Positions 1-64,000 of a DNA stretch of 64,000 nt are shown here, in pieces. The notes beneath the pieces are model-generated. The model was given only the letters and a program-made list of their open reading frames with translations, was not told where the DNA came from and did not search any database. Numbering within the stretch: position 1 is the first letter of the stretch; every line of letters begins with the position of its first letter. The position numbers and the translations under genes are program-made. The DNA comes from Somniosus microcephalus (taxonomy: Eukaryota): contig JBMRGM010000041.1 in the NCBI GenBank assembly GCA_052327205.1, positions 9,920,001 through 9,984,000 on the forward strand. Direction: 5' to 3'.

Positions 1-59
1 ATCTGAGAGGGAGGGGAGGGCAAAGTTCAGAGTTCATCAGTCCTTCAATTCAACACAAA

Positions 60-595
60 CGTGCCCCTAGTTGAGCCGTCACTCACACACTCTCTCGCCT
101 CGGAGTCCAAAGGTCGTGAGTTCGAGTCCCACTCCAGAGACTTGAACACAAAAATCCAAGCCGACACTCCCAGTGCAGGACTGAGGAAGCGCCGCACTGT
201 CGGAGGGGCGGCGCTGAGGGAGCGCCGCACTGTCGGAGGGGCGGCGCTGAGGGAGCGCCGCACTGTCGGAGGGGCCATCTTTCTGATGAGACGTTAGAGC
301 AGACGGGGCCTCGGTTTCTCAGGTGAACATAAAAGATCCCATGGCCACTATTGGAAGAGGAGCAGGGGGAGTTCTCCCCGGTGTCCTGGGGCCAATATTT
401 ATCCCTCAACCAACATCACTAAAATAGATGATCTGGTCATTATCACAGTGCTGTTTGTGGGAGCTTGCTGTGCGCAAATTGTCTACCGTGTTTCCTACAT
501 TACAACAGTGACCACACTTCAACATTGGCTGTAAAGCGCTTTGGGTCGTCCCGAGGTCGTACAAGGCGCTGGAGAAATGCAAGACTTTCATTTCT
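60..595 (+). mobile_element. DeuSINE-type SINE (SacSINE1/AmnSINE1-like) with short internal 33-bp repeat
   Basis: tRNA-like head with B-box GAGTTCGAGTCCC, Deu-domain core (GATGAGACGTT...AAAAGATCCCATGGC...GCTGTTTGTGGGAGCTTGCTGTGCGCAAATT), tail ending AAATGCAAGACTTT. Confidence 0.75.
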
Positions 596-727
596 CAATT
601 ATTTTGCAAGCTTAGAATTAGACTTCCCTTCCTCCTTTAGGTAGGCACCAACAATTCCTAACGGATTGCAAACAAGAATCTCTGACTCCCACGGGTGCAG
701 TTCGAGATTTTTCACGGGCTATTCCAC

Positions 728-871
728 TGGGGTCACTATTGACCAGAAACTGAACTGGACCAGCCACATAAATACTGTGGCAACAAGAGCAGGTCAGAGG
801 CTGGGTATTCTGCGGCGAGTGTCTCACCTCCTGACTCCCCAAAGCCTTTCCACCATCTACAAGGCACAAGT
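728..871 (+). mobile_element. CR1/L2-group LINE 3' fragment, left part (continues at 3477)
   Basis: [30 protein letters not shown]; contiguous with the 3477 piece in the unbroken copy at 9230-9905. Confidence 0.8.
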
Positions 872-2150
872 ATTCAAGAAGGGTGACCAACACCAGTTTG
901 CCTATCGGGCAAACAGATCAACGGAGGATGCAATCACTACTGCTCTACACTCGGCACTGAATCACCTAGATGGTAAGGAGACCTACATCAGGATGTTGTT
1001 TATAGACTACAACTCAGCATTCAACACTATCGTCCCCAATAAGCTGGCCACCAAACTCCAAACTCTTGGCCTGAACACTTCCCTCTGCAACCGGACCCTG
1101 GACTTCCTAACAAACAGACCCCAGTCTGTCAAATTAGGCAACCACACCTCCCCCCCCCCTGACCCTGAACACGGGGGCCCCACAAGGATGTGTGCTGAGC
1201 CCCCTCCTCTACTCCCTCTTCACCCACGACTGTGTGGCTGTTCATGGTTCCAACACCATCATCAAGTTTGCAGATGACACCACAGTAGTAGGCCAGATCA
1301 CCAACAACGATGAGTCAGCCTACAGGGAGGAGGTCCAGCATCTCGTGAAGTGGTGCGCCGACAACAACCTGGCCCTTAACACCAAGAAAACAAAAGGAAA
1401 TAATCGTGGACTTCAGGAAGTCCAAAGGCGGAAGTCACACCCCCATCCACATCAATGGGGCGGAGGTGGAAAGGGTGGCCAGCTTTAAGTTCCTCGGAGT
1501 CCACATCACGGAAGACCTCTCCTGGTCCCTCAACACCTCCTCTCTGGTGAAGAAGGCCCAGCAGCGCCTATATTTCTTGAGGAGGCTGAAGGGATGTAAT
1601 CTGTCACCCCCGATCCTCTCTAACTTCTACCGCTGCACTATAGAGAGCATCCTGACAAACTGTATCACGGTGTGGTACGGCGGCTGTAGCTCCCATGACC
1701 GGAAAGCCCTGCAGCGGGTAGTCAAAACTGCCCAACGCATTACCGGCACCCGGCTACCGACCATAGAACATATATATCAGAAACGCTGCCTACGGACCAT
1801 CATCAAAGACCCTACCCACCCCAGCCACAGTCTGTTCGCCCTCCTACCATCTGGAAGACGCTACAGATGCATTCGCACCCGTACGACCAGATTTAGGAAC
1901 AGCTTCTTTCCCAGGGCTGTCATCCTACTGAACTCCACAAATAAACACTAAAGCCTGCACATCTGCCGATGCACTTTATTCTGGTCATATTTATGCTAAT
2001 ATATATGTACAAATGTATGTTGAAATGTTTAAGTGTCCTAATCCAAATTGTACACTCTCGGGAGCCGCAAACCTACATTTCGTTGTACTGCACTTGTGCA
2101 CTAACAATGACAATAAAAGTTGATTTGATTTGATTTGATTTGATTTGATT
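872..2150 (+). mobile_element. 5'-truncated Rex1/Babar-like LINE (frameshifted RT)
   Basis: [46 protein letters not shown] motifs across three frames; AATAAA followed by (TTTGA)n tail at 2112-2150. Confidence 0.8.
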
Positions 2151-2470
2151 GAAGATAGGAACAGGAGTAGGCCATTCGGCCCTTCGAGCCTGCTCCGCCA
2201 TTCAATGTGATCATGGCTGATCATCCAAACTCCCACCCTATCCCCGTAACCCCACGTATTTAACCCCCCTAACACTAAGGGTCAATTTATCATAGCCAAT
2301 CATCCTAACCCGCACATCTTTGGACTGTGGGAGGAAACCGGAGCACCCGGTGGAAACCCACGCAAACACGGGGAGAATGTGCAAACTCCACACAGTCACC
2401 CGAGGCCGGATTCGAACCCAGGTCCCCGGCGCTGTGAGGCAACAGTGCTAACCACTATGCCACCATGCTG
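2151..2470 (-). mobile_element. HE1-like V-SINE
   Basis: minus strand: tRNA-like head GGTGGCATAGTGGTTAGCACTG...GGTTCGAATCC, V-domain GTGTGGAGTTTGCACATTCTCCCCGTG, CR1-type tail. Confidence 0.8.
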
Positions 2471-3476
2471 CGGTGTACCGCAGGGATCGGCGCTGGGTCC
2501 CTTGCTGTTTGTGGTCTACATTAATGATTTGGATGTGAACGTTAAAGGTATGATCAGTAAGTTCGCAGATGACACGAAAATTGGTGGGGTGGTAAATAGC
2601 GAGGAGGGTAGCCTCAGTCTGCAGGACGATATAGATGGGTTGGTCGTATGGGCGGAACAGTGGCAAATGGAATTTAACCCTGAAAAGTGTGAGGTGATGC
2701 ATTTTGGGAGGACTAACAAGGCAAGGGAATACACAATGAATGGTAGGACCCTAGGAAGGACAGAGGATCAGATGGACCTTGGTGTGCATGTACATAGATC
2801 CCTGGAGGCAGCAGAACAGGTGGATAAGGTGGTTAAAAAGGCATATGGGATACTTGCCTTCATTAGCCGAGGCATAGAATATAAGAGCAGGGAGGTTATG
2901 ATGGAGCTGTACAAAACGCTAGTTAGGCCACAGCTGGAATACTGTGTACAGTTCTGGTCGCCACACTATAGGAAGGATGTGATTGCTTTGGAGAGGGTGC
3001 CGAGGAGATTCACCAGGATGTTACCTGGGCTGGAGCGCTTCAGCTATGAAGAGAGACTGGACGGGCTGGGGTTGTTTTCCTTGGAGCAGAGAAGGCTGAG
3101 GGGGGACCTGATTGAGGTGTACAAAATGATGATGGGCATAGATAGGGTAGATAGAAAGGAACTTTTCCCCTTTAGTAGAGGGGTCAATAACCAGGGGGCA
3201 TAGTTTCAAGGTAAGGGGCAGGAGGTTTAGAGGGGATTTGAGGAAGAACTTTTTCACCCAGAGGATGGTTGGAATCTGGAACTCACTGCCTGAAAGGGTG
3301 GTAGAGGCAGGAACCCTCAACATTCAAGAAGCATTTAGATGAGCACTTGAAACGCCGTAGCATACAAGGCTACGGACCAAGTGCTGGAAAATGGGATTAG
3401 AATAGACAGGGCTTGATGGCCGGCGCGGACATGATGGGCTGAAGGGCCTCTTTCTGTGCTGTATAACTCGATGACT
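2471..3476 (+). mobile_element. 5'-truncated CR1 LINE
   Basis: GVPQGSALGPLLF, KFADDTK, LVRPQLEYCVQFWSP motifs; CR1 3' UTR. Confidence 0.9.
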
Positions 3477-3970
3477 AAGTCAGGAGTGTGATGGAATACT
3501 CTCCACTTGCCTGGATGAGTGCAGCTCCAACAACACTCAAGAAGCTCGACACCATCCAGGACAAAGCAGCCCGCTTGATTGGCATCCTATCCACCGCCTT
3601 AAACATTCACTCCCTCCACCACCGGCGCACCGTGGCTGCAGTGTGTACCATCTACAAGATGCACTGCAGCAACTCGCCAAGGCTTCTTCGGCAGCACCTC
3701 CCAAACCCGCCACCTCTTCCACCTAGAAGGACAAGGGCAGCAGACGCATGGGAACACCACCACCTCCAAGTTCCCCTCCAAGTCACACACCATCCTGACT
3801 TGGAAATATATCGGCCGGTCCTTCATCGTCGCTGGGTCAAAATCCTGGAGCTCCCTCCCTAACAGCACTGTGGGAGCACCTTCACCACACGGGACTGCAG
3901 CGGTTCAAGGCGGCGGCTCACCACCACCTTCTCAAGGGGCAATTAGGGATGGGCAATAAATGCCGGCCTT
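3477..3970 (+). mobile_element. CR1/L2-group LINE 3' fragment, right part
   Basis: MEYSPLAWMSAAPTTLKKLDTIQDKAARLIG; tail GGGCAATAAATGCCGGCC. Confidence 0.8.
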
Positions 3971-4051
3971 ACTCCCATATACAGCCGCGCCCGACCTTGC
4001 GCTGAACCCGCATCGACCGGATGACGAGCAGGAGCCCCGACTGATCGGTAC

Positions 4052-4270
4052 CTGGAAGATGCTGGGCGTGTACTCATCGTCGATGGTGTGGCAGACCCTC
4101 ACTTCGCGCCTCACCCCCTCCGCCTCCAGCACCACCAGCTCCAGGCCGAAGCGGGACTTGTTCCCGCGCGGCTCGACCCCGTCGATGACAAACTCCAGCT
4201 TCGAGCTGTTGGCCGTGTGCAACAGGCGAGGGAGAACGGGACCGCGACCAGAGGCTTCGAAAGCTGCGAT
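4052..4270 (-). CDS. GLMP: GLMP (glycosylated lysosomal membrane protein, NCU-G1) coding exon 4
   Basis: IAAFEASGRGPVLPRLLHTANSSKLE...PRGNKSRFGLE...TIDDEYTPSIFQ matches GLMP motifs PRLLHTA and IDDEY; CAG acceptor, GTACCG donor, 219 nt, phase 0. Confidence 0.9.
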
Positions 4271-4350
4271 CTGAAAGAATTCAATGGGGAGCAGCAATCA
4301 CAAGTCAGTTACTGGGGGCTCTGGAAATCGTATGTCCCACATTCATCAGC

Positions 4351-5073
4351 AAACACTCCCAGGGCAGGTACAGCACGGGTTAGATACAGAGTAAAGCTCC
4401 CCCTACACTGTCCCATCAAACACTCCCAGGGCAGGTACAGCACGGGTTAGATACAGAGTAAAGCTCCCTCTACACTGTCCCATCAAACACTCCCAGGGCA
4501 GGTACAGCACGGGTTAGATACAGAGTAAAGCTCCCTCTACACTGTCCCCATCAAACACTCCCAGGGCAGGTACAGCACAGGTTAGATACAGAGTAAAGCT
4601 CCCTCTACACTGTCCCCATCAAAAACTCCCAGGGCAGGTACAGCATGGGTTAGTTACAGAGTAAAGCTCCCTCTACACTGTCCCATCAAACACTCCCAAG
4701 GCAGGTACAGCACGGGTTAGATACAGAGTAAAGCTCCCTCTACACTGTCCCATCAAACACTCCCAGGGCAGGTACAGCACGGGTTAGATACAGAGTAAAG
4801 CTTCCTCTACACTGTCCCATCAAACACTCCCAGGGCAGGTACAGCATGGGTTAGATACAGAGTAAAGCTTCCTCTACACTGTCCCATCAAACACTCCCAG
4901 GGCAGGTACAGCACGGGTGAGATACAGAGTAAAGCTCCCTCTACACTGTCCCATCAAACACTCCCAGGGCAGGTACAGCACGGGTGAGATACAGAGTAAA
5001 GCTCCCTCTGCACTGTCCCATCAAACACTCCCAGGGCAGGTACAGCACGGGTTAGATACAGAGCAAAGCTCCC
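4351..5073. repeat. 67-bp minisatellite, ~11 copies
   Basis: unit AAACACTCCCAGGGCAGGTACAGCACGGGTTAGATACAGAGTAAAGCTCCCTCTACACTGTCCCATC at 4351, 4418, ... Confidence 0.95.
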
Positions 5074-5398
5074 TCGACGCTGATCTCTCCCGAGGTCAGA
5101 TCGACCTCTTGTGTCGCATCCCTTAGACTCTGGGGCAGACAGACTATTTAGCATGGGGGAGCACCACATTCCAGCCTTGTGGGACTTTACTGCAGGATCT
5201 CTGCCAGTAACACACCGGGGAACAGTTCCCCAACAGAGCCAGTGTGTGGAGGAGGTGTTCACTTGCAATAGGGACTAGCAGAGAGCGATGTACTGACGCA
5301 GCGGCATTGGAGCCAGGCGCCGTGCCGTTCCCGGTGACTCACACGCATTGTCAGCCACAACCCCTCCCCCCCCACCCACGCTGCCAATCCACACCTAC

Positions 5399-5596
5399 CC
5401 GGAATGTGATGCTGCCGTTGCTGAATAGCTGGCCCGTGGCGTTGCGGCCCCGGAGCTGGGCTGTCAGCGTGCTGCAGTTCAAGGTGGCGTTGACATCGTC
5501 CCAGGCGAAGCCCTCCAGCTGATAGGTGGGGTAGAAGCCGCTGTCTGGCACCCGAGAGAGGTCGGCCGTGTTGTTCACGTCATCGTACTCAAACAC
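5399..5596 (-). CDS. GLMP: GLMP coding exon 3
   Basis: VFEYDDVNNTADLS...YQLEGFAWDDVNATLN...FSNGSITFR with several N-x-S/T sequons; CAG/GTAGGT splice sites, 198 nt. Confidence 0.9.
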
Positions 5597-6104
5597 CTGG
5601 AACACGGGGAGAAATAGAAAAAAAAACAGGCTGAAACACCGAATCGCACTCCCCCAGGAAAACATCCCACACCCAGCCAAATATCTCAGAGAGATTGCCT
5701 AATGCTCTGCCCAGGAAGGGGCCAGCTCAAATTCCCGGACTATTTGACCGTGGGGGGCAGCACAACCAAGCCTGATGATGTCTTTGCATGGGTGCACCTA
5801 CTTTGGGGGAGGGGGAAATGTGTGTCTCGTGCACCTGAACCAGGGGTGGTGTTGGGGAGCAATACAATTGACCCCAAATATCCCAGGGCGCCTGGGGGGG
5901 GGGGGGGGGGGGGCGGGGGAAGCTACTTCAGATGGACTATGCCGAAGGTATGGTACAGACTACTACTGGATTGCAGTGATCAGCAGGGTCCCATGTCGTC
6001 TGCTCTCAGAGGGGCCAAACAAATTGGGAATAAACCAGCCAGGATTCCCGCTCACCGATCAGTGACCACCCCCTCTTCCCCTCCTCAAAGGTGCAACTGT
6101 AGCC

Positions 6105-6490
6105 AACAACATAGCAAAAGGTCCCGAGGTGCTTCACTGGAGCGATTATCTAACAAAATTTGACACCAAGCCACATAAGGAGATATTAGGGCAGGTGACC
6201 AAAAGCTTGGTCAAAGAGGTAGGTTGTAAAGAGCGTCTTAAAGGAGAGAGAGAGAGAGGCGGAGAGGTTTAGGGAGGGAATTCCAGAGCTCGGGGCCCAG
6301 GCGGCTGAAGGCACGGCCGCCAATGGTGGAGCGATGGAAATCGGGGGATGCGCAAGAGGCCAGAATTGGAGCAACACAGAGATCTCGGAGTGTTGTGGGG
6401 CTGAAGGAAGTTAGAGAGATAGGGAGGGGGGGGGACGAGGGGAGAGAGAGGGTCGAGGTCACGGAGGGATTTGAAAACGAGGATGAGAGT
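6105..6490 (-). mobile_element. L2 LINE 3' fragment
   Basis: IGGRAFSRLGPELWNSLP...FKTL..TYLFDQAF, the L2 ORF2 C-terminus. Confidence 0.75.
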
Positions 6491-7139
6491 TTTCGGCAGA
6501 GGACAGGATCAAGCTTGGCTGCGATGCCCTCCGCGGTCAAATTTCTAGCACAAAGAATGCCCGCTAAGGTGAGGCAAAGGCGAGAGCTTGAAGCTGCCTT
6601 GGAAAACACACAGGCGGCGAGTGTGGGGTCCCACTCAGATTAACTGGCAGATGGCTCAAATTAAACAGCACCAACGGCAGAATAATGGACACAGGGGCAG
6701 GAATCTGGTATCATTCCCCAGCTTTATCCAGGCTCCTCCCTCTGACAATAATTACCTCAGCTTCGTAGCCTTTGGTTAGTGATTTGACTGACTCCAGTTG
6801 TCTTATGTACATACAGCCTGAAATCTCTTTCGATAGTCTTAGATTTACCTTTGTACAGGCACCATTGCAAAAGTTTGGTCAATATTTCTCCGATAAGGGA
6901 AGAAACATCCTGCATTGGACAGGCGATAAGATACAAGGTGGTTTTGGCATTGTGCATTACATGACTTCAGATAGACAGGGTAAACAAATTTAAAAATGGC
7001 TGTGCCCAGTGCAATCTCTTAACACAAAGGCTGCAGCCCGGCATCTTGGCCAGAGCCCCTTCGAACTCAAACTAATCAAATTATTGGACCTCTTAAAGGC
7101 GCGATACAAATCCAAGTTGTCATCATCGTCAGTCCCGTG

Positions 7140-7865
7140 CTGCACTGTCGGAGGGGCGGTACTGAGGGAGCGCCGCACTGTCGAAGGGGCAGTATCGAGG
7201 GAGTGCCGCACCGGAGGGGCAGTACCGAGGGAGCGCCGCACCGTCGGAGGAGCAGTACCGAGGGAGCGCCGCACTGTCGGGGGGGCGGTACCGAGGGAGC
7301 GCCGCACCGTCGGAGGGGCAGTACCGAGGGAGCGCCGCACCGTCGGAGGAGCAGTACCGAGGGAGCGCCGCACTGTCGGGGGGGCGGTACTGAGGGAGCG
7401 CCGCACTGTCGAAGGGGCAGTATCGAGGGAGTGCCGCACTGTCGGAGGGGCAGTACCGAGGGAGCGCCGCACCGTCGGAGGAGCAGTACCGAGGGAGCGC
7501 CGCACTGTCGGGGGGGCGGTACCGAGGGAGCGCCGCACCGTCGGAGGTGCCGTCTTTCAGATGAGACGTTAAACCGAGGCCCCGTCTGCCCTCACAGGTG
7601 GATGTAAAAGATCGCACGGACATTATTTCGAAGAAAAGCAGGGGGGAGTTCTCCCCGGTGTCCTGGGGCCAATATTAATCCCTCAACCAACATCACTAAA
7701 ACATGATCCGGCCATTATTGCTGTTTGTGGGAGCTTGCTGTGCGCAAATTGGCTGCCACGTTCCCTACATTACAACACTTCAAACAAAAAGTACTTCATT
7801 GGCTGTAAAGCGTTTGGGACGTCCCGAGGTGGTGAAAGGCGCTGTTTAAACGGGAGGCCTTTCTT
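7140..7865 (+). mobile_element. DeuSINE-type SINE with expanded 33-bp minisatellite (7141-7548)
   Basis: ~12 units of GAGGGAGCGCCGCACTGTCGGAGGGGCAGTACC/T running into the Deu core. Confidence 0.8.
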
Positions 7866-7920
7866 GAATTGCGGAGCAGGCTCGAGGGGCTGAATGGCTT
7901 CTTCCTGTTCCTATACTTAC

Positions 7921-8193
7921 CCGGGAGAAAATAACAGCAGTGGAATAGACGACCGCCTCGGCGGGCTCGATGCGCACAGCGCGGGATGGGTCCTTCAGTG
8001 CCAGCCGGGTCCAGTTGATGTGCAGCGAGCTGCTGGGGCTGCTGGTGTAGACCAGCAGGACGGTGGGAGCCCCCAGCGTGCTCCAGAGGTAGTGGATCGT
8101 GTCATTGCGGCCAACCGCCCGCACATGGAGCACGTTCGGATCACCGGGAGAGGCGACCGAACTATTCCTTCCAGGATTATACTCGAAGGAAAC
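7921..8193 (-). CDS. GLMP: GLMP coding exon 2
   Basis: VSFEYNPG...VLHVRAVGRNDTIHYLWSTLGAPTVLLV...STAVIFSR; CAG/GTAAGT splice sites, 273 nt. Confidence 0.92.
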
Positions 8194-8398
8194 CTGAGAG
8201 AGAGAGAGAGAGAGTAAAAAAAACCAGAGAGAAACATCAATGATCAGCCAGTGATTCAACAACTTGTATTTATCCTTCAATGTAGTAAAACGTCCCAAGG
8301 TGCTTCACAGGAGTGTTAATCCGACAAAATTTGACACCGAGCCACATAAGGAGCTTTTAGGGACAGGTGACCAAACGCTTGGTCAAAGAGTAGTACGA

Positions 8399-8842
8399 TA
8401 GCAAAATACTGCAGATGTTGGAAATCCGAAATAACAGCAAAAAAAGCTGGAAAAACTCAGCAGGTCAGGCAACATCCGTGGAGAGAAATTTGAGTTGACG
8501 TTTCGGGTTGGACCCTTCTTCAAAACTGGAAAGAAAAGAAACTAGATCGAAGGCAGGGCTGCGATCGGACAAAAGAATAAAAGAAACAAAAGAAGTAAAA
8601 GAGATTAGAAGCTAGACGAGACGGTAATAGGCTGGGATTAGGTGTAAAGTGTACTGGCAGGGCAAAAGATAGCTGCCAGGTGTGAGAGAGAAACAAAAGG
8701 AAAGGGGGGGGGGGGGAAAGGAGGGGAACAAATACAAGAGAAAATGAAATGGGGGCCCAGCTTATGATCTGAAATTGTTGAACTCGATATTGAGTCCGGA
8801 AGGCTGCAGACTGCCTAATCGGAAGATGAGGTGCTGTTCCTC
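8399..8842 (-). mobile_element. Penelope-like element 3' fragment, inserted in an L2 fragment (8262-9205)
   Basis: EEQHLIFRLGSLQPSGLNIEFNNFRS (Penelope GIY-YIG C-terminus) followed by a UTR with a degenerate hammerhead motif; L2 sequence GTCAAAGAG resumes on both sides. Confidence 0.75.
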
Positions 8843-9229
8843 GTCAAAGAGGTCGGTTTTAAGGAGCGTCTTAAAGGAGGAGAGAGAGGTGGAGAGGTTT
8901 AGGGAGGGAATTCCAGGGCTCGGGGCCCCAGGCGGCTGAAGGCACGGCCGCCAGTGGTGGAGCGATGGAAATCGGGGGATGCGCGAGAGGCCAGAATTGG
9001 AGGAGCGCCGAGATGTCGGAGGGTTGTGGGGCTGGAGGAGGTTACAGAGATAGGGAGGGGGCGAGGGCCATGGAGGGATTTGAACACGAGGATGAGAATT
9101 TTTAAAATCGAGGTGTTGCCGGATCGGGAGCCAATGTAGGTCAGCGAGCACAGGGGGTGATGGGTGAACGGGACTCGGTGCGAGTTAGGACACAGGGCAG
9201 CAGAGTTTCCCACTCCCACACAACACGGA

Positions 9230-9905
9230 ATCAACATCCTGGGGGTCACCATTGACCAGAAACTTAACTGGACCAGCCACATAAATACTGTGGCAACAAG
9301 AGCAGGTCAGAGGCTGGGTATTCTGCGGCGAGTGTCTCACCTCCTGACTCCCCAAAGCCTTTCCACCATCTACAAGGCACAAGTCAGGAGTGTGATGGAA
9401 TACTCTCCACTTGCCTGGATGAGTGCAGCTCCAACAACACAAGAAGCTCGACACAACCCAGGACAAAGCAGCCCGCTTGATTGGCACCTCATCCACCACC
9501 TTAAACATTCACTCCCTCCACCACCGGCGCACCGTGGCTGCAGTGTGTACCATCTACAAGATGCACTGCAGCAACTCGCCAAGGCTTCTTCGGCAGCACC
9601 TCCCAAACCCGCCACCTCTTCCACCTAGAAGGACAAGGGCAGCAGGCGCACGGGGACACCACCACCTCCTCCAAGTTCCCCTCCAAGTCACACACCATCC
9701 TGACTTGGAAGTATATCGGGCCGTTCCTTCATCGTCGCTGGGTCAAAATCCTGGAACTCCCTCCCTAACAGCACTGTGGGAGCACCTTCACCACACGGAC
9801 TGCAGCGGTTCAAGAAGGCGGCTCACCACCACCTTCTCAAGGGGCAACTAGGGATGGGCAATAAATGCCGGCCTTGCCAGCGACGCCCACATCCCATAAA
9901 CAAAT
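9230..9905 (+). mobile_element. CR1/L2-group LINE 3' fragment
   Basis: same family as 728-871 plus 3477-3970. Confidence 0.8.
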
Positions 9906-11007
9906 AAAAAGGAGGTGCAGACCTGTGCCGAGGTACAGTTCTGTATAGCCCAGGTGGCTATTCACACTTCCTCGAATATCTAGGCCGATGCGGTGTGGGG
10001 AGGCTATTCGACTACAGGGGGCATCGCAATCAGGCCCTATTCCTGTTCTCTCAGCCATCCACACATACACACACACACTGGGAATCTGGGCTGATTCTCT
10101 CATTCCTCCAACCCTTCCCATTTCTAACCCAGACGCACGCGAGAGGTCAAGTGTAGCAGCCCCAACTGAGTACAGAGCAGGGACCCTTCTTCCTCCTCCA
10201 CCGCCCCCCCCCCCCCCCCTAGTACCAGTGCAGGCCCTGGGATCAGCAGATGAACTAGGAAACAATTTGAGACTTTGAAGGGAGGGGGGGAAGGGAGGAG
10301 GGGGGGGGGGAAGGAAGGGGGGGGGGAAGGAAGGGGGGGGGGAGGGGGGGGGAGAAAAGAGAGAGAGAGAGAGAGAGAGAAAGTGAAAGTGAGAGAGAGA
10401 GGGCTCCCTACCTTGGCTTCTCCTCCCCGCTCGCCTCGCTCTCCTCCGACTCATCGTCCTCCACCACCGCCTCCACAGGATTCGCCTTCAGGCCGTGGAA
10501 ATACAAATCACAGAATCATACAGCCCTGGAAGAGGCCATTCTGCCCATCGCCCATGTCCTCTCCCCTTAATCCCAGTCCCCTGCCCTTTCCCCATTTGGC
10601 CCATCACCCATGCCCTCTCACTGAAAGATCTCTCCCCTTATCTCATGCCTCTGCCATTTCCCACGCCCCGCCCACATACCCTTTAAAATTTTCATTTTCA
10701 AATATGATTATCCACTTCCTTTATGCCCTCTTGTTACCGACTCTCAGACTAGTAGAAATATTTTACCCCGTCCGCCTACCCTTACTCTCGTAATTTCGAG
10801 CGCCTCCATTAGATCTGCTCTTAGCCCTCCCTGGTCGAACGAATCTCACAGATTCGCTAGTCTCGCTGGTCCGATGCCCGTGTGGAGTGAGCTCTTGCAC
10901 ACGAGAGAGGGGCTGATGTTGGCAGAAGGGCCCCTGGGGTTAGGGCGAGGGCTCCCAGTCCTGACCCCAGCTAGTCCCGCTGGAAGTGGAGTGGATGTCA
11001 GACAAGG

Positions 11008-11830
11008 GACGAGAGGGCTGTCCTATGAGGAGAGATTGTGTAGATTGAGCCGATACTCTCTGGAGTTCAGAAGAATGAGAGGTGATCTCATTGAAACATA
11101 CAAGATTCTGAGGGGGGGGTATTGACAGGGTAGATGCGGAGAGGTTGTTTCCCCCCTGGCTGGAGAGTCTATCACAGAATCACAGAAATCACAGAAACCC
11201 CACAGTGCAGATAGAGGCCATTTCGGCCCATCGAGCCTGCACCGACACACATCCCACCCGATCCCCGTAACCCCTACACCAACACATATCCCACCCTATC
11301 CCCGTAAACCCCACATATTTAATCCCCCTAACACTAAGGGTCAATTTTATCATAGCCAATCAACCTAACCTGCACATCTTTGGACTGTGGGGAGGAAACC
11401 GGAGCACCCGGAGGAAACCCACGCAAACCGGGGAGAATGTGCAAACTCCACACAGACAGTCGCCCGAGGCCAGATTCGAACCCGGGTCCCTGGTGCTGTG
11501 AGGCAACAGTGCTAACCACTATGCCACCGTGTCTGCCCAGGGGTCACAGTCTCAGGATAAGGGGTCGGCCATTTAGGACTGAGATGAGGAGGAATTTCTT
11601 CACTCAGAGGGCGGTGAATCTTTGGAATTCTCTGCCCAGAGGGCTGTGGAGGCTCAGTCGTTGAGTATATTCAAGGCTGAGATCGAGAGATTTTTGGACT
11701 CTCGGGGAATCGAGGGATATGGGGATCGGGTGGGAAAGTGGAGTTGAGGTCGAAGATCAGCCATGATCTTATTGAATGGCAGAGCAAGCTCGAGGGGCCG
11801 AATGGCCGACTCCTGCTCCTAATTCTTGTG
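11008..11830 (+). mobile_element. CR1 3' fragment interrupted by a minus-strand HE1-like SINE (11170-11531)
   Basis: LSYEERL...YSLEFRRMRGDLIETYKI then RGHSLRIRGRPFRTEMRRNFF after the SINE. Confidence 0.85.
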
Positions 11831-12111
11831 TGCTAAGGATGGGATCAGATTCCACTGCAAAGCCCTCCATTCTCAAACTGACTCTTGCAGCCAAGGCTCA
11901 CCCAAGAATGGGTGAGTCACATAGAAGATAGGAGCAGGAGTCGGCCATTCGGCCCCTCGAGCCTGCTCCGCCATTCAATGAGATCGTGGCTGATCATCCA
12001 AATTCAGTACCCTGTCCCCGCTTTCTCCCATATCCCTTGACCACGATATGTACACCAGCAAGGGAGTTAACATGAGCGGAGGGGGGGGGGGGGGCGCGGG
12101 GGTGCCCCAAC

Positions 12112-12365
12112 AAAAGATCCCAAGGCCACTATTTCAAAAGAAGAGCAGGGGGCGAGTTCTCCCCGGTGTCCTGGGCCAATATTTAACCTTGAACCAACAC
12201 CATTATCTGGTCCTCATCACATTGCTGTTTGTGGGAGCTTGCTGTGCACAAATTGGCTGCTGCGTTTCCTACATTATAACCGTGACTGCGATCCAAAAAG
12301 GGCTTCATCAGATGGAAAACGCTTTGGGACGTCCTGAATTTGGGAAAGGCGCGGTAGCAATGCAA
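12112..12365 (+). mobile_element. DeuSINE 3' part
   Basis: AAAAGATCCC...GTTCTCCCCGGTGTCCTGG...GCTGTTTGTGGGAGCTTGCTGTGCAC. Confidence 0.7.
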
Positions 12366-12489
12366 ACCCGACCTTGTATCCGAGACGTGATCGTATCCGA
12401 GAATGCAGATAGAATGAATGTGCCTTTCAATAGCGCCTTCCACATTCTCAGGGCAGCCCTAAGCGCTTCAATCAAGACTCCTGAATTGT

Positions 12490-13150
12490 AGTCACTGTTG
12501 TAATGTAGAAAAACGCGATAGCCAATTTACACACAGCAAGATCCCAAACAGCAAATGAGATAAATGACCAGTCAATACATTTTTTAAATGTTGTTGTTGA
12601 GGGATAAATATTGGCCCCAGGACACCGGGGTTGGGGGGGGGGGGGGGGGGGGGGGGGGGAAAGAGCTCCCCCTGCTCTTCTTCCAGTAGTGGCCGTGGGA
12701 TCTTTTACATGGAGGGGGCAGACAGGGCCTCGGTTTAACATCTCACCCGAAAGACGACACCTCAGACAGTGCGGCGCTCCCTCAGTACCGCGCTCCCTCA
12801 GTACTGCCCCTCGACAGTACAGCATTCCCTCAGTACTGCCCCTCCGACAGCGCAGCGCTCCCTCAGTACTGCCCCTCCGACAGCGCAGCGCTCCCTCAGT
12901 ACTGCCCCTCCGACAGCGCAGCGCTCCCTCAGTACTGCCCCTCCGACAGCACGGCGCTCCCCTCAGTGTCGCCCCTCCGACAGCGCAGCGCTCCCTCAGT
13001 ACCGCCCCTCCGACAGTGCGGTGCTCCCTCAGTACTGCCCCTCCGACAGTGCGGCGCTCCCTCAGTACCCGCCCCTCCGACAGTGCAGTGCTCCTTCAGT
13101 ACTGCCCCTCTGACAATGCAGCGCTCCCTCAGTACTGGCACTGAAGCGTC
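12490..13150 (-). mobile_element. DeuSINE with 33-bp minisatellite (12762-13138)
   Basis: reverse complement of the Deu core plus CCCTCAGTACTGCCCCTCCGACAG repeats. Confidence 0.75.
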
Positions 13151-13514
13151 AGCCTACAACAGGAGCTTAATATCTGTAAATAAGCCTTAGCCCTGCACCA
13201 GCCCAACAGATATCCTGCCAGCACTGCAACATAAACCTCCAACCTTTACATACACTGCAAGACAGCTCCGCCAACAACAGAGTGTGAGTTCAGTGGGATT
13301 CACATTAAAAAAAAAATTCCACAATGCATCAGTTACAAGCAACTCCCTCCGAACAAATTCCGTCCCCTCGTCCCACAATCTTCCCGCCGGTCAAGTGACA
13401 AACACCTCCCTCCCCGCCAATGACCGACTAGCCATTCTTCACACACCAGAGTCACAACTGTCAATGCTGGCGGGCGTTCCATTAAAACAGAGTCCAGTCC
13501 CGCTCTAGCAGCGG

Positions 13515-13995
13515 AACATAAGGAATAGGAGCAGGAGTCGGCCATTCGGCCCCTCGAGCCTGCGCCGCCATTCAATAAGATCATGGCTGATCATCGACCT
13601 CAACTCCACTTTCCCCGCCCGATCTCCATATCCCTCGATTCCACGAGAGTCCAAAAATCTATCGATCTCTGTCTTGAGATTCAAGAAGGAGTTGGATATA
13701 TTTCTTAAGGCTAAAGGGATCAAGGGATATGGGGAGAAGGCAGGGACAGGGTACTGAATTTGGATGATCTGCCATGATCTCATTGAATGGCGGAGCAGGC
13801 TCGAGGGGCCGAATGGCCTACTCCTGCTCCTATCTTTCTATGTTGAATATACTCAATGACTCAGCATCCACAGCCCTCTGGGGTAGAGAATTCCAAAGAT
13901 TCACCACCCTGAGTGAAGAAATTCCTCCTCGTCTCAGTCCTAAATGGCCGACCCCTTATCCTGAGACTGTGCCCCCTGGTTCTAGACTCTCCAGC
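13515..13995 (-). mobile_element. CR1 3' fragment with an opposite-strand CR1 3' end inserted (13680-13841)
   Basis: CR1 3' UTR on both strands; TTGA repeated at the junctions. Confidence 0.75.
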
Positions 13996-14555
13996 CAGGG
14001 AGGCATATTTTCCCAGCACGAAGCACCGTCTAGGTGCCAGGAGCAGGAACCCCAGGCGATCTTCTCCCCATGGTCATCAACCCAAGGGTACTGAGAGCGA
14101 CCCTATCCATTCTGAGTTGAAATCAGCACAGACTGAGGCGATGAAACCTGGGACCTTGTGGGGTGGTGTGAAGGGGGGGGGGGGGGGATTTTCACCATGC
14201 AACCATCCCTTTAACAAACTGAGAGGGGTGGCGATTAAATTTACAGCATTTCATTCAGAGTGAGACACATTACCCTGGATAAATACTAACCCGCTGTTTG
14301 GGTGAGGGGACAAGTCACTGGACCAGGCGAGTGCACAACTCTGGCTGGATATAAAGATTTTTTTTTTTTTTTAAAAAGGGCACAATATACTAACAGGACT
14401 GGTTAGAAATAAATTCAGAATGTCTCTTTCCTCCTCCTCCCTCCAACTCCCATTGCGGCACAGGCTCTGCTCCAGCTGGCTGAGGTTGGGGTTGAAAAGC
14501 TCCCTGTCTGCCCAATGCTGTAGATTTTAGGCGTCCAGCCCAGCCCCACCTTTAC

Positions 14556-14633
14556 CTGTCTGCGGTAAACGCACCACGCCGGGTGCAATGTAACAAGCCA
14601 GGCAGAAAACAACAATGTAACCAACGCGGCCAT
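14556..14633 (-). CDS. GLMP: GLMP coding exon 1 (signal peptide)
   Basis: MAALVTLLFSAWLVTLHPAWCVYRRQ, a hydrophobic signal peptide; good ATG context (AGACATGG); CAG|GTAAAG donor, phase 0 matches exon 2. Confidence 0.8.
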
Positions 14634-14640
14634 GTCTGTT

Positions 14641-14715
14641 ACACCGCCGGGTCAGCTGACTCGCTCTCTTAAAGGCGCGGCTGCTCTTAAAGGCAAAGGC
14701 GCTCTTAAAGTCAGC
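14641..14715 (-). promoter_or_regulatory. GLMP proximal promoter / 5' region
   Basis: palindrome GTCAGCTGAC (14651-14660) and three CTTTAAGAG motifs on the minus strand just upstream of the ATG. Confidence 0.5.
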
Positions 14716-14789
14716 ACTTCCCCCCGACCACCTCGAATTCTAACAGGCTCAATGTTCAAAATCTCACCAACCTGCACTTACTGAACAGG

Positions 14790-15912
14790 AACATAAGAAC
14801 ATAAGAAATAGGAGCAGGAGTAGGCCATACGGCCCCCTCGGGCCTGCTCCGCCATTCAATAGGATCATGGCTGATCCGAACCTAGACTCACGTCCACTTC
14901 CCTGCCCTCTCCCCGTAACCCCTAATTCCCTTATCTGCTAGGAAAATGTCTATCTCCGTTTTAAATTTATTTAATGTTGCAGCTTCCACAGCTCTCTGGG
15001 GTAGCAAATTCCATAGATTTACTACCCTCTGAGTGAAGAAGTTTCTCCTCATCTCAGTTTTGAAAGGGCAGCCCCTTATTCTAAGATTATGCCCCCTAAT
15101 TCTAGTCTCACCCATCAGTGGAAACATCCTCCCCGCATCCACCCGATCAAGCCCCCTCACAATCTTACATGTTTCGATAAGATCGCCTCTCATTCTTCTG
15201 AACTCCAATGAGTAGAGGCCCAACCTACTCAACCTTTCCTCATACATCAACCCCCTCATCTCTGGAATCAACCGAGTGAACCTTCTCTGAACCGCCTCGA
15301 GAGCAAGTATATCTTTTCTTAAATATAGAAACCAAAACTGCACACAGTATTCCAGGTGTGGCCTCACCAATACCCTGCACGGTGGCATAGTGGTTAGCAC
15401 TGTTGCCTCACAGCGCCAGGGACCCGGGTTCGAATCCGGCCTCGGGTGACTGTCTGTGTGGAGTTTGCACATTCTCCCCGTGTTTGCGTGGGTTTTCTCC
15501 GGGTGCTCCGGTTTCCTCCCACAGTCCAAAGATGTGCGGGTTAGGTTGATTGGCTATGATAAAAATTGACCCTTAGTGTTAGGGGGATTAAATACGTGGG
15601 GTTACGGGGATAGGGTGGGATATGTGTTGGTGTAGGGGTTACGGGGATTGGGTGGGATATGTGTCGGTGCAGGCTCGATGGGCCGAAATGCCCTCTATCT
15701 GTACTGTGAGGTTTCTGTGATTCTGTGAACTGCAGCAAGACTTCCCTGTTTTTATACTCCATCCCCCTTGCAATAAAAGCCAAGATTCCATTGGCCTTCC
15801 TGATCACCTGCTGCACCTGCATACTAACTTTTTGTGTTTCATGCACCAGGACCCCCAGATCCCTTTGTACTGTAGCACTTTGCAGTTTCTCTCCATTTAG
15901 ATAATAACTTGC
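14790..15912 (-). mobile_element. CR1 3' fragment interrupted by a plus-strand HE1-like SINE (15377-15727)
   Basis: QQVIRKANGILAFIARGMEYK...LVRPHLEYCVQFW; same subfamily as 32250-33726. Confidence 0.85.
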
Positions 15913-16510
15913 TGTCTTGCTGCAGTTGTACAGGGCCTTGGTGAGACCACACCTTGAGTATTGTGTGCAGTTTTGGTCGCCTTATCTGAGGAACGATGTT
16001 CTTGCCATGGAGGGAGTGCAGCGAAGATTCACCAGGCTGATACCTGGGATGGCAGGAATGACGTATGAGGAGAGATTGGGTCATTGGGCTTATACTCGCT
16101 GGAGTTTAGAAGAATGAGAGGGGATCTCATTGAAACTCATAAAATTCTAACAGGACTAGACAGACTAGATGCAGGAAGGATGTTTCTGATGGCGAGGGAG
16201 TCCAGAACCAGGGGTCACAGTCTAAGGATAAGGGGTAAGCCTTTTAGGACAGAGATGAGGAGGAATTTCTTCACCCAGAGAGTGGTGAACCTGTGGAATT
16301 CTCTACCACACAAGGCAGTGGAGGCCAATTCATTAAATATATTCAAGAAGGAGTTGGATATATTTCCTGAGGCTAAAGGGATCAAGGGATATGGGGAGAA
16401 GGCAGGGACAGGGTACTGAATTTGGATGATCAGCCATGATCTCATTGAATGGCGGAGCAGGCTCGAGGGGCCGAATGGCCGACTCCTGCTCCTATCTTCT
16501 ATGTTTCTAT
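15913..16510 (+). mobile_element. CR1 3' fragment
   Basis: LLQLYRALVRPHLEYCVQFWSP... with (TTTCTATG)-type tail. Confidence 0.85.
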
Positions 16511-16639
16511 GAAGGACAAGGGAGAAGGGCAGCAGGCGCCTGGGAAGACCATAAGCAAAATACCGCGGATGCTAGAAATCTGAAATGGCAACCAAAAATG
16601 TTGGAAACACTCCAGCATCGTTTTATTTTGAATTCGTTT

Positions 16640-17105
16640 TTTACGGGATGTGGGCGCGAGGCCGGCATTTATTGCCCATCCCTAGTTGCCCCTTGAGAAG
16701 GTGGTGGTCAGCCGCCTTCTTGAACCGCTGCAGTCCGTGTGGTGAAGGTGCTCCCACAGTGCTGTTAGGGAGGGAGTTCCAGGATTTTGACCCAGCGACG
16801 ATGAAGGAACGGCCGATATATTTCCAAGTCAGGATGGTGTGTGACTTGGAGGGGAACTTGGAGGTGGTGGTGTTCCCGCGCGCCTGCTGCCCTTGTCCTT
16901 CTAGGTGGAAGAGGTCGCGGGTTTGGGAGGTGCTGCCGAAGAAGCCTTGGCGAGTTGCTGCAGTGCATCTTGTAGATGGTACACACTGCAGCCACGGTGC
17001 GCCGGTGGTGGAGGGAGTGAATGTTTAAGGTGGTGGATGGGGTGCCAATCAAGCGGGCTGCTTTGTCCTGGATGGTGTCGAGCTTCTTGAGTGTTGTCAT
17101 CCAGG
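16640..17105 (-). mobile_element. CR1/L2-group LINE 3' fragment
   Basis: TLKKLDTIQDKAARLIG family on the minus strand. Confidence 0.8.
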
Positions 17106-17309
17106 TGAAACAGCGATTCACTTGTACTGTATTCGCTGCTCACAATGCGGTCTCCTCTACATTGGGGGGACCAAACGCAGATTAACTGCCCTCTGAAATG
17201 GCCTAGCGAGCCGATCAGTTGTAACAAAACACAATAAGAATGAAACCGGATGGACCACCCAGCAAAGACCTCGGCACCTTCATCACATGGACTGCAGCGG
17301 TTCAAGAAT

Positions 17310-18075
17310 CTAACAACCGCCCCTTGACACTCAATTGCATTACCATTGCCAAATCCCCCACCATCAACATCCTGGGGGTCACCATTGACCAGAAACTTAA
17401 CTGGACCAGCCACATCAATACTGTGGCAACAAGAGCGGGTCAGAGGCTGGGTATTCTGCGGCGAGTGTCTCACCTCCTGACTCCCCCAAAGCCTTTCCAC
17501 CATCTACAAGGCACAAGTCAGGAGTGTTGATGGAATACTAATACAACAGCAAAACACTGCGGATGCTGGAAATCTGAAATGACAACAGAAAATGTCGGAA
17601 ATACTCAGCAGGTCAGGCAGCATCCGTGGAGAGAGAAACAGAGTTAACGTTTCAGGTCTGTGACCCTTCGTCAGAACTCCACTGGCCTGGCTGAGTGCAG
17701 CTCCAACAACACTCAAGAAGCTCGACACCATACAGGACAAAGCAGCCCGCTTGATTGGCACTCCATCCACCACCTTAAACATTCACTCCCTCCACCACCG
17801 GCACACCATGGCTGCAGTGTGTACCAGCATGGGTACACCATCACCTCCAATTCCCCACCCCACCCCTCCCCAAGTCACACACCATCCTGACTTGGAAATA
17901 TATCGCTGGGTCAAAATCCTGGAACTCCCTCCCTAACAGCACTGTGGGAGCACCTTCACCACACGGGACTGCGGCGGTTCAAGAAGGCGGCTCACCACCA
18001 CCTTCTCAAGGGGCAACTAGGGATGGGCAATAAATGCTGGCCTCGCCAGTGACGCCCACATCCCATGAATGAATT
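17310..18075 (+). mobile_element. CR1/L2-group LINE 3' fragment with a Penelope UTR fragment inserted (17548-17680, minus)
   Basis: [14 protein letters not shown]...GATGGAATACT | insert | CTCCACTGGCCTGG; the insert matches 8399-8530. Confidence 0.75.
17641..17679 (-). ncRNA. minimal type-I hammerhead ribozyme motif (Penelope-associated)
   Basis: GAGTT-CTGACGA-AGGGTCACAGACCT-GAAA-CGTT-AACTC: stem I, CUGANGA, stem II, GAAA, palindromic stem III, GUU site. Confidence 0.7.
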
Positions 18076-18153
18076 TTTTTTAAATGGCTTATTGGTAAAG
18101 GCACACTCAGATCACCATTATACATGTATGACCTGGGTTAGGTAATCCCAGTA

Positions 18154-18486
18154 CAGGAAACTCGATTTACCAGCACCTAAATGACCGAAAATCTCTGTTA
18201 ACCGGCAAAATTCAGGAGTAGGTTCAGGTAAGTTTTACTTCATATTAGTGGCCGTTCCTGGATCTGTGGCTGTGTAATCAAGGTTCCTGCACTTGTTGCT
18301 AAGCAACAGGGACGCTTGGTCTGTGGCCGGGGTTCCTGCACCTGTTGCTAAGCAACAGGGAAGCCTGGATTTGTTGCTGTGTACGGGGCTCTCGTACCTT
18401 TTAACTATACCTCTCTGTAATCCGGACTTTTTGATAAACCGGCACCACGCCGGTCCCGTCGGTGCCGGATAAGAAAGAGTTTCCTG
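18154..18486. mobile_element. Tc1/mariner (Tigger/pogo-like) MITE
   Basis: TA | CAGGAAACTC ... GAGTTTCCTG | TA: terminal inverted repeats with TA target duplication. Confidence 0.75.
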
Positions 18487-18574
18487 TAATAGGAGGGCCT
18501 AAATTTGGCCGCACTGCCCCTGGAGTAAGGATGGATCACTGTCCAACAGCTCCACACCAGCCTCCTCCCGCCCC

Positions 18575-19660
18575 TCTTCATCTCACCCCATCACCATATC
18601 CCTCTATTCCTTTCTCCCTCATGTGTTTATCCAGCTTCCCCTTAAATGTATCCACGCAATTCGCCTCAACCACTCCCTGTGGTAGCGAGTTCCACATTCT
18701 CACCACTCTCTGGGTAAAGAAGTTTCTCCTGAATTCCCGATTGGATTTATTAGTGACTCTCTTATATTGATGGCCCCTAGTTCTGGTCTCCCCCACAAGT
18801 GGAAATATCTCCTCTACATCTACCCTATCGAACCCTTTCATAATCTTAAAGACTTCGATCAGGTCACCCCTGATGACCTGAAAAGAGAAAGGAGCCCCAG
18901 CCTGTTCAATATTTCCTGATAAGTATAACCTCTCAGTTCTGGTATTATCAATCTTTTTAGCACCTTCTCCAGTGCCTCCAGATGGCTTTTATAGTATGGA
19001 GACCAGAACTATGCGCCAAGTGTGGTCTAACCAAGGTTCTGTACAAGTTTAACATAGCTTCTCTGCTATTTAATTCTATCCCTCTAGCATTGTACCCCCG
19101 GTGCTCTATTTGCTTCTTATAATGGGCTTATTAACCTGTTAGGTGTTCTACATGGTGACAAAGAGAACATAAGAATTAGGAGCAGGAGTCGGCCAATTGT
19201 CCCCTCGAGCCTGCTCCGCCATTCAATAAAATCACGGCTGATCCAATCTTGGCCTCAACTCCACTTCCCGCTCTCTCCCCATACCCCTCGACTCCCCTGT
19301 AGTTCAAATATCTGTCAATCTCCCCCTTGAATATATTCAATGACTCCGCCTCCACAGCTCTCTGGGGCAGAGAATTCCAAAGATTCACGACCCTCTGAGA
19401 GAAGAAATTCCTCCTCATCTCAGTTCTAAAATGGCGACCCTTTATTCTGAAACTATGCCCCCTGGTTCTAGATTCCCCCACGAGGGGAAAACAACCTCTC
19501 AGCATCGACCCTGTCAATCCCCCTCAGAATCTTACATGTTTCAATAAGATCACCTCTCATTCTTCTAAACTCCAGAGAGTATCGGCCCAATCTACTCAAT
19601 CTCTCCTCATAGGGCAGCCCTCTCATCCCAGGAATCAATCTAGTGAACCTTCTCTGCACT
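18575..19660 (-). mobile_element. two tandem minus-strand CR1 3' fragments (18575-19140, 19165-19660)
   Basis: RRNFFTQRVVRMWNSLP and QRRFTRLIPGMRGLPYEERL translations. Confidence 0.8.
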
Positions 19661-20228
19661 GCCTTGGTGAGACCACATCTTGAGTATTGTGTGCAGTTTT
19701 GGTCGCCTTATCTGAGGAAGGATGTTCTTGCCATGGAGGGAGTTCAGCGAAGATTCACCAGGCTGATACCTGGGATGGCAGGAATGACGTATGAGGAGAG
19801 ATTGGGTCGATTGGGCTTATACTCGCTGGAGTTTAGAAGAATGAGAGGGGATCTCATTGAAACTTATAAAATTCTGACAGGACTGGACAGACTAGATGCA
19901 GGAAGGATGTTCCCGATGGCCGGGGGAGTCCAGAACCAGGGGTCACAGTCTAAGGATAAGGGGTAAGCCATTTAGGACTGAGATGAGGAGGAATTTCTTC
20001 ACCCAGAGAGTGGTGAACCTGTGGAATTCTCTACCACAGAAGGCAGTGGAGGCCAATACATTAAATATATTCAAGAAGGAGTAAGATATATTTCCTAAGG
20101 CTAAAGGGATATGGGGAGAAGGCAGGGACAGGGTACTGAATTTGGATGATCAGCCATGATCTCATTAAATGGCGGAGCAGGCTCGAGGGGCCGAATGGCC
20201 TACTCCTGCTCCTATCTTCTATGTTTCT
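19660..20228 (+). mobile_element. CR1 3' fragment
   Basis: ALVRPHLEYCVQFWSPYLRKDVLAMEG; near-identical to 15913-16510. Confidence 0.85.
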
Positions 20229-20229
20229 A

Positions 20230-21465
20230 ATTAAATATCATGAAGACCGAAGCCATTGTTTTCAATCCCACGCCACAAACTCCGTTCCCTATCCACTGAC
20301 TCCATCCCTCTCCCTAACATCTGTCTGAGGTTGAACCACACTGTTCACAGCCTTGGTGTCGTATTTGACCCTAAAATGAGCTTCCGACCACATATTCGCG
20401 GTATAACTAAGACCGCCTATTTCCACCTCCGTAACATCACTCTTCTCTGCCCTTGCCTGAGCTCATCCGCTGCTGAAAGCCTCATCCAGGCCTTTAGAAA
20501 CATAGAAACATAGAAGATAGGAGCAGGAGTAGGCCATTCGGCCCTTCGAGCCTGCTCCGCCATTCAATGAGATCATGGTTGATCATCCAAACCCTAGCAC
20601 CCGGTCCCTACACCGACAGCCATCCCACCCAAGCCCCATCCCTGTAACCCCACGTATTTAATCCCCCCTAACACTAAGGGCCAATTTTTTATCATAGCCA
20701 ATCAACCTACCCCGCACATCTTTGGACTGTGGGAGGAAACCGGAGCACCCGGAGAAAACCCACGCAAACACGGGGAGAATGTGCAAACTCCACACAGACA
20801 GTCACCCGAGGCCAAATTTGAACCCGGGTCCCTGGCGCTGTGAGGCAACAGTGCTAACCACTATGCCACCGTGCTGCCTTTGTTACCTCTAGACTTGACT
20901 ATTTCAACGCACTCCTGGCCGGCCTCCCACATTCTACCCTACGTAAACTTGAGGTGATCCAAAACTCGGCTGCCCGTATCCTAACTCGCACCGAGTCCCA
21001 TTCACCCATCACCCCCTGTGCTCGCTGACCTACATTGGTTCCTGGTTAAGCAACGCCTTGATTTCAAAATTCTCATCCTTGTTTTCAAATCCCTCCATGG
21101 CCTCACCCCCCTCCCTATCTCTGTAATCTCCTTCAGCCCCACAACCCCCCCCCCCCGAGATCTCTGCGCTCCTCTAATTCTGGCCTCTTGAGCATCCCTG
21201 ATTATAATCGCTCAACCATTGGTGGCTGTGCCTTCTGTTGCCTCGGCCCTAAGCTCTGGAATTCCCTCCCTAAACCTCTCCGCCTCTCTTTCCTCCTTTA
21301 AGACGCTCGTTAAAACCTACCTCTTTGACCAAGCTTTTGGTCACCTGTCCTAATTTCTCCTTATGTGGCTCGGTGTCAATTTTTTTTGTCTTATAATACT
21401 CCTGTGAAGCGCCTTGGGACGTTTTACTAAGTTAAAGGCGCTATATAAATACAAGTTGTTGTTAC
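20230..21465 (+). mobile_element. L2 LINE 3' fragment interrupted by a minus-strand HE1-like SINE (20495-20877, TSD GCCTTT)
   Basis: LGVVFDPKMSFRPHI...AYFHLRNI, SRLDY.NALL; tail AAATACAAGTTGTTGTT. Confidence 0.8.
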
Positions 21466-21859
21466 TATGCCCAGTGAAGCACTGAGATGTTCTACAATGT
21501 TCATTGCGATATAAATTTTAGTTCTGGATCATTGTTGCAAAGGTCCAGTACAGACACGATGGTCCAAATGGCCTCCTCCTGTGCTGTGACCATCAACGGC
21601 TCTTCTCTCCCACTTCATATTAACAGACTCCACTCAACACCAACACTCTCTAATCTCAATGCCAACAGCTTCCAGCCCTCTCCCCGTGCAATGGATGAAT
21701 CACCACACCTCGACCTCCTCCATGTCCTTCCACAGGACATGTTTCTGTCAACTCTTCAAAGGCAGTTTCCATGTCTCTTGCAAGACAACACCGGTGATGG
21801 CTTGATCAGTCACCATTCTTGACCATGTTCCTCCAATTCAAATTCCTAGATCTCCTCTT

Positions 21860-22425
21860 CTCTCTCAGGCAGTCCCTCGGATGACTTGCTTCCACACTGG
21901 AAATGAGTTCTCAGGTGACTGATGAGTCCAATGCGGGACCTGCAGTCTCTGTCACAGGTGGGGCAGACGGTGGTTGAAGGGGCGGGTGGGGTGCTTGGGT
22001 TGACGTGCGCTCCTTGCGCTTGCTCCCGGCGAAGAGACTCGAGGTGTTCGGCGCCTTCCCGGATGCTTCCCCTCCACTTTCTGCGGTCTTGGGCCGGGGT
22101 TCCCAGGTGTCGGTGGGCATGTTGCATTTTTTCAAGGAGGCTTTGAGGGTGTCCTTGAAGCGTTTCCTCTGCCCACCTGGGACTCTCTTGCTGTGTTGGA
22201 GCTCCGAGTAGAGCACTTGTTTTGGGAGTCTCGTATCGGGCATGCAGACGATGTGGCCCGTCCGTCGGAGCTGATCGCGCGTGGTCAGAGCTTCGATGCT
22301 GGGGATGTTGGCCTGAGCAAGAACACTGACGTTGGTGCGCCTAACCTGCCAATGGATTTGCAGGATCTTGCGGAGGCAGCGTTGGTGGTACCTCTCCAGT
22401 ACTTTGAGGTGCCTGCTGTACATGG
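21860..22425 (-). mobile_element. RTE-clade LINE 3' fragment
   Basis: LERYHQRCLRKILQIHW...RLPKQVLYSEL...GGQRKRFKDTLK and C2H2-like CPTCDRDCRSRIGLISHLRTH. Confidence 0.85.
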
Positions 22426-22629
22426 ATCTAGGAAAGGCCTAGATCCCCAAGGCAGCCTCTAAGCTCAGAGATACTCCTTCTGCCGAGTTACTCTTTTCCT
22501 AGAATCTATCTTGAAGTTCTTTTCAAGGATCCTGCTCCCATATCTAGAGGCTCTTCTTCCAGCCCTGAAAGAGCACGTCACCTAATAAGCAACCCCTCTA
22601 ACCTTCCTCTATTTTATTGCTATTACTTA

Positions 22630-23225
22630 TAGAATCATCGAATAGTACAACGCAGGAGACCATTCGGCCCATCGTGTCTGCGCCAGCTCTCGAGGAGCAT
22701 TCCAGTTAGTCCCACTCCCCCGCTCTTTCCCCATAGCCCTGCAATTTTTTCTCCAAGTATTCATCCAATTCCCTTTTGAAGGCTACTATTCAACCTGTAT
22801 CCACCGCCCTATCAGGCAGCGCATTCCAAATTCTAACCACTTGTTCAGTAATAAAGTTTTTCCTCTGGTCGTCTCTGGTTCTTTTGCCAATCACCGTAAA
22901 TCTGTGCCCTCGTTATCGAACCATTGGAAAGTTTCTCTTTATCTACTCTATCTAAACCACTCATGATTTTGAACACCTCTATCAAATCTCCTCTTAGCCT
23001 TCTCTGCTCCAAGGAGAACAACCCAAGCCTCTCTGCTCTATCCACATAACTGTAATCCCTCATCCCATTCTAGTAAATCTCTTGCGTACCCTCTCCAACA
23101 CCGTCACGTCCTTCCTAAAGTGTGGTGCCCAGAATTAGACACAATACTCCAGCTGGGGCCAAACTTGTGATTTATAAAGGTTTAGCATAACTTCCTGGTT
23201 TTTGTAATCCATGCCTGTGTATAAA
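22630..23225 (-). mobile_element. older CR1 3' fragment
   Basis: LGLFSLEQRRLRGDLIEVFKIM. Confidence 0.75.
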
Positions 23226-23284
23226 GCTAGCGTTGTGTTGTTCTTGTGCCAATGTTCCTCTGACCAATTCCTCGTTCCTTCTAA

Positions 23285-24145
23285 GCAGCAGCAGGTGGTT
23301 AAGAAGGCAAAGGGTATGTTGGCCTTCGTAGCAAGAGGATTCGAGTACAGGAGCAAGGATGTCTTGCTGCAGTTATACAGGGCCTTGGTGAGACCACATC
23401 TTGAGTATTGTGTGCAGTTTTGGTCGCCTTATCTGAGGAAGGATGTTCTTGCCATGGAGGGAGTGCAGCGAAGATTCACCAGGCTGATACCTGGGATGGC
23501 AAGAATGATGTATGAGGAGAGATTGGGTCAATTGGGCTTATGCTCGCTGGAGTTTAGAAGAATGAGAGGGGATCTCATTGAAACTTATAAAATTCTAACA
23601 GGACTAGACAGACTAGATGCAGGATGTTCCCGATGGCGGGGGAGTCCAGAACCAGGGGTCACAGTCTAAGGATAAGGGGTAAGCCATTTAGGACAGAGAT
23701 GAGGAGGAATTTCTTCACCCAGAGAGTGGTGAACCTGTGGAATTCTCTAAATAGAAGATAGGAGCAGTAGGCCGCCATTTGGCCCCTCGAGCCTGCTCCG
23801 CCATTCAATGCGATCATGGCTGATCATCCAAATTCAGTACCCGGTCCCTGCTTTCTCCCCATACCCCTTTAGCCTTAAGAAATATATCCAACTCCTTCTT
23901 GAATATATTTAATGTATTGGCCTCAACTGCCTTCTGTGGTAGAGAATTCTACCACAGAAGGCAGTTGAGGCCAATTCATTAGATATATTCAAGAAGGAGT
24001 TAGATATATTTCTTAAGGCTAAGGGGATCAAGGGATATGGGGAGAAAGCAGGGACCGGGTACTGAGTTTGGATGATCAGCCATGATCTCATTGAATGGCG
24101 GAGCAGGCTCGAAGGGCCGAATGACCTACTCCTGCTCCTATCTTA
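23285..24145 (+). mobile_element. CR1 3' fragment containing an inverted copy of its own 3' end (23751-23943)
   Basis: QQVVKKAKGMLAFVARG...; the CR1 3' UTR is present in both orientations around 23945. Confidence 0.85.
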
Positions 24146-24914
24146 GCTTCAGATGCAGCACTTTACACTCTACCTGCTCTCTATAGTCATCCTTGAGAAG
24201 TACGAGATATGCAATGACTCGGATTTCCGCAGACCCTCGCAATCTCACTTCCCTCAGTTTTCCCACCATTTGCCTTTGCAACCCAAACTTGGTGTTAACC
24301 CAACTTCATCACGCCGCTTTCTGCTTACAGCAGAATTTACCTAGATGGTTTCCACTGGTCAGTAACGAGAGGACACACGTTTAAGATCATCGGTAAAAGA
24401 ATTAAGCAGTTAAGATAAAAAAAACACGTGCAATTCTCAGGCACAAAGCTTTGTTGAAGCGAGGTCCATACTAAAGGGAATTACGGACAGCTGCTTAAAT
24501 AAAAAAAACAGTAGGGACCACGGTGAGTGGAATTCTCCACAAGCTGGCTCTTGGCAGAAAATCAGATTGTGCCAAAATAGGAGGCCAGAATATGAAGTAA
24601 TGTACAGCTCATCATTGATCATACACCACTACCGGCTTTGTGATGAGCAAATTAACGCGGTCAGCATCAAGGGACAGATATGGGAATGACAGGACTCTCA
24701 TTTCGCAGTGTAGTACTGGAGTTGGCAGTACCCCTTTCCACCGAATTGTGCTGGCTAATTCTACTCCTCCCCATTTCTACCCACTCAAGTGCCCACTGGT
24801 CTGCATGCTTACCAGTTGAGCCCGTCCTCATCTGCCAGCCCCCACCCAGGAGCAACCCTTCAGCAAAGGATAGGGTAAATGGGGGGAGGTAAAGCAAGAG
24901 ATTTTTTTTTAAAT

Positions 24915-25402
24915 TTATTCATGGGATGTGGGCGTCATTAGCAAGGCCATCTTATGGGCATTTATTGGCCATCTTGATTTGCCCTCGAGAAGGTGGCGGT
25001 GAGCCGCCTTCCTGAACTGCTGCAGTCACGTGATTCCACAGAGTGCGGTTAGGGAGGGAGCTCCAGGATTTTGACCCAGCGACGACGAAGGAACGGCCCG
25101 ATACATTTCTAAGTCAGGATGGTGTGTGTGTGTGACTTGGAGGTGGTGGTGTTCCCATGCGCCTGCTGCCCTTGTCCTTCTAGGTGGAAGAGGTGGCGGG
25201 TTTGGGAGGTGCTGCCGAAGAAGCCTTGACGAGTTGCTGCAGTGCATCTTGTAGATGGTACACACGGCAGCCACGGTGAGCCGGTGGTGGAGGGAGTGAA
25301 TGTTTAAGGCGGTGGATGGGGTGCCAATCAAGCGGGCTGCTTTGTCCTGGATGGTGTCGAGCTTCTCGAGTGTTGTTGGAGCTGCGCTCATCCAGGCAAG
25401 TG
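24915..25402 (-). mobile_element. CR1/L2-group LINE 3' fragment
   Basis: LAWMSAAPTTLEKLDTIQDKAARLIG. Confidence 0.8.
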
Positions 25403-25443
25403 TCAAAAAGAAACAGACAAGCAACACCCTAATTGGAGTAATC

Positions 25444-25449
25444 TTTATT
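25444..25449 (-). terminator. CCT3 poly(A) signal AATAAA
   Basis: TTTATT on plus, ~285 nt past the stop codon. Confidence 0.6.
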
Positions 25450-25733
25450 GAATGCCAACACTCAAAACTAAAAGAATGAAAAAGTTACTGTTGGTGCCCG
25501 TTCAGCCATGGAAACATCCAAATAGGTAACTGTAATTTAATTTGTACCCCCTCCCCCCCCCCCCCAGGTCACCTTGTCGAACTTTGCTGCCTTTCCCGTT
25601 CTTTAAACAATAAATACTGAGGGGGGGGGGGGGGGGGGTCCTGTCCCGAGTGCTGACAGTGTTGGGGTGGGTGAGGGCGGCTGTGCGTTGTGGTCCTTCC
25701 TAGGTGCTGCGCTCGGTGCCTCGGTCCCACGTT

Positions 25734-25832
25734 TTAGTTGTACGACGCGTCGCCATCGCCTCCGCGACTGTCGTCCTTCTTGCTTTTGTAGCCGGACACG
25801 ATGTCATCGATGCGCAGTAGCAAGATGGCGGT
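25734..25832 (-). CDS. CCT3: CCT3 exon 14 (last coding)
   Basis: TAILLLRIDDIVSGYKSKKDDSRGGDGDASYN*; CAG acceptor. Confidence 0.93.
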   Translation of the reverse strand, partial: TAILLLRIDDIVSGYKSKKDDSRGGDGDASYN

Positions 25833-28800
25833 CTGCAGGGGAAACAGAAGGCACGGGGTCAGAATGATCAGCGCACAGCTGGACGCACCTGCACACGGCT
25901 TTCTCGAGACTCTTCGCTCGATACCGGTGGGATACAACCAGCCTGTTGCCCCAGCCAGTCGAGATCAGGTAATGTGGCGCACAGTTTGGAGGACCGAGTC
26001 TGGGACCTTCGCGATCCAAATGGCTCGCTCACACGTTGCATCAGGTGAACCAAGAGCCACAGAAGGGCGGAGGACCTCCGCAAGGCTGCAATGTGTCAGT
26101 TTTAAACAGGCGCAAAGCCGAGATGAGGCGCACAATTTTCTCAGCATGAAAACTGGCGTAAAACAGCAGCAATTCTCCCCATCCCTCCAACCCCCAGATA
26201 ATGCCGCTTGTGGGCCAGTTAAGTCACTGGTTTCCCACCTACACCCACAGTCTCTCGTTTTACTGCACAGTAATTGAGCCAAGGGTATGGTAGCATAGTA
26301 GTTGTGTCACTGGGCTAGTAATCCCGAGGCCTGGACTAATCCGAAGACGTGAGTTCAAATCCCACCACGGCAGCTGGGGAATTTAAATTCAGTTCATTAA
26401 ATAAATCTGGAATAAAAAGCTCAGGATCAGTAACGATGACCCTGAAACTAACAGATGGTCGCAAAACCCATCTGGTTCACTGATGTCCTTTAGGGAAGGA
26501 AATCTACTGTCCTTACCCGGTCTGGCCTATAAGTGACTCCAGACCCACAGCAATGTGGTTGGCTTTTAACTGCCCTCTGAAATGGCCTAGCAAGCCGATC
26601 AGTTGTATAGGGCACTCACCACCACCTTTGAGGGCAATAAATGCTGGCCTTGCCAGCGACGCCCACATCCATGGGAATGAATTTTTAAAAATCCTCAGTT
26701 GAAGGCATTTGATTTAAAGGTTTGCAGGGAGGCAAGACACGGCAGGAGAGCAGGGCTTGTAGCAGAGCAGACAAACCGCTCGGCTTAGGGCACAGCACGG
26801 AGCGGTGGACACTGGTTAAACCCCCGATCCCATTAATTATACCGCAAACTGTCGATACCAAGAGATCTCGGCGGTCCAAGTTACCCAGCAAGGAGGCGAT
26901 AGCGCCAAGAAAAGCCCTTTGCAAACCTCCAGGCCCACGAAATTCAAACAGGACAAACCAGAGGCAGAAATAAACAAATAGGACGGAGTTGTCTGCATCT
27001 CACGGGCACGAGCCGGGGCACCCTCGCAACCAAAATCTGAACAGTCCCACCGTGTTACAAACAAGTACTGTTTGCAACAATCCATTCTTCCAGGAGTGTG
27101 CAATTATATTCACATTCGCAGTCGGAAAATATAAATTAATATTTGCTTTCTTGGTTTATAGAGAGTGATGAAAATCAGTCAATGAATTACTTTGAACTGC
27201 AGTGACCGGAGTGCTTGAATAGTTGTGGGAAGGGCTGCGAACAAACCTGCACCTTTTCATTCCAGAAATCACAACCCTTACCCTCCCTCCCAGCTGTGCC
27301 CGGATCTCGGACGAGACTCACCTCCACCGATGTTTTAAAAGTCTGCGCTTTTACAGCCAGAGGTTCCCAGATCCCGAGCTCCTTCATGTCGGTCAAGGCT
27401 CCGGTCTCTCCGTTGACTCCCCAGGTCTGGCAGCCCTCCTGCGTGTGCTTTGCCTGTGAAGACCACACGCGGGTTGCGGTTTTAGACGGTACAACAGCCT
27501 CGGAACAAAATAGTCAAGTCATTCTGGCGCTAGACGTAGTCAAATCAGAAGGGACTTCCCGTACAGTATGGACAGCAGGGAAGAGACAGTGGGAAAGACA
27601 TTTTTATTGTGCCGAAACTCAGTATTTTCAAAACTGTAGGAGGCCGTTTAGCCATTATTGTTACCAGTTTATAATTATGAATGAATGTTTTGGAAAGTGG
27701 GGCAGAAAGAAATTCCCATTTTCCCCAGCACACACACTTTATTGAGGTAAGCATCTTTAGGGTAGAACTGGCATCAAGGGGATATTTCTGTTGATCCAAA
27801 ATTGGAATGGAGTCAACCCCACCCCCGGTCAACCTGGTAGATTAACGCGACCAGTCACCGGAGCCAGGAATCTTCCCATTCGGCTCCCAATAACCCGACA
27901 GGGCAGGTGGTAACAAAAGCACAGAGGAGGGTTTCAGCAGCAGATGGGCTGAGTGCAGGGGCGGAGACGGGCCATGTTAGGGAGGTGGAAGTAGGTGGTC
28001 TTTAACGACGGAGTCGGAAGCTCAGCTCAAGGGTCAAACAGGACACCGAGTCTGCCAACAATCTGGTTCAGCATGGGACAGTGGCCAGGGAGAGGGACGG
28101 ATCGCCACCCGGTAATTACTGGGTAGTAAACGAGTGGGAACCCTCGCGGATTTCGCCTCCATGCCCATCAGAGCACTGCCTGCGGGCAGCACAGACCCAC
28201 AACTGAACCTGGGACCTTCTGACCCGCATAGCTCGTACCACACTGCCACCCACTGATGAACCGATTACCCATGGCTCGGGACGCCATTCTAGCCGCCTGT
28301 GTCGAAAGGGAACGCCTTACCCTAAGGGAGGTGAGTAAACGGATGGTGCTCGCCCCGCAGTTCTGGATTAGCGTCCTGGGGATGACCTCCAGGGCGTGTG
28401 CCACCGCACGATACGGCCACTGCTCCACGCCGGTCATAGTCTTGGATTTCTCAGTCAGGGCGTGTGCTATGGCCATCTCCGACGCTCCGCCACCAGGCAC
28501 CAGGTGTGGGTCCAGGAGTACGTTGCGAGTCACCTGCATGGCGTCCTGCAGGTTACGCTCCACCTCCTGAATCACAGAACCGAACATTGAAGCTACAAGC
28601 AGAACTACACTGGCTCCCGATCCAGCAACATCTCGAATTTTAAATTCTCACCCTGCTTTTCCAACCCCTCCACGCCCTCAGCTCCTCCCCATCTCGAACC
28701 TCCGCCAGCCCTACAACCTGCCGCGATCTCTGCCCTCCTCCAACTCCAGCCCCTCGTGCTTCCTTCGCCCCACCACTGGTGGCCTGGTTTCTGTGACTGG

Positions 28801-31800
28801 CAGGAACTCCAGGAGGGACGATCACACTAGGAGCGCGAGCTAGCATGGGCGGCGATTTCTGATGGACAGCTGGACTCTTGGATGTTTTGACTTCCACGTG
28901 GCGAAAAACTGGGGCAATTGCAGCATTTAACACGAGCCTGACAGTCCCTAAATCAGACACAGCTCAATAAATAGTACATGGAAAAAGGCCGTTCAGCCCA
29001 GCCAGTTCAACCTCATGTCCACCGTTTCCCTACACCACCAATGTTCCCCGTAATTTTTGGGGGGGCTGCGCGGACCATTCAAAATCCACGCATGCGCAGT
29101 TTTCTCAATTTAAAAGGCTGCTCATCGACTGAGCGTCCAGGACCCCTGGAATGCTGCGCGGCCGTGCACCCTCAAGGGAATATCGTCCAACTATTTTAAA
29201 AAACAGACATGGTCTCTGCTTCAACTACTAACTCCAGTTGTAGGTTCGCAACTCGGCAAAAAGATTCTTCTCCCCTCTGTCCTAAATCTCGACATTTAAT
29301 CTTGTACCTGTGCCCTCCTCCCACTCACCGATAACAGTCTGTTTCTATCTTACTTTTCCAACCAGTTATAATTTTAAAAAACCCTCAAACAGTCCGCGAA
29401 CCTCGAACACACCTGGAAAGAGAGCATTGACCCACCGCCCTGCTTACCGCCAGTATCTCTTTGCTCGCTCCGCGGAGGAGAATGGTGCAAGCTTTGGGGT
29501 CTTTGCATTCAGTGATGAAAGCAAAATATTCATCGCCGATCTTCTTGATCTCAAACAGGCCAGCACCGGTGCCAATGTCCTCCTCACGAAGCTCGTCTGT
29601 CCGGCTAACAATGCGAGCACCACATGCCCTGCAAAATCAAGAGAGGCGTAGACTTGGAGAAGATGTTTCTGCTTGTGGGCGAGACCAGAATTGGACACCA
29701 CTGGTAGCAGACACGGCTACACCCGATACTAGTTGCCGGAGTGGTGTACAAAACATTAATAGTCTCACATTTCGCCAGACAGGACAGGTAAGTTCCAAAA
29801 ACACTACTACCCCACCCTCCCCATGATTTATCGCAAATCTCTATCTAGCAAGAGCCCCCCACCTTCTCCCAATTGAAGCAAGGTCACTGTACCTGGCAAT
29901 TCGGTTGTTGTCACTCTTCCTGATACGACGGATAGCAGAAATATTTGCCTTCATGAGGTAGTGTAGGGCCAGGTCTGGAGAGGAAGAGGACGACAGATAT
30001 CAAGTTGTGTTGGCATGCCCGGAAATAATTCGATTTTCCAAATACACGCCAGCGAGCCTGCCCAGGGGCCAGAAGGACAGTTTTCTTTTTGAAAGACTTT
30101 GAACTAGCGATTAATCATTTCAACACAGAGCCCATAAGTCAGCAGGCTCGTATCCTGTTCGCGTCTTCAGCATCAGCATGGCAGACACTGGCCCTCATTA
30201 TGATGGCAGCTCAGAAACGCAGGGTGAAGTGGGGTATCTGCTGCCACCTGAACAGGACAGGTTGATTCATTTACATTTGGGTGTGCAAGGCGCAAATACA
30301 GACAGCCGAAGGTGCGCCAGTATTTGGAGAATTGGTTCAGGAGCTGGACTATCTCGGGGCATTTTCATCGGAATTAGTGCTGCAACCGAGAACTATTCAT
30401 TGAAACGGAGCGGTGCTTAAAAACAAGCGGGTAAGAGTTCTTGATCTTGCTCGCTGCCCTCTGCAAGAAGGAGACCCAACCCAACATCACCAAAGCCTTT
30501 TGGACTCACCGTGATGAGACAGGTATGTGGCCGGCTTGAAGTGACTCACACAGCCACATCCACCCATCATGAAACTGGGGCCCGAAACACCGACACAGTC
30601 CAGCGGTCAACAGAGGTGCACGAGATGGACAGGAAAAGCAAAGCGGGAAGGGTGGGAATGGTTCTGGGCTTTAATACTCAAATGCTTGGCAGATACACAG
30701 AGGAACTCACAGGAGGAGCATCAGCTTGGCTCAGGTAGCAGCACATGTGCCTCTGGGCCAGAAGGTTTGGGTTTGATCTGGGTTACATTCCAATGCAGCA
30801 TTGAGGGAGTGCCACATGTCTCTTCTGAAGGAAGAAGCAATTAGGACGAGCCAGCCCATTAAAGATATTAAGGGGAACAGATAGTTTCTATCTCGATCTA
30901 CCCTATTTGCACTAGTTGGGGATTCTAGGACTAGGGGGGGTAGAGTCTAAAAATTAGAGCCTGGCCTTTCAGGAGTGAAATCAGGAAACACTTCTACACA
31001 CAAAGGGTGGTAAAAGTTTGGAACTGTTTCTGCAAATGAGAGGCCGGACCGGAAGCGGGAGAAGCAGGCCTGGGCCGTCGGACCGTGGAGCCGGCGGCGA
31101 CCAGAGGGTGTGTTCGGCGAGTCGGACGGAGGCAGCGCAGTGGGACACAACAGCAGCCATGACGACTCGCAGTCCGACTGGGAGGAGGGGAGCCGGGAAT
31201 GGTGGCCAGAGGGTGAGCGGGAGAAGCAGGCCACCACACGTGGAGCCGAGCCGGCAACAGTGAGGAGGAGGACGGAGCAGCTGAGGGACATCGTGCTCCC
31301 ACTGCCACTGGATGCCAAAGAATTGACTTTCTGAACACGGCGCTATAAAAATAGCTGACGTGTCCCGACGGGGAGTAAGCATTCCATTGTACTTGTACTG
31401 GTTACATATGGCAAATAACATTGAATTGAAGCTAGATCAATTGTTAATTTTAAACCGGAGATTGACAGATTTTGTGTTAACCAAAGGGATTAAGGGATAT
31501 GGGGCAAAGGCAGGTACATGGGGTTAGGTTGCAGATCAGCCATGATCTCATTGAGGGCGGAACAGGCTAGAGGGGCTCAATGGCCTCTTCCTGTTCCTAA
31601 AAGATGTTCAGGGAAGACGCTTGGGACCGATACTCTGGAGAGGGCCTCCATCTCGCGATCTATTTGAACCCAACAGATTCCACTCGGTAGCGTGCACAGT
31701 ACCTGAGATGCCCTTCTCAGTGAAAAGGAGGTCAGGTTTGAGGCGGATGACTTCCTCGCATATCTGCTGAATATAATCTTCCTCCATCTGCAGGATGCGG

Positions 31801-34800
31801 GTGAAGTCCTCCTCACGAGTGATTTCAATATCAGTCTGGAACATACAGGCTCATTAGCCAGAGCGCAGGCAACAGTAACGAATGATCAATTATCACAAAC
31901 CTTGCGTTTTGGGAAATTAGGAATACCAGACAGTAGACACCACGTCACTGGCAGAGATACTTACCTTGTAACAGGTTATAGTTCGGTGAGTCAACGCACT
32001 GAGCTATACATACTAGAAGAAGCCACCTTAAACCACCTATCTCCAAGTTACCCGACTGCAGCAGTTTAGGGGATAAAAAAAAAGTCAGACGGAGCTCTCC
32101 TGATCACCGTTCAGGGACTTCCAGCTTTCTTCATGCTGGACAAGGACAGAATTGGGCTTGGCTGCGATGCCCCAAGTGAATGAACGGCCAACACCACCCA
32201 CTATCCCGGTGGGGGCAAAAGAGGGAGCGCGCAAAAGGAGGGAGAGGAAAGGTCCCGGCAGATTGGAAAACTGCTAATGTAACACCCTTATTTAAGAAGG
32301 GAAGTAGACAAAAAGCTGGAAACTATAGACCAGTTAGCCTAACATCTGTGGTTGGTAAAATGTTGGAGTCCATTATTAAGGAAACAGTAACAGAGCATTT
32401 GGATAAACATAATTTAATAGGACAGAGTCAGCATGGTTTTACGAAGGGGAAGTCATGTTTGACAAATTTGCTCGAATTCTTTGAGGATGTAACATACAGG
32501 GTGGATAAAGGGGAACCAGTGGATGTGGTGTATTTGGACTTCCAAAAGGCAGTTGACAAGGTTCCACACAAAAGATTACTGATCAAGATAAAAAAAAAAA
32601 AATCACAGGATTGGGGGTAATATACTGGCATGGGTGGAAGATTGGTTATCTAACAGAAAACAAAGAGTTGGGATAAATGGTTCATTCTCGGGCTGGCAAT
32701 CAGTAACTAGTAGTGTTCCGCAGGGGTCAGTGCTGGGACCCCAACTCTTTACAATCTATATTAAAGATTTGGAGGAAGGGACCGAGTGCAACATATCCAA
32801 GTTTGCCGACGATACAAAGATGGGAGGGAAAGCAGTGAGTGAGGACATAAAAAACCTGCAAAAGGACATAGACAGGCTAAGTGAGTGGGCAGAAATTTGG
32901 CAGATGGAATATAATGTTGGAAAGTGTGAGGTTATGCACTTTGGCAGAAAAAAATCAAAGAGCAAGTTATTATCTAAATGGAGAGAAACTGCGAAGTGCT
33001 ACAGTACAAAGGGATCTGGGGGCCCTGGTGCATGAAACACAGAAGGTTAGTATGCAGGTGCAGCAGGTGATCAGGAAGGCCAATGGAATCTTGGCTTTTA
33101 TTGCGAGGGGGATGGAGTATAAAAACAGGGAAGTCTTGCTTCAGTTATACAGGGTACTGGTGAGGCCACACCTGGAATACTGCGTGCAGTTTTGGTTTCC
33201 ATATTTAAGAAAAGATATACTTGCTCTCGAGGCGGTTCAGAGAAGGTTCACTCGGTTGATTCCAGAGATGAGGGGGCTGACGTATGAGGAAAGGTTGAAT
33301 AGGTTGGGACTCTACTCATTGGAGTTCAGAAGAATAAGAGGCGATCTTATCGAAACATATAAGATTGTGAGGTGGATTAATCGGGTGGATGCGGTGAGGA
33401 TGTTTCCACTGATGGGCGAGACTAGAACTAGGGGGCATAATCTTAGTTTTGAAAGGGCAGCCCCTTATTCTGAGATGAGGAGAAACTTCTTCACTCAGGA
33501 GGGTAGTAAATCTATGGAATTTGCTACCTCAGAGAGCTGTGGAAGCTGCAACATTAAATAAATTTAAAACGGAGATAGACAGTTTCCTAGCAGATAAGGG
33601 AATTAGGGGTTACGGGGAGAGGGCAGGGAAGTGGACGTGAGTCTAGGTTCGGATCAGCCATGATCCTATTGAATGGCAGAGCAGGCCCGAGGGGCCGTAT
33701 GGCCTACTCCTATTTCTTATGTTCTTAAAAGAGGGAGCGCGCAAAAGAGGAAAGAGAGAGAAAGAGGGAGGGGGGGGGGGGGGGGGAAGGGGTTAAGCAG
33801 GAAAGAACCGCTAATGGGTCCAAACTGAAAATTAAGAAACCAGGGGACCTGGACAGTGCAACCACGACTGTCAACATGTACAATAACGGAACAATATTGG
33901 CGCAAGGCAACCTCAACGACTTTGAAACGGCCTTCAAGACACTGAAAGAAAAAGCGGAGGGGAAGGAACAGCCCCAGAGTGGCTAACAGGGGAAAAGCGA
34001 CTCGCACTCCCCCCACCATTGACAACTCAGCAGGAGCAAATCAGCCTGGTCAGGAGGTGAACGAGCCACAGTTCTAACCAGACACTCACCCCGGGGCCCC
34101 ACAGCCACATGATACAGCTGACTAACCCCAGCGTAACTACCAGGGAGGAAGCCACACATACTCCCCCTACCACTTCCAGCTCACCAAGAGAAGAGCAGCC
34201 TAGCCAAGAAGTGAGTGAGCCCTCCAGCGCCGACCAGACACATACCCTGGGATCTCACAGCCTGATACAACTAAAAGGATAAATTTAACCAGGTGGAGAC
34301 AGAGCTGGTTAAACTTAGAGAGGAGGTCCTTAAACTGAAACATGAACAAAAGCAAGAGAGAGAGAAATACAGGAGAGAGCTGAATCTACTTGAGAATCAA
34401 GTGAAAGAGCTGCAGGAAAACAAAGAGCCGTAGAGGAGGGATAGCACCATTAGACCAGCAGCCAGAGGCTAGAGATAAGACAATACAGAGCTGGACTGAA
34501 CAGCTGCGCTCCCACACTGAACAACAGCAGCAAACACACAATACAAGGGGTGCCACACAGACCGACCAGCATACTGAAGCTCAGTCTTCCCCCACCACTG
34601 TGGAACCACAAGCGAGCCGCTCACAAGAGGAGCGCACACACCAGACACGACCACCCCAGTCCAACACACACCCTATGAGTCCAGGCGAAAGCCACCAGAC
34701 AGTAAACACCAACAAGGCTGACATCGTAATACTCCGACTCGAATGGGAAATTTCTATGGGAGAAAAAGCTCTTCCCTAGACATATAGTAAAAAAGATCCG

Positions 34801-37800
34801 GTGCCCAACAACAGACAGAGCCCTGGAATGGCTGACCAAAACCCGATTAGGCTCCCCCAAACACATAATAATACACACTGGCACAAATGACCTAAAGGCC
34901 CAGCAGAAAGGGGTAGCAACATCGCTCAGAGCAGTGATTGAGAAGGCAAGCAATACATTCCCAAACACTAGAATCACTGTTTCCACAATATTGCCGAGAA
35001 CAGACTTCAACAACAACACAATTCATGAGATAAATGCCAGCATAGCAAGAGACTGTGAATTAAAACACAACGTGCACCTGGCCCAACACGCCACCCTCGA
35101 TGTGGAATGTCTTCACGACCGCGTCCACATCCACAGGAAACGAATACCGATCTTTGCTAAAGCCCTGAAGGACGTCGCTTTTAACCGGGTCCATACCCAG
35201 ACTCCAGGAGGACCCCCCCCCCGACCACCAGAGATCAGCGAGGTACATACCAGGACTACTACAGAGACCACCACCACACCAACCGGGACCAGAGAGGATC
35301 CCCATGCACAACAACATCAGACCTGCACCACTCCTGTCCTACAGGGGAACAGGACTGCCCCCAGCCAGACAGAGGGAGAGATGCACAGGGCGTACGCAAT
35401 ACCTCAGGCAGAGACAATCCATTAAGAGACACTAAGCAGACGTGCAGCAGCATCTACATCCACCTTATGGATCAGAAAATGAAAAAAAAAATCAAGGACT
35501 AATTACTAGAAAGAATTGTAACCAAGTAGTATTAGCATTTATAGACAATTGAGATTATCTTTTTTCCCCCCATTTAGACACGACAAACACGTATCATTCT
35601 TTAACCTATCATAGTAAAAGATCAAGCTTAACATGAAATCCTTATATATTTCGACCTGGAATATCCAAGGTCTACGCTCTTCGGTGCTCGACGTGAAGAG
35701 TATGACCCCAGAGTTCATAGATGAAACTAAAGATCTGGATATTATCATTTTACAGGAAACTTGGTATAGAGAAGGACGACACACTGGCCGTCCCCAAGGG
35801 TACACAGAGCTGGTGGTCCCCTCCAATAAATTGCCAGGAGTAACCCAAGGCAGAGACTCTGGAGGCATACTGATTTGGTTTAAAACAGAGCTTAAGAATT
35901 GCATCAAATTTATAAAAAAGGGCGAAAACCACATGTGGCTCAAAATTGAGAGGGGGATTATCTCTAACACCCAAGATGTTTTCATTTGCGCACTCTATAT
36001 CCCCCCAATGGAATCCCCGTACTTTAAAGAGGACACCTTCTCCAACATTGAGAGGGAGATTATCCAATTCCAGGCCCAGGGGAACGTGTTGATCTGTGGT
36101 GACCTCAATTCAAGAACTGGCGAAGAACCAGACTTCACCAATAATCAGGGAAACAATTACATATTCGGGAATAACCACTTCGATATCCCTTCCCATCCAT
36201 ACAGGCATAACTGCGACAAGCAGACAAATACCAACGGAAAACAGCTACTGCAGCTCTGTCGAAGCCTGGGTCTGTACATTGTCAATGGTAGGTTCATGGG
36301 AGACCTCCTAGGAAGATCGACCTATTGCTCACCTCTTGGCTGTAGCACCGTTACGGATTTGGACCCATCCTCTTGCAGAGCATTCACAGTCAAACCACAA
36401 ACAACACTGTCAGACCACAGTCAAATTACTATGTATCTTAACAAGACAGAAACAACCAACACAGAAACACAACCCAGTAAACTGTACAACACCAAAAAAT
36501 CATACAGATGGGCCAAAAACAGCACAGAAAAATACCATAAAGCAATTAGCCATGAATCAACTCAAGCTCTCTTGGGACACCTTTCTGGATAACATATACA
36601 CTCACAATAAAGAAGGCATAAACCGGGCAGTGAATAACCTAAACAATATTTTTGATAATTTGGCAACAAGGTCAAACTTGAAAGCTCGCAAGAACAAACC
36701 CAAAACAAAAAACTATGAAAAATGGTTTGACCCAGATTGCCATAACATGAGGAAAAAACTTAGAAAAATATCAAACCAAAAACACAGACAGCCAGAAAAC
36801 GAGGAATTACGCCTTACTTATTGTCAGACACTAACAATACAGAAACACACTCAGAACCAAAAAAGAGCAGTATATTAAGAATACACTCAGCTCCATTGAG
36901 GAATCCATTGATTCCAACTGTTTCTGGGACAAATGGAATACATTACACAAAAAACAACACGACAAATTGGCCATTCAAAATGGAGACACATGGGAAAACC
37001 ACTTTGAAAAATTATACCAGAAAAACACACTAAGGCCAGAGCAACACCAAATATGCAAAAAACTGGAAAAGCTCGAAATGGCCATAAAAGATAACCAAAA
37101 CCCGCTAGACTCCATAATAACAGAAAAAGGAACTATTTGAAAAACTCAAGGACCGGCGACCAGGAAAAGCTTGCGGTGCAGACGGCATACTAAGCGAGAT
37201 GATTAAACAGACGATAAAATGAAACTGGCTATCCTAAAACTCTTCAACTTGGTTCTGAGTGTCGGTTACTTCCCTGGTATCTGGGACAAAGGGCTCATAA
37301 CGCCCATATACAAAAGTGGGGACAAAGTCGACCCATATAACTATCGAGGCATCTGTGTAAACAGTAACCTGGGGAAGGTATTCTGTAGTATCATAAACAA
37401 AAGACTTATAAACTTCCTTGAGGAGCACAATGTCTTGAGTAAAAGCCAAATTGGATTCCTGCCAAACTATAGAACATCAGATCATATCTTCACCCTACAG
37501 ACCCTAATTGACACAAACGTTCATCAAAACAAAAGCAAAATCTACACGCTTTATAGATTTCCAGAAGGCTTTCGACTCCATCTGGCACGACGGTTTATTC
37601 CTGAAACTTATCGAAAGCGGGGTAGGGGGAAAAACATATGATGTAATTAAATCAATGTATACAAACAACAAATGTGCAGTTAAAATTGGAGACAAACAAA
37701 CAAAATACTTCCCACAGGGGCGGGGGGTGACGCAGGGCTCACCCATCTCACTGACACACTAATATTTACATAAATGAATTGGCAAAACTACTTGAACAAT

Positions 37801-40800
37801 CTACAGCACCCGGCCTCACCCTATATGAATCCAAGGTTAAATTCCTCCTCTATGCAGATGACCTGGTTCTGCTGTCACCAACTAAGGAGGGTCTACAGCA
37901 GAACCTGGATCTGCTGGAGTCGTTCTGCCAGACCTGGGCCCTGACAATAAATCCCCCAAAAACCAAAATCCTTGTGTTCCAGCAAAGATCCAGACATCAG
38001 GGACCCAAAATAAATTTCACACTAGGAACAACCAAAATTGAACAAACCACTAACTACACATACTTGGGCCTAAAAATCAGTTCTACAGGAAATTTTCATC
38101 TGGCTGTGAATGAACTGAAAGAGAAAGCAAGAAGGGCTTTCTATGCCATTAAAAAATCAATCCAAATAGAAATCCCAATTAGCATTTGGCTCAAAATGTT
38201 TAAATCAGTAATTGAACCAATTGCACTCTATGGCAGTGAGGTGTGGGGACCGCTAACACAACAAGAATTTGCAAAATGGGACAAACACCCAATTGAGATC
38301 CTACATGCAGAATTCTGTAAAAGCATCCTCCGGACTCAAAAGGAAAACCGTAAACAATGCATGCAGGGCAGAACTAGGCCAATATCCATTAATAATCACT
38401 ATCCAAAAAAGAGCCACCAAATTTTGGAAACACCTAGAAATGAGCAACCCCCAATGTTATCATTACGAAGCCCTGAAATGCCAAGGGAGGACCATAAAGA
38501 AGAATACCCTCAGTCAACTAGTCCTGGGACTCAGTGAAGTAACTACTAACAAGAACCAGCCCCAGGACAGTGACAGCGTAACACAAAGAATTCGACCTAA
38601 CACAATCGTCGCTAAGCAAAAGGAAAAATATCTGTCATATTGGGCAGAAACAACAAAAACCCAAAGCAAACTCAATTGCTACTTGGCCCTAAACAGACAA
38701 TACAACATGGCTGATTACCTGACCATGGTAAAGGATAGCAAACTGAGAAAAATCTTGACAATGTACAGACTTAGTGAACATAGCTTGGCGATCGAAAAAG
38801 GTAGACACAGGCAGACCCGGCTACCAAGAGAGGACAGGATATGCTCTCACTGCAGTCAGGGCGTGGTGGAGACAGAGATGCACTTCCTCACAGGTTGTAG
38901 AAAATATCAGGGCATAAGGGAGAATTTCTACCCAAAATTCACAAAAATATGCCCGGAATTCAGAAATTTGAATGACGACCAAAAACTCCCATACCTACTA
39001 GGGGGAAGAGAGAAATTGTGTAACCTTAGCGGCACACTATGTTACAGCTTGCCATAAACAGAGGGACAACCACTAAATATAAGAGTATATACAAATTATA
39101 TGAATGTATATTTATACACTCAGGGATATATCTGTTTATACACTATGGATAGATCTGTATTTTTGTGTACAACCATGAATGTTTTTCGATGCTTTGGCAA
39201 CATAAGATGTACCTTGTCATGCCAATAAAGCGATTTGAATTGAGGGGGGAGGGGAGAGGGAGAGAGACAGAGCACAGATCATCGAAACAAGTAAATCACT
39301 AAAGTTAAGCAGGTGAAAATGTATTGGCTGCGTCAAGTGGCTCCACAAGTCCTGGCCAGGTTGGAGATGATTGGGGAACTCCCCAGTCAATCACCCCTGG
39401 AGTAAGTGACTGGGATTGGTTTTATGCAGATAAAATGTATTATGCAACTACACTCCCCTCACTGCATTTTGCTGGAGAAATAATCCTGCTTTTATCAAGA
39501 GACTCTGCTGTAGTTTGCCGTGAAAGGCCTCTGCCGTATTTCCTGCCCCAGCTTTGACTCACTGGCTGACAGTGGCGCCAATACTTCCCCCCCACCCCCC
39601 TCCTCGAGCACTCGGGAACAGTGGAACGCAAGCCCCGTACCTGGCTCTCTCCTTTCTTGTACTCCAGCGAGCAGTCTAGCAAAAGGATGCGGGGGTTCTT
39701 GATGTGCCTGCGCATCCGCGGGTGGGTGACGTCCTTGTTCAGCATCACCCCGCGCAGCACGCACGAGTCGTGAATGAAACCGCCGGGAATCTGTCAACAC
39801 GGAGAAATCTGTTACGCCACCGCCGCAAACGACCCCAGAACCACCCACGTCCATTCACTCACCGCTCTGGAATCTCGATCCATGCAATAAACACAATGAC
39901 TGCAAATTTTCAGAGATGTTAACGCGGCCAGTTAGCGTTTTGCCCCACTACCAGCAAGAGCGAAGAAGTGTGCTTCATTTGAAAGATCACAGCACAACCG
40001 AGTTTCACTATCCACAATGTAGGTCTCTTCATTAACACCCCCCCCCGCTACACAGCTAGACCAGAAAGACTCAAATTCAAATTATGATCTGTGCAGAGGG
40101 ATTGGAGTTCAACGCGAGTGAGGCTCAGGAGGTCAAAACCAGTCTTCGTACCTCCAGCCCAAGGGAGAGGAAAAACCAGACAGGGACCCCACTAACCCAG
40201 TGCCACCTGCTGAAAAGTCCAGGCATTTGAATGCCAGACGAGGACAAAACTCTTGTGGTTAAATACACCCCAGAAACCCATTCTCAAAACGCACCTGACG
40301 AATGGCCAATTATTTGGGCACAGTACCCCAGCAAACGCCAGCACTTCCAGGGGAGGGTGAAATCAGGATGCACCCAGTTGGCGCCACCTCAATCTCTCCC
40401 CACCCCCCACCCCCCCCCTTTCCCTTGAAACTCAATGATGAAGGAATGGCACCTGACAAAATCTAGAGACTGCTACTTAGAGGGCCAGTGCACTGCCATG
40501 GTGGCATTCAGACCAGGCACCCCCCCCTCCAGATTTGATCCCAACCATAGCAGCAGATGGGGTGGGGGGGGGGGGGAAATGAATTTCAGCCAGAGTTCCT
40601 GCTCCCAACTGCGGTACCTCGCCCGCTACCAGAAAGTGCGCGAGCAGCCGGGACACACTCCCCATCTCCAATAGTCCGCTGGCATCCCCAGTCCCAATTC
40701 ACACATGAATAATGGCCAAAGGGTAGTAAGTACACATGAACTGGAGCCAGGCAGGAGCTGCCCCTCACTGAAGAGAGTAGCCTGCCGCTCGATCCTGCAC

Positions 40801-43800
40801 AACGGCTCGGCAGCTGGTGCCTTGGATGTTGCAGGGGTTTAACAGCAATTGTCCAGTCGCGCTGGGGGCCCCGCCACTTGCCTTCTCCACCTTGGCGTAC
40901 TTCTTGATGTCGATCTCCTTGCGGCCGTTTTCTTCAAACACCACAGTCTTCACCGCATCCAGCGCGATGCTGCACGCCAGGTCGAGCTGTAGGTTGCTCA
41001 CCTTGGTGTTGATGGCGCTGTTGATAATTTTCAGCATCATTTCATGGTCAGTGACATCAACGGGAGTACTGCGAAGGAAGAGGGGCGGGAAAAAAAAACT
41101 AAGCGTTGCGGGCAACGGATTTTCCGGCAGTTGGGGGAACGCCACAGAATAAACACAGTATTTCAGAATACAAAAAGACTTGCATTTATACAGCACCTTG
41201 CACGACCACCGGATATCCCGCGGTGGTTTATAGCCAAACAAAGTACTTTTTAAAAAGTGTGGTCACTGTTGTAATGTGGGAAACGCGGCAGCCAATTTGC
41301 GCACAGCAAGCTCCCACAAACAGCAATGTGATAATGACCAGATCATCTGTCGCAGTGATGCTGATCGAGGGGTAAATATTGGCCCCAGGACACCGGGCAG
41401 GAACTCCCCCTGCTCTTCTTCAAATCGTGGCCATGGGATTTTTACATCTACCCGAGGGGGCAGACGGGGCCTCGGTTTAACGTCTCATCGGAAAGATGGC
41501 ACCTCCGACAGTGCGGTGCTCCCTCAGTACTGCCCCTCCGACAGTGCGGTGCTCCCTCAGTACTGCCCCACCGACAGTGCGGCGCTCCCTCAGTACTGCC
41601 CCTCCGACAGTGCGGCGCTCCCTCAGTACCGCCCCTCCGACAGTGCGGCGCTCCCTCAGTACTGCCCCTCCGACAGTGCGGCGCTCCCTCAGTACTGCCC
41701 CTCCGACAGTGCGGCGCTCCCTCAGTACTGCCCCTCCGACAGCGCGGCGCTCCCTCAGTACTGCCCCTCCGACAGTGCGGCGCTCCCTCAGTACTGCCCC
41801 TCCGACAGTGCGGCCCTCCCTCAGTACCGCCCCCTCCGACAGTGCGGCGCTCCCTCCGTACCGCCCCTCCGACAGTGCGGTGCTCTCTCACTACCGCCCC
41901 TCCGACAGTGCGGCCCTCCCTCACTACCGCCCCTCCGACAGTGCGGCCCTCCCACAGTACCGCCCCTCCCACAGTGCGGCGCTCCCTCGGTACCGCCACG
42001 CCGACAGTGCGGCGCTCCCTCGGTACCGCCCCGCCGACAGCACAGCGCTCCCTCAGTACTGCCCCTCCGACAGTGCGGCGCTCCCTCAGCACTGCCCCTC
42101 TGACAGCGCAGCGCTCCCTCAGTACTGCCCCTCCGACAGTGCGGCGCTCCCTCAGTACCGCCCCTCCGACACTCCCTCAGTACTGCCCCTCCGACAGTGC
42201 GGCCCTCCCTCAGTACTGCCCCTCCGACAGTGCGGCGCTCCCTCAGTAGCGCCCCTCCGACACTCCCTCAGTACTGCCCCTCCGACAGTGCGGCCCTCCC
42301 TCAGTACCGCCCCCTCCGACAGTGCGGCGCTCCCTCAGTACTGCCCCTCCGACAGTGCGGTGCTCTCTCACTACCGCCCCTCCGACAGTGCGGCCCTCCC
42401 TCAGTACCGCCCCTCCGACAGTGCGGCCCTCCCTCAGTACCGCCCCTCCCACAGTGCGGCCCTCCCACAGTACCGCCCCGCCGACAGTGCGGCGCTCCCT
42501 CGGTACCGCCACGCCGACAGTGCGGCGCTCCCTCAGTACCGCCACGCCGACAGTGCGGCGCTCCCTCAGTACCGCACTGCGAGTGTCGGCCTGGATTTTT
42601 GTGCTCAAGTCTCTGGAGTGGGACTTGAACCCACAACCTTCTGACTCAGGCAAGGGTGCTACCAACTGAGCCATGGCTGGCAAGATTAGTCTTATCTTCA
42701 AGCATCAGGCAGAAAACATTTTTCATAAAGGACACGGGGACCAAGCGTGTCAAACCATTTAAGGTTCCATAACATGCATTTGTACTGGAACAAGGCAATC
42801 CAGCATGCTGCATTAAGTGCAGTACGGAGGGAGCACTGCATTGTTGGTGGCACCATCTTTTGGATGAGGTGTTAAAAATGAAGCCCCATCTGCCTATTTA
42901 GGTCAATGTAAAAGATCCCACGGCATTATCTGAAGAGCAGAGTCGTCGACCCTGCGTTCTGGCCAGTATCTGTACCTCAACCAACATTACTAAAACAGAT
43001 CTGGGCATTTATCTCATCACTGTATGTCTGAACTTGTGTGTAAATTGGCTGCTGCGTTTCCTACATTACAGCAGTGACTACACTTTGAAAAGTACTTCAT
43101 TGGCTGTAAAGCACTGTGTGATGCCCCGGGGTTGTGAAAGGCGCTGGAGAAATGCCAGTTCCTTCTTTTATATAATTGCAGGTTCTGTCTTCTTACAACA
43201 CCAGGTGTGTGGAGAAGAACCGGAGGCTCCGTACCTGATCTCCTTGAGGGTGGTAATCATGTCTTCGAGTGCCTGGTGATAAGCGCCAATGATGACAGAC
43301 GGGTGCATCTGTTGCTCGAGGTACTGCTCGGCTACCGACAGCATCTCTCCAGCTAAAAGAAAGCAAGTCCGCGGAAGAATTACGCAAACGCAGCCAAATA
43401 AACAGGGTTGAAGTCGACACAATGCTCGGCTTACACTGACTCGCTCTCGTGCGGTTTGCATTACGAGTGGGGCACGAGGGGCTGCACCGTCTAACGGATA
43501 GGGCGAGTAGCGACGGGCCAGGTGGTCAATTTTCAGCTTTGCGCTTCTGATCAGTCAGCGCCAAAGCTTCCACCGGCTGCACCGGCCACCAGAACGCTGC
43601 CGGTTTCGGAACTGGACGCCAGAGTACGATCGCACGGCGATGTTTAGCAGTTTGGAGACTGAAGTGGGGAAAAGAGTTAAACTGACATCGCTGGCAGTTT
43701 CACTGAACGATGTAAGAAAGACAGAGGCTAACATGAAAGGCCACATCCATGAAGAGGCAGTCAAGATAGCTGACCTTTGAAGACTAAAAAGCAATGAAGT

Positions 43801-46800
43801 GGAGACAGGGGGTCTAGAATTTCAACTCGTCCCGCAAGAACTTTATCATCTAGGTCGCATTCCAAGATATCTTTTAATCAGCATTCAGCAGTTTGAGTGA
43901 TTGATTGAGGAGGCAGCTGACACATGTTTACCTTAGGATATATAACCAATCCATGAAGGTGCATGCGGGCCAAGATCCAATCAGGTTGCAGGAATGAATT
44001 GTGCACGAGGCTGCCATGCTTATTTTAACGTAGTATTTGCTGTAACAATTTGGAGAAGTCTGGCTAAGACAGAGCAGACTGTCTCCCCACCGGTGTAATA
44101 AAGACGACGACTATCGATCTAAAACCTTGTGTCGAGTGTTGGTTTAAAACACTCCACAACAAGGACGCACCAAACGTTACATTTAGCAATGGCCAAGCAA
44201 ATAAAAGGAGGAATTTCCCGAAATGCTGTACAGCTAGGCGTCATCATTCTAATCGAGAGGGGTGGATGGAGTCTGTTCATGAACCACGAGGGGGTCAGGC
44301 ACCCTGATCCGACCTCTGTAGCTACAAGCTTGGGAGGAGACTCTCACTAGGGGTATAATTCACAGGCCCGCCACCAGCAGAATGTGAAATGCACAGAATT
44401 GCGTCCCTGGGCAGCGGTCTGTGCTCAACAGTATCGCACCCATTCCCCACCTGGACAGCGAGTATGAGCAACCTACTGCACCAGAGGAGAGCACTGCAGG
44501 CAAGTCTGATCCTGCAATTTACAGCAAAAGTCAACAGATAGCAACTGGCTGGTTTGCCCCCTACCCCCCAGTCCCTGGTCTGGGATAGCAAGGGAGTGCC
44601 GGGGCCGCTAACTGCGCTGAGATCACTTAACGCAGCATGGACCTGGGACTTCACTATTCAGATCCACCGAGGCCCTTATTGGCTCTTTCCACACATGCAG
44701 TTCAGGTGTTTGGGGCACAGGTCAGTAATGCACCAGCGCCTCTGTGCACATACTAGGAATTTTAATTTCATCGGTGGCGAGGAAGCAATGAGACAAGGCA
44801 GTCAAAAGGCCCTGGAGCATCAACTGCAATCTTACGCACCGAGGATGATGACAGAGGTGGTCCCATCTCCAACTTCTTCGTCTTGGGTGCGGCTGATCTC
44901 AATCATGGACTTGGCTGCCGGGTGCTGCACCTGGATCTGAGAGATTCAATGAGAGAAATGAGTGGTCAGGGTAGAATCATCCGAAATCAGTGGACAGGCC
45001 ACGAGGTTGGTCAATGTCGCCGCTCGGTCGGGATAAAGAACAAATCGGGGGGGGGGGGGGGGGGCGGGGGTGGAAGACAGGGCCGTGCAGGGAGTTGAGC
45101 CCCTTTCACCTCTCGGACGCTGGTTAAATCCAGGCCAGACTGACTGAATCGAAGTCTGGAATGGTCTTTAGGTTGGGGAGTCTCCACTCAGTTCCTGGCA
45201 CTCCACCGCACAAAAACTGGCCCCGATTCAGCCGCTGCATGGCTGGTGTGGGAAGTGGAAAGGCGTCAAGTTGTCCGATGGGCAAGTGTTTTTCGAAGGT
45301 TGGATCTGAGGCGCACGGTCAGGGCAGAGCAGGTGCGGCACTTGACCAGAGAGTGGATAGAAACATAGAAGATAGGAGCAGGAATAGGCCATTCGGCCCC
45401 TCGAGCCTGCTCTGCCATTCAATGAGATCATGGCTGATCATCCAAATTCAGTACCCTGTCCCTGCTTTCTCCCCATATCCCTTAATCCCTTTAGCCTTAA
45501 GAAATATATCTAACTCCTTCTTGAATATATTTAATGAATTGGCCTCCACTGCCTTCTGTGGCAGAGAATTCCACAGGTTCACCACTCTCTGGGTGAAGAA
45601 ATTCCTCCTCATCTCAGTCCTAAATGGCTTACCCCTTATCCTTAGACTGGGACCCCTGGTTCTGGAGTCCCCGCCATCGGGAACATCCTTCCTGCATCTA
45701 GATGTCAAAAATGGGGAAGTGTCCGACTCCCTAGCACGATCATATTGATGTGTATAAGGTTTTTAAAGTTTGTATGGGTAACCAATAACATTTCAATAAA
45801 CACTACTGTTGGAGAATCTTTATTTTTTTTATTTTTAAACTCGTCTTCTGTTCAGATCAGGATTCTAGAATGCAGTGCAATAAAATGCAATTTAGAAAAG
45901 ATTGGCCCTCTCTCACCCCAAGTAATTCCTAGGCTTCTACCAACCTATGGGCAGGAGTTGCAGAGCAGCAGCAGCTCAGGGCTGTGAAAAGCACAGATGA
46001 GCACCAATGCCCCACCACAGCACACCAGCCGTCTCTCACAGGCTGCACTACTGGTGTGGGCCCACTCCAGATTCAATGCCCGCCGTGCACTGCTACAGAT
46101 TCCAACTCAAAAGATGGGCCCCCGCTTGTGCCATAGAATTCATTTGAGGGAACCACTAAGAAGACCTGTCCAAAAGCACATTTCAACAAAAGGCCGCGTC
46201 CTTGGAGCTGCATGACCATAAACAGATCATGCAAAATGAGAGAGTTAGCAGAAAAACAGCCTTGTGTTACAGCAGTTATAGAAAGGGCTCCTGATCACAG
46301 AGAGCGGACTAACTCCTTCCCTTCTTGGCTGGGAACACTGTTCTTCCTTGAAGTTTTCCTCAAGTCCAAAGATGTGCGGGTTAGGTTGATTGGCCATGAT
46401 AAAAATTGGCCCTTAGTGTTAGGGGGGATTAAATACGTGGGGTTACGGGGATAGGGCTTGGGTGGGATGGCTGTCGGTGTAGGGACTGGGTGCTGGGGTT
46501 TGGATGATCAGCCATGATCTCGTTGAATGGCGGAGCAGGCTCGAAGGGCCGAATGGCCGACTCCTGCTCCTAGTTTCTATGTTTCTCATTCTCTGCTCTC
46601 CTGGAGGTGCCGACTCTTGCCCACTGACATCACCAAGTAGCCCTAATCCGAGCACATCCGGCGAGTTATCCTGTTCCAATGCTGCGGCACAGCCGGAACA
46701 AGGTCTCCTCACTCAACCCCCCCCCCGCCCCGCCCCTCCACTCTCCAGCGGGGCTCGCTGGATAGCGAGCAAGAGCAGGAACCCGAGCTGTACACCCGGG

Positions 46801-48636
46801 AACCTCGGCTCGCTGTAGTCTCACGCCCCGAGGCCAAGGGTATTAAAGCTCTCCGTAGCATCAGACCGGCTCTTTGGAAGAGCCGTCCAATACCTTCCTG
46901 GGCCACACAGGTTCAGGTGATAGCTTGAGAACCAGCTATACAGTTCAAATCCATGCCATCAATTTATAAACCAATCTCGACATTCTGTTTTAGCGAGCTC
47001 TTTCCAAACCTCCAGGGCCACAAAACTCCAAGTGAAATAAGCCAGCAAATGAGGAATAGAGACACATAGAATGTAGTTGCTTGGGCTTCAAGGGCTGCCT
47101 GCGGCCTTAAGCCCAACGCCCCTACCCGAGGGTAATTTTGAGAAGGGAAGGGAGGCAGAGAAAGGAGAATTCATTCGCCGGCTATTTTGGAGTGAAGGGG
47201 AATCGAGTGAGCAGCGGGCCACCTGAATCCATGACCTACTGCCGATTGGGTTAAGTTGCTGACAGAGCCCACCTACCTCTCGCAGAATGGCATTGCCGTC
47301 GTTTGTCATAACGATGCCGCCCATGGGATCCAGCAACATCTGGGGGGGGACAGGAAATTACATATTAACTTCAATATTGAACTACAATACACCCAGTTCC
47401 TGCTTCCCCCCCACTTGCAGTCTGAAACTGTCCCTCCACCAATTTAATTACACCCCCACTCCCCAAAAGGAAGAAACTCAGGTCAGGGCACAGCTTGAAG
47501 AGCAGCAGCAGCTCTCAGTGTCTTCATGCATGACTCTAAATGAGCTGCTCGAGGTCCTGAAAGCCAAGCCCAATCTAGTCCCTCATGAGCGCACTGCATG
47601 GGGATGCCGAGACTAACTCAATCACTGGCCTGTGCAGCTGCACACCCGCGCCGCTGCTCCAACAGCTAACTCCGCACAGACCAGGGCCTTNNNNNNNNNN
47701 NNNNNNNNNNNNNNNNNNNNNNNNNNNNNNNNNNNNNNNNNNNNNNNNNNNNNNNNNNNNNNNNNNNNNNNNNNNNNNNNNNNNNNNNNNNNNNNNNNNN
47801 NNNNNNNNNNNNNNNNNNNNNNNNNNNNNNNNNNNNNNNNNNNNNNNNNNNNNNNNNNNNNNNNNNNNNNNNNNNNNNNNNNNNNNNNNNNNNNNNNNNN
47901 NNNNNNNNNNNNNNNNNNNNNNNNNNNNNNNNNNNNNNNNNNNNNNNNNNNNNNNNNNNNNNNNNNNNNNNNNNNNNNNNNNNNNNNNNNNNNNNNNNNN
48001 NNNNNNNNNNNNNNNNNNNNNNNNNNNNNNNNNNNNNNNNNNNNNNNNNNNNNNNNNNNNNNNNNNNNNNNNNNNNNNNNNNNNNNNNNNNNNNNNNNNN
48101 NNNNNNNNNNNNNNNNNNNNNNNNNNNNNNNNNNNNNNNNNNNNNNNNNNNNNNNNNNNNNNNNNNNNNNNNNNNNNNNNNNNNNNNNNNCCCCTCGCCT
48201 CCCAGGACCCCACCCCTCCAGGAGGGGAGGGGAGTGTCTGTGAGCGGACCAACACCCTCCGAGGGCCCCCCACTCCCACTGGCTTCACTCCGTGCCCAGG
48301 GGCCCAGTCCCTCAGGCTTCACTCCACGCCCAGGGGCCCAGTCACTCAGGCCTCACTCCCAGCCCCGGTCTCTAAGACCTCAGGCCCAGTCCGGGGCCTC
48401 GGGCCTCACCTTGGCCGCGTTGATGTTGCCCTGCTGCACTTTGTGTCCCGACTCCCGCTTCACGTTCTGACCTGAGGAGACAAGAAGAGAAGAAAGACAT
48501 GAGCTGAGGGGGGTTAGGGAAAGGCCTGAAACCCGGGTGTGGTATTTGGAAGCGGCCTGAAGCCCGGGTGCGGTATTTGGAAGCGGGCCCGGCCGGGCCG
48601 ACACTCACTCAGCACGAACACCTGCCGCCCCAACAT
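25734..48636 (-). CDS. CCT3: T-complex protein 1 subunit gamma, whole spliced gene span (14 coding exons, ~542 aa if exon 3 is 51 nt)
   Basis: exons translate to CCT3 (GDGTTS, NKDVTHPRMRR, EVERNLQDAM, LLLRIDDIVSG); phases join correctly; adjacent to GLMP as in human. Confidence 0.97.
26281..26685 (+). mobile_element. LF-SINE-like SINE
   Basis: tRNA-like head (GAGTTCAAATCCC), body GGTTCACTGATGTCCTTTAGGGAAGG...GACTCCAGACCCACAGCAATGTGG, tail GGGCAATAAATGCTGGCCTTGCCAGCGACGCCCACATCC shared with the LINE family at 9230-9905. Confidence 0.75.
27322..27453 (-). CDS. CCT3: CCT3 exon 13
   Basis: AKHTQEGCQTWGVNGETG...FKTSVE; CAG/GTGAGT. Confidence 0.95.
28321..28566 (-). CDS. CCT3: CCT3 exon 12
   Basis: EVERNLQDAMQV...RLLTSLR; CAG/GTAAGG. 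Confidence 0.95.
29039..29185. mobile_element. possible degenerate hAT-type MITE
   Basis: CAATGTTCCC ... GGGAATATCG imperfect terminal inverted repeats; TSD not clear. Confidence 0.4.
29448..29628 (-). CDS. CCT3: CCT3 exon 11
   Basis: ACGARIVSRTDELREEDIGTGAG...LLRGASKEILA; CAG/GTAAGC. Confidence 0.95.
29893..29974 (-). CDS. CCT3: CCT3 exon 10
   Basis: DLALHYLMKANISAIRRIRKSDNNRIAR; CAG/GTACAG. Confidence 0.93.
30870..31600 (+). mobile_element. CR1 3' fragment split by an unrelated ~390-bp insert (31040-31430)
   Basis: CR1 text ...CAAAGGGTGGTAAAAGTTTGGAACT resumes at GAAGCTAGATCAATT... Confidence 0.65.
31703..31835 (-). CDS. CCT3: CCT3 exon 9
   Basis: TDIEITREEDFTRILQMEE...TEKGIS; CAG/GTACTG. 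Confidence 0.95.
32250..33726 (+). mobile_element. 5'-truncated CR1 LINE (frameshifted RT)
   Basis: VPADWKTANVTPLFKKG, NYRPVSLTS, YLDFQKA, VPQGSVLGP, KFADDTK; tail CTTATGTTCTT. Confidence 0.92.
33790..39243 (+). mobile_element. near full-length degraded RTEX-like LINE (ORF1 with SGNH esterase; ORF2 APE + RT)
   Basis: ORF1 remnants DSNG, IIHTGTNDL, LHDRVH; ORF2 STWNIQGL, ILQETW, GDLNSRTG, SDH, FIDFQKAFDS, LLYADDLVL, C-terminal CSHC..ETEMHFLTGC; tail GCCAATAAAGC..TTGAATTGA. Confidence 0.8.
39641..39790 (-). CDS. CCT3: CCT3 exon 8
   Basis: IPGGFIHDSCVLRGVMLNKDVTHPRMRR...EYKKGESQ; CAG/GTACGG. Confidence 0.95.
40882..41068 (-). CDS. CCT3: CCT3 exon 7 (GC donor)
   Basis: TPVDVTDHEMMLKII...NGRKEIDIKKYAKVEK; CAG acceptor, AAG|GCAAGT donor. 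Confidence 0.92.
41175..42675 (-). mobile_element. full-length DeuSINE with ~1.07 kb 33-bp minisatellite expansion (41502-42572)
   Basis: tRNA-like head at 42600-42675 (GGTTCAAGTCCC), ~32 repeat units, Deu core and tail toward 41175. Confidence 0.85.
42810..43170 (+). mobile_element. older DeuSINE without repeat expansion
   Basis: single GTGCAGTACGGAGGGAGCACTGCATTGTTGG unit followed by a diverged Deu core. Confidence 0.7.
43235..43352 (-). CDS. CCT3: CCT3 exon 6
   Basis: AGEMLSVAEQYLEQQMHP...TLKEIS; TAG/GTACGG. Confidence 0.95.
44840..44936 (-). CDS. CCT3: CCT3 exon 5
   Basis: IQVQHPAAKSMIEISRTQDEEVGDGTTSVIIL; CAG/GTGCGT. Confidence 0.96.
45358..45702 (-). mobile_element. CR1 3' fragment
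   Basis: RIRGKPFRTEMRRNFFTQRVVNLWNSLP plus 3' UTR. Confidence 0.85.
46363..46586 (+). mobile_element. 5'-truncated HE1-like SINE
   Basis: AGTCCAAAGATGTGCGGGTTAGGTTGATTGG... plus CR1-type tail. Confidence 0.75.
47277..47339 (-). CDS. CCT3: CCT3 exon 4
   Basis: MLLDPMGGIVMTNDGNAILRE; CAG/GTAGGT. Confidence 0.96.
47691..48190. other. assembly gap (500 N), expected to contain CCT3 exon 3
   Basis: N run between exons 2 and 4; no TIADIIRTCLGP-like exon seen in the flanks. Confidence 0.9.
48410..48471 (-). CDS. CCT3: CCT3 exon 2
   Basis: (S)QNVKRESGHKVQQGNINAAK; CAG/GTGAGG. Confidence 0.95.
48609..48636 (-). CDS. CCT3: CCT3 exon 1 coding part
   Basis: ATG TTG GGG CGG CAG GTG TTC GTG CTG A|GTGAGT = MLGRQVFVL(S); phase 1 joins exon 2. 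Confidence 0.9.
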
Positions 48637-48689
48637 TGTCCACCTCGTTTCTCCTTTTTCTCCTTCTTCTTGCTCGAAGCTTCTGCACA

Positions 48690-49095
48690 GCCGCCGCTAA
48701 CCCGCTCGCTTGACCGACAGCCGCCTTTAGCCAATCCCCGCTCAGGGCGCGCCGCTTCGGCCAATCAGCGGAAGCGCGGCTCTCAGGCTTCGGCCAATCA
48801 GCGCGCCGGGAAGGCGGGTCCAACCTCACCGCTCCCTCTGCAGCCACGTGGGGTGGCGCCGCCTGATGGACAGCCCAATCTCGGCCAATCGGCTCCACGC
48901 CTCCGCGCAGGTTGGGCCAATCAGAGTCGGGAGGCGGGACCGGTGGTCACGTGGGGGCTGGCGCTGCGGCAGGCCTCGTGCGCCGACCGTTGCGGATGGG
49001 GAGGGGGAGGGGGAGGGCTTCCCGGCGGCCCCCGCGGTCGCGCCACTCTCGCAAGGGTTTTCGGGAATTGTGGTTCAGCGGCGATTTGTAGTTTA
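48690..49095. promoter_or_regulatory. CCT3 CpG-rich promoter
   Basis: six CCAAT boxes (48731-48921), two CACGTG E-boxes (~48845, ~48948), GC boxes, and an SBS-like site ACCACAATTCCCGAAAACCCTTGCG on minus (49050-49074). Confidence 0.8.
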
Positions 49096-52000
49096 ATGAG
49101 GAATTAAAGTTCAATGGGGAAATGTAGTTCAATGGGGAACTGAAGTTCAATGGGGAATTGTAGTTCAGCAGCGATTTGTAGTTCAATGGGGAATTAAAGT
49201 TCAATGGGGAATTGTAGTTCAATGGGGAATTAAAGTTCAATGGGGAAATGTAGTTCAATGGGAAATTGTAGTTCAATGGGGAATTGAAGTTCAATGGGGA
49301 ATTGAAGTTCAATGGGGAATTGTAGTTCAATGGGGAATTGAAGTTCAATGGGGAATTGAAGTTCAATGGGGAATTGTAGTTCAATGGGGAATTGTAGTTC
49401 AAGGGGAATTGTAGTTCAATGGGGAATTGTAGTTCAATGGGGAATTGTAGTTCAATGGGGAATTGTAGTTCAATGGGGAACTGTAGCTCAATGGGGAATT
49501 GTAGTTCAATGGGGAGTTGTAGTTCAATGGGGAATTGTAGTTCAATGGGAAATTGTAGATCAATGGGGAATTGAAGTTCAATGGGGAATTATAGTTCAAT
49601 GGGGAATTGTAGTTCAATGGGGAATTGTAGTTCAATGGGGAATTGTAGTTCAATGGGGAATTGAAGTTCAATGGGGAATTAAAGTTCAATGGGGAATTGT
49701 AGTTCAATGGGGAATTGTAGTTCAATGGGGAATTGTAGTTCAATGGGGAAGTGTAGTTCAATGGGGAATTGTAGTTCAATGGGGAATTGTAGTTCAATGG
49801 GGAATTGTAGTTCAATGGGGAAGTGTAGTTCAATGGTGAATTGTAGTTCAATGGGGAATTGTAGTTCAATGGGGAATTGTAGTTCAAGGGGAATTGTAGT
49901 TCAATGGGGAATTGTAGTTCAATGGGGAATTGTAGTTCAATGGGGAATTGTAGTTCAATGGGGAATTAAAGTTCAATGGGGAATTGTAGTTCAATGGGGA
50001 ATTCTGCTTCAATGGGGAATTGAAGTTCAATGGGGAATTGAAGTTCAATGGGGAATTAAAGTTAATGGGGAATTGTAGTTCAATGGGGAATTGAAGTTCA
50101 ATGGGGAATTGAAGTTCAATGGGGAATTGTAGTTCAATGGGGAATTGAAGTTCAATGGGGAATTGTGGTTCAATGGGGAATTGTGGTTCAATGGGGAATT
50201 GTAGTTCAATGGGGAATTGTAGTTCAATGGGGAAGTGTAGTTCAATGGGGAATTGTAGTTCAATGGGGAATTAAAGTTCAATGGGGAATTGTAGTTCAAT
50301 GGGGAATTCTGCTTCAATGGGGAATTGAAGTTCAATGGGGAATTGAAGTTCAATGGGGAATTAAAGTTAATGGGGAATTGTAGTTCAATGGGGAATTGAA
50401 GTTCAATGGGGAATTGTTGTTCAATGGGGAATTGAAGTTCAATGGGGAATTGAAGTTCAATGGGGAATTGTAGTTCAATGGGGAATTGTAGTTCAATGGG
50501 GAATTGTAGTTCAATGAGGAATTGTAGTTCAATGGGGAATTGTAGTTCAATGGGGAATTGCAGTTCAATGGGGAATTGTAGTTCAATGGGGAATTGTAGT
50601 TCAATGGGGAATTGTAGTTCAATGGGGAATTGAAGTTCAATGGGGAATTGAAGTTCAATGGGGAATTGTAGGTCAATGGGGAATTGTAGTTCAATGGGGA
50701 ATTGAAGTTCAATGGGGAATTGAAGTTCAATGGGGAATTGTAGTTCAATGGGGAATTGTAGTTCAATGGGGAATTGTAGTTCAATGGGGAAGTGTAGTTC
50801 AATGGGGAATTGTAGTTCATTGGGGAATTGTAGTTCAATGGGGAAGTGTAGTTCAATGGGGAATTGTAGTTCAATGGGGAATTGTAGTTCAATGGGGAAT
50901 TGTAGGTCAATGGGGAATTGTAGTTCAATGGGGAATTGAAGTTCAATGGGGAATTGAAGTTCAATGGGGAATTGTAGTTCAATGGGGAATTGTAGTTCAA
51001 TGGGGAATTGTAGTTCAATGGGGAATTGAAGTTCAATGGGAAATTGTAGTTCAATGGGGAATTGACGTTCAACGGGGAATTAAAGTTCAACGGGGAATTG
51101 TAGTTCAATGGGGAATTGTAGTTCAATGGGGAATTGTAGTTCAATGGGGAAGTGTAGTTCAATGGGGAAGTGTAGTTCAATGGGGAATTGTAGTTCATTG
51201 GGGAATTGTAGTTCAATGGGGAATTGTAGTTCAATGGGGAATTGAAGTTCAATGGGGAATTAAAGTTCAACGGGGAATTGTAGTCAAAATGGGGAATTGT
51301 AGTTCAATGGGGAAGTGTAGTTCAATGGGGAATTGTAGTTCAATGGGGAATTGTAGTTCAATGGGGAATTGTAGTTCAATGAGGAATTGTAGTTCAATGG
51401 GGAATTGTAGTTCAATGGGGAATTGTAGTTCAATGGGGAATTGTAGTTCAATGGGGAATTGAAGTTCAATGGGGAATTAAAGTTCAATGGGGAATTGTAG
51501 TTCAATGGGGAATTGTAGTTCAATGGGGAATTGTAGTTCAATGGGGAAGTGTAGTTCAATGGGGAATTGTAGTTCAATGGGGAATTGTAGTTCAATGGGG
51601 AATTGTAGTTCAATGGGGAATTGAAGTTCAATGGGGAAGTGTAGTTCAATGGGGAATTGTAGTTCAATGGGGAATTGTAGTTCAATGGGGAAGTGTAGTT
51701 CAATGGGGAAGTGTAGTTCAATGGGGAATTGTAGTTCATTGGGGAATTGTAGTTCAATGGGGAATTGTAGTTCAATGGGGAATTGTAGTTCAATGGGGAA
51801 TTGTAGGTCAATGGGGAATTGTAGTTCAATGGGGAATTGTAGTTTAATGGGGAATTGTAGTTTAATGGGGAATTGAAGTTCAATGGGGAATTGAAGTTCA
51901 ATGGGGAATTGTAGTTCAATGGGGAATTGTAGTTCAATGGAGAATTGTAGTTCAATGGGGAATTAAAGTTCAACGGGGAATTGTAGTTCAATGGGGAATT

Positions 52001-55000
52001 GTAGTTCAATGGGGAATTGTAGTTCAATGGGGAAGTGTAGTTCAATGGGGAAGTGTAGTTCAATGGGGAATTGTAGTTCATTGGGGAATTGTAGTTCAAT
52101 GGGGAATTGTAGTTCAATGGGGAATTGTAGTTCAATGGGGAATTGTAGGTCAATGGGGAATTGTAGTTCAATGGGGAATTGTAGTTTAATGGGGAATTGT
52201 AGTTTAATGGGGAATTGAAGTTCAATGGGGAATTGAAGTTCAATGGGGAATTGTAGTTCAATGGGGAATTGTAGTTCAATGGGGAATTGTAGTTCAATGG
52301 GGAATTGTAGTTCAATGGGGAATTGTAGTTCAATGGGGAATTGAAGTTCAATGGGGAATTGTAGTTCAATGGGGAATTGAAGTTCAATGGGGAAGTGTAG
52401 TTCAATGGGGAATTGTAGTTCAATGGGGAATTGTAGTTCAATGGGGAATTGTAGTTCAATGGGGAATTGAAGTTCAATGGGGAATTGTAGTTCAATGGGG
52501 AATTGTAGTTCAATGGGGAATTGTAGTTCAATGGGGAATTGTAGTTCAATGGGGAATTGAAGTTCAATGGGGAATTGTAGTTCAATGGGGAATTGACGTT
52601 CAACGGGGAATTAAAGTTCAACGGGGAATTGTAGTTCAATGGGGAATTGTAGTTCAATGGGGAATTGTAGTTCAATGGGGAAGTGTAGTTCAATGGGGAA
52701 GTGTAGTTCAATGGGGAATTGTAGTTCATTGGGGAATTGTAGTTCAATGGGGAATTGTAGTTCAATGGGGAATTGAAGTTCAATGGGGAATTAAAGTTCA
52801 ACGGGGAATTGTAGTCAAAATGGGGAATTGTAGTTCAATGGGGAAGTGTAGTTCAATGGGGAATTGTAGTTCAATGGGGAATTGTAGTTCAATGGGGAAT
52901 TGTAGTTCAATGAGGAATTGTAGTTCAATGGGGAATTGTAGTTCAATGGGGAATTGTAGTTCAATGGGGAATTGTAGTTCAATGGGGAATTGAAGTTCAA
53001 TGGGGAATTAAAGTTCAATGGGGAATTGTAGTTCAATGGGGAATTGTAGTTCAATGGGGAATTGTAGTTCAATGGGGAAGTGTAGTTCAATGGGGAATTG
53101 TAGTTCAATGGGGAATTGTAGTTCAATGGGGAATTGAAGTTCAATGGGGAAGTGTAGTTCAATGGGGAATTGTAGTTCAATGGGGAATTGTAGTTCAATG
53201 GGGAAGTGTAGTTCAATGGGGAAGTGTAGTTCAATGGGGAATTGTAGTTCAGTGGGGAATTGTAGTTCAATGGGGAATTGTAGTTCAATGGGGAATTGTA
53301 GTTCAATGGGGAATTGTAGGTCAATGGGGAATTGTAGTTCAATGGGGAATTGTAGTTTAATGGGGAATTGTAGTTTAATGGGGAATTGAAGTTCAATGGG
53401 GAATTGAAGTTCAATGGGGAATTGTAGTTCAATGGGGAATTGTAGTTCAATGGGGAATTGTAGTTCAATGGGGAATTAAAGTTCAACGGGGAATTGTAGT
53501 TCAATGGGGAATTGTAGTTCAATGGGGAATTGTAGTTCAATGGGGAAGTGTAGTTCAATGGGGAAGTGTAGTTCAATGGGGAATTGTAGTTCATTGGGGA
53601 ATTGTAGTTCAATGGGGAATTGTAGTTCAATGGGGAATTGTAGTTCAATGGGGAATTGTAGGTCAATGGGGAATTGTAGTTCAATGGGGAATTGTAGTTT
53701 AATGGGGAATTGTAGTTTAATGGGGAATTGAAGTTCAATGGGGAATTGAAGTTCAATGGGGAATTGTAGTTCAATGGGGAATTGTAGTTCAATGGGGAAT
53801 TGTAGTTCAATGGGGAATTGTAGTTCAATGGGGAATTGTAGTTCAATGGGGAATTGTAGTTCAATGGGGAATTGAAGTTCAATGGGGAATTGTAGTTCAA
53901 TGGGGAATTGAAGTTCAATGGGGAAGTGTAGTTCAATGGGGAATTGTAGTTCAATGGGGAATTGTAGTTCAATGGGGAATTGTAGTTCAATGGGGAATTG
54001 AAGTTCAATGGGGAATTGTAGTTCAATGGGGAATTGTAGTTCAATGGGGAATTGTAGTTCAATGGGGAATTGTAGTTCAATGGGGAATTGAAGTTCAATG
54101 GGGAATTGTAGTTCAATGGGGAATTGACGTTCAACGGGGAATTAAAGTTCAACGGGGAATTGTAGTTCAATGGGGAATTGTAGTTCAATGGGGAATTGTA
54201 GTTCAATGGGGAAGTGTAGTTCAATGGGGAAGTGTAGTTCAATGGGGAATTGTAGTTCATTGGGGAATTGTAGTTCAATGGGGAATTGTAGTTCAATGGG
54301 GAATTGAAGTTCAATGGGGAATTAAAGTTCAACGGGGAATTGTAGTCAAAATGGGGAATTGTAGTTCAATGGGGAAGTGTAGTTCAATGGGGAATTGTAG
54401 TTCAATGGGGAATTGTAGTTCAATGGGGAATTGTAGTTCAATGAGGAATTGTAGTTCAATGGGGAATTGTAGTTCAATGGGGAATTGTAGTTCAATGGGG
54501 AATTGTAGTTCAATGGGGAATTGAAGTTCAATGGGGAATTAAAGTTCAATGGGGAATTGTAGTTCAATGGGGAATTGTAGTTCAATGGGGAATTGTAGTT
54601 CAATGGGGAAGTGTAGTTCAATGGGGAATTGTAGTTCAATGGGGAATTGTAGTTCAATGGGGAATTGTAGTTCAATGGGGAATTGAAGTTCAATGGGGAA
54701 GTGTAGTTCAATGGGGAATTGTAGTTCAATGGGGAATTGAAGTTCAATGGGGAATTAAAGTTCAACGGGGAATTGTAGTTCAATGGGGAATTGTAATTCA
54801 ATGGGGAATTGTAGTTCAATGGGGAAGTGTAGTTCAATGGGGAATTGTAGTTCATTGGGGAATTGTAGTTCAATGGCGAAGTGTAGTTCAATGGGGAATT
54901 GTAGTTCAATGGGGAATTGTAGTTCAATGGGGAATTGTAGGTCAATGGGGAATTGAAGTTCAATGGGGAATTGAAGTTCAATGGGGAATTGAAGTTCACT

Positions 55001-55864
55001 GGGGAATTGTAGTTCAATGGGGAATTGTAGTTCAATGGGGAATTGTAGTTCAATGGGGAAGTGTAGTTCAATGGGAAATTGTAGTTCAATGGGAAATTGT
55101 AGTTCAATGGGGAATTGTAGTTCAATGGGGAATTGTGGTTCAATGGGGAATTGTTGTTCAATGGGGAATTGTAGTTTAATGGGGAATTGTAGTTTAATGG
55201 GGAATTGAAGTTCAATGGGGAATTGAAGTTCAATGGGGAATTGTAGTTCAATGGGGAATTGTAGTTCAATGGGGAATTGTAGTTCAATGGGGAAATGTAG
55301 TTCAATGGGGAATTGTAGTTCAATGGGGAATTGTAGTTCAATGGGGAATTGAAGTTCAATGGGGAATTGTAGTTCAATGGGGAATTGTAGTTCAATGGGG
55401 AATTGTAGTTCAATGGGGAATTGTAGGTCAATGGGAATTGTAGTTCAATGGGGAATTGAAGTTCAATGGGGAATTGAAGTTCAATGGGGAATTGAAGTTC
55501 AATGGGGAATTGTAGTTCAATGGGGAATTGTAGTTCAATGGGGAATTGTAGTTCAATGGGGAAGTGTAGTTCAAGGGGAATTGTAGTTCAGTGGGGAATT
55601 GTGGTTCAATGGGGAATTGTAATTCAATGGGGAATTGTAGTTCAATGGGGAATTGTAGGTCAATGGCGAATTGAAGTTCAATGGGGAATTGAAGTTCAAT
55701 GGGGAATTGTAGTTCAATGGGGAATTGTAGTTCAATGGGGAATTGTAGTTCAATGGGGAATTGTGGTTCAATGGGGAATTGTGGTTCAATGGGGAATTGT
55801 AGTTCAATGGGGAATTGAAGTTCAATGGGGAATTGTAGTTCAATGGGGAATTCTGTTTCAATGG
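49062..55864. repeat. 18-bp tandem array (AATGGGGAATTGTAGTTC)n, roughly 375 copies
   Basis: direct reading; variant units TGAAG, TAAAG, AAGTGT; 1531-bp higher-order period. Confidence 0.98.
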
Positions 55865-55920
55865 CTGGTTTTCATTGCATATGCACAAAAGTGAACTTGC
55901 ACTTATGTACACTTGCACCA

Positions 55921-56155
55921 TGTGGTAAACCACTGTTATACCTGTCTGTATGTGTATGTGTATTCCACTAGGTACAGGTCTGGACATGCCTCGGCTGACT
56001 CCTCCCACTATTCCAGGTATATAAGTGACTACCTCCCAGTCCCTTAGTATTCTGGACGGGTCGACCACTCGAGACTAGACCTTCATTCTTTAGTTCATAA
56101 AAGCCTGGTTGTTACTCGCTTAACCTCAGTCTTTTGAGTAATTGATGGCGCATCA
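55921..56155 (+). mobile_element. putative 5' LTR of the Gypsy element
   Basis: TG...CA ends, TATATAA at 56018, CATAAA (poly(A)-signal-like) at 56096, directly before gag; the second LTR is outside the window. Confidence 0.6.
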
Positions 56156-56179
56156 ATTTTATTAACTAAATTTTTTATA

Positions 56180-57271
56180 ATGGAGAAGATCCTCACACCA
56201 GCATGCCTGGACCTGGACAGTCGGGAAGCGGACACTTCCACCAAGTTTGCTCACTGGCTCATGTGCCTCGAGGCATTCCTGACTGCCTCCACTGCGGTCG
56301 TAACGGATGCGAACAAACTGTCTGTCCTGATCTCCAAGGTGAACCACCGAGTGTACTCAGTCATCCGGGATGCGACCTCGTACACAGCCGCCCTCCAGCT
56401 CCTCAAGACCCAGTACACGCGCCCTGTGAACGAAGTATACGCTCGGCACCTCCTGGGGAGTCGCAAAAAACAACCTGGGGAATCGACTGAGGAATACCTC
56501 CAAGCACTGTCCGTGCTTGGCCGGGCCTGTGGGTGTAAGGCGGTAACGTCCACTAAGTACACGGAGGAACTGATCCGGGATGCCTTCGTAGCGGGCCACA
56601 GGTCCAACTACACCCGACAGCGACTGCTGGAGCAGAGTGACCTCACCCTCGACAAAGCCTCTGAAATCGCACTAACGCTGGACGCAGCCTACCGGGGCAT
56701 GGATGCCTACTCCTCTGCACCGTGGACGCCGCGGGGAACGACAACCTGGGACATGGTAGGACAGCCCCATAGCACCGTGCCACCCCAGCCACAGCCCAAC
56801 AATGGCCCAACCACCGCAGCAGTGTCCCAAAGCCAGACAGCAGCATCCCAAGGCCAGAAATGCTACTTCTGTGGCCAGGCCAAACACCCCAGAGCGCGCT
56901 GCCCGGCGAAGACTGCGACCTGCTCGGGCTGCGGGAAAAAGGGACACTACGCTAGCGTCTGCAAGGCCAAAGCCACCCCGAACGCCAGCAGCGCCGCATG
57001 TGGGCCATGCGAGCCGCCATCTTGGGCCCCCAACAGTGCCGCGTGTGGGCCGTGCGAGCCGCCATCTTGGGCCTCCCCAGCCATGTGCGAACCACCGCAG
57101 CAGCAGCCAACTTGGACAACTCCAGCCACATGGGAATCATGGACGCCGCCATCTTGGACACCAGCCGGGACGCAGCAGGCCGCCAACCCCCCCCATCTGA
57201 TACCCGCAGCGACACACCGACCCCTACGCTGGCCTCTGTTACGCTGGACCAAACGAGGCCACACCAACTAG
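56180..57271 (+). CDS. Gypsy gag
   Basis: QPGESTEEYL, IRDAFVAG and two CX2CX4HX4C knuckles (CYFCGQAKHPRARC, CSGCGKKGHYASVC). Confidence 0.9.
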   Translation: MEKILTPACLDLDSREADTSTKFAHWLMCLEAFLTASTAVVTDANKLSVLISKVNHRVYSVIRDATSYTAALQLLKTQYTRPVNEVYARHLLGSRKKQPGESTEEYLQALSVLGRACGCKAVTSTKYTEELIRDAFVAGHRSNYTRQRLLEQSDLTLDKASEIALTLDAAYRGMDAYSSAPWTPRGTTTWDMVGQPHSTVPPQPQPNNGPTTAAVSQSQTAASQGQKCYFCGQAKHPRARCPAKTATCSGCGKKGHYASVCKAKATPNASSAACGPCEPPSWAPNSAACGPCEPPSWASPAMCEPPQQQPTWTTPATWESWTPPSWTPAGTQQAANPPHLIPAATHRPLRWPLLRWTKRGHTN

Positions 57272-59513
57272 CTCGGTCCAAAATGGATGTTAAGGTAAAC
57301 GGCCATGCAATAAACTGCCTTTTTGACTCCGGGAGCACAGAGAGCTTCATCCACCCTGACACGGTGCGGCGTTGCTCTCTCCCAGTCCTGCCTGCGCACC
57401 AGCGGATTTCTATGGCCGCCGAGTCCCAGTCAGCGGACATTGGCGGCTACTGCGTGGTGACACTAGTAGTAGACGGGACTGTGTTCAATAATTTTAAACT
57501 CCTGGTCCTGCCCCAACTTTGCGCTGCCGTTCTACTGGGGTTGGATTTCCAGTGCCACCTCAAAAGCGTTACGATGGCGTACGGTGGCCCCCTCCCCCCA
57601 CTCACAGTCCGCAGCCAGCAGCCTCCAAATTGCCCGCCGTGCACCAGATGCAACCTCTCCACACTCAGAGTCCCCCCCCCACTGTTTGCTAACCTCACCC
57701 CCGACTGTAAGCCCATCGCCACAAAGAGCAGGCGATACAGTGCCGGGGACAGGGTTTTCATCAAAACCGAAGTGGAGTGGCTCCTGAAGGAGGGGATTAT
57801 TGAGGGCAGCTCCAGCCCCTGGCGAGCCCAGGTTGTGGTCGTTAAGACCGGCGAGAAACAACGCCTGGTCATCGACTACAGCCAAACAATAAACCGCTAC
57901 ACCCTGCTGGACGCCTACCCACTCCCCCGCATAGCTGACATGGTCAACCAGATCGCGCAGTACCGCGTCTTTTTGACCATTGACCTGAAATCAGCGTACC
58001 ACCAGCTCCCCATCCGCCCCGAAGACCACCAGTATACTGCTTTTGAGGCAAACGGCCGCCTCTATCACTTCCTTAGGGTTCCCTTTGGCGTTACCAACGG
58101 GGTCTCCGTCTTCCAAAGGGAGATGGACCGGATGGTCGATCAAAACGCGCTGCAGGCCACTTTCCCTTACCTAGACAATGTGACCATCTGCGGCCATGAC
58201 TTGCAGGACCATGACGCAAACCTCGAGAAATTCCTCCGCACCGCCCAACTCCTGAACCTGACATATAACAAGGAGAAGTGCATATTCCGCACAGACCACC
58301 TCGCCATCCTTGGCTGTGTTGTGGAACACGGGGTCATCGGTCCCGACCCGGACCGGATGCGTCCCCTTATGGAACTCCCACTGCCCCACTGCCTAAAAGC
58401 TCTGAAGAGGTGCCTAGGTTTTTTTTCCTACTACGCCCAGTGGGTCCCCTACTATGCAGACAAAGCCCGTCCGCTGATCAAATCCACCTCTTTTCCCCTG
58501 ATGGCAGAGGCCCGCTCGGCCTTCCACCGTATCAAGGAGGACATTGCCAAAGCCACCATGCACGCAGTGGACGAATCCATCCCCTTCCAGGTGGAAAGCG
58601 ATGCGTCCGACTTTGCTCTGGCCGCCACCCTTAATCAAGCGGGGAGACCTGTGGCATTCTTCTCACGAACCCTCCAGGGCCCGGAGACCAGACACTCCGC
58701 GGTCGAGAAGGAGGCCCAGGCTATTGTGGAGGCTGTGTGTCATTGGAGGCACTACCTGGCCGGAAAACGATTTACCCTGCTCACTGACCAGCGTTCAGTT
58801 GCTTTTATGTTCAACAACAAGCAGAGGGGCAAAATCAAAAATGACAAGATCTTGAGGTGGAGAATCGAACTTTCCACCTACAATTACGAGATCTTGTACC
58901 GGCCTAGGAAGCTCAATGAACCCCCAGATGCCCTATCGCGTGGCACCTGCGCCAGCGCGCAGATCGATAGGCTGAGGGCCCTCCACAATGACCTCTGCCA
59001 CCCGGGGGTCACCAGGTTTTTCCACTTCATCAAGGCCCGCAACCTGCCTTACTCCATCGAGGAGGTCAGGACCATGACCAAGAACTGCCAAGTCTGCGCT
59101 GAGTGCAAACCGCACTTTTATAGACCAGACAGAGCCCACCTGATAAAAGCCACTCGCCCTTTCGAACGCCTGAGCGTCGATTTTAAAGGGCCTCTCCCCT
59201 CCTCCGACCGCAATGTGTACTTCCTCAACATCATTGACGAGTACTCCCTTTTCCCGTTCGCTATCCCCTGCCCGGACATGACCAGTGCCACGGTCATTAA
59301 ATGTCTGAACAGCCTCTTCACCCTGTTCGGTTTCCCCAGCTATATCCATAGCGGCCGGGGCTCATCGTTTATGAGCGACGAACTCCGCCAGTACCTGCTC
59401 GCTAGGGGTATAGCCACAAGCAGGACCACCAGTTACAACCCCCGGGGGAACGGACAGGTGGAAAGAGAGAATGCAACAGTTTGGAAGGCCGCCCTACTAG
59501 CCTTAAAGTCTAG
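56998..59513 (+). CDS. Gypsy pol (protease-RT-RNase H-integrase), interrupted
   Basis: CLFDSGST, RLVIDY, IDLKSAYHQ, PFG, YLDN, ESDAS, LTDQ, H-H-C-C, VDFKGP, NGQVER; -1 frame relative to gag, true start of the pol frame uncertain. Confidence 0.92.
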
Positions 59514-60013
59514 GGGCTAGATTTTCAGTTGCTTGCGCCAGCAGTTAGCGCCTTAAGAGAAGTGATTTCCGGGTGCTATGCGTGTAGCGCCCGGGCGCAG
59601 CGCAGTTTGCGCCTCGCCCCACATTAAGTTGGCCGTTAGCGCCGGCGCAAAGTTTAGCGCCCGCCCGGATGCGCGCGCAGAAAATGGCGTCACATCCTCG
59701 TGCAACGCCCTTTGGCCGCCCCGATTCCAAACTTCAGTCGGACCGCCCCATTGTGCGGCTGGCGGCCGGAGCGTTTGAAAAAAGGAATGCAACACAACCA
59801 GCGCGGGCCCCGGGGGGCGCAAATTAAAGGGGACGTGCCCTCCAGTATAAAGGCCAGCCATTTTTCAGCAAACACTCTAGTGCAACGCATTTCTGGACAC
59901 ACAACAAGGAGGATAGCTAACTGGTTTCAAGCGGCAACAGCTCAGGTATTTTTGGACTCAGGCCAGAGCGCTGCAAGTGGCCTTTTGGAAATTTGAGTGT
60001 TTGCCAGGATTTG

Positions 60014-61161
60014 ATGGGGGTTGCATGGGGTGCCAACGCGGAGCTGCAGCGCCATGTCCGTAGGGCTCGCAGACGCATTGTGAGAGGGGCAGCCCTGGCT
60101 AGAGGCAGAGGGGGCTACAGGCGTCGGCCACGTAGGCCTTACCCAGTCAGGCTATACCGCCAGCAGCGCTCCTACCTAAACATGAGTGCCGCGCGATGTG
60201 TTAGAAGGCTCCGATTCCGAAAGGAGGTGATTGCAGAGATCTGCCACCTGCTTCGCAGAGATCTGCGGCCAAAGCTCAGGTGCAGGACGTCTCTGTCGGT
60301 GGAAGTGAAGGTGACGGTGGCATTGAACTTCTATGCCACCGGCTCCTTCCAATCCGCTGCTGGGGACATAGCAAACATCTCCCAGTACGGCGCGCATCGC
60401 TGCATCCGCCAGGTGACCGAAGCACTGTTCAGAAGGAGAAGCCAATTCATCTCCTTCCCCATGGCCCTGGAGAGCCAGCATCAGCGCGCATTGGGATTTG
60501 CCAGACTCGGGGACTTCCCCTTGGTGCAGGGCGCCATTGACTGTACGCATGTGGCTTTGCGGGCCCCTCTGGAGCATGGCGAGCAGTATCGCAACAGGAA
60601 GGGCTACCATTCTCTGAATGTGCAGCTGGTGTGTGACCACAAGCAGCGCATCATGGCTGTCAATGCCAGCTTCCCAGGCAGCAGCCACGATGCCTTTATC
60701 CTGCGGCAGAGTACTGTGCATGACATGTTCAAGGCACAGCCTCCCCCAAGAGGATGGCTACTCGGGGACAAAGGCTATCCTTTGTGTACCTGGCTCATGA
60801 CCCCGCTCCGCGCGCCCAGGACCGCTGCTGAAGAGGCCTACAACGAGAGCCATCAAACCACCCGCAACATCATCGAGCAAACTATTGGGGTCCTCAAGCA
60901 GCAGTTCCGCTGCCTTGATCGCTCCGGAGGAGCTCTCCAGTATTCGCCGGACTGGGTCTCCCAATTTGTGGTAGTTTGCTGCATGCTACACAACCTGGCT
61001 ATCCGCAGGACTCAGGCACTGCCACCTGACTTGGAGCAGCACCTCAGGAGGAGGAGCAGGAGGAGCATGAGGAGGAGGAGGAGGTGCAGGAGTACGTTCC
61101 CAGGAGGGAGCGACCAGGGCCAAGGGCCGCGCGACGCCACCTTATTACACGGTACTTCTAA
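60014..61161 (+). CDS. Harbinger DDE transposase (HARBI1-like) with a probable 1-bp deletion near 61030
   Basis: LNFYATGSFQ, GAIDCTH, NRKGYHSLNVQLVCD, PGSSHDA, LLGDKGY, RNIIEQTIG, CCMLHN; the acidic tail ...EEEEEVQE...RRHLITRYF* lies in the -1 frame. Confidence 0.9.
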
Positions 61162-61524
61162 GCCCCCTGTCAGGGAATGCCTTGGGGCCATGAGGGAAGA
61201 TGAATGCAGCCGCTTCGCAAGCCCTCAGCCGGTGAAGCCAACAAACACTAAGAAGAACAACCATGGAGACTGCATGAATAAAGATAAATTTTTATTACAC
61301 AAAAATGAAAAACCCTTCCCACATGAATCCCCAAAAACAATCAACGGGCCCCACAAAAAGCCCAACAAACGACTCACTCCCACAAACTGGGGAGGAGTCA
61401 CTCCACATTTGTACAACCCGGGCCTCAACCTCGGCCTAACGCAAAAAAAAAGCCCACGAACCAAACAACCATGGGCAAAAGAAAGATGGCCACCGCCATA
61501 TAAAACGAAAGCTGGCCACACCCT

Positions 61525-62570
61525 CTACTGAGTGGCCCGCGAGGGCGAGACCTTGCCCAGCCTTTTGCCTCCCCTGCCCGGCCTGCTGCTCCTTCGCAAG
61601 CTCTGCCAAGTGGCTGCTGCGAGGCTGGGGGAAGGCTCCTGAGGCTCAGATGTCCTTCCGCCAGATGCCGCTGGGGGGCGGCCTACACGGCCTTTGGGCC
61701 TCGAGGGGCCGTCTGCTGAGTGGCGCACCTGAGCCTGGCCAACATCAGCTCCAGCCGCTTGCCGTTGACGCCCCAGTGGGGGAATGGCGGCGACGGATGG
61801 CGCAATGTGGGCCAGCTGGCGTCTGGGATGGGCTGGCTGGTGCTGTGGCGCGCTGGCACTCGGCCGGCCCCGCACTGCAGGATCCACAACAATCAGCCGA
61901 GGGGCGGCTCGCTGGGATGCTCCAGCGCGGCGGCTGCCCTGGCGATGCCTGCCTGAGACAGCGCGTGTGGCAGCAGTGAGTGCCCCTGTTGTCCTGGTGT
62001 GCGCCCGCATCACACCCGCCAGGGTCTTGACGGCATCAGTCAGCATGCGGCCACTCGCGGCAGTTGCTGCCCCGAACTCGCGCACACTGGTCGCCAGCGA
62101 CTCGATGGCCTCAGGCATGCGCCCCACCATGCTCATGAGCTCCGTGTGGCGCCGGTCCGAATCCTCGGCCATCTTATCCAGCTTCCGCACCTCCTCCGAG
62201 GTGAAGGTGTCCGGACTGGAGTCACGACTCTCCCACTGGGGAGGAGGGGGCCGAACTAGGGGAACCTTGCCACGTTGGTGGCGGCGAGTGTGCCGATCAG
62301 CAGCACTCCCCTCTGATCCTTCCCCCCTTTGGGGGGAAGGCCGCGGGCCACGCGCATGGCTCCTGGGTGGCTGGACGCCACTGGTCCCAGAAGCTGCATT
62401 CCCCTGCGACAGTTCCTCCAGGCACTCATCCAGTGAGGACGTGTCAAGCCTTTCGTCCTCTCCGGCGGGACCTGAGTGTTCCCCCGATGGTCCGGCTTGC
62501 TCCTCCTCCTCCTCCTCCTCCTGCTCGGAGGGGCTGTCACTGGCAGCTTCAGGGTCCTGGTCGTCACCAG
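61525..62570 (-). CDS. Harbinger Myb/SANT-like protein exon 3
   Basis: TTTCAG acceptor, phase 1, open frame with an acidic stretch running into ORF 61525-62190 and the stop. Confidence 0.75.
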
Positions 62571-62729
62571 CTGAAAGCAGGAATGCACAAGAGTAGCTTC
62601 AGAGTGAGGAGACGGCGTCAGCGAGGGAGTTAGGACTGGTGGCATTCAGCGCATTGGTGGGACAGTGGCAAAGGAGGTAGCTCGGATGCGCAAGTGCGAC
62701 GCGAGAGGGCCAAAAGGCGAGGTCCTTAC

Positions 62730-62892
62730 CATTGCCGGGCAGTGGAGGGTCGGCTACTCCGCACGCTGTGCGCACAATCAGACGGGCTCCCATGAGCACA
62801 CACACGCGCTCCTCCAGCCGAGTGAGCTTCTGCAGCTTTGCGCGGCCTCCCCTGGCCCTGGCACGGGCCTGGCGATTATACGCAACTTTAGC
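62730..62892 (-). CDS. Harbinger Myb/SANT-like protein exon 2
   Basis: AKVAYNRQARARARGGRAKLQKLTRLEERV; CAG/GTAAGG. Confidence 0.8.
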
Positions 62893-63123
62893 CTGCAAGA
62901 GAAAGGACGGGCTGTAAGTGCGCAGTGTAGCCCTGATGTAGTGTGCACTGCCTCCCATGGTGGAATAGCTGGGCCAGAGTGTAGAGTGCAGAATGGCCAA
63001 TTGATGCTCATGACTGTCCCAATGCTGCTGGCTGAGGGCTGGCCATTAGGACTTTCAGCTCCCTTTGCCCATCATGTCAGGTGTACATGCAAGAATGAGG
63101 AGGAGACTGGAAAGGGTACTCAC

Positions 63124-63369
63124 CCTGACAATCCTGGTCAGGTCATTGTATTTTTTACGACATTGTTTGTGGGTCCTGGGGGCATCGCCGGTGAACGTCA
63201 CCCTTTGGGCGATCTGCTTCCAGGCTCTGGTGTAGTCGTGGTGGTTCGGATTCCTCCCACTCTCTGGGAACAAGATCCTGCGCCTCTGCTCCAGAGCTGT
63301 GACCATTATGTCCAGATCACCCTCTGAGAAGCGCAGGGCACGCTCACGGGCCTTCTCTGGTGTTGCCAT
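63124..63369 (-). CDS. Harbinger Myb/SANT-like protein exon 1
   Basis: MATPEKARERALRFSEGDL...AWKQIAQRV...RTHKQCRKKYNDL, a trihelix/Myb-SANT pattern; AGG|GTGAGT donor. Confidence 0.85.
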
Positions 63370-63726
63370 GACTCCCTGGGGCTGAGCAGCAGTGTTGAGG
63401 CCTCTTTGCAAGGCTGCAGTGTGCAGGGCGTGGCAGCAGACCAATTCGTCCCTTCCCCCTTTAAGAGCTGGTCGGCGCCACGGGGTCTGCTGTCAGTCAA
63501 AAAATGACCGCATCCGCGCTGCGCCCCGCCTGGGCGCTATCCCTCTGGACCGCCGGCTTAGCACCTAAAGATAGTAGTGGAACGCCTCTTTTAGCGCTCC
63601 AACAACCTCTTAGGGCGAAGCCACTGAATTTCCGGCAACGGGGCGCTACTTTGGGGCGGGCGCTAACTTCGGGCGGGCGCTAAGGTTAGCGCCCCAAAAC
63701 TGGCTATACTGAAATTCTAGGCCTAG

Positions 63727-64000
63727 GGGCCTTCCGACCTCCCGCTGGCAGGAGGTGCTCCCCGATGCGCTCCACTCGATTCGGTCACTGCTCTGCACTG
63801 CCACCAATGCCACCCCTCACGAGAAAATGTTTGTCTTCCCAAGGAAGTCCACATCGGGGACAGCGTTACCGCCATGGCTGACGTCCCCAGGGCCGGTACT
63901 ACTGAGAAGACACGTGAGGACCAATAAAACGGACCCCCTGGTCAAGAGGGTCGACCTCCTCCACGCCAACCCCCAGTACGCTTACATTGCGTACCCGGAC
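63727..64000 (+). mobile_element. Gypsy integrase C-terminal part, resuming after the Harbinger
   Basis: removing the insertion and one TSD restores ALKSRGLPTSRWQEVLPDALHSIRSLLCTATNATPHE...LLHANPQYAYIAYPD. Confidence 0.9.

Follow-up and report, generated by a model that had tools for sequence, protein, structure and literature searches.

Upstream of the CCT3 gene lies a 6.8-kb tandem array whose 18-bp unit reads like part of a transcription-factor binding site. The locus raises the question of how such an array arose at the edge of an essential promoter, and whether its hundreds of copies act on that promoter. The window, by which we mean the whole stretch of 64,000 nucleotides analysed here, carries CCT3 on the minus strand. 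The first coding exon (48609-48636) has its ATG at 48636 and is followed directly by a donor GT, and exon 2 (48410-48471) is identified as T-complex protein 1 gamma (TCP1-gamma) by eight of eight PDB matches. The promoter is a CpG island (48600-49100, minus strand; CpG observed/expected ~1.0) with six inverted CCAAT boxes between 48731 and 48921 and two CACGTG boxes at 48845 and 48948. The island continues uninterrupted up to the array, which lies 427 bp upstream of the ATG, in agreement with the ~430 bp from the CCT3 start codon given in a preliminary description of the locus. A filtered sample of RNA reads (24% of one run) contains nine matches. Six of these cover exactly exon 2, in the orientation expected for minus-strand RNA in the usual stranded library, and three fall with low likeness on a G-rich patch; in this thin sample, none fall on exon 1 or on 49055-49150.

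The array spans 49063-55864 on the minus strand (TRF: period 18, 378.1 copies, 94% matches). Unit-by-unit parsing gives 378 units (49063-55863), close to the roughly 375 minus-strand copies of the same unit counted in the preliminary description. They fall into 39 types, among them the consensus (190 units), an ACTTCA variant (59 units) and an ACTACAC variant (32 units). With head-to-tail units in the 10-60 bp class and interspersed variants, the array is a minisatellite; its 6.8 kb contain 20 CpG dinucleotides. The most diverged part is the promoter-side edge (49063-49188, minus strand), where the first 20 units have a mean of 1.4 differences per unit, compared with 0.3-0.8 elsewhere. The features described earlier for this edge are all present, namely a native-looking site at 49050-49074, a ACTACAAATCGC variant at 49081-49092 and the recurrence of this variant at 49171-49182. 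The first two variant units reappear as a pair 90 bp farther out (49153-49188), and this recurrence is an early block duplication.

Farther from the promoter, the array has a higher-order organization, which is absent from the earlier account. A repeat of 85 units and 1531 bp (51057-54730) is present in two full copies and a partial third. Copies 1 and 2 share 1511 matching bases and are distinguished by two mismatches and two single-unit indels (99.9% identity at aligned bases), and runs of 30-49 identical units recur in the array. The 1.5-kb block was duplicated recently, so that the array is probably still variable in length, and the youth of the duplication hints at length variation among individuals. 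A strong G-quadruplex in the array is not supported (G4Hunter mean 0.93, no short-loop G4 matches), the propensity being modest. A stretch of six units forms small hairpins (z -4.4), and folding of this kind could possibly aid slippage.

Four sequencing runs, relatives among them, were compared over 48191-49150. In organism B, a different sample with a different species label from the study that also produced the possible source run, one contig covers 48191-49116 with five differences, and the 15 other matching records include short, very deep contigs of the unit. The summed word depth of these unit contigs is ~6300 against 14.9 for single-copy sequence, a value that is not a copy number and that is compatible with hundreds of units. 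Since organism B shares the junction and has deep unit contigs, neither the junction nor the array is an invention of the assembly. The near-identity of the first two 1531-bp copies could still mean that a real array was inflated in length by mis-assembled blocks, but the substitutions and unit indels that separate the copies and the depth seen in organism B make this very unlikely. The contig of organism E covers 48596-48788, a part of the promoter that stops short of the array.

The unit is confined to this locus. In the 6.45-Gb assembly, all 89 matches to the consensus dimer and all 193 matches to an exact 17-mer of the unit lie inside the CCT3 array, and the reversed control of either search gave none. 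The same array recurring across the genome, which the preliminary description had named as an outcome that would speak against its account, is thus not seen, and a genome-wide, dispersed or centromeric satellite family is ruled out. The 75-bp distal flank (55846-55920, minus strand), which consists of a diverged last unit and ~57 bp of unique sequence, is likewise single-copy, as is the promoter. The assembly contains no second CCT3 promoter copy or haplotig; the other match is a 71% intronic piece.

Directly beyond the distal flank lies a Gypsy-type LTR retrotransposon (55921-59520, plus strand) with its 5' LTR at 55921-56155 and its 3' LTR just past the window. The LTRs are 98.3% identical over 236 bp, a 5-bp target-site duplication is present, and the element has protease, RT, RNase H and integrase domains. 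A Harbinger-type element (DDE_Tnp_4) is nested in it at ~59.5-63.7 kb. The array fills nearly the whole gap between the LTR and a CpG island that is intact up to the first unit, an arrangement in which CpG-poor repeats might serve as a barrier or spacer that holds Gypsy/Harbinger chromatin 6.8 kb off an essential promoter. We consider such a role highly improbable: the unit shows no feature suggestive of an insulator factor, and similar arrays lie beside many sites.

At the promoter edge, the array runs into a likely SBS2 (ZNF143/THAP11) site (49050-49074, minus strand). The first 12 bases of this putative site are part of array unit 1, and the remaining 13 (49050-49062) form a tail beyond the array. 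This tail agrees with the SBS consensus at 12 of 13 positions (chance ~3e-4), and an equal fit is found at 17 of the 63,987 positions on the window's minus strand. The 5' module is ACCACAA, a variant of ACTACAN; the core TCCCG conforms to TCCCR, its G being the second most frequent base at this position (29 of 236 tailed sites in the genome), and the tail ends in RCR. Sixteen of 25 bases agree with the published probe.

The orthologous promoters have comparable sites. Human CCT3 is reported to have a ZNF143 peak in four of four cell lines, 352 bp upstream of the start site, and two SBS2 motifs, one of the ACCAC and one of the ACTAC type; for mouse Cct3 a peak in three of three cell types and one ACCAC-type SBS2 are reported (PMC3627581). 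The ACCAC variant is thus found among the bound sites of both species, and all of these sites lie in gene-sense orientation, as does the site at 49050-49074. A comparison of the latter by eye with the human site nearest the gene (the proximal one) finds 16 of 25 bases in common, a positional likeness and not an alignment. By analogy with the human and mouse promoters, the terminal site would be bound by ZNF143; the main text of a study of ZFP143 loss does not mention Cct3 (10.64898/2026.04.27.721063). The positional likeness to the human and mouse sites makes a chance resemblance unlikely. Array edges usually diverge, and arrays matching arbitrary short patterns exist: in a search for short-period tandem arrays of the canonical M4 site (gap <=10), the reversed control gave 52 matches and the real pattern none. 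An arbitrary minisatellite with a frayed edge could in this way come to resemble a promoter site, but the fit of the outside tail and the agreement in position and orientation with bound sites largely refute this explanation, which we regard as extremely unlikely.

On the sense strand, the unit ends in TTCC and the next begins with CC, and the base after TCCC is always this junction C, with the exception of the terminal copy, which has G. The unit therefore reads ACTACAATTCCC-C rather than CCC-R. The 18-bp window stops inside the core, and the terminal copy keeps the tail. The CCCR downstream core is lacking in the internal units, and a full M4/TBS match is found in one of 378 units (55432-55444, minus strand), where it was created by a one-base deletion. 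The RRACTAYR upstream core is retained, with 264 matches among the 378 units, and the 12-mer is retained in 216. None of the 365 internal TTCCC motifs is followed by a ZNF143 tail with fewer than five mismatches in 13. The statement of the preliminary description that the units lack the distal SBS half holds for the tail and has to be extended, as the purine of the core is missing too. At tailed sites across the genome, TCCC is followed by A 199 times (50 of these in two arrays), by G 29 times, by T 5 times and by C 3 times; the search for the non-A sites used a pattern that also allowed ACC and gave two control matches.

Variation within the array does not spare the motif: in ACTACA, the central A is the most variable position, differing in 84 of the 369 18-bp units, and the commonest variant, ACTTCA, disrupts ACTACA. 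Per-position variation among these 369 units gives no sign of selection preserving the motif positions, with the qualification that variant counts are not independent, as block duplications copy variants along with the units.

These properties constrain which factors the copies may bind. The ZNF143 core is TGGGA (10.1101/2024.05.13.594008), published work finds that fingers 2/3-6 are required for binding, and the DNA-binding domain of ZNF143 is reported not to bind the TBS alone (PMC3627581). Judged by their sequence, the array copies are likely unable to bind ZNF143. For THAP11, which may bind the units, published reports disagree. ACTACAA by itself is reported to be insufficient for binding by its DNA-binding domain, and in vivo its sites are described as always linked to SBS, coinciding with SBS2 (PMC3627581). 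In another report, THAP11/HCF-1 from nuclear extract was kept on a probe with a mutated downstream core, and RRACTAYR was sufficient for pull-down (PMC5006282).

The second report, the many RRACTAYR matches and the direct contact of the array with the native site together allow a model in which intact half-sites weakly hold THAP11/HCFC1 and array length shifts the balance between ZNF143 and THAP11 and, with it, CCT3 output. Repeats next to a motif can raise affinity and on-rate, but their effects reach tens of nucleotides (10.1101/2022.05.24.493321), which would render most of the 6.8 kb irrelevant. Placement and distance with respect to the ZNF143 core are also important (PMC7154149, citing Vinckevicius 2015), the ACTACA positions are those that vary most within the array, and the linkage of THAP11 sites to SBS argues in the same direction. 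Regulation through array length is therefore possible, if doubtful.

The state before the expansion may be preserved in another relative. Organism C, of which 55% of a run was sampled, has a promoter ~90% identical to that in the window, represented by a single contig with no listed difference in five of the six CCAAT boxes. This contig runs along the promoter to 48987, continues for 50 bases that give no alignment to the SBS tail, and then matches a 34-base piece at 49117-49150 with three differences. The consensus dimer from the window aligns best at the same start, with the same length and the same mismatch count, whereas under the same scoring the best alignments of three, four or five units begin at 49099, 49081 or 49063. 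As the placement of the piece is that of a dimer, and three or more units would start at 49099 or earlier, organism C most likely has two consensus-like units only. Deep unit contigs are absent from the sampled 55% of the run. The start of the piece, at the second G of a run, suggests that the proximal unit ends in TTCCC followed by a base other than C.

An unexpanded state of one or two sites, as envisaged in the preliminary description, thus most likely exists among the relatives. The proposal that promoter sites seeded the array stands in part. An origin from a ZNF143/THAP11-type site agrees with the restriction of the unit to this locus, the adjoining tail, the bound orthologous sites and the dimer of organism C. 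A role of the two present edge units as the seeds is, in contrast, not supported: each matches the consensus at 15 of 18 positions, the pair was itself re-duplicated, and the dimer of the relative fits the consensus.

In our preferred interpretation, the array is probably a neutral minisatellite that grew from the ZNF143/THAP11-type site of CCT3 by tandem-repeat instability, and the likely sequence of events is a site, a dimer, runaway expansion and the recent duplication of a 1.5-kb block. The orthologues suggest that an old SBS2 site stood at the outer margin of the island. An 18-bp window with ACTACA and TTCC, without the next purine or the tail, would then have been duplicated. The fourth C of the internal copies would be the junction base, and these copies would have been non-canonical from birth, with the tail left to the terminal copy. 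The dimer, which we infer to be the ancestral state, appears to have stayed short in one relative and to have grown to hundreds of units here; the large array is observed in organisms A and B, and the short state is the probable condition of organism C. The last step, the duplication of the 1.5-kb block, can be seen in the assembly itself. The array was likely tolerated, as it would have grown outwards, contains almost no CpG and disrupts neither the CCAAT/E-box core nor the native site. We infer that it is neutral, although its presence in organism B indicates that it has persisted, which counts against this reading.

Tandem arrays are common in the surrounding DNA. Over 264 kb (the window and the 200 kb that follow it), 28% of the sequence falls in TRF arrays, among them stretches of 11 and 35 kb built from a dispersed 33-mer, and the CCT3 array is the longest locus-specific array in this region. 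The repeat types suit the presumed source, a cartilaginous fish, being of kinds known from shark genomes. Short shark chromosomes are reported to have a higher simple-repeat content (PMC10620051). A 19-base SBS2 pattern has 199 matches in the genome and none in the control, which indicates that this motif class is in use. Our comparison set comprises 89 SBS2 loci (the 90 first-listed of the 199, on the largest contigs, with one overlapping duplicate removed), which were picked by one strict pattern, the other 109 matches lying outside the set. CpG-island-like sequence surrounds 35 of the 89 loci, and an array of at least 300 bp lies within 1.5 kb of 11 of these 35, compared with 5 of the 54 others. 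In this set the motif is not enriched inside arrays (4 of 89 loci, against a mean array coverage of 6.9%).

At least six other arrays in the genome carry the motif, some with an intact site. Motif arrays are found at C7 (33 bp x 12.5), C12 (30 bp x 36), C1 (52 bp x 5) and C11 (34 bp x ~63); in the last, the canonical site is the terminal copy and the array lies 5' of it, as at CCT3. At C35, 46-bp units with an intact site occur in 17 and 40 copies, and six paralogous promoters there have a single copy. Other sequences are amplified in these C35 promoters as well, namely a 70-mer with CCAAT, a 22-26-mer resembling a splice donor and a 50-mer with a start codon. Given these other repeats and the lack of enrichment inside arrays, the motif is swept into a general amplification process and is not singled out. 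Direct repeats flanking the 46-bp unit were sought in the six single-copy paralogues at a fixed 46-bp register, with only 3-5 of 12 matches. By eye, two of these paralogues show a 10/11 repeat at 47-bp spacing. The tuning, sink and barrier functions once proposed for the CCT3 array find no support in these results: its core is broken, its motif positions are not spared variation, and arrays belong to the background of this genome.

A more far-reaching reading, which we consider unlikely, is that kilobase arrays have arisen repeatedly in this lineage from the ZNF143/THAP11 housekeeping motif and serve as dosage knobs. In that case, truncated arrays such as that of CCT3 would load THAP11/HCFC1 without ZNF143, the intact C35 arrays would be ZNF143 super-sites, and copy numbers of 1, 2, 17, 40 and 378 would form a natural series for the effect of extra promoter-motif copies. 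The sister arrays with intact sites and their single-copy paralogues are in themselves a copy-number series, and the intact C35 arrays are a better place to seek function than the CCT3 array. As a neutral array, the latter would offer a traceable birth of a minisatellite from a conserved promoter site, through a dimer to hundreds of units and a block duplication, and would show that 6.8 kb of motif-like DNA can be tolerated at the margin of an essential CpG-island promoter. Two reports differ on whether the ACTACA module can recruit THAP11/HCFC1 when the ZNF143 half is missing (PMC3627581, PMC5006282), and the array provides a natural setting in which to test this. The titles and opening lines of abstracts in the literature searched, mostly outside subscription journals, describe no ZNF143-motif arrays.

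Among known systems, the human promoter VNTRs of INS, CSTB, TYMS and HRAS1 likewise have locus-specific units of 12-28 bp with interspersed variants near a promoter, and the INS array reaches several kilobases. For these VNTRs, polymorphism and expression effects are known; the CCT3 unit, in contrast, has no CpG and a modest G-quadruplex propensity. Compared with the ZNF143 SBS2/M4/THAP11 (Ronin) motif, the terminal site at CCT3 combines the 5' module with TCCCG and an SBS-like tail, and its placement and orientation are those seen in human and mouse CCT3 (PMC3627581, PMC5006282), whereas the internal units have only RRACTAYR and TTCCC, with C in place of the purine and no tail. Local tandem duplication is described as a source of neighbouring factor sites in regulatory modules (PMC3188502). 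The fly modules contain pairs or small clusters of sites, whereas CCT3 has hundreds of copies of a partial one. In the apple MdMYB10 R6 allele, as described in PMC5671642, a motif native to the promoter has likewise been multiplied in tandem at its own position upstream of the gene. The sites of that allele are few and intact and have a demonstrated influence on expression, in contrast to the 378 copies of a truncated window at CCT3. Because its internal units carry no intact site, the CCT3 array is not a functional binding-site VNTR of the R6 type and is instead a locus-specific promoter minisatellite.

In the CCT3 promoter, the G-rich stretch of 75 bp at 48988-49062 of the window is 6 bp longer in the close relative that shares the array junction (organism B), and in the more distant relative (organism C) its place is taken by approximately 50 unaligned letters. 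These differences indicate that the distance from the SBS2-type site to the CCT3 core promoter is not fixed. Further into the gene, intron 2 contains a run of 500 Ns (window 47691-48190), and the organism B contig extends 52 letters beyond the edge of this run.

Among the matches listed, 54 of 89 strict SBS2 matches lie in DNA that is not CpG-island-like (L023-L052 and L086-L145). At several of these loci the similarity extends past the motif, and seven (L024, L025, L032, L033, L051, L122 and L123) form one repeat cluster. Tandem units of 68-73 bp are found near the SBS2 sites of L028 (2055-3015), L051, L101, L123 and L127; some carry TATA-like and splice-donor-like words, and the units are possibly transposon promoters.

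Four other arrays, all outside CpG islands, include an SBS-like core in their repeat unit: 34 bp x ~63 on C11 (G000:C11:11801149-11803317; L110/L148), 33 bp x 12.5 on C7 (L088), 30 bp x 36 on C12 (L124) and 52 bp x 5 on C1 (L026). Sequence clustering groups L088, L110 and L124 together, which suggests that these three may belong to a dispersed family. When the tandem M4 pattern was searched in reversed form as a control, the assembly gave 52 matches, 51 of them on one strand; these probably stem from an unrelated array. A GC-rich, dispersed 33-bp minisatellite forms arrays of 11 kb and 35 kb on C41 (window-scale 147412-158734 and 210669-245725; L061-L071), each with an N run at its end.

Intact SBS2 19-mers occur in two 46-bp arrays on C35, in 16 of 17 units at G000:C35:24934732-24935527 (L073/L074) and in 34 of 40 at G000:C35:160851365-160853214 (L075/L076). 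At ~270 bp from the larger array, the opposite strand carries a start exon of RING-finger (TRIM-like) type. CCAAT/GC-box promoters are located downstream of both arrays, and the 46-bp unit is present as a single copy in at least six paralogous promoters (L077-L082).

Follow-up and report, generated by a model that had tools for sequence, protein, structure and literature searches.

How does a Gypsy retrotransposon start reverse transcription when no tRNA-binding site follows its long terminal repeat (LTR)? The question is raised by an element in a 64,000-nucleotide stretch of Somniosus microcephalus DNA (hereafter the window), in which the sequence just past the 5' LTR is complementary to a segment of that same LTR. 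The features that bear on it are the following.

55916–55920, + strand: target-site duplication CACCA, 5 bp, with a second copy past the 3' LTR
55921–56155, + strand: 5' LTR, 235 bp, TG...CA, delimited by comparison with the element's own 3' LTR
56001–56006 and 56018–56024, + strand: GC-box-like hexamer and TATA box, a putative promoter
56044–56048, + strand: initiator-like TTAGT, transcription start region predicted from sequence, 28 nt past the TATA box
56089–56102, + strand: predicted self-primer, the LTR segment complementary to the post-LTR 14-mer, overlapping the poly(A) hexamer at 56096–56101
56103–56106, + strand: GCCT immediately 3' of the duplex segment, a candidate cleavage-site context
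56140–56158, + strand: U5-IR-like 8-bp hairpin spanning the LTR end, predicted by folding and competing with the first two duplex pairs
56157–56170, + strand: putative primer-binding site (PBS) without TGG, 1 nt (A, 56156) past the LTR end
56180–57271, + strand: gag, with two Cys/His knuckles recognized by eye and no Pfam match
56956–59520, + strand: pol frame with protease, reverse transcriptase (RT; YLDN motif), RNase H and integrase core, truncated by the Harbinger insertion
59514–63723, no strand assigned: nested PIF/Harbinger transposon in the integrase, 4,210 bp
63724–64000, + strand: rest of the integrase, running on to position 1261 of the adjoining locus L031, without a chromodomain

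The element is of the Ty3/gypsy type, with TG...CA LTRs, a target duplication, a polypurine tract and the order protease-RT-RNase H-integrase. The nearest solved structure to its RT is that of Ty3 (E 1e-44, best of 12), and its nearest named protein relatives come from rays and sharks, followed by corals, anemones and a damselfly. The gag and pol frames differ, and they overlap at 56956–57271; several homologs of the invertebrate type are single open frames. The nested Harbinger has terminal inverted repeats and a TAG duplication, and encodes DDE_Tnp_4 on the + strand and Myb/SANT on the - strand. Upstream, an 18-bp unit forms an array of some 376 copies (~48900–55860) that stops about 60 bp before the element.

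The 3' LTR lies just beyond the window (L031:1305-1539, G000:C41:9984305-9984539), directly preceded by the polypurine tract and AA; it is also 235 bp long and differs from the 5' LTR at 4 positions. It ends in GCATCA and contains TGGCGC, and CACCA flanks the element on both sides. Thus, the LTR ends at 56155 and TGGCGC is internal to it. The preliminary description of this DNA was right that no TGG-starting PBS follows: downstream of the 5' LTR the first TGG occurs only at +26, within the gag start codon. An Rfam search of 55800–56400 returned no tRNA match, its sole match being a chance CRISPR-repeat (E 0.33).

What does follow the LTR is the complement of 56089–56102: we confirmed both the coordinates and the sequences of the pairing that had been described (13/14 positions with 56157–56170), and matches of 13/14 arose in 0 of 20,000 shuffled LTRs. 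The 3' LTR was also as predicted, with A at the mismatched site and GCATCA at its end. The mismatch, which had been put forward as a meaningful feature, proved to be private to this copy. The window 5' LTR has C at 56096, where the family state is A. Among 5' LTRs found with a gag query, A was present in 29/30 and C in the window copy only; among 3' LTRs found with 3' internal DNA, A was present in 29/30 and 1/30 was interrupted (each sample being 30 taken from the 40 matches listed). Exact counts over 6.4 Gb of genome gave 13,625 junctions with A and 35 with C, against 0 for a reversed-pattern control, and all seven of the other C copies that we examined had A in the 3' LTR. The C at 56096 is therefore a mutation acquired after insertion, and the family duplex is a perfect 14 bp over AATAAA. 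A programmed asymmetry between 5' and 3' LTRs was considered and rejected as an artefact of search bias: a search that skips common words had given almost exclusively C copies. When an intact copy was folded, pair probabilities reached at least 0.89 at duplex positions 3–13; the window leader folded no better than its shuffles (z = -0.11).

Is the pairing kept when the letters change? Four sister subfamilies of the shark genome read TTTA, TTTT, TCTT and TGTT at LTR positions 14–11 and TAAA, AAAA, AAGA and AACA in the PBS, and more distant families of the same genome form 13-bp and 17-bp duplexes, each with its own matched letters. In 81 distinct 5' ends, a pool of biased and unbiased sets partly chosen by the 10-nt core or the C variant, positions 11–14 were all paired in 66 and positions 11–13 in 6, and 9 had an internal mismatch; the 66 fully paired ends comprised five different matched LTR/PBS combinations. 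The complementarity, first noticed in a single copy, is thus kept across copies and related families, its two sides covarying in sister subfamilies and distant relatives alike.

The same relationship extends well beyond this genome. From an RT alignment we took the best 80 of 518 metagenome loci; a gag start could be located in 42, and 36 were tested once 6 that were too close to the end of a contig had been set aside. An LTR complement of at least 10 nt starting after the CA was present in 27/36 loci and 16/20 families from these best 80 of 518, compared with 21/3,600 shuffles and 0/144 windows inside gag; the complement was shorter than 10 nt in 9/36 loci and 4/20 families. Its offset from the CA was 1 nt in 25 of the 27 positive loci, and the LTR boundary was backed by a second LTR in 6 families. 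The RT motif across the 36 loci was YxDN in 28 and YLDD in 4, and was unread in 4. When viral contigs were searched for relatives, 50 pattern matches were obtained and 0 confirmed.

We compared 25 correctly parsed representatives, which were selected for the presence of a duplex, so that pairing at positions 1–10 follows from selection. At least two Watson-Crick pair types occurred at 9 of the 11 core positions, and position 12 was paired in 23/25 and position 13 in 21/25, with four pair types each (these per-position counts omit L127, a mis-parsed row of that set). Pairing of at least 13/14 was reached by own LTR/PBS pairs in 22/26 rows and by cross-family pairs in 11/650, figures that still include a mis-parsed row. 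The duplexes span 11–18 bp with loops of 30–65 nt; they extend beyond 11 bp in 23/25 and measure exactly 11 bp in two families. Around these variable letters the frame is constant: (i) AG at -11/-10 in 18/25 and AAA at the end; and (ii) one spacer base, usually A (23/25), and RCC after the duplex in 23/25. An exact stem of at least 4 bp from the RCC into U5 was found in 11/25 rows, versus 1.9 expected, with one row of the set (L126) mis-parsed; the stem of the window subfamily has 3 bp only. Taken together, the alignments show a real, clade-wide and covarying structure, which is most likely a self-priming site.

What is known of such sites? In LTR elements the primer has to bind no more than a few bases from where the LTR ends (PMC5006619), and self-priming, shown for Tf1, has been predicted for chromovirus relatives and one plant copia lineage. 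In the available passages of the sources, the systems on record are Tf1/sushi, Tcn1 and TAR copia only (PMC6317226, PMC3601003, PMC6934838, PMC5443660, PMC10085805, PMC13524379, PMC6238403, PMC11042837, PMC5006619, PMC7175516, PMC4600332). The shark element shares with Tf1/Tf2 of S. pombe, Tj1 of S. japonicus and the Tf1/sushi chromoviruses the Ty3/gypsy domain order and the lack of a tRNA PBS (PMC7175516, PMC10085805, PMC4600332). With the Tf1/sushi group, as far as the excerpted accounts describe it, it also shares an LTR-adjacent PBS complementary to an LTR segment, an 11-nt core and, in part of the clade, extra stems; the RCC stem would echo the three-duplex 'pretzel' of Tf1 (PMC10085805). 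Unlike Tf1/sushi, the shark clade has no chromodomain, carries the RT motif YxDN and usually forms a duplex of 13–18 bp. The Chromo profile had no match at E 0.05 in the C-terminal piece of the window element or in 5 full-length homologs, and precomputed domains included no chromodomain among the 120 listed homologs. Thus, the element works like Tf1/sushi but lies outside that group, being without a chromodomain.

Tcn1 chromoviruses and plant TAR copia elements have been predicted to self-prime by the same criterion, an LTR complement of at least 10 bp starting 0–5 bp past the LTR (PMC6317226). They belong to other lineages and hosts, and to the criterion as excerpted the shark clade adds compensatory change across families. 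Skipper of dictyostelids is a Gypsy element in which, as in the shark element, a pyrimidine-rich stretch replaces TGG (PMC5006619); it differs in having a chromodomain, and the available text of that report states that a complementary region in its LTRs was not found (PMC5006619). Our literature search, confined to openly available papers, found no account of self-priming in a chromodomain-less animal Gypsy clade, and a search on the YLDN motif gave no match. The data are best read as self-priming, independent of tRNA, in an animal Gypsy clade that lacks a chromodomain and has a YLDN/YMDN reverse transcriptase.

How would priming proceed? We consider it likely that pairing between the LTR and the post-LTR segment replaces a tRNA as the source of the reverse-transcription primer. 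The RNA is predicted to be cut where the pairing ends, by the RNase H that the element encodes. This reading follows from the only conserved partner that we found at the priming position, the element's own LTR segment, whose 3' end points toward the LTR end. Priming from the LTR, as first suggested, finds good support in sequence comparison, namely in the fixed 1-nt position and the compensatory changes. By analogy with Tf1, the genomic RNA would fold back on itself, closing a 53-nt loop by pairing of the PBS with the part of R that ends in AAUAAAA. RNase H would then cut within the A-run that precedes the conserved RCC, leaving a free 3'-OH. Minus-strand strong-stop DNA of about 54 nt would be made and would jump to the 3' copy of R, downstream of the poly(A) hexamer. 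As a side benefit, the duplex may additionally conceal the 5' poly(A) signal.

Where in the transcript does the primer lie? In Tf1, bases 1–11 of the RNA serve as primer and RNase H cuts between bases 11 and 12 (PMC7175516). The clade of the shark element differs from the Tf1 arrangement, as the sources partly describe it: the LTR partner usually shares bases with the poly(A) hexamer and probably lies inside R. A GC box with a TATA-like motif stands 83–98 nt upstream of the duplex end in 10/10 representative copies from three family groups; at the shark spacing, no TATA was found in the invertebrate-type loci. Because of this spacing, the promoter motifs favor, with somewhat less assurance than self-priming itself, a transcription start about 55–65 nt upstream of the duplex end in the shark families, which would place the primer inside R instead of in the first 11 nt. 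RNA reads are available from two runs of a related species: on locus L093, sense-only depth climbs from about position 1466 (88, 119, 150 and 195 in run X7) without a rise in antisense depth, in ordinary RNA-seq of another species with mixed subfamilies and no pile-up of starts or ends in the LTR. The 11-nt core of L093 begins at 1500, some 35 nt past this rise. The conserved GC box and TATA, together with this weak ramp, suggest a primer about 40 nt inside R, unlike that of Tf1. Further along the same locus (L093:1700-1759), subfamily-D gag reads were nearly one-stranded in run X7 (~700 vs 0–5), consistent with element-driven transcription in the related species.

Alternatively, the clade could be fully Tf1-like: the conserved AG, 11 nt ahead of the duplex end, would be the transcription start and the first 11 nt the primer. 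Pairing at positions 12–18 would then have another role, for example in strand transfer, as a means of capture by the 3' LTR copy. The AG at -11/-10 is initiator-like and matches the 11-nt primer of Tf1 (PMC7175516), and two families have a duplex of exactly that length. Against this stand the 23/25 duplexes that exceed 11 bp and the four pair types at each of positions 12 and 13, a TATA too distant, at 83–98 nt upstream, for a start at -11, the sense RNA of L093, which increases before the core, and a T instead of A at -11 in three shark subfamilies. We regard such a start as unlikely, and the internal primer as the better account of the promoter spacing.

The primer might also have the same sequence but come from another molecule, namely the 3' copy of R, a co-packaged RNA or a short R transcript that was polyadenylated too early, and then be copied into the PBS, much as Tf1 cDNA copies its own primer into a PBS strand (PMC11042837). 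This possibility draws on 212 copies with a subfamily-B LTR and the mismatching subfamily-D base at PBS position 13, versus 22 reciprocal copies (raw counts); that 212 copies tolerate this mismatch also counts against the main reading. Internal sequence was of the B type in 7/9 of the B-LTR/D-base copies examined, and both PBS states occurred in two B sublineages. The 212 copies could owe this state to a PBS rewritten by primer copying or to compensatory change that is still incomplete. Incomplete compensatory change and ordinary recombination account for the same data, however; the reciprocal class numbers only those 22, the trans-priming test found 0 copies in which a D-type PBS follows an A-type LTR end, and the D base at PBS position 13 was scattered over a poorly resolved tree of 46 copies with two long-branch rows. 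A primer from another molecule thus appears improbable, more so than a Tf1-like start. Two copies on contig C40 (L028 and L029, G000:C40) are duplicates of one insertion and differ at PBS position 13.

Recombinants offer a separate view of the cut. Suppose that strong-stop DNA stops where the RNA is cut and is then transferred from one molecule to another: both LTRs of a recombinant should in that case change subfamily immediately 3' of the primer. The 13 candidate recombinants did not bear out this detailed model, as 0/13 had a crossover at that point in both LTRs. In L232 it was present in the 5' LTR alone, and in three copies (L230, L233 and L234) the crossover lay upstream of the primer. 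Of the remainder, two D elements carried a changed base in each LTR, and seven B elements had a D-like primer segment confined to the 5' LTR; among these seven, five differed by one base and two by two bases. The one-base changes are background-level mutation and the two-base changes are conversion or recombination. In L223 and L225, both subfamily-B elements, a subfamily-D patch with two diagnostic bases covers the primer segment of the 5' LTR only.

Could the duplex serve solely to conceal the 5' poly(A) signal? In retroviruses such as HIV-1, AAUAAA is occluded in a 5' poly(A) hairpin and the primer is still a tRNA. In the shark element the hexamer pairs instead with sequence beyond the LTR, an arrangement that can conceal the 5' copy alone. 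AATAAA or ATTAAA overlaps the duplex in 19/25 representatives and is absent from it in 6/25: in L125 AATAAA lies outside the duplex, and L147 has GAAGA/TCTTC within it. Because of these six, masking of the 5' poly(A) signal, which the preliminary description had proposed along with self-priming, is plausible for the window family and is not the general reason for the duplex in the clade; it is at most secondary, likely a side effect where the hexamer happens to be covered. That masking is the only role of the duplex, with a tRNA fragment or another host RNA as primer, is a reading that the 19 covered hexamers allow and for which internal tRNA fragments, said to prime some copia lineages (PMC6317226), provide a precedent. 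Yet masking would not require an offset of exactly 1 nt, and from family to family the PBS follows the LTR of its own family, as no fixed host RNA could; the same family-specific covariation argues against half-tRNA priming. We therefore give masking as sole function very little credence. Finally, the proposal that TGGCGCATCA, which starts with TGG, is a tRNA PBS following an earlier LTR end can safely be set aside, since this sequence is internal to both LTRs of the element and to family-wide 3' LTRs, all ending in CATCA, and sister subfamilies read TAGCGC at its position.

Self-priming through the element's own LTR would thereby extend to an abundant and separate group, a chromodomain-less animal clade with more than 13,000 5' junctions in one vertebrate genome. 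Annotation tools that require a tRNA site would overlook such elements, and tRNA-derived small RNAs presumably could not block them at the PBS. An internal primer, if true, would imply an RNase H geometry other than that of Tf1 and a coupling of priming to 3'-end control, and the conserved pattern AG...AAA|RCC provides a precise, testable site. A more far-reaching scenario is tentative, and we lean against it as a whole: in an animal Gypsy clade reaching from corals and insects to sharks, self-priming may have evolved independently of Tf1/sushi, the primer being cut from mid-R at the poly(A) signal, so that one duplex would silence premature 5' polyadenylation and then start reverse transcription, and the primer, copied back into the PBS, would automatically keep the two halves matched.

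One further locus (L076, G000:C7:121918093-121921393) holds tandem elements with one common LTR: internal sequence found with the 3' end of the window subfamily runs into an LTR of another subfamily, which is followed by a PBS and gag. This arrangement resembles the single-LTR tandems described for Tf1 in the excerpted text of PMC11042837.
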